In this document: in pieces, positions 1-24,000 of the stretch
Layout: every line of letters begins with the position of its first letter
Numbering within the stretch: position 1 is the stretch's first letter
From: an uncultured Thermoanaerobacteraceae bacterium
Lineage (GTDB): Bacteria > Bacillota > JADQBR01
Assembly (NCBI GenBank): GCA_964529795.1
Contig: CAZGXM010000002.1
Span: 1-24,000 of the forward strand
Reading direction: 5' to 3'
DNA: 24,000 nt
Position numbers and translations under genes: made by a program
The notes under the pieces: model-generated
Seen by the model: the letters and a program-made list of their open reading frames with translations, nothing else
The model's database searches: none
What the model was told of the DNA's origin: nothing

Positions 1-124
1 TTTTTTAGTCTATACAATTATTAGCCTCAAACCCATATTTCTCAATACTTTTAGGGTTAGCTTAGTAAAGTCACGTTAGGTGAAGCAGAACCACTTGAAG
101 AGGAAACTGAATAGTGTAAATAAA

Positions 125-149
125 CAACCGCCCTTTCCGAAAGGGCGGT
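125..149. terminator. GC-rich hairpin in the non-coding left edge
   Basis: AACCGCCCTTT (125-135) is perfectly complementary to AAAGGGCGGTT (139-149). The flanks are A-rich on the left and not T-rich on the right, so the orientation is ambiguous. All frames of 1-375 are closed by stops. Confidence 0.35.
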
Positions 150-180
150 TATGATGACGAACTAGTTGCGAGTTTCATTT

Positions 181-236
181 CGGTATCCTAAAATCCGTCT
201 CATTCTGGGAAAATTTTGGGATACCGTTATTATTAT
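181..236 (+). repeat. 14-bp imperfect inverted repeat followed by a T-rich run (hairpin or operator upstream of the lipoate operon)
   Basis: CGGTATCCTAAAAT (181-194) pairs with ATTTTGGGATACCG (213-226) with one mismatch, across an 18-nt spacer. TTATTATTAT follows. Confidence 0.35.
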
Positions 237-375
237 CAAGATGATTTAGCGGATAAGACAGACATAGTAAAATGGTACCTGCCGCTTTCATAAATTTATG
301 GATACAATTATCCCAATGACCTTAAAAGTGAAAAACAAAAATATAGTATAATAACATGAAGGAGGTGCTCGTGAA

Positions 376-1965
376 GTGGAAACTTGGCGTTTGCTTGATA
401 CGGGGATAAAAACTGCAGCAGAAAATATGGCATTAGATGAAGTGGTCTTAACCGCTAAAGGGAAGGGCTGGACACCTAATACGCTTAGGTTTCTGCAGTT
501 TAGTCCTCCTTGTGTCTTGGTTGGCTATCATCAAAGTATTGAGCAGGAGATTCGCATTGATTACTGCAGGGACAATGGTATAGATATCAATCGTCGTATT
601 ACCGGCGGCGGGGGATTGTACTGGGATGAAACCCAGCTTGGCTGGGAGATATTTGCTGATAAGAATCATCCTGCCATTCCCAATAAAATAGAGGAGTTGT
701 ATGAAAAGCTCAGCAATGCAGTAATTTTTGCATTGGGTGAGTTTGGCCTAAAGGCCAAGTTTAGGTACAGGAATGACATTGAAATAAACCACCGGAAAAT
801 TTCAGGTACCGGGGGGACTGAATTAGATAATGCGTTTTTATTTCAAGGGACTCTCCTGGTGGATTTTGATGTGGATACAATGTTAAGGGCATTAAGGATA
901 CCTACGGAAAAACTAAAGGATAAGGAAATAGAGTCGGTAAAAGAGCGGGTTACCTGTTTGAAATGGGAATTGGGCTATACCCCGGCCATTGAGGATATTA
1001 AGACGGCTATCGTAAAAGGATTCTCCCACGAGTTGGGAGTTAAATTCACTGAAGGGGTCTTATCCCAGAAAGAGGAAAAGCTGTTAGTTGAGACTATACC
1101 GAAATTTAAATCAGTAAAATGGGTGGATAATATACGCCGGTCGCCGCTGCAGCGTCAGGAGTTAAAGTCTCTTTATAAAAATGAAGGCGGCCTCATCAGG
1201 ACATCTGTCATTTTAGACGGCTATACAGAAAGAATCCTGACTATTTTAATTACCGGTGATTTTTTTGTTTACCCGAAAAACGCCATCTTTGATTTGGAAA
1301 ATTTACTGCGAGACGTCCCGGCTGATTTTAATCAAATACTCAGCATAATTAGTAGGTTTTTTGGAGAAAAACAGGTCAAGATTCCGGGCCTTACCCCGAA
1401 AGATTTTACCATTGCCATATGGGATGCTGTTAAAAAGAAGGATTTACTGGACCACGGAATTGGCTTAAAGGATATTAACTCAGTTTATATGGTGGGGGGA
1501 GATTTTGAGCAGGTGGAAAACGCCACGGTGCTGCTTCTTCCCTACTGCGCCAAAAAAGTGAGCTGTAAATATCGCTTTTGGGAAGGATGTGTACAGTGCG
1601 GAGGTTGTACCATCGGGCCGGCTTTTAAACTGGCGCTGGATTATGGGCTGCAGCCCGTTACCATTCAGAATTATGAAATGCTGGAAGAAACCCTTAAGGA
1701 CCTTCAGAAAAGGGGAGTTCAGTCCTTTGTCGGGACGTGCTGTGAAGCGTTTTATGCCAAACATAAGGATGATTTTGAACGTATCGGCCTGCCGGGGGTG
1801 CTGGTGGATGTAAAAAACTCTACCTGTTACGACCTGGGCAAGGAAAAAGAAGCCAAAGAAGGCATGTTTGAAAATCAGACCGAGTTAAAGTTGGACTTAC
1901 TTAAACAAATTGTTGATTTAAAAGCAAGCCGGGTAAATAGTTCCATGGTTGGTGGTAATCAATGA
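376..1965 (+). CDS. lplA: Lipoate-protein ligase (LplA catalytic and C-terminal domains) fused to a C-terminal Cys-rich DUF116-like domain
   Basis: GTG start 10 nt after GGAGG (361-365). Residues 1-250 show ligase motifs: ENMALDE, RRITGGGGLYWD and the catalytic Lys in HRKISGTGG (K141). Residues 255-350 resemble the LplA C-terminal domain (ITGDFFVYP). Residues 384-490 carry LLLPYCAKKVSC...CVQCGGC...GTCCE...NSTC, the DUF116 pattern as I remember it. Confidence 0.85.
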   Translation: METWRLLDTGIKTAAENMALDEVVLTAKGKGWTPNTLRFLQFSPPCVLVGYHQSIEQEIRIDYCRDNGIDINRRITGGGGLYWDETQLGWEIFADKNHPAIPNKIEELYEKLSNAVIFALGEFGLKAKFRYRNDIEINHRKISGTGGTELDNAFLFQGTLLVDFDVDTMLRALRIPTEKLKDKEIESVKERVTCLKWELGYTPAIEDIKTAIVKGFSHELGVKFTEGVLSQKEEKLLVETIPKFKSVKWVDNIRRSPLQRQELKSLYKNEGGLIRTSVILDGYTERILTILITGDFFVYPKNAIFDLENLLRDVPADFNQILSIISRFFGEKQVKIPGLTPKDFTIAIWDAVKKKDLLDHGIGLKDINSVYMVGGDFEQVENATVLLLPYCAKKVSCKYRFWEGCVQCGGCTIGPAFKLALDYGLQPVTIQNYEMLEETLKDLQKRGVQSFVGTCCEAFYAKHKDDFERIGLPGVLVDVKNSTCYDLGKEKEAKEGMFENQTELKLDLLKQIVDLKASRVNSSMVGGNQ

Positions 1966-3035
1966 GAGCGGATATTAGAGAGTACGATGCGGTTATCATC
2001 GGTGCAGGTCCTGCAGGGGCGGCAGCGGCGAAAGAGTTGGCGGGCAGCGGGTTTTCCGCGGCTCTTTTGGAGAAAAGAAGACAAATCGGCATACCGGTCA
2101 GATGTGCCGAGTTTGTCCCCCGTTTTTTAAACAGTTACTATGATATACCGCCTTTTGTCATTGCCCAACAGATTAACCATATGGAGACACATTTGCCGGA
2201 TAAAAGCAAAGAAGTGACCCCTGCTCCCGGTTATGTTGTGCACCGGGTGCTGTTTGATAAATATTTGGTTGCCCAGGCGGTTGAAGCGGGCGCCGTGCTG
2301 TATTTAGGCACTAAAGCGGTGAAAATCCATAATAATGAAGTGGTTGCTGTGCAAGGTGACAGTAACATAGTCTTTCATACAAAAATAATTGTCGGCGCCG
2401 ATGGCCCCAATTCTATGCTTAGAAAGGTTGTGGGGATTAAGAAACCGCCCATGGCCCGTGCTCTCCAGGCTGAGGTAGTACTGGAAAGGGAGCAATCAAC
2501 TACTCAAATAGTGTTTCACCCCAGCATTTACGGGGGTTATGCCTGGTTTTTCCCCAAAGGCAAGACTGCCAATGTAGGTTTGGGCATGATTAACCAGGGA
2601 GGAGACTCGGTGAAAAAAGCCTGGCAGAGGTTATTTAGCCTTTTTAATATTGAGTCCACTATCGGTTATACAGGCGGGCAAGTTCCTGTTGGCGGTACGG
2701 TAAAACAGCTGGTAAAAGATAATATGCTGTTGGCAGGTGACGCCGCAGGACTGACTCATCCTATTACCGGTGCCGGTATCAGTAATGCGGTGATTAGCGG
2801 TAAGATGGCCGGTGCAGCGGCTGCCGATGCCCTGTCTTCGGGAGATTATACTTACCTAAGCAATTATGAGGAAGATATTGAAGACCTTTTCGGTAATAGT
2901 TTAAGGCTAGCCGCGGCAAATAGAAAATACCAGGAAGAAAATTGGAGTGATGATCCGGAAGTCCTCAGCGGTGTGATTAAAAAGACATGGGTTGCCTTTC
3001 AAGAATATGGTGCAAATAAACAGGGGGGAGTTTAA
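1962..3035 (+). CDS. lipT: FAD-dependent oxidoreductase, geranylgeranyl reductase family (LipT-like electron donor of the LipS pathway)
   Basis: ATGA start/stop overlap with the ligase gene (1962-1965). It has the N-terminal dinucleotide fold YDAVIIGAGPAGAAAAKELA and the GDAAG motif (LLAGDAAGLTHPITGAGI). It lies between a lipoate ligase and two radical SAM genes. Confidence 0.8.
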   Translation: MRADIREYDAVIIGAGPAGAAAAKELAGSGFSAALLEKRRQIGIPVRCAEFVPRFLNSYYDIPPFVIAQQINHMETHLPDKSKEVTPAPGYVVHRVLFDKYLVAQAVEAGAVLYLGTKAVKIHNNEVVAVQGDSNIVFHTKIIVGADGPNSMLRKVVGIKKPPMARALQAEVVLEREQSTTQIVFHPSIYGGYAWFFPKGKTANVGLGMINQGGDSVKKAWQRLFSLFNIESTIGYTGGQVPVGGTVKQLVKDNMLLAGDAAGLTHPITGAGISNAVISGKMAGAAAADALSSGDYTYLSNYEEDIEDLFGNSLRLAAANRKYQEENWSDDPEVLSGVIKKTWVAFQEYGANKQGGV

Positions 3036-3036
3036 A

Positions 3037-4095
3037 TTGAATAATTTAGCAGCCAAAACAACGGATAATCAAAATATGGAAAGTCCTGATTATGCCCAAA
3101 CCAGTCTGGCAGCAAGTCTGACTTTGGGATTCGAGAGGGGATTGTTTCACCGCAACGCGACTCTAAAAGGTCTTAATCTCTTGGTAACCTACAATAACAA
3201 GTGTGCCGGGAACTGCAGTTACTGCGGCTTATCGAGAACCAGGGACCTCACTGAAAGTGAAACATTTATTCGTGTCAGTTGGCCTACTTATGCTGTGGAT
3301 GACATGATTCATGCTGTAAAGGAAAAGCAGCATGAACTGCAGCGTGTATGTGTAGGCATGATAACCCATAAAAAAGCTGTGGCGGACAGCATTGCCATCA
3401 TCAAACGATTTAAAAAAGAGACCGATTTATTAATTAGTGCGCTGGTCTCTCCCACTGTCATGAAAAGGGGGGACCTAAGCCGGATAAAAGAAGCGGGAGC
3501 TGATATGTGCGGAATTGCCGTTGATGCGGCTACTGAAGAATTATTTGATAAATTTCGGGGCCGGTCGGTGTCCGGTCCCCATCGCTGGTCAGCGTTCTGG
3601 GATGCCGTAGAAGAGGCGGCGGCCGTGTTTGGGCGGTATAAAGCAGGAGTACATTTAATTGTAGGATTAGGGGAAACCGAAAAGGAAATGGTAGATACGA
3701 TACAAAGGGCCCATGACTTAGGAGCCATAACACATTTATTCAGCTTTTTTCCTGAAGCGGGGAGTAAAATGGAGAACTGGCCCCAACCTGATTTGGGCCA
3801 CTATCGGCGTATCCAATTGGCCAGATATGTAATTAATAATAACTTAGGTACAGCAGCGGAGATACAGTTTAACGGCGACGGGCAGTTAACTGATTTCGGG
3901 CAGGATTTGGATAAGTTTTTTGCGGACGGGGAAGCATTTATGACTTCAGGCTGCGCAGGAAAAGACGATAAAGTAGCCTGCAACCGACCTTTCGGTAACG
4001 AGCGTCCTTCAAAGCCTATTAGAAACTTTCCCTTTATGCCAACGCCTCAGGATTTAAAATTAATAAGAAAACAATTATGGCAGGGTCTAAAATGA
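3037..4095 (+). CDS. Radical SAM protein, biotin-synthase-like, LipS1/LipS2-type lipoyl synthase component
   Basis: CxxxCxxC motif CAGNCSYC. I prefer a TTG start at 3037, 6 nt after GGGGGAG and 1 nt after the upstream stop. The track ORF starts at 2992 and would overlap lipT by 44 nt; ATG 3007 is another option. I cannot tell LipS1 from LipS2 by eye. Confidence 0.75.
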   Translation: MNNLAAKTTDNQNMESPDYAQTSLAASLTLGFERGLFHRNATLKGLNLLVTYNNKCAGNCSYCGLSRTRDLTESETFIRVSWPTYAVDDMIHAVKEKQHELQRVCVGMITHKKAVADSIAIIKRFKKETDLLISALVSPTVMKRGDLSRIKEAGADMCGIAVDAATEELFDKFRGRSVSGPHRWSAFWDAVEEAAAVFGRYKAGVHLIVGLGETEKEMVDTIQRAHDLGAITHLFSFFPEAGSKMENWPQPDLGHYRRIQLARYVINNNLGTAAEIQFNGDGQLTDFGQDLDKFFADGEAFMTSGCAGKDDKVACNRPFGNERPSKPIRNFPFMPTPQDLKLIRKQLWQGLK

Positions 4096-5078
4096 GTGCA
4101 ACTGAGAGGGCGGTTACACGAGATATAATAAAAGATGCCTATCAAAATTCTTTGAATCACCTGCTGGAAGAGGCGTGGCAGGTCAGGACGGAATACCATG
4201 ATAATACCTTGGCTTTTGCGGCACCCAGTCCCAAGTTTTATGAAACTGATGATTATAAAAATAACAGGACGGCATTTATTAATGTTTCCGTTACAGGGAC
4301 TAAATGTGCACTGCGCTGCGAACATTGTAAGGGTGAACTGTTAAAATCCATGCATTCAGCAACTGATTCTAAAGAGTTAGTCAGTTTAGGTGAAAGATTC
4401 CTTAAAAAAGGCTGCCAAGGTGTCTTGATCAGCGGGGGAGCCGATGCTAACGGTGAAGTCCCGCTTAAAAACATGGCGGCAGGTATAAAACAACTAAAGC
4501 AGCTGGGTTTGAAAGTAATCGTGCATACAGGGTTGATTACAGAGGAAACGGCACTTATCTTAAAAGAATGTGGAGTGGATCAGGTTTTAACTGATGTAAT
4601 TGGGGATAGGCAGACTGCTAAAGAAGTGTATCATTTGGACAAAACCCCGGAACAGTTTGGAAATGCTTTGAAGATAATGGGTGACGCCGGTTTAAATATT
4701 GCACCTCACATTGTTATTGGACTGGATTATGGCCGTATTGTGGGTGAATTGGAGGCGTTATACCAGGTGATAAGGGCCGATGCCCCGGCAATTGTCTTTG
4801 TAATATTAAATCCATTACCCGATACCCCCATGTTTGGTGTAAAGAGTGCTCCGGCGGATAAAATTGGGAAAATAATTGCTTTAGCCCGTATCTTCAGTCC
4901 CAAAGCAAAAATAATGTTGGGATGTGCCAAACCGCCTAAAGATAAGATAGCCATTGAAACATTGGCACTGAATGCCGGTGTTAACGCAATCGCCTATCCT
5001 GCAGAAGAGACTGTATCTTTAGCCAAAGATAAGGGCTTGAAAACATTTTTTAGTCCTTTATGCTGCAGCTTGCTTTAA
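4092..5078 (+). CDS. Radical SAM protein, second LipS1/LipS2-type lipoyl synthase component
   Basis: CxxxCxxC motif CALRCEHC, followed by VLISGG. ATG 4092 forms an ATGA overlap with the upstream stop (4093-4095). ATG 4077 from the track is the alternative start. Confidence 0.75.
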   Translation: MSATERAVTRDIIKDAYQNSLNHLLEEAWQVRTEYHDNTLAFAAPSPKFYETDDYKNNRTAFINVSVTGTKCALRCEHCKGELLKSMHSATDSKELVSLGERFLKKGCQGVLISGGADANGEVPLKNMAAGIKQLKQLGLKVIVHTGLITEETALILKECGVDQVLTDVIGDRQTAKEVYHLDKTPEQFGNALKIMGDAGLNIAPHIVIGLDYGRIVGELEALYQVIRADAPAIVFVILNPLPDTPMFGVKSAPADKIGKIIALARIFSPKAKIMLGCAKPPKDKIAIETLALNAGVNAIAYPAEETVSLAKDKGLKTFFSPLCCSLL

Positions 5079-5749
5079 AACTTATGGCGCTGCTTCTTCT
5101 CAGGGCCAATGGGGTTATATGTGATGTTGACCCGCTGTTTGTAATTGACTTGAAAAACCCCGAAAATCCAAATATTTTGGGCAAGTTAAAAATCCCCGGT
5201 TATTCGGATTACCTCCATCCTTATGACAACAATCACATTATTGGTTTCGGAAAGGATACCGTCGAGGCTAAGGAGGGGGACTTTGCCTGGTATCAAGGGC
5301 TGAAAATTGCCATCTTTGATGTTATCGATGTAAACAACCCCAAGGAATTGTTTAAAGAAATTATCGGTGACCGCGGTACCGATTCTGAAATTCTGCGTAA
5401 TCACAAGGCACTGTTATTTGACAGGGAAAAAGGACTTTTAAGTTTTCCTGTTACGGTCATGAGGGTAAAAGAAAAAGGCCCGAATAATGCTTTCCGGTAT
5501 GGAGAGTTTTCTTTCCAGGGTGCCTACGTGTACCATGTTGACCTGGATAACGGTTTTTCCCTGAAAAAGAAAATTACCCATCTCACTGACGAGGATTATC
5601 TTAAGGCGGGCAGCTACTGGCACGCTCCGGGCAAAAGTATTGAAAGAATTCTTTATATCGGTGATAGACTCTACACCCTGTCAAAGGGTAAAATAAAAGT
5701 GTATGACCTGAATACGCTGGATGAAATCAAGAGCATTTCACTTCCATGA
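5060..5749 (+). pseudogene. 5'-truncated beta-propeller domain protein (only the C-terminal ~215 aa of a protein that is normally several hundred aa)
   Basis: VDPLFVIDLKNPENPNILGKLKIPGYSDYLHPYDNNHIIGFGKDT matches the C-terminal part of the secreted Beta_propel family. The frame opens only at 5054, just after an in-frame TAG. There is no signal peptide or N-terminal region, and the 5' end overlaps the 3' end of the preceding radical SAM gene. Confidence 0.6.
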
Positions 5750-5782
5750 ACATAAAAACTACAGAGAAAGGGGGGAATTGCT

Positions 5783-6562
5783 ATGAGTGAGGTTTTGCTT
5801 GTCGAAAAGCGGGATGCAGTTACTTATCTTACCTTGAACCGGCCGGAAAAATACAATGCTTTAGATCTTGAAATAACTGAAAAACTGTCATTGGCAGTTA
5901 AGGATTGTTTTGAGGATGATACAAGAGTCGTGGTAATCAGAGGTTCAGGAAAGGCATTTTGTTCCGGCGGCGACCTTTCCTACATGGTTTCACAACAATC
6001 AATTAAAGAAGCTTTGGGAAAACTTATCCAACTGCTGCACCGCCTGATGACTGACATTCGCCTGCTGCCGAAACCAGTGATAGCGGCAATTAACGGTACT
6101 GCGGCGGGAGCCGGGATGAGTCTGGCCTTGGCAGCCGATTTACGGATTGCTTCGGACAGGGCTAAATTTAAACAGGCGTATACCAGTAACGGGTTGGTTC
6201 CTGATGGGGGTTGGAGCTTGTGGGTGCCGGCGATCGTGGGCCTTTCCAAAGCCAGCGAACTGATTCTTTTGGACGAAGTGTTCGACGCCCGGCGCGCGCA
6301 TGAACTTGGTTTGGTCAATATGGTAGCTGCCGATAGCGATTTTTCGCTAAAGGTCGATGAAACCGCAAGGATGTTGGCAAAAGGGGCTACCAAAGCCTAC
6401 GGGGCGGCCAAAGCTTTACTAAACCAGTCGGCTTTACCCATGTTGGAGACACAGCTTGAGAAGGAACGCCAGGCGATGATAGCTATTGGGAGCACAAGGG
6501 ATGCAAAAGAAGGCATCAATGCTTTTCTGGAAAAAAGACTGCCCGAGTTTTGCGGTGAATAA
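5783..6562 (+). CDS. Enoyl-CoA hydratase/isomerase (crotonase) family protein
   Basis: RBS AAGGGGGG lies upstream. Crotonase motifs are present: LTLNRPEKYNAL, GSGKAFCSGGDL and INGTAAGAGMSLALAADLRIA. Confidence 0.85.
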   Translation: MSEVLLVEKRDAVTYLTLNRPEKYNALDLEITEKLSLAVKDCFEDDTRVVVIRGSGKAFCSGGDLSYMVSQQSIKEALGKLIQLLHRLMTDIRLLPKPVIAAINGTAAGAGMSLALAADLRIASDRAKFKQAYTSNGLVPDGGWSLWVPAIVGLSKASELILLDEVFDARRAHELGLVNMVAADSDFSLKVDETARMLAKGATKAYGAAKALLNQSALPMLETQLEKERQAMIAIGSTRDAKEGINAFLEKRLPEFCGE

Positions 6563-6619
6563 TCAAGCTTTTCTGGTACAGCCTGGCAGTACGTATCTCA
6601 CTGGGACATGAAACGGGAA

Positions 6620-6657
6620 GGGTTTCACTTTTGTTAAAAGAAGTGGAACCCTTTTTT
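6620..6657. terminator. Bidirectional rho-independent terminator between convergent genes
   Basis: GGGTTTCACTT (6620-6630) pairs with AAGTGGAACCC (6641-6651) including one G-U pair, followed by TTTTTT. It sits between the + gene ending at 6562 and the - gene ending at 6694. Confidence 0.7.
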
Positions 6658-6693
6658 AATGGCTTTGGCAAGTAAAATAGAAGATTTAGCAGG

Positions 6694-7326
6694 TCAGCAG
6701 CTGTCCCGTATTTTTGCGATGGGTCCTTCAGGATCGATTACATTTACCAGCAGCTGGTAGGGTACGGGGAACTGCGGCGGGCCCACAAAGTGGGGTGTAA
6801 ATACCAGTTCCTGAAAAAAGACAACTAAATCTTTATCAGTCAGGTAGAATTCCTGATTGTCGGTGATAGGCGGAACTTCATCGAAAGTGGGAATGTCTTT
6901 TTCCTCGATTTGTTCTTTGACAAAATTTTTGATTATGAGTCTGTAATCAGTACCTGCTTTAAACAGGTCATGAAACTCATATTGTTTGGCGTTGCTTAAA
7001 TTTACTGTTAAAGCTTTTAAGACCGTCGTCCCGTTGGCTGCCTTAAAAGGTATCAAAAATACTTCAATCGTCAAGCTTAAAATACCCTTGTCATTGAAAG
7101 TAATTTCATATCTTCCCGTAACTTTCACGGAACATCCATCCACGTCGGTAATATCTTGAGGTATTTGATTGAACACAACCTTTTCAATCATTTGGTTAAG
7201 CTTATTTTTCACTTTTTCATCAAAGCTTGGATAGATATCTTCAACTTGCGGGTAAATGAAATCGATACAGGGGGTTTCTATCTTTTTTTCAGTGATGCGT
7301 GCAAAAAAACGCTTCCGGCTGTACAT
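6694..7326 (-). CDS. DUF4163/DUF3298 (RsiV/PdaC-like) domain protein
   Basis: RBS GGGAGGG lies upstream on the minus strand. The pattern IYPQV...KVKNKLNQMI, then GRYEITFNDKGILSL...TVNLSNAKQYEFHDLF, fits the DUF4163 plus DUF3298 architecture. Confidence 0.6.
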   Translation of the reverse strand: MYSRKRFFARITEKKIETPCIDFIYPQVEDIYPSFDEKVKNKLNQMIEKVVFNQIPQDITDVDGCSVKVTGRYEITFNDKGILSLTIEVFLIPFKAANGTTVLKALTVNLSNAKQYEFHDLFKAGTDYRLIIKNFVKEQIEEKDIPTFDEVPPITDNQEFYLTDKDLVVFFQELVFTPHFVGPPQFPVPYQLLVNVIDPEGPIAKIRDSC

Positions 7327-7515
7327 TTAAAATTAACCCTCCCACTTAGGTTCTCTAATCTATGTTATTCATTTGCAAGACAAAATGTTTGTAATTTTGC
7401 ACTGCAGATTTAAAAAATCAGTGCCTCAGCGGGTAGGATATACGTTATTTGGGAAAGAAATATAGTTTTACGCTGAAAATCACTGTTCGAAAATTGTCTT
7501 TCAGGAGGTGTAAAA

Positions 7516-7926
7516 ATGACCGATCGACTGGTTGAAACCGGTATCAAGCGCATGGAAAAAGATGCTCTGGCCCGGTATTTGGGGATTGAACTGGAAGAAA
7601 TCAAGCCCGGTTGTGCACGGGCCACCATGAAAGTTAAACATGAGCTGTTAAATGGTGCCGGCGTTACACACGGCGGGGCAATATTCAGCCTGGCTGATGT
7701 GGCTTTTGCTGCTGCCAGCAATGCTCACGGACCGGTGGCACTGGCGTTAAACGTTAATATCAGCTTTTTAAAGGCCACTTTTTTGGAAGAAACCCTGACG
7801 GCTGAAGCCAAGGAAGAAAACCTCACGGCCAAAACCGGGGTTTATCGTATTGAAGTGAGAAATGACAGCGGGGAACTGGTGGCAGTGGCGGAGGGGTTGG
7901 TATACAGGAAGAACCGACACTTGTAG
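7516..7926 (+). CDS. PaaI-family hotdog-fold acyl-CoA thioesterase
   Basis: RBS AGGAGG precedes the start. LGIELEEIKPGCARATMKV...NGAGVTHGGAIFSLADVAFAAA is the typical PaaI/4HBT signature. Confidence 0.8.
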   Translation: MTDRLVETGIKRMEKDALARYLGIELEEIKPGCARATMKVKHELLNGAGVTHGGAIFSLADVAFAAASNAHGPVALALNVNISFLKATFLEETLTAEAKEENLTAKTGVYRIEVRNDSGELVAVAEGLVYRKNRHL

Positions 7927-7982
7927 TAAGAAGGAAAAAGTGTTTAAATATAGATAGATGACACGTGAGAAGGAGCAACTCT

Positions 7983-15981: not shown

Positions 15982-16701
15982 ATGAAATTGGCAGTATTTG
16001 CTGATGTTCACAGTAACATTGAGGCATTGAGAGCTGTGTTAAAAGATATCAAAGAACAGGATGTTGAACGTATTTTTTGCACCGGTGACCTGGTTGGTTA
16101 TGCACCGTTTCCCAACGAAGTAATTGATTTGATTAGGAAAGAAAACATTCTCACCGTGATGGGGAATTACGATGACGGTGTGGGGAATATGCGTATAATC
16201 TGCGGCTGTGATTATAAGGATGAGCATGCCCAGCGGTTAGGTGCGCAGTCAATTGCCTGGACAAAAAGTGAAACTACAGAGGAAAATAAGGAGTTTTTAC
16301 GCCAACTGCCGGAAAAGATTCGCTTTAATACTGACAGCTACAGGGGTTTAATTGTTCACGGCAGTCCAAAACGGCTTAATGAGTACCTCTATGAGAATGC
16401 CACGGGGGAATACCTGCTTCAGCTTTTAGAAGAGTATGAAGCCGACATTTTGGTATGCGGCCACACGCACAAACCGTACTTCAAGAAACTGAAAGATAAC
16501 AAATTTGTTATCAATGTAGGTAGTGTGGGAAAACCCAAGCACGGCAATCCCAACGCGGTTTATGCATTGATTGATGTTACAGATACTGTATCAGTGGAGT
16601 TCATCGAAGTACCCTATGACTACGAGTCTACTGCCAGGGCCATTGAGGTCAGCAGTTTGCCTGACGAGTTTGCGGAGTTAATAAGGGAAGGGATGGGATA
16701 A
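15982..16701 (+). CDS. Metallophosphoesterase (YfcE/MJ0936-like calcineurin-fold phosphoesterase), last gene of the ars operon
   Basis: Motifs FADVHSN, TGDLVGY, MGNYD and CGHTH are present. There is no terminator in the 46-nt gap after acr3. It contains a CGC motif (RIICGCDY). Confidence 0.75.
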   Translation: MKLAVFADVHSNIEALRAVLKDIKEQDVERIFCTGDLVGYAPFPNEVIDLIRKENILTVMGNYDDGVGNMRIICGCDYKDEHAQRLGAQSIAWTKSETTEENKEFLRQLPEKIRFNTDSYRGLIVHGSPKRLNEYLYENATGEYLLQLLEEYEADILVCGHTHKPYFKKLKDNKFVINVGSVGKPKHGNPNAVYALIDVTDTVSVEFIEVPYDYESTARAIEVSSLPDEFAELIREGMG

Positions 16702-16901
16702 ACTTAACTAAAAGAGGGCCAAAGCTAAACTTAGAATCCTTTAAAGCCTTGGCCCTTGTCATGTGTTTTAAGAGTGTATTCGAAAAGCAACTTTATACCC
16801 GCACTTTGTTCTTCATAGTGACATTTTGACGTGATACTTTACAAGGTGACATTATCACAAGATAAACACAAAGCAGGAAAAATAGGCAGGAAAAATAGGT
16901 A

Positions 16902-16930
16902 TTGACTTAAGTGTGGTGATAAAATATAAT
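16902..16930 (+). promoter_or_regulatory. Sigma-A promoter of the S-box met operon
   Basis: TTGACT (16902-16907), 17-nt spacer, TATAAT (16925-16930). Confidence 0.6.
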
Positions 16931-16958
16931 CAATTGCAACAACTAAAACACGGGTAAA

Positions 16959-17078
16959 CTCTTATCGAGAGTGGTCGAGGGACAGGCCCGATGAAACCAC
17001 GGCAACCTGCAAGGCTTGCAAGGTGCCAATTCCTGTCAGATGAGAGCAGGACTATACTCCTCATCTGAGGAGTTTTTT
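16959..17078 (+). promoter_or_regulatory. SAM-I (S-box) riboswitch with antiterminator and terminator
   Basis: P1 is CTCTTATC (16959-16966) paired with GATGAGAG (17039-17046). Conserved core: GAGAGTGGTCGAGGGACAGGCCCGATGAAACCACGGCAACC...GGTGCCAATTCC. Antiterminator: CAGATGAG (17037-17044) with CTCATCTG (17060-17067). Terminator: ACTCCTC (17056-17062) with GAGGAGT (17067-17073), followed by T-run 17073-17078 (TTTTTT). Confidence 0.9.
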
Positions 17079-17113
17079 AATGGGTTTATCCACATCAGTA
17101 GGGGGGAAAGTAA

Positions 17114-18253
17114 ATGAGATTCGAAACCAGATGTGTGCAGTCGGGCGTGTGCAAGTCAGAAACAACGGGGAGTATCAGTACGCCTATTTACCAGACGGCG
17201 ACCTTCAGGCACCCCGGTTTGGGGAAGAGTACCGGTTTTGATTACTCCCGGACGGGTAATCCTACCCGGCAGGTGCTGGAAAAGGCCATAGCCGGGCTGG
17301 AAGGGGGCAGTTGCGGTTTGGCCTTTTCCTCGGGCATGGCGGCGATCAGCGCTGTGCTGCACTTATTTAAGGCCGGCGACCATCTGATTGTTTCCGATGA
17401 TTTATACGGTGGTACTTATCGTTTGCTGGAACAGGTGTACAATAACTTTGGGCTGGAGGTCAGTTATGTGGATACCAGCGATTTAACACGGGTTGAGCGG
17501 GCGATCACTGCCAGTACCAGGGCTATTTTAATTGAAACACCCACAAATCCTTTAATGAAAGTTACTGATATCAGTGCCGTATCAAATTTGGCCCGACAAC
17601 ATCAATTGCTGCTGATTGTGGACAATACGTTTATGACTCCTTACTGGCAGCAGCCGCTGACACTGGGGGCGGATATAGCGGTCCACAGCGCCACGAAATA
17701 CCTGGGTGGGCACAATGACCTGGTGGCGGGCCTGCTGGTGGTGAAAAATAAGGACCTGGGAGAAAAATTATATTTTATCCAAAATTCCATTGGGGCGATA
17801 CTGGGGCCGCAGGACTCCTGGCTACTGCTGCGGGGGCTGAAGACCCTGGCGGTACGTCTGGAGAAAGGACAGCAAAATGCCCTGAATATTGCCCGGTGGT
17901 TAAAAGCGCACTCGCAGGTAACCAGGGTATATTACCCAGGCTTGACGGACCATCCCGGTTATCAGATAATGAAAAAGAACAGTACCGGCTTTGGGACAAT
18001 GATCTCCTTTGAAGTATCACAGCCGTTTTTGGTGGAGCAGGTTTTGAGCAAACTACAGATGATTGCCTTTGCGGAAAGTTTGGGCGGTGTGGAAACCCTG
18101 ATTACCTTTCCCGCAGAACAAACTCATGCGGATATACCCGAAGAAGTGCGGGAAAGTTTGGGCATAAATAACCGGCTGTTAAGGCTTTCCGTGGGCATTG
18201 AACACGTGGACGACTTAATCAGTGATTTTGCCCAGGCATTAACTCCAGACTAG
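17114..18253 (+). CDS. metI: Cys/Met-metabolism PLP enzyme, cystathionine gamma-synthase-like (MetI-like)
   Basis: RBS GGGGGGAAAG precedes the start. It is collinear with B. subtilis MetI as I recall it: GFDYSRTGNPTR, AFSSGMAAI, DNTFMTPY, the PLP Lys in HSATKYLGGHND, and AESLGGVE. Confidence 0.75.
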   Translation: MRFETRCVQSGVCKSETTGSISTPIYQTATFRHPGLGKSTGFDYSRTGNPTRQVLEKAIAGLEGGSCGLAFSSGMAAISAVLHLFKAGDHLIVSDDLYGGTYRLLEQVYNNFGLEVSYVDTSDLTRVERAITASTRAILIETPTNPLMKVTDISAVSNLARQHQLLLIVDNTFMTPYWQQPLTLGADIAVHSATKYLGGHNDLVAGLLVVKNKDLGEKLYFIQNSIGAILGPQDSWLLLRGLKTLAVRLEKGQQNALNIARWLKAHSQVTRVYYPGLTDHPGYQIMKKNSTGFGTMISFEVSQPFLVEQVLSKLQMIAFAESLGGVETLITFPAEQTHADIPEEVRESLGINNRLLRLSVGIEHVDDLISDFAQALTPD

Positions 18254-18310
18254 CTTTCAATCATCATCTGAACTTCAAATTTCTAAATTTTAGCACGGGG
18301 AGGAAAGCTA

Positions 18311-19456
18311 ATGAAATTCGGCACCAGGGTTTTGCATACCGGCACGGAAGTTGACTCGGCCACCGGTGCGGTAAGCGTACCCATCTATCATTCTTCCACT
18401 TACGATCAGAGAGGTGATGTGAAGAAAGAGTTTGACTATTCCCGCTCTGGCAATCCCACCAGAAAAGCGGTGGAAGGGGCGCTTGCAGTGCTGGAAGATG
18501 GTGCCCGGGGTTTTACTTTCGCCTCGGGTATGGCAGCCATCAGTACAGTGCTGGCGTTATTTTCCGCGGGCGACCATCTGCTGATAACAAGAGATGTTTA
18601 CGGCGGCACTTACCGGGTACTGACCAAGGTATTTTCCCGGTTTGGCATTGAATTTGACTTTATCGATACTATTGATCTGAGCAATATCCGTAAGCAGGTC
18701 AGGCCGAACACTAGGGGATTGTACCTGGAGTCACCTTCCAACCCGTTGTTGAAAATAACTGATATCAAGGGAGCTTGTGAGATTGCCAAAGAGCACGGGC
18801 TAATAACCATGGCAGATAATACCTTTATGACACCGTATTTTCAAAATCCGCTGCAACTGGGTGCGGATATCGTCATTCACAGTGCCACCAAATTTTTAGG
18901 TGGTCACAGTGACCTGCTGGCGGGGGTGGTTGTAGCCAGTGATAAGAAATTATGTCAGGAGATAGCGCAACTGCAAAATGCGATCGGAGCGGTTCTTGAC
19001 CCTCATTCTTGCTGGCTGCTGATGCGGGGAATAAAAACACTGAAAGTACGTATGGAGCAGCACCAGCAGGGGGCTTTGAAAATTGCCGAGTGGTTAAAGG
19101 ACCACCCCTTGATTGACAGAGTTTACTATCCAGGTCTGCCGGAGCACCCGGGACATGAGACGGTGAAACAGCAGTGCCGGGGTTTTGGCGGTGTTTTATC
19201 GTTTGTTACCAAGGACGAGACGGTTACCAAGAGGTTAATGCAGGAAGTCAAAGTTCCCGTTGTGGCTGTGAGCTTGGGCGCGGTGGAAAGCATTCTTTCC
19301 TATCCCGCTGCCATGTCCCATGCGGCCATACCTTTAGAAGAGAGGCTGCAGTTAGGGATTTCGGATAACCTGTTACGGTTGTCTGTGGGCCTGGAAGAAC
19401 CGGAAGATTTGATTGCGGACCTGGAACAGGTTTTGGGCCAAAATAACGGGTGCTAA
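18311..19456 (+). CDS. metC: Cys/Met-metabolism PLP enzyme, cystathionine beta-lyase-like (MetC-like), paralog of the upstream gene
   Basis: RBS GGGGAGGAAAG precedes the start. It has the same family motifs (FDYSRSGNPTR, HSATKFLGGHSD, AVSLGAVES). It is the second gene of the S-box operon, as in the B. subtilis metIC arrangement. Confidence 0.7.
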   Translation: MKFGTRVLHTGTEVDSATGAVSVPIYHSSTYDQRGDVKKEFDYSRSGNPTRKAVEGALAVLEDGARGFTFASGMAAISTVLALFSAGDHLLITRDVYGGTYRVLTKVFSRFGIEFDFIDTIDLSNIRKQVRPNTRGLYLESPSNPLLKITDIKGACEIAKEHGLITMADNTFMTPYFQNPLQLGADIVIHSATKFLGGHSDLLAGVVVASDKKLCQEIAQLQNAIGAVLDPHSCWLLMRGIKTLKVRMEQHQQGALKIAEWLKDHPLIDRVYYPGLPEHPGHETVKQQCRGFGGVLSFVTKDETVTKRLMQEVKVPVVAVSLGAVESILSYPAAMSHAAIPLEERLQLGISDNLLRLSVGLEEPEDLIADLEQVLGQNNGC

Positions 19457-19502
19457 AGCACATCTTGCACAATTTGTCAAAGCAAAAATCCATAATTTGT
19501 TC

Positions 19503-19531
19503 TTGACATCACTGCTGCCTGCGGTTACAAT
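19503..19531 (+). promoter_or_regulatory. Sigma-A promoter of glnA
   Basis: TTGACA (19503-19508), 17-nt spacer, TACAAT (19526-19531). Confidence 0.55.
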
Positions 19532-19550
19532 TACAGTATAAATATATTAC

Positions 19551-19637
19551 TCGGGCAAGGTGGTCCGGATTGACAACGCGGGCAAAGACGTCCTCGAAAG
19601 TGCCCTTGGCAGATTTGGAGGACGTCTTTTTGTTTTC
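19551..19637 (+). promoter_or_regulatory. ANTAR-type dual-hairpin antiterminator overlapping a rho-independent terminator (glnA leader)
   Basis: Hairpin 1: TCGGGC-AAGGTG-GTCCGG (19551-19568). Hairpin 2: CGCGGGC-AAAGAC-GTCCTCG (19577-19596). Both loops are hexaloops with A at position 1 and G at position 4. Terminator: AAAGACGTCCTC (19584-19595) with GAGGACGTCTTT (19618-19629), then TTTTTGTTTT. The terminator's 5' arm overlaps hairpin 2. Confidence 0.7.
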
Positions 19638-19673
19638 TGATTTTGCAAATACATGATAAGGAGGAAAAGTTTT

Positions 19674-20996
19674 ATGGAGAAGTCGGACTTGTTGCAACTG
19701 GTAAGAGAGCATGATGTAAGGTTTATTCGCCTGCAGTTCACGGACATTTTCGGGGTGTTGAAAAATGTAGCCATCACCACCAGCCAGCTGGAAAAGGCCC
19801 TGGACGGGGAATTGATGTTTGACGGGTCCTCCATTGAAGGTTTTGTGCGCATTGAGGAATCCGATATGTACCTGTGCCCAGACCTGGATTCTTTCACGGT
19901 ATTTCCCTGGCGGCCCAATGAAGGTTCAGTGGCAAGATTGATTTGTGATATTTACAATCCCGATGGTACTCCTTTTATTGGCTGCCCGCGCACCGTACTT
20001 AAAAAAGTAGTTGCCGAGGCGAAAGAAATGGGCTACACCATGAATGTGGGCCCCGAGGCGGAATTTTTCTTGCTTAACACCGATGAAAAAGGGCGTCCCC
20101 TGCTGGAAACCCATGACAACGCGGGTTATTTTGATCTTTCACCGGTGGATAAGGGTGAAAATGCCCGGCGGGATATTGCCCTGACACTGGAGCACATGGG
20201 TTTTGAAATAGAAGCTTCCCATCATGAAGTTGCTCCGGGACAGCACGAAATTGACTTCAAGTATGCCGATGCGGTAAAGACTGCGGATAACATTGCAACA
20301 TTCCGTTTTGTTGTTCGTACCATTGCCCAGCGCCACGGGCTATATGCCACTTTTATGCCCAAACCGATTATTGGCATTAACGGCTCGGGAATGCATACCA
20401 ACCAGTCGTTATTTAAAGACGGTGAAAATGCTTTTTACAATCCCGGGGGCGAATTGGAACTAAGCGATACTGCTTACTATTATATCGGCGGTTTGATTAA
20501 ACACGCAAGGGCTATTGCTGCAGTTACCAACCCCATTGTCAACTCTTACAAGAGATTGGTGCCCGGGTACGAGGCACCGGTTTACGTGGCCTGGTCCGCA
20601 AGAAACCGCAGTCCCTTGATCCGGATACCGGCAAAAAGAGGGGCCAGCACCAGGATTGAAATGCGCAACCCGGATCCTGCCGCCAACCCTTACCTGGCAA
20701 TTGCGGTGATGCTGAAAGCCGGTTTGGACGGCATTAAGAACAAGCTTGAACCGCCCAAGCCCGTAAACAGCAACATTTATCACATGGATGAGGCGACCAG
20801 GAAGGAACTGGGCATAGCAAGCCTGCCGGGCAGCCTGGCGGAAGCCATTGAGTGCCTGGAGAATGACCCGGTGATTCTGGATGCTCTGGGTGAGCATGTA
20901 GCCAGTCGTTACATCGAAGCTAAAAAACTGGACTGGGACCGGTATCGCATTCAGGTTACCCAGTGGGAACTGAATGAATACCTGACAAAGTTTTAA
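19674..20996 (+). CDS. glnA: Glutamine synthetase type I
   Basis: ATG 19674 follows AAGGAGG (19657-19663); the track start at 19653 contains the [19 protein letters not shown] and [20 protein letters not shown] are collinear with B. subtilis GlnA from residue 1. Confidence 0.9.
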
Positions 20997-21155
20997 TATA
21001 ATAATAACTAAGTGTAGCGATACTTCATTGGATACCGCGGTTAGCAACGGCACTTTTTTCTCCGTATTTTGTGATATGTTTTGACATTTTTCGTGATTGA
21101 GCAGGAAATCAAGCCACCCGGATTGAATTATTCCCAATATTCATAAACTAAAGGG

Positions 21156-21881
21156 GTGGCGTTGTTGGAGGGTACATCCTTAAAGCAGTTGGCAATGAAG
21201 CATGGTGCCCATGTGGTGGGTATTGCCGATTTGGATAAGATGCGTCAAATACCCACCATACCGGAAAATTTACTGGACGGGTATAACCGGGCCGTCAGTA
21301 TGGGAGTGGCAGTTTCCAGCGGTGTCTTTGAAACAATTGACGGTGCTCCTACCAAGCTATACCTGCAGCAGTATTTGACGGTGAACAATTTTCTGGATCA
21401 CCTGGCGCTGAAAGTGGCTGCTGCCATTGAAGATATGGGCGGCAGGGCCATGGCAATTCCTGCATCGGAAATCAGTGACCCGGAGAATTATTGTGGCAAT
21501 ATCTCCCACAAGGCCGTGGCCCGGATGGCCGGTATCGGCTGGCAGGGAAAAAATTTGCTGATTGTTAATCCTGATTACGGTTCTCGCCTGCGCCTGGTAA
21601 CTGTACTGACAGATCTGGAGCTTGAACCTGACAAACCCATTAAGAACAGGTGTGGACAGTGTAGTAACTGTGCCGACACCTGTCCCGCCGGTGCAATCAA
21701 GAACGTTGATGTTAAAGATTATCCTGAAAGCAGGGATGAGGTGCTTCATTTCCAGCGATGTGTAGAAAAACTCACAAAAGACTTTGCTGAAGGGCTGGGA
21801 CTGGGCAAACCCATTTGCGGTATTTGTATCAAGGTTTGCCCGTGGAGCAAGCCGAGATACAGGCACAAGGCCGGAGTTTAA
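21156..21881 (+). CDS. QueG/RdhA-superfamily 4Fe-4S protein (short epoxyqueuosine-reductase-like)
   Basis: It has the N-terminal GAHVVGIADLDKM, the GIGWQGKNLLIVNPDYGSRLRL motif, and two ferredoxin-type clusters (CGQCSNCADTCP and CGICIKVCPWSK). The exact start is uncertain: GTG 21156, TTG 21162/21165 or ATG 21195. Confidence 0.6.
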   Translation: MALLEGTSLKQLAMKHGAHVVGIADLDKMRQIPTIPENLLDGYNRAVSMGVAVSSGVFETIDGAPTKLYLQQYLTVNNFLDHLALKVAAAIEDMGGRAMAIPASEISDPENYCGNISHKAVARMAGIGWQGKNLLIVNPDYGSRLRLVTVLTDLELEPDKPIKNRCGQCSNCADTCPAGAIKNVDVKDYPESRDEVLHFQRCVEKLTKDFAEGLGLGKPICGICIKVCPWSKPRYRHKAGV

Positions 21882-21920
21882 TACCGTGTCAACTCATATA
21901 AAATCTTACCTAATGAATAC

Positions 21921-21950
21921 TTGACACGAACGGGCCGGTTATGGTTAAAT
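21921..21950 (+). promoter_or_regulatory. Candidate promoter of the T-box/aroF unit
   Basis: TTGACA (21921-21926), 18-nt spacer, TTAAAT (21945-21950), preceded by TG. Confidence 0.4.
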
Positions 21951-21980
21951 AGCTTAAAATAGCTTTTATCAAATACCATG

Positions 21981-22228
21981 AACAGGAAAAGTAGACTTGG
22001 TTGGGAACCCAGAGCGAGCCGGGGACGGTGAAAGCCCGGCGGGGAACGCTAGGTTGAAGTTCTCCTGGGAGTTGCAAGCTGAATACCTCAAGGTTAGTAG
22101 GCGAGACGGGACTTCCGCCGTTACAAGGAAGAGGGTATAAGGACTTGCTCCCGTACCTCAGACTGAAACTCTCCCTGTAGGGTGGTTTTGCGAGTAACTC
22201 TCGTCCCTAAGACGGGAGTTTTTGTTTT
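21981..22228 (+). promoter_or_regulatory. T-box riboswitch (complete: Stem I, F-box, Stem III, antiterminator/terminator), probable Phe (UUC) specifier
   Basis: Stem I has AGTA (21990-21993), the AG bulge AGAGCGA (22011-22017) and the distal loop GGTGAAAG. The 3' side of the specifier loop is GAAGTTC, with TTC at 22060-22062. F-box CCGTTA is at 22117-22122. T-box: AGGGTGGTTTTGCGAG (22179-22194). Terminator: ACTCTCGTC (22197-22205) with GACGGGAGT (22211-22219), then TTTTGTTTT. Confidence 0.8.
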
Positions 22229-22239
22229 AGTTGGGAAAG

Positions 22240-22345
22240 TCCCGTACCTGTAAGGAGTGGGTCGTTAACTGACCAAACAGGGTGGTACCGCGGAAGCGCC
22301 ACAGATTCGTCCCTGGTGATGAAACTGTGGCGCTATTAATTTTTA
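22240..22345 (+). promoter_or_regulatory. Second T-box antiterminator/terminator module with no recognisable Stem I of its own
   Basis: Canonical T-box AAACAGGGTGGTACCGCGG (22275-22293), with CGTCCCT (22308-22314) closing the antiterminator. Terminator: GCGCCACAG (22296-22304) with CTGTGGCGC (22325-22333), then TATTAATTTTT. TCCCGTACCT (22240-22249) repeats 22149-22158. Confidence 0.65.
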
Positions 22346-22362
22346 ACGGAGGAATGATAAAC

Positions 22363-23355
22363 ATGATAGTGGTGATGCGACTGGACGCTACTGACCAAGA
22401 GGTTGACAGTGTTAAAACAAGATTGAAAGAGTTTGGATTTGATACCCACATAATTTGGGGGACCAATCGACTGGTGATTGGTGCAGTAGGGCATCCCTCA
22501 ATGCGGGAAAATATGGGTTTGGAACGATTACCGGGAGTAGAAAATGTCGTTCCCATTATGCAGCCATTTAAGTTGGCAGGACGAGAATTCAAACCAGATG
22601 ACACTGTGATAAATATTAAAGGAGTGGCAATTGGGGGACAATCTCCGGTGATTATTGCCGGTCCGTGTGCCGTGGAAAGTCAGGAGCAGCTGTTGGAGAC
22701 TGCATTAGGAGTAAAAAATGCAGGGGCATCAATCATACGTGGTGGAGCTTTCAAACCCAGGACTTCCCCATACAGTTTCCAAGGATTGGAGGAAGAAGGA
22801 TTAGCTATTTTAAAAGAAGCCGGTGAAAAAACCGGACTTCCTGTGGTTAGTGAGGTGATTGATCAACGAAGTGTAAACCTGGCCAGCGAATATGTAGACA
22901 TTTTGCAAATTGGCGCCCGTAACATGCAGAACTTCCAACTACTAAAATTGGTAGGTCAAACCGGTAAACCTATCTTGCTGAAAAGGGGCATTTCTGCCAC
23001 TATAAATGAATGGCTAATGGCTGCTGAATATATTATGTCTCAGGGTAACTATAACATAATTTTATGTGAAAGAGGCATACGCACCTTCGAGACTGCTACC
23101 AGAAATACTTTAGACATTAGCGCTATACCTGTTGTGAAAACTTTGAGCCACTTACCGGTGATTGTTGATCCTAGTCATGCTAGCGGTGATTGGCGATTAG
23201 TCCCACCGTTAGCAAAAGCATCCTTGGCTTGTGGGGCACATGGGTTGATGGTAGAAGTGCATGCCAATCCTAAACAAGCACTCTGTGACGGTCAGCAATC
23301 CCTTAGTGTTGAAAATTTTGAACATTTAATGGATACATTAAAACCGTATCAATAA
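22363..23355 (+). CDS. aroF: 3-deoxy-7-phosphoheptulonate (DAHP) synthase, type I-beta, with N-terminal ferredoxin-like/ACT regulatory domain
   Basis: ATG 22363 lies 10 nt after GGAGG (22348-22352); the track start at 22282 lies inside the T-box. MIVVMRL... is collinear with Thermotoga maritima DAHPS as I recall it: IIAGPCAVES, GGAFKPRTSPYSFQGL, LQIGARNMQNF, ILCERGIRTFE and VDPSH. Confidence 0.9.
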   Translation: MIVVMRLDATDQEVDSVKTRLKEFGFDTHIIWGTNRLVIGAVGHPSMRENMGLERLPGVENVVPIMQPFKLAGREFKPDDTVINIKGVAIGGQSPVIIAGPCAVESQEQLLETALGVKNAGASIIRGGAFKPRTSPYSFQGLEEEGLAILKEAGEKTGLPVVSEVIDQRSVNLASEYVDILQIGARNMQNFQLLKLVGQTGKPILLKRGISATINEWLMAAEYIMSQGNYNIILCERGIRTFETATRNTLDISAIPVVKTLSHLPVIVDPSHASGDWRLVPPLAKASLACGAHGLMVEVHANPKQALCDGQQSLSVENFEHLMDTLKPYQ

Positions 23356-23380
23356 ATAGTTACGGCGGACTTTTAGAATT

Positions 23381-23416
23381 AACCATCCCGGTTGCTGATA
23401 ACGGGATGGTTTTTTG
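23381..23416 (+). terminator. Rho-independent terminator after aroF
   Basis: AACCATCCCG (23381-23390) pairs with CGGGATGGTT (23402-23411), followed by TTTTT. Confidence 0.8.
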
Positions 23417-23648
23417 GTATAAAACTTGCTTAATTAATTTGGGACTATATTCAAAGTATTTTCTAAATTAGTAAAAATAATTAACTGATAACTTAAAAGG
23501 GAAATATTAACGTTATTAGTTTATCAATTAAGCCGGTTTATGTATAAATGTTTATACAATCTTAGGTTTGGGTGTGAAATAAAATTCACTTAAAGCGGTA
23601 GATTAGATTTTTGTCATATGGCTGAAAACCCCGGGACAAGAGATTTTT

Positions 23649-24000
23649 CTACCACTGGTCTTCATCTTCTACCAAGCTCTTAAAATCGCTGTCCAAAAGC
23701 TCGTTAACGGGAATCTCCTTCTTATCCAGGGCGGAAACATAGCTCAGCTTCTTTTTGGCAATTGCTTTGAGATTATCACACGATACCATACCGCGGTCAA
23801 ATACCAAGAGGCATTCTTCGATTCCAAAGCGTTCTTTTAGCACCAGCAGTAAAGCTTCGACTGTGGTAATGTCCTGGGCATTTCCCGGCATTACCTGCCA
23901 GTAAAAGGGATATCCATCTGGTGTAACTACCAGGCCAATGGCAACCTGCGGCCTGCCGGAGCGGTGGTCGCGGGAATAACCCCTGGAAGCTAAAATACAC
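23649..24000 (-). mobile_element. IS1634/IS4-like DDE transposase fragment (runs off the window, ends prematurely)
   Basis: One continuous minus-strand frame from the window edge reads ILASRGYSRDHRSGRPQVAIGLVVTPDGYPFYWQVMPGNAQDITTVEALLLVLKERFGIEECLLVFDRGMVSCDNLKAI. It stops about 35 aa after the DRG motif, so the third catalytic region is absent. Confidence 0.6.

Follow-up and report, generated by a model that had tools for sequence, protein, structure and literature searches.

The four tightly packed genes at 376-5078 raise two questions: whether they make up a complete lipoate assembly route, and what a cysteine-rich domain appended to their ligase contributes to it. Earlier work described the LipS1/LipS2 lipoate pathway as widespread among bacteria, Firmicutes included (PMC10332631); the operon alone is therefore not new. 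The pathway is known, and the ligase-DUF116 domain architecture described here is an undescribed variant of it. DUF116 is the least understood part of the operon. Two questions stand for the pathway: which reductant serves its radical SAM clusters in vivo, and what renews the auxiliary clusters once they are sacrificed. The eight-cysteine DUF116 domain may bear on both, and is a concrete, testable candidate.

Operon layout and conservation

The window is the whole stretch of DNA analysed (24 kb). Four genes on the same strand encode, in order, a ligase, a LipT-like flavoprotein, LipS2 and LipS1. The features are as follows.

124-152, no strand assigned: GC-rich hairpin, resembling a terminator on the minus strand; upstream boundary
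361-365, plus strand: Shine-Dalgarno sequence GGAGG, 10 nt 5' of the GTG start of gene 1
376-1965, plus strand: lpl(AB)-DUF116, 529-aa lipoate:protein ligase with DUF116 domain
415-1023, plus strand: LplA-type catalytic domain, aa 14-216, with catalytic-type Lys141 in RKISGTGG
1174-1428, plus strand: LplB-like accessory domain, aa 267-351; NF053749 53 bits (cut-off 65); match to 3R07 chain C
1465-1935, plus strand: DUF116 (PF01976), aa ~364-520; flavodoxin-like alpha/beta model, eight near-invariant Cys
1962-3035, plus strand: lipT-like, 357-aa FAD protein of the geranylgeranyl reductase (GGR) family; GxGxxG, Cys48 and YAWFFPx7GxG kept
3037-4095, plus strand: lipS2, 352-aa radical SAM protein, TTG start; C56x3C60x2C63, with C105, C306 and C315 invariant
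4092-5078, plus strand: lipS1, 328-aa radical SAM protein with BATS-like C-terminus; C72x3C76x2C79, with C278, C324, C325 and H206 conserved

The packing given in the initial annotation is found exactly: ATGA stop/start overlaps lie at 1962-1965 and 4092-4095, and the TAA stop of gene 2 (3033-3035) is separated from gene 3 by the single base 3036. The TTG start of gene 3 is preceded by a GGGGGAG site. The lipT-like gene is translationally coupled and is positioned between the ligase gene and lipS2. There is no long ORF in any frame within 1-375.

The best relative is from Candidatus Formimonas warabiya (Peptococcaceae), with 64% identity and an operon in identical order. In other species the four genes lie side by side at about 70 of 80 loci, from Bacillota, Chloroflexota, Thermodesulfobacteriota, Thermoplasmata, Bathyarchaeia and Thorarchaeota; the arrangement is thus not due to chance. 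The ligase-DUF116 fusion itself occurs in anaerobic bacteria and archaea of at least 80 species, almost always beside LipT, LipS2 and LipS1 genes, and 75 of 80 loci have a gene for a GGR-family flavoprotein no more than 4 kb from it. S-box and T-box leaders also occur in the window; the Clostridia-like origin suggested earlier fits both these leaders and the Candidatus Formimonas warabiya relative.

Ligase and flavoprotein

In Pfam and NCBIfam profile searches, gene 1 matches LplA-B_cat with 171 bits, and the LplB-like part is recognised too. Lys141 is in register with the lysine in the solved structures of ligases 1VQZ and 2ARS. Gene 1 falls short of the cut-off of every full-length ligase equivalog model; it is therefore a divergent ligase. 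Its length of 529 aa is explained by the fused C-terminal domain. The initial assignment of gene 1 as a lipoate-protein ligase is thus correct as to the ligase, but this is not a plain one: the last ~165 residues are a DUF116 domain, which had been overlooked.

Gene 2 scores 214 bits against the GG-red-SF model TIGR02032 (cut-off 158.8), in agreement with its earlier description as a geranylgeranyl-reductase-family FAD protein. Its closest PDB relative is the T. acidophilum GGR, 3OZ2. Throughout the LipT clade Cys48 is invariant and YxWxFPx7GxG is kept; we take these to be the catalytic signature of geranylgeranyl reductases. Both the signature and the 3OZ2 relationship would suit a LipT that is a true GGR-type substrate reductase. 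DUF116 would then be its ferredoxin-like donor, and the pair would reduce a C=C bond, for instance that of an unsaturated C8 acyl precursor, or some other substrate, not radical SAM clusters. Some bacteria have canonical DUF116 fused to polyprenyl synthetase (PMC5898192), which fits such a role and also hints at a general DUF116-GGR partnership, with electrons passing into the flavoprotein. A substrate reductase is nevertheless quite improbable: the established octanoate-based pathway requires no C=C reduction and offers no known candidate unsaturated substrate, while helper-plasmid and mutant work credits the ligase and LipS1/S2, LipT being proposed as electron donor only (PMC10332631).

Radical SAM proteins

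The translations contain both cluster motifs noted earlier, CAGNCSYC and CALRCEHC. Profile searches return LipS2 and LipS1 as the best models for genes 3 and 4 respectively, although under the curated cut-offs. Gene 3 scores 237 bits against LipS2 (NF053743; cut-off 270), with the next family at 69 bits and BioB (TIGR00433; cut-off 225) at 31. Gene 4 scores 204 bits against LipS1 (NF053742; cut-off 230) and 55 against BioB.

These sub-threshold scores could be read as a sign of BioB/HydE-like enzymes for some other thiolation, in a cluster that modifies a target other than a lipoyl domain; the distal cysteine pair of LipS2, which is Cx8C in this clade and Cx2C in T. kodakarensis, could be read likewise. 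Such a reading is extremely improbable. The LipS1/LipS2 models lead BioB, PylB and HydE by 150-170 bits, and HydE appears only as weak PDB matches (E ~1e-3); by these scores the pair does not group with BioB or HydE. The entire clade scores alike: five more members give 221-237 bits with the LipS2 model, and LipS1 members give 217-233 bits, with three of five passing the cut-off. Linkage to the lipoate ligase gene is also strict.

The conserved residues agree with the LipS1/LipS2 assignment. LipS2 has C56/C60/C63 plus C105, C306 and C315, all invariant among 65 homologues; LipS1 conserves C72/C76/C79, C278, C324, C325 (98%) and H206 among 62 homologues. The auxiliary-cluster ligands in T. kodakarensis are C230/C276/C277/H159 in LipS1 and C85/C276/C279 in LipS2 (PMC9585515). 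The extra cysteines and histidine found here match them by position and spacing, as judged without direct alignment. All four family assignments stand, and the genes almost certainly form a lipoate assembly operon of the LipS1/LipS2 route, as first proposed.

Lipoyl acceptors and gene neighbourhood

No LipA-like gene is found among the annotated ORFs of the window. Among the window proteins scanned against NCBIfam there is no LipA, LipB or LipM model match at E <= 0.01, and a Pfam scan of the remaining window ORFs gives no lipoate-related family. The LipA motifs Cx4Cx5C and RSSY did not turn up either. The sole other radical SAM gene (13192-14349) encodes a tungsten-cofactor oxidoreductase maturase. 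The nearby 2-oxoacid oxidoreductase (9429-12127) is of the TPP/ferredoxin type, as had been stated.

A six-frame search of the window finds no lipoyl-domain or GcvH-like ORF (best E >= 0.4), so that the reported lack of a GcvH, LbpA or E2 acceptor holds there. This lack would suit a non-lipoyl target, but GcvH or E2 genes are common near related operons. GcvH-family genes with the lipoyl-lysine motif lie within 10 kb in 28 of 77 related loci; 2-oxoacid dehydrogenase E2/E1/E3 genes likewise occur within 10 kb of the operon in related genomes, and at one locus (L044) the E2 gene abuts the fusion gene. Given these neighbours, and with only 375 nt visible upstream of the operon, the earlier view that the physiological target is open was overstated; the acceptor is probably a GcvH-family protein. 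Peptococcaceae-like anaerobes dependent on 2-oxoacid oxidoreductases of the ferredoxin type thus possess the pathway, which probably lipoylates such a protein in them.

The DUF116 domain

The C-terminus of the ligase matches PF01976 with 43.3 bits (gathering cut-off 25). Its cysteines are C391, C397, C405, C408, C411, C455, C456 and C484, with C405xxC408xxC411 forming a CxxCxxC motif. All eight are conserved at 98-100% in 165 full-length homologues, a higher level than that of the catalytic lysine of the ligase (90%); 16 representatives have lost this lysine, yet keep every DUF116 cysteine. A search for this DUF116 subtype in 1.84 billion representatives gives 191 matches, which are almost only ligase fusions owing to the sequence divergence of the domain. 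Nearly all full-length matches are ~480-570 aa long with the domain at the C-terminus. In rare proteins, LipT (P0151) or a CdhB-like CO_dh domain (P0183, P0240, P0237) is fused directly after DUF116.

The AF2 model of the domain is confident (pLDDT 87, pTM 0.84) and flavodoxin-like, with alternating beta-alpha units, and predicts all eight cysteines to lie in loops directly following beta-strands. Foldseek finds no similar solved structure (best E = 0.015); the sole PDB neighbours are weak matches with flavodoxin-like or Rossmann 2x2 folds. Metal binding by DUF116 is consequently deduced from the cysteines alone. An independent prediction describes DUF116 (arCOG02078) as a metal-binding electron-transfer domain of flavodoxin-like type (PMC5898192); no description of it on the ligase was found in the literature on the LipS1/LipS2 pathway. 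From conservation and gene context, the domain is likely to bind metal or Fe-S and to be an integral part of how the pathway functions. That it acts specifically as an electron relay from LipT to LipS1/S2 has, on the same kind of evidence, a slightly less than even chance.

Proposed function of the cassette

The locus as a whole is likely a self-contained Lpl(AB)-LipS1/LipS2-LipT lipoate cassette, with DUF116 as its proposed redox module. By homology, the ligase domains would use ATP to activate free octanoate (or lipoate) and would transfer the acyl group to the lipoyl-lysine of an apo-protein; a GcvH-family protein or E2 is the most likely acceptor. LipS2 would then use SAM radical chemistry to place at C8 a sulfur drawn from its own auxiliary [4Fe-4S] cluster, and LipS1 would add the second sulfur at C6. 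DUF116 may hold one or two Fe-S clusters via its eight cysteines and, together with LipT, may form a built-in redox supply for both radical SAM enzymes. Electrons would pass from a reductant to LipT-FAD, to the DUF116 Fe-S centre and on to the radical SAM clusters of LipS1/S2. The tether to the ligase would put this supply where the octanoylated acceptor forms.

DUF116 may instead be an Fe-S cluster or sulfur carrier, which rebuilds the auxiliary [4Fe-4S] clusters that LipS1 and LipS2 consume in each turnover, in parallel with NfuA/IscU acting on LipA. With a physiological (ferredoxin) reducing system in vitro, LipS1 and LipS2 perform about 1-1.5 turnovers, and their auxiliary clusters are spent as the sulfur source (PMC9585515); a regeneration factor is therefore needed. 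The eight invariant cysteines could carry transferable clusters, the ligase tether would position the domain at the place of use, and retention of DUF116 even where the ligase lysine is gone is also consistent with such a carrier. However, this function is rather unlikely. The additional fusions are of flavin or redox type (LipT, CdhB-like), not cysteine desulfurases or scaffolds; the near-universal neighbour is a flavoprotein; and TusA and DsrE-like genes occur at only a few related loci. Canonical DUF116 proteins likewise go with redox enzymes (PMC5898192).

A broader form of the electron-relay proposal is tentative, and possible rather than probable. DUF116 would be a dedicated Fe-S partner of GGR-family flavoproteins, and LipT-DUF116 the physiological reducing, possibly also cluster-repair, system of LipS1/LipS2. 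Through the ligase tether, a single complex would octanoylate the acceptor, deliver the electrons and insert the sulfur; in the subclade whose lysine was lost, the ligase fold would remain solely as an adaptor for docking the acyl-acceptor. If true, a role for DUF116 in lipoate assembly would be the first function for one branch of a family that is common in archaea and bacteria.

Comparison with known systems

In E. coli, LipA receives electrons from flavodoxin/flavodoxin reductase and has its cluster repaired by NfuA/IscU, housekeeping helpers that are encoded elsewhere. The same two needs apply here: SAM cleavage calls for a low-potential reductant, and the sacrificed auxiliary cluster has to be replaced. 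In contrast to E. coli, the operon itself encodes dedicated candidate helpers, LipT and DUF116, in part as a fusion with the ligase.

Canonical DUF116 (arCOG02078/COG1852, e.g. MMP0162; Makarova et al. 2015, PMC5898192) shares with the present domain the flavodoxin-like fold prediction, a CxxCxxC motif with more conserved cysteines, and predicted electron transfer. It is a stand-alone protein with two N-terminal transmembrane helices, whereas the domain here is soluble and C-terminal to a lipoate ligase. Genes for sulfite/nitrite reductase, ArsA-type ATPase or polyprenyl synthetase are its neighbours (PMC5898192).

Thermococcus kodakarensis also has a two-enzyme lipoyl synthase, LipS1 (TK2109) and LipS2 (TK2248), together with split LplA/LplB (Neti et al. 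2022, PMC9585515). In both systems each enzyme has Cx3Cx2C plus three further cysteines, with an extra histidine in LipS1, at positions that correspond as judged by spacing; both LipS1 proteins have a C-terminal CC pair. The T. kodakarensis genes are unlinked and LipT/DUF116 is unreported there, in contrast to the linked operon with LipT and DUF116 described here.

The closest arrangement is that of the sulfur oxidisers Thioalkalivibrio sp. K90mix and Hyphomicrobium denitrificans (Tanabe et al. 2023, PMC10332631), in which one operon likewise encodes a fused Lpl(AB), a flavoprotein of the GGR family and two radical SAM proteins resembling BioB, with translational coupling via start/stop overlaps. 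The H. denitrificans sLpl(AB) has a length of only about 360 aa, as inferred from a deletion description, and these systems appear functional without DUF116 (PMC10332631); LipT is therefore not strictly DUF116-dependent. The present operon differs from them in five respects. It has no nearby sHdr or LbpA genes; its gene order is lpl-lipT-lipS2-lipS1; its LipS2 and LipS1 stay under the NCBIfam equivalog cut-offs; its host is a strictly anaerobic Peptococcaceae-like Firmicute; and its ligase carries the additional ~165-aa, eight-cysteine DUF116 domain.

Operon layout and flanks

Four plus-strand ORFs fill positions 376-5078 of the window. They and a hairpin ahead of them are listed here:

124-152: hairpin within the 1-375 stretch ahead of the operon
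376-1965, plus strand: gene 1, ligase-DUF116 fusion; GTG start 10 bases past a GGAGG site
1962-3035, plus strand: gene 2, LipT-like flavoprotein; TAA stop at 3033-3035
start TTG at 3037, plus strand: gene 3, lipS2; preceded by a GGGGGAG site
4092-5078, plus strand: gene 4, lipS1; overlaps the end of gene 3 at ATGA

The ATGA at 1962-1965 holds both the TGA of gene 1 and the ATG of gene 2; the ATGA at 4092-4095 joins genes 3 and 4 in the same way. The translations contain the motifs CAGNCSYC and CALRCEHC. ORFs, junctions and translations were checked, and every element of the layout in the initial annotation (four genes, overlaps, motifs) is correct. Positions 1-375 have stop codons in every frame, and an Rfam search upstream of the operon returned neither a riboswitch nor any other Rfam element.

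The end of lipS1 is overlapped by 19 nt by a plus-strand ORF (5060-5749). Its product corresponds just to the C-terminal end of a Beta_propel (PF09826) protein, with ~170 residues that cover positions 326-495 of the 495-position profile. This ORF is probably a gene remnant, a hint that the four-gene module was inserted at this site. Among public contigs, just one is identical in sequence: a 4.7-kb contig from JGI metagenome 3300023440, which overlaps the window at ~701-5403 and matches from ~840. Its first ~140 bases (L083:1-140) show no match to window positions 701-840, probably through an assembly artefact at the contig end.

Identity of the four proteins

Gene 1 scores 171 bits against the LplA/B catalytic domain and also has an LplB-like segment. 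When its ligase part is aligned to the solved ligases 1VQZ and 2ARS/3R07, the catalytic Lys falls at the same position. Gene 2 scores 214 bits against TIGR02032 (geranylgeranyl reductase (GGR)-family flavoprotein), above the cut-off, and its closest PDB relative is the GGR of T. acidophilum, 3OZ2.

Gene 3 reaches 237 bits against NCBIfam LipS2 (cut-off 270), compared with 69 for the next family and 31 for BioB; gene 4 reaches 204 bits against LipS1 (cut-off 230), compared with 55 for BioB. These scores place the two radical SAM proteins nearest to LipS2 and LipS1, and an affiliation with BioB or HydE is not supported. In alignments of 62-65 homologues, the conserved residues are C72/C76/C79, C278, C324, C325 and H206 in LipS1, and C56/C60/C63, C105, C306 and C315 in LipS2. 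They correspond by position to the auxiliary-cluster ligands of the T. kodakarensis enzymes, which are C230/C276/C277/H159 in LipS1 and C85/C276/C279 in LipS2 (PMC9585515). The distal Cys pair of LipS2 differs: it is Cx8C in the gene 3 clade and Cx2C in T. kodakarensis. Comparison with the experimentally used LipT, sLpl(AB) and T. kodakarensis LipS1/S2 was made through NCBIfam models and published residue numbers. Together, these results support the initial interpretation of a real LipS1/LipS2-type lipoate operon.

A conserved DUF116 domain

A Pfam search unexpectedly finds DUF116 (PF01976) at residues 376-486 of gene 1 (43 bits; cut-off 25). The initial annotation was right about the ligase and overlooked this C-terminal domain of ~165 aa, which explains the protein's length of 529 aa. 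Eight cysteines (C391, C397, C405, C408, C411, C455, C456 and C484) are invariant across a 17-sequence alignment; among 165 full-length homologues they are 98-100% conserved, compared with 90% for the catalytic Lys of the ligase. All eight are kept in 16 cluster representatives which lack this Lys. Together with the higher conservation of the cysteines, this makes DUF116 the part of the protein under the tightest constraint. The Lys-less proteins (P0125, P0129, P0132, P0133, P0152, P0172 and 10 others) have Q, E, R, V, L or T in its place, account for ~10% of the Lpl-DUF116 cluster representatives and, by their sequences, are apparently pseudo-ligase variants.

HMMER with the DUF116 domain against 1.84 billion representative proteins returned only 191 hits; the full-length ones are nearly all ~480-570 aa long, with the domain C-terminal. 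Judged from these sequences, the gene 1 type of DUF116 is a specialised branch, found almost only fused to the ligase.

An AlphaFold model of the domain is confidently flavodoxin-like alpha/beta (pLDDT 87, pTM 0.84), with all eight cysteines predicted to lie in loops after beta-strands. Foldseek of this model against the PDB gave no match at E < 0.01, only generic flavodoxin-like/Rossmann hits (TM ~0.3), and a PDB sequence search with the domain gave nothing meaningful. The CC pair and CxxC common to DUF116 and the CCG domain of HdrB/LutA prompted a profile-profile comparison; relationship was rejected, as the hhalign probability is 0.4%.

DUF116/arCOG02078 has been predicted to be a flavodoxin-like, electron-transfer domain with a metal-binding CxxCxxC (Makarova et al. 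2015; PMC5898192). These authors noted fusions to polyprenyl synthetase and not to lipoate ligase. Theirs is the only functional statement found in a literature search on DUF116/PF01976, in which just two papers turned up with the term, neither connecting it to lipoate.

Spread of the module

The top relatives of gene 1 share 64% identity and include Candidatus Formimonas warabiya (Peptococcaceae), which has the four genes in identical order. Its module lies inside a purine/pyrimidine catabolism cluster, so the genes around it are unrelated to those that flank the operon in the window. When one genome per GTDB species was scanned, 80 loci with the full-length fusion came up (47-64% identity). 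They are found in Bacillota, Chloroflexota (Anaerolineae), Thermodesulfobacteriota/Desulfobacterales/Syntrophia and Nitrospinota among bacteria, and in Thermoplasmata, Methanobacteriota, Bathyarchaeia and Thorarchaeota among archaea.

LipS2 and LipS1 homologues adjoin the fusion at every locus with sufficient flank. A GGR-family flavoprotein gene is within 4 kb in 75 of the 80 loci, mostly directly downstream and divergent in archaea. NCBIfam scores in the DUF116-linked clade are 221-237 bits for LipS2, consistently below cut-off, and 204-233 bits for LipS1, which marks these LipS1/LipS2 proteins as a distinct subgroup. Rare longer fusions are Lpl-DUF116-LipT (P0151) and Lpl-DUF116-CdhB-like (P0183, P0240, P0237).

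At 12 loci (L012, L017, L027, L030, L036, L039-L042, L050, L062 and L080), a plain ligase paralogue without DUF116 lies a few kb from the fusion; two ligases in some genomes suggest a division of labour. In Desulfobacterales/Syntrophia, genes for a GcvH-family protein, a LUD-Fer4-2xCCG protein and an FAD-linked oxidase often precede the module (e.g. L049:713-2935, L064:651-1220, L047:6403-7875). The large LUD-Fer4-2xCCG protein is found at 28 loci and the oxidase at 10; L036, L041 and L042 have TusA and DsrE-like genes in addition. These arrangements may be Hdr-like, lipoate-dependent systems of anaerobes.

Lipoyl acceptor

As initially reported, the 24-kb window contains neither a GcvH-like ORF nor one with a lipoyl domain; it reaches only 375 nt upstream of the operon. 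Two exact-match metagenome scans for sequence further upstream, where an acceptor gene was sought, returned nothing. In 28 of 77 related loci, GcvH-family genes with an (E/Q)(S/T)xK motif are found no more than 10 kb away, often directly upstream, and E2, E1 and E3 genes are present in L015, L044 and L075. The target of the window's operon is likely to be a GcvH-family protein whose gene lies elsewhere in the genome.

Other features of the window

The following were also observed:

7965-9264, plus strand: hgcAB-like pair
12128-13191: ~1 kb AT-rich stretch with negative GC skew and short ORFs only
13192-14349, plus strand: radical SAM/SPASM protein matching the tungsten-cofactor oxidoreductase maturase TIGR04317 (417 bits, above cut-off)
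16959-17046: SAM (S-box) riboswitch, followed by two PLP enzyme genes of Cys/Met metabolism in tandem (17114-19456)
21969-22317: T-box leader

The first gene of the hgcAB-like pair encodes a 347-aa corrinoid-domain membrane protein and is followed by the gene for an 80-aa 2x[4Fe-4S] ferredoxin. The corrinoid protein scores 163 bits against NCBIfam HgcA (cut-off 275) and has the cap-helix motif NVWCSSGK; it is probably an HgcA paralogue and not a true mercury methylase. SAM riboswitches and T-box leaders are both typical of Firmicutes. The T-box leader overlaps the listed GTG start (22282) of a DAHP synthase ORF; the real start is therefore further downstream.

Proposed role of DUF116

Homologues of the ligase have been shown to attach octanoate or lipoate; LipS2 then thiolates C8 and LipS1 C6, each using up its auxiliary cluster (PMC9585515). 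In the mechanism that we infer, DUF116 would bind one or more Fe-S clusters and, jointly with LipT, would supply electrons to the radical SAM clusters. Several observations favour this reading: LipT is a near-obligate neighbour, rare proteins carry LipT or a CdhB-like domain behind DUF116, the CxxCxxC is of the ferredoxin type, and both the modelled fold and an earlier, independent prediction point the same way.

The main alternative is that DUF116 donates clusters or sulfur and so regenerates the auxiliary clusters of LipS1/S2. It is attractive because LipS1/S2 reach only ~1 turnover with ferredoxin, ferredoxin reductase and NADPH. A lesser alternative concerns gene 2: since it retains C48 and YxWxFPx7GxG, which we take to be the GGR catalytic signatures, LipT may itself reduce a substrate, with DUF116 as its electron source. 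The characterised sulfur-oxidiser systems, in which LipT is present and the ligase is only ~360 aa, count against a strict LipT-DUF116 dependence.

Comparison with known systems

In bacteria, sLpl(AB) and LipS1/S2 lipoylate LbpA proteins (Tanabe et al. 2023; PMC10332631). The LipS1/S2 system occurs in ~0.9% of bacterial genomes, Firmicutes (Sporomusa) among them, and lipT is found alongside lipS1/S2 in about half of the bacteria that contain them (PMC10332631). The main text and text supplements of that study do not mention DUF116, and the terms Formimonas and Peptococcaceae are absent from the text supplements. Since the pathway has already been reported in bacteria including Firmicutes, this Clostridia-like operon is a further member of it and not a new kind. 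It is an undescribed variant, set apart by its conserved fusion to DUF116, by a LipS1/S2 subgroup that scores below threshold and by relatives with apparently dead ligases; these features yield the specific, testable hypothesis that DUF116 is the missing redox or cluster-supply component of the known pathway.

Follow-up and report, generated by a model that had tools for sequence, protein, structure and literature searches.

Known systems for lipoate assembly and the DUF116 family

The closest described counterpart of the locus analyzed here is the sLpl(AB)/LplAB-LipT-LipS1/LipS2 pathway of lipoate assembly (Neti et al., 2022, PMC9585515; Tanabe et al., 2023, PMC10332631), in which the formation of lipoic acid by LipS1/LipS2 was worked out only in 2020-2023. 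Besides the radical-SAM (RS) cluster, LipS1 and LipS2 each contain an auxiliary [4Fe-4S] cluster, and in their assays dithionite or a surrogate ferredoxin system was used (PMC9585515). LipT as the electron source is only a proposal (PMC10332631), and an electron donor for the two enzymes is needed. For other radical-SAM enzymes this job is done by a flavodoxin or a ferredoxin, and in Escherichia coli Fpr and flavodoxin are a pair of flavoprotein and small carrier that feeds reductases and radical-SAM enzymes. The characterized proteobacterial and Thermococcus ligases of the pathway are not known to have a DUF116 domain. Flavoproteins of the geranylgeranyl-reductase (GGR) family frequently require an Fe-S partner whose gene adjoins their own, and in Methanosarcina acetivorans the GGR is found with an adjacent ferredoxin (PMC10821996).

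Canonical DUF116 proteins (PF01976/COG1852/arCOG02078; e.g., MMP0162 of M. maripaludis) possess two N-terminal transmembrane helices, and their genes adjoin those for sulfite/nitrite reductases or ArsA-like ATPases or are fused to that of a polyprenyl synthetase (PMC5898192). From these other gene contexts, and with the flavodoxin-like alpha/beta fold coming from HHpred, DUF116 was predicted by Makarova et al. (2015, PMC5898192) to be a flavodoxin-like, metal-binding protein for electron transfer; the initial annotation of the present sequence, which held that it would give DUF116 its first functional context, was thus anticipated. One DUF116 gene also adjoins IspH and the radical-SAM gene HpnH (bioRxiv 10.1101/2025.11.21.689855). 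We found no published description of a link between DUF116 and the LplAB-LipT-LipS1/S2 pathway, and the domain is mentioned neither in the text nor in 13 supplements of PMC10332631.

The ligase-DUF116 fusion gene and its operon

In the window, i.e., the whole stretch of 24,000 nucleotides that was analyzed, the genes for a ligase, a flavoprotein of the GGR family and the two radical-SAM proteins LipS2 and LipS1 are adjacent on one strand with overlapping stops and starts. Like the LplAB-LipT-LipS1/LipS2 pathway, this tight operon contains the same four functions, and its predicted chemistry is also the ligation of free octanoate followed by the insertion of sulfur at C8 and C6. It differs from that pathway in that its ligase carries an additional DUF116 domain of 170 aa with eight Cys. 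The fusion gene (376..1965, +) is one ORF of 529 aa plus stop that begins with GTG, has no internal stop and is preceded by a GGAGG-type ribosome-binding site. The 375-nt leader is non-coding; its annotated part (124..375, unstranded) contains stops in all six frames and has no match to an Rfam family. A strong, terminator-like hairpin with a 13-bp stem, which is found at 152-124 on the minus strand, is the close of whatever precedes the operon upstream.

The initial annotation described complete LplA catalytic and C-terminal domains at about aa 1-350, and one uninterrupted ligase is indeed found at aa 1-352. Its LplA catalytic domain (aa 1-255; 376..1140, +) matches LplA-B_cat (PF21948) at aa 14-216 with an E-value of 2.9e-50 and 171.5 bits, is matched by Foldseek to LplA of T. 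acidophilum (3r07_A; target-normalized TM of 0.87 and 29% identity) and contains the motif R140-K141-ISGTGG, in which K141, presumably the equivalent of K133 of E. coli, is invariant across 120 homologues. The LplB accessory domain (aa 256-352; 1141..1431, +) is matched by NCBIfam at aa 267-351 with 53.4 bits, which is under the cut-off of 65, by the PDB profile of 3r07_C with an E-value of 1.5e-11 and by Foldseek to 3r07_C with a TM of 0.91 and 37% identity. With 157.7 bits the ligase does not reach the equivalog cut-off of 280 of TIGR00545 (lipoate-protein ligase), and it is a divergent branch of this family. A long helix (aa 341-360) is predicted by AlphaFold2 (AF2) to leave LplB and to lead to strand one of the C-terminal domain; the connecting segment (aa 353-384; 1432..1527, +), which is delimited by AF2 secondary structure and conservation, shows the lowest conservation within the protein, with a mean top-residue frequency of 0.54. 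The AF2 model of the full-length protein has a mean pLDDT of 88.7.

Existence of a split form, in which LplA is followed by a separate LplB-DUF116 (loci L002/L052), and of the stand-alone DUF116 of Sporomusa might suggest that two separate genes, one for a ligase and one for DUF116, were merged by a sequencing or assembly frameshift. The frame is, however, continuous, and a 364-aa fragment on an independent JGI contig is identical to the window protein save for one residue. Homologues with 29-64% identity align end to end across the full length, matches to LplAcat, LplB and DUF116 share one frame in 64 of 73 genomes, and hundreds of homologues have the same continuous architecture. By these three lines of evidence (continuous frame, independent fragment and numerous fused homologues), an artefact, which the initial annotation had named as a risk, is ruled out and can be regarded as practically impossible.

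The next gene, lipT (1962..3035, +), whose start overlaps the stop of the ligase gene (ATGA), encodes a LipT-like FAD flavoprotein of the GGR family that passes the cut-off of TIGR02032 (214.5 vs. 158.8 bits) and contains Pfam FAD-binding domains and GGR_cat. It is followed by two genes for radical-SAM lipoyl synthase subunits: lipS2 (2992..4095, +), which probably starts at the ATG at 3076 (MESPDY...) as judged from its start region, and lipS1 (4077..5078, +), for which an alternative ATG at 4092 overlaps the stop of lipS2 (ATGA). LipS2, with the motif CAGNCSYC, has NF053743 as its best match (237 bits, under the cut-off of 270), while LipS1, with the motif CALRCEHC and a C-terminal CC pair, has NF053742 (204 bits, under the cut-off of 230). 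These are by far the best matches; both NCBIfam models are covered end to end, and both proteins contain the CX3CX2C motif. As LipS1, LipS2 and the ligase are all under their NCBIfam equivalog cut-offs, the cluster of the window represents a divergent branch.

A precedent for a ligase that is fused to a later step of cofactor assembly is NF053790, the LplA-LipA fusion (bifunctional lipoate-protein ligase/lipoyl synthase), whose positions 36-321 of 606 are matched by the window ligase with 119 bits. The partner in NF053790 is LipA, whereas in the window the partner is DUF116 and the sulfur-insertion enzymes are encoded by separate genes.

The DUF116 domain

The initial annotation assigned the C-terminal extension to DUF116, and the assignment is borne out: PF01976 matches aa 376-486 of the full protein with an E-value of 3.5e-11 and 43.3 bits, and the domain run alone scores 46.4 bits, both above the gathering cut-off of 25. 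The scores of relatives are 37.7, 47.5 and 50.1 bits, and the modest range of 43-50 bits indicates that this DUF116 subfamily is divergent. The region originally marked, 1486-1965, is accurate and equals aa 371-529; the conserved core, as delimited by the PF01976 match, Cys conservation and the AF2 domain model, is narrower (aa 385-505; 1528..1890, +). The strings quoted in the initial annotation (LLLPYCAKKVSCKYRFWEGCVQCGGCTIGP, FVGTCCEAFY and VKNSTCYD) are all present in the translation, and its estimate of eight Cys in about 95 residues agrees with the count of eight in 94, at residues 391, 397, 405, 408, 411, 455, 456 and 484 (codons at nt 1546, 1564, 1588, 1597, 1606, 1738, 1741 and 1825, respectively), compared with three Cys in the first 390 residues. 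The binomial chance of such clustering is 8e-7 per window of residues, or ~3e-4 when corrected for all windows.

The core contains the motifs LLLPYCAK, C-x2-C-G-x-C-x2-G, G-x-CCE-x-F-x2-KH-x2-DFE and TCYD. Its C405-x2-C408-x2-C411 together with C391, C397, C455, C456 and C484 agrees with the Cys pattern of arCOG02078 as given by Makarova et al. (2015), of at least six conserved Cys, and a C-x2-C-x2-C with further conserved Cys is shared with canonical DUF116 as described in the literature. All eight Cys are invariant or at least 90% conserved in alignments of 93 and 120 sequences. Among 120 homologues, the polar residues Y390, K393, R400, E434 and K462 are also invariant and E457, H463, D466 and E468 are conserved in at least 90%. 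The top-residue frequency of the DUF116 core is 0.78 vs. 0.77 for the LplA catalytic domain, which shows that the core is as constrained as the active-site domain of the ligase.

Such numerous invariant polar residues might indicate that the domain does more than carry electrons. The domain may be an enzyme or sensor that acts on the ligase or the lipoyl group, for instance as a redox switch of ligase activity or by HdrB-like thiol/disulfide chemistry on the nascent dithiol. The many invariant charged and polar residues besides Cys would fit this explanation, as would the CC-containing Cys pattern, which is loosely CCG-like; CCG proteins also adjoin GcvH genes in some lipoate clusters. Homology to CCG proteins (HdrB/GlcF type, PF02754) is, however, rejected, given that hhalign against four CCG proteins yields a probability of 0.6% and that no Pfam match is found, and the order of Cys in DUF116 is the reverse of the CCG order C-Xn-CC-Xn-C-x2-C. 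Regulation of the ligase is contradicted by those loci in which the ligase is dead or missing but the domain is kept (see below). We consider an enzyme or sensor of this kind the least probable of the functional explanations.

The AF2 model of the domain (pLDDT of 90 and pTM of 0.85) is a confident alpha/beta fold with Cys at the C-termini of strands; it may be flavodoxin-like, as is predicted for canonical DUF116. Comparison of the domain with solved structures yielded no match. Searches of Pfam and NCBIfam did not detect a ferredoxin (Fer4), a flavodoxin or an Fe-S carrier (Nfu, A-type or U-type) in it even at E<=10, where only noise such as PrpR_N, DeoD and FdhD is found, and a tblastn search with the domain against plasmid records had no match. 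In the Fer4 motif C-x2-C-x2-C-x3-C-P, the fourth Cys is missing at its position in the domain, where P415 follows C411-T-I-G.

A non-redox structural module with two Zn(Cys)4 sites, which would be a docking platform for the ligase, LipT, LipS2, LipS1 and the acceptor protein, has also to be considered. Eight Cys suffice for two Zn sites, an Fe-S family signature is not detected in the domain by the above searches, and the long helix that links LplB to the domain in the model suggests a rigid attachment. On the other hand, C-x2-C-x2-C and a CC pair at the strand ends of a putatively flavodoxin-like fold are more typical of cluster sites, a free-standing version of 189 aa also persists at the operon end in Sporomusa, and other contexts of DUF116 are redox enzymes (PMC5898192). 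A purely structural role therefore seems improbable.

The PF01976 match in the fusion begins at position 32 of the 155 profile positions, with LplB and a soluble helix ahead of it; the two N-terminal transmembrane helices described for canonical DUF116 are absent from the fusion protein. Stand-alone relatives of 164-189 aa likewise lack a hydrophobic N-terminus. The fused DUF116 is thus a soluble member of the family that misses the usual transmembrane segment, and it differs from canonical DUF116 in that a ligase is found in place of this segment and in that it is confined to lipoate clusters.

Distribution and linkage to the lipoate genes

Contrary to the initial annotation, the fusion is not unusual. 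Among the best 150 cluster representatives, the end-to-end LplA-LplB-DUF116 architecture is found in 68 and the unfused one in 35, which makes it the commonest architecture among the nearest relatives of the ligase. PF21948 and PF01976 are combined in at least about 120 clusters at 90% identity, and the fusion is present in at least 64 species-level genomes of Chloroflexota, Thermodesulfobacteriota, Bacillota and Thermoplasmatota. These results show that the fusion is genuine, ancient and widespread. In public databases the protein is named "DUF116 domain-containing protein" or "lipoyl protein ligase domain-containing protein."

Co-occurrence of DUF116 with lipoate genes, on which the initial annotation had made its proposal depend, is almost without exception. 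Of 61 informative loci, 58 have all of LipT, LipS2 and LipS1 within 6 kb of this DUF116 subtype, and 60 have LipT and LipS2 there. By script, lipT is the next downstream gene in 58 of 71 loci, to which two loci (L074 and L075) are added where LipT overlaps the end of DUF116. In L079 and L036 a LipT homologue is directly downstream. The sole clear exception without lipoate genes, in Methanomassiliicoccales (L004/L070), is uninformative because a run of N is found directly upstream of the domain. The lipoate-type DUF116 is thus shown to be present essentially only inside LplAB-LipT-LipS2-LipS1 clusters, where in most cases it immediately precedes lipT, with translational coupling between the two, and this near-constant co-occurrence places the subtype in lipoyl-cofactor assembly.

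A polypeptide in which DUF116 is directly joined to LipT was considered as evidence for contact between the two. The sole case, P0153 of 825 aa, is a singleton that was judged unreliable, while P0115 is frameshift junk. A search with the junction region of P0153 found no protein that spans both the DUF116 and LipT halves, so fusion-based evidence for LipT-DUF116 contact is absent.

In Sporomusa, the domain outlives the ligase. In the fused ligase paralogues K141 is replaced (GRELCWLGG and GRQIGWFSG) or the ligase is deleted, and stand-alone DUF116 proteins of 189 aa (L083, Sporomusa silvacetica) and about 190 aa (L068) are encoded by the last gene, after lipS1. In all these cases the eight Cys of DUF116 are kept, which indicates that the domain itself is under selection.

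Proposed roles of DUF116 in lipoyl-cofactor assembly

As in the initial annotation, a role of DUF116 in electron delivery, sulfur delivery or cluster repair is inferred. We tentatively prefer the first of these and propose that DUF116 may be a metal or Fe-S module of the LplAB-LipT-LipS1/S2 pathway, most likely an electron relay from LipT to the radical-SAM enzymes, although we hold this explanation with some doubt. The eight Cys are predicted just past strands b2, b4 and b5 and in the loop that follows b2, which would place them at one edge of a putatively flavodoxin-like sheet, where they may bind one or two Fe-S clusters. DUF116 would then be a low-potential one-electron carrier that is otherwise missing from the pathway, and electrons would be transferred from NAD(P)H to LipT (FAD), from LipT to DUF116 (Fe-S) and from DUF116 to the [4Fe-4S] radical-SAM clusters in LipS2 and LipS1. 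The LplA and LplB part is predicted from its sequence to be a functional lipoate/octanoate-protein ligase. The tether to this ligase, or to the scaffold of a dead one that perhaps still docks the lipoyl-domain substrate, would position the reductant where the newly octanoylated protein passes to LipS2/LipS1. The arrangement resembles the flavoprotein-carrier pairs mentioned above in that a GGR-family FAD gene adjoins a small, Cys-rich alpha/beta domain, here before the genes of two radical-SAM enzymes for which one-electron reduction is required. It differs from these pairs in that DUF116 has no similarity to ferredoxin or flavodoxin and is tethered to a ligase instead of being free, and the transfer itself is putative.

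The DUF116 cluster may instead be used to rebuild the auxiliary [4Fe-4S] clusters of LipS1/LipS2 at each turnover, similar to NfuA or IscU, with the ligase, dead or not, as the targeting module. E. coli NfuA and IscU regenerate the auxiliary cluster of LipA, and NfuA itself combines a domain that carries the cluster with a degenerate one for targeting, a layout that the dead ligase plus DUF116 of Sporomusa resembles. In both systems a Cys-rich pathway module is found beside a radical-SAM enzyme whose own cluster is destroyed as it inserts sulfur, and across the related loci the linkage of the Cys-rich domain to LipS2/LipS1 is strict. Sulfur comes from the auxiliary clusters of LipS1/LipS2, and a physiological reductant supports only about 1 to 1.5 turnovers (PMC9585515). 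Such a low number of turnovers implies that a regeneration factor is needed. Known Fe-S carriers, however, use 2-3 Cys, frequently at a dimer interface, to hold clusters that are labile, whereas DUF116 is a compact domain whose eight invariant Cys look like ligands of stably bound clusters. DUF116 is also not homologous to NfuA/IscU or similar to Nfu, A-type or U-type carriers, has eight Cys per domain vs. a CxxC pair, and has as its near-universal neighbor lipT, a flavoprotein gene that fits better with redox coupling. A supply of clusters or sulfur, the main rival, seems rather unlikely, and the electron relay remains our preferred explanation.

Many close relatives of LplAB are without DUF116 (35 among the best 150), an observation that speaks against the relay, as do the negative searches for ferredoxin, flavodoxin and Fe-S carrier families and for solved structures. 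The published proteobacterial LipT clusters are not known to require DUF116. DUF116 is consequently not indispensable to the LipT/LipS chemistry.

More broadly, DUF116 could represent an unrecognized class of Fe-S redox or cluster-donor proteins, in the lipoate branch of which DUF116, with LipT, would be the physiological partner that enables turnover of LipS1/LipS2; we regard this proposal as possible, and as somewhat more doubtful than the relay itself. If it is true, DUF116 could be the one-electron partner of GGR-family flavoproteins and of radical-SAM or Fe-S enzymes in general, which would also explain its fusion to polyprenyl synthetase and its neighborhood with IspH/HpnH. In Chloroflexota, Thermodesulfobacteriota, Bacillota and some archaea, the eight-Cys DUF116 that is tied to the LipS1/LipS2 genes is a candidate for the in vivo reductant of the radical-SAM clusters or for the factor that rebuilds the auxiliary clusters. 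A family that has been a DUF for 25 years thereby gains a defined assay, i.e., LipT, DUF116 and LipS1/S2 on an octanoyl peptide, for which the 189-aa stand-alone DUF116 of Sporomusa and the naturally occurring fusions with a dead ligase are ready experimental handles.

Domain structure of the fusion protein

The LplA-LplB-DUF116 fusion gene (376..1965, forward strand) encodes a protein of 529 amino acids (aa), begins with a GTG start codon and is preceded by a GGAGG-type ribosome-binding site. The 375-nt operon leader is non-coding, with stops in all six frames; on its minus strand, 152-124 forms a strong hairpin that resembles a terminator. Pfam identified a lipoyl-ligase catalytic domain at aa 14-216 (E 2.9e-50) and, with the full protein, DUF116 (PF01976) at aa 376-486 (43.3 bits, gathering cut-off 25), and NCBIfam placed an LplB accessory domain at aa 267-351. 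Scored alone against DUF116, the C-terminal 180 residues reached 46.4 bits. Eight Cys are found in the DUF116 domain (positions 391, 397, 405, 408, 411, 455, 456 and 484), i.e., eight in 94 residues vs three in the 390 residues before, a density far above chance. The Cys-rich, DUF116-like C-terminal extension and its position within the reading frame had been correctly recognized in the initial annotation. The full-length AF2 model (pLDDT 88.7) overlays on LplA (TM 0.87) and LplB (TM 0.91) of Thermoplasma, while its C-terminal domain was reached by no solved ligase in the structure comparison.

In the domain-only AF2 model (pLDDT 90, pTM 0.85), strands and helices alternate. C391 lies right after strand 2, C397, C405, C408 and C411 in the next loop, C455 and C456 right after strand 4 and C484 after strand 5. 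This predicted placement suggests that the Cys share one edge of a parallel alpha/beta sheet, which is the cofactor-binding edge in such folds. No related solved structure was found by sequence profile, Foldseek with the domain model returned generic flavodoxin-like matches only (best E 0.012, TM<=0.38), and the domain has no similarity to the ferredoxin, flavodoxin, Nfu and CCG families. In an earlier description of DUF116, two transmembrane helices precede a domain that is rich in Cys and probably flavodoxin-like, and electron transfer was predicted from neighboring sulfite-reductase components and a polyprenyl-synthetase fusion (Makarova et al., 2015); in a 2025 preprint, a DUF116 gene is listed next to IspH, HpnH and polyprenyl synthetase. 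The ligase-DUF116 fusion is mentioned neither in these two sources nor in the text and supplements examined of the lipoate-pathway survey. Unlike canonical DUF116 as described, the domain in the window has no N-terminal transmembrane segment, and the window ligase, LipS1 and LipS2 score below the NCBIfam equivalog cut-offs, which together indicate a divergent branch.

Lipoate assembly operon

The start of the gene for a geranylgeranyl-reductase (GGR)-family flavoprotein (1962-3035; TIGR02032, 214.5 bits), which corresponds to LipT of the published pathway, overlaps the ligase stop. It is followed by the genes for LipS2 (2992/3076-4095) and LipS1 (4077/4092-5078); here, too, stop and start codons overlap. 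The operon is the LplAB-LipT-LipS1/S2 lipoate assembly cluster of Tanabe et al. (2023; PMC10332631).

A 229-aa open reading frame (5060-5749) overlaps the end of lipS1; its Beta_propel match spans only the final third of that family (profile positions 326-495 of 495), and it looks like the remnant of a truncated gene. Close 3' of the operon are genes for an enoyl-CoA hydratase (5783-6562) and a 4HBT-type thioesterase (7516-7926), the latter of which could in principle be the source of free octanoate for the ligase.

Distribution of the fusion

Searched exhaustively with phmmer, the whole protein had 7864 relatives, and architecture was counted in the best 150 representatives of 50%-identity clusters. 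A single alignment from the N-terminus to beyond residue 500 was found in 68 of them (64% to 29% identity), while another 35 are complete ligases that end where DUF116 would begin. A second search gave, among the matches listed, about 120 90%-identity clusters of 500-577 aa, nearly all with PF21948 and PF01976; several already bear the name "DUF116 domain-containing protein" or "lipoyl protein ligase domain-containing protein." In addition, it recovered a 364-aa fragment, encoded on an independent metagenome contig, with one residue changed relative to the window protein. Fused examples come from Ca. Formimonas warabiya (64% identity), Desulfitobacterium, Anaerolineae, Thermoflexales and Deltaproteobacteria. 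Because end-to-end homologs are numerous and the independent fragment is nearly identical, the fusion is genuine, old and common, and a frameshift product is ruled out. Many members, the window gene among them, were already in databases, where they went unremarked, and the fusion is not unusual, as had first been thought.

Variants were also observed. P0118, a 1117-aa relative, combines tandem LplAB and LplAB-DUF116 with a CdhB/ACS-epsilon (CO_dh) domain. In P0202 (630 aa), LplAB is joined to an alpha/beta-hydrolase in place of DUF116, possibly a thioesterase that releases octanoate.

Gene neighborhoods of DUF116

One genome per GTDB species was scanned with a DUF116-domain motif; 119 genomes matched, and the best 80 were examined by tblastn with six window domains and proteins. 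Of the 73 loci whose upstream sequence is long enough, 64 have the ligase catalytic domain, LplB and DUF116 in a single frame. Where the flanks suffice (61 loci), 58 have LipT, LipS2 and LipS1 together within 6 kb, and 60 have LipT and LipS2. By script, LipT is the immediate next gene in 58 of 71 loci; in two more, it overlaps the DUF116 end. The sole locus without lipoate genes, from Methanomassiliicoccales, is uninformative because a run of N adjoins DUF116 directly upstream (L004/L070, 6786-7017; chromosome CP070739), where the NCBI "partial" DUF116 gene is a remnant, truncated at an assembly gap or mask. Other arrangements include a split form (L002/L052), in which LplA and LplB-DUF116 are encoded separately in this order, and loci of Thermoplasmatota in which LipS2 lies upstream and a GGR-like flavoprotein is encoded downstream in convergent orientation.

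P0153 (825 aa) carries LplAB-DUF116-LipT in one chain. No second protein spanning the DUF116 and LipT halves was found, and this singleton may be an indel artifact; it was dropped as evidence for a direct contact between DUF116 and LipT.

In Sporomusa silvacetica (L083:130-8441) and a second locus (L001:3916-11696), a conserved trio is located 5' of the lipoate genes: a GcvH-like protein, a GlcD-like FAD oxidase (FAD_binding_4/FAD-oxidase_C) and a Fer4_8+CCG protein, with an additional second GcvH in the Sporomusa version. This arrangement suggests an uncharacterized lipoyl-protein-dependent oxidoreductase system served by the lipoate assembly operon.

Retention of DUF116 without an intact ligase carrier

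Seven Sporomusaceae loci have the order LplAB (without DUF116)-LipT-LipS2-LipS1, with DUF116 in the final gene, at about 6950-8540 in L062, L064, L067, L071 and L084 and about 7860-8540 in L068 and L083. In L064, L067, L071 and L084, DUF116 is joined to a second ligase paralog that has lost the catalytic lysine motif, with GRELCWLGG or GRQIGWFSG in place of RKISGTGG; K141 of this motif is invariant across 120 homologs. In L062, the DUF116 reading frame excludes the adjoining match to the ligase catalytic domain. In S. silvacetica (L083) and strain KB1, the ligase part has been lost, leaving a stand-alone DUF116 protein of ~190 aa (189 aa in L083). In every case, all eight Cys and their flanking motifs are intact. 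Because they persist where the ligase lysine is lost or the ligase deleted, selection preserves the DUF116 module rather than its ligase carrier, and the module can act in trans; the lysine-less paralog would be a natural pseudo-enzyme scaffold. Consistent with such selection, the DUF116 core is as conserved as the catalytic domain and more so than LplB (top-residue frequencies of 0.78, 0.77 and 0.68, respectively, in 120 full-length homologs).

Proposed function of DUF116

DUF116 is a pathway-specific, strongly constrained, trans-acting and Cys-rich module that is nearly always located beside the LipT and LipS genes. We propose that it may hold one or more Fe-S clusters and would serve as a one-electron carrier from the FAD of LipT to the radical-SAM clusters. 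This role, put forward tentatively, is the most likely one in our analysis; it parallels that of flavodoxin and ferredoxin in other radical-SAM systems, and the proposed pairing with LipT parallels the need of several GGR-family flavoproteins for dedicated ferredoxins (PMC10821996). Besides its radical-SAM cluster, each of LipS2 and LipS1 contains an auxiliary [4Fe-4S] cluster, which supplies the sulfur (Neti et al., 2022; PMC9585515). The main rival is that DUF116 rebuilds these sacrificial auxiliary clusters, for which there is a real need, as a physiological reductant yields only about one turnover; we regard it as rather unlikely. The module might also provide a Zn-based scaffold or have a catalytic or sensor role, both of which are less likely still. 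The initial annotation, which had suggested electron or sulfur delivery or cluster repair for an unusual fusion, holds in part: the link of DUF116 to lipoate genes stands, the unusualness of the fusion does not.

The operon represents a known pathway and DUF116 a known but uncharacterized Pfam family; the window system is not categorically new, and the domain is unsurprising as a sequence feature. New relative to the searchable literature are the tight, widespread link of this DUF116 subfamily to LipS1/LipS2-type lipoate synthesis and the evidence for DUF116 as an autonomous, selected pathway component. DUF116 is a concrete, easily testable candidate for filling a mechanistic gap in lipoyl-cofactor biosynthesis, and the lipoate context opens an experimental route to the family.

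Other genes in the window

In a 347-aa protein (7965-9008), several hydrophobic segments come after a region similar to CdhD, the CO dehydrogenase/acetyl-CoA synthase delta subunit; the gene for this protein precedes a 2-oxoacid:ferredoxin oxidoreductase pair (9429-12127). Genes for a radical-SAM/SPASM protein, an ArsR-family regulator, an SBF-family (ACR3-like) transporter and a metallophosphoesterase (13192-16701) may form an arsenic- or metalloid-related cluster. A SAM riboswitch (16959-17046) is located 5' of two PLP enzymes of Cys/Met metabolism (17114-19456), and a T-box leader (21969-22317) 5' of DAHP synthase, whose true start is probably later than the listed GTG at 22282, because this codon sits inside the T-box. 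The riboswitch and the T-box are in keeping with an affinity to Bacillota, to which the best protein match, Ca. Formimonas warabiya, points.
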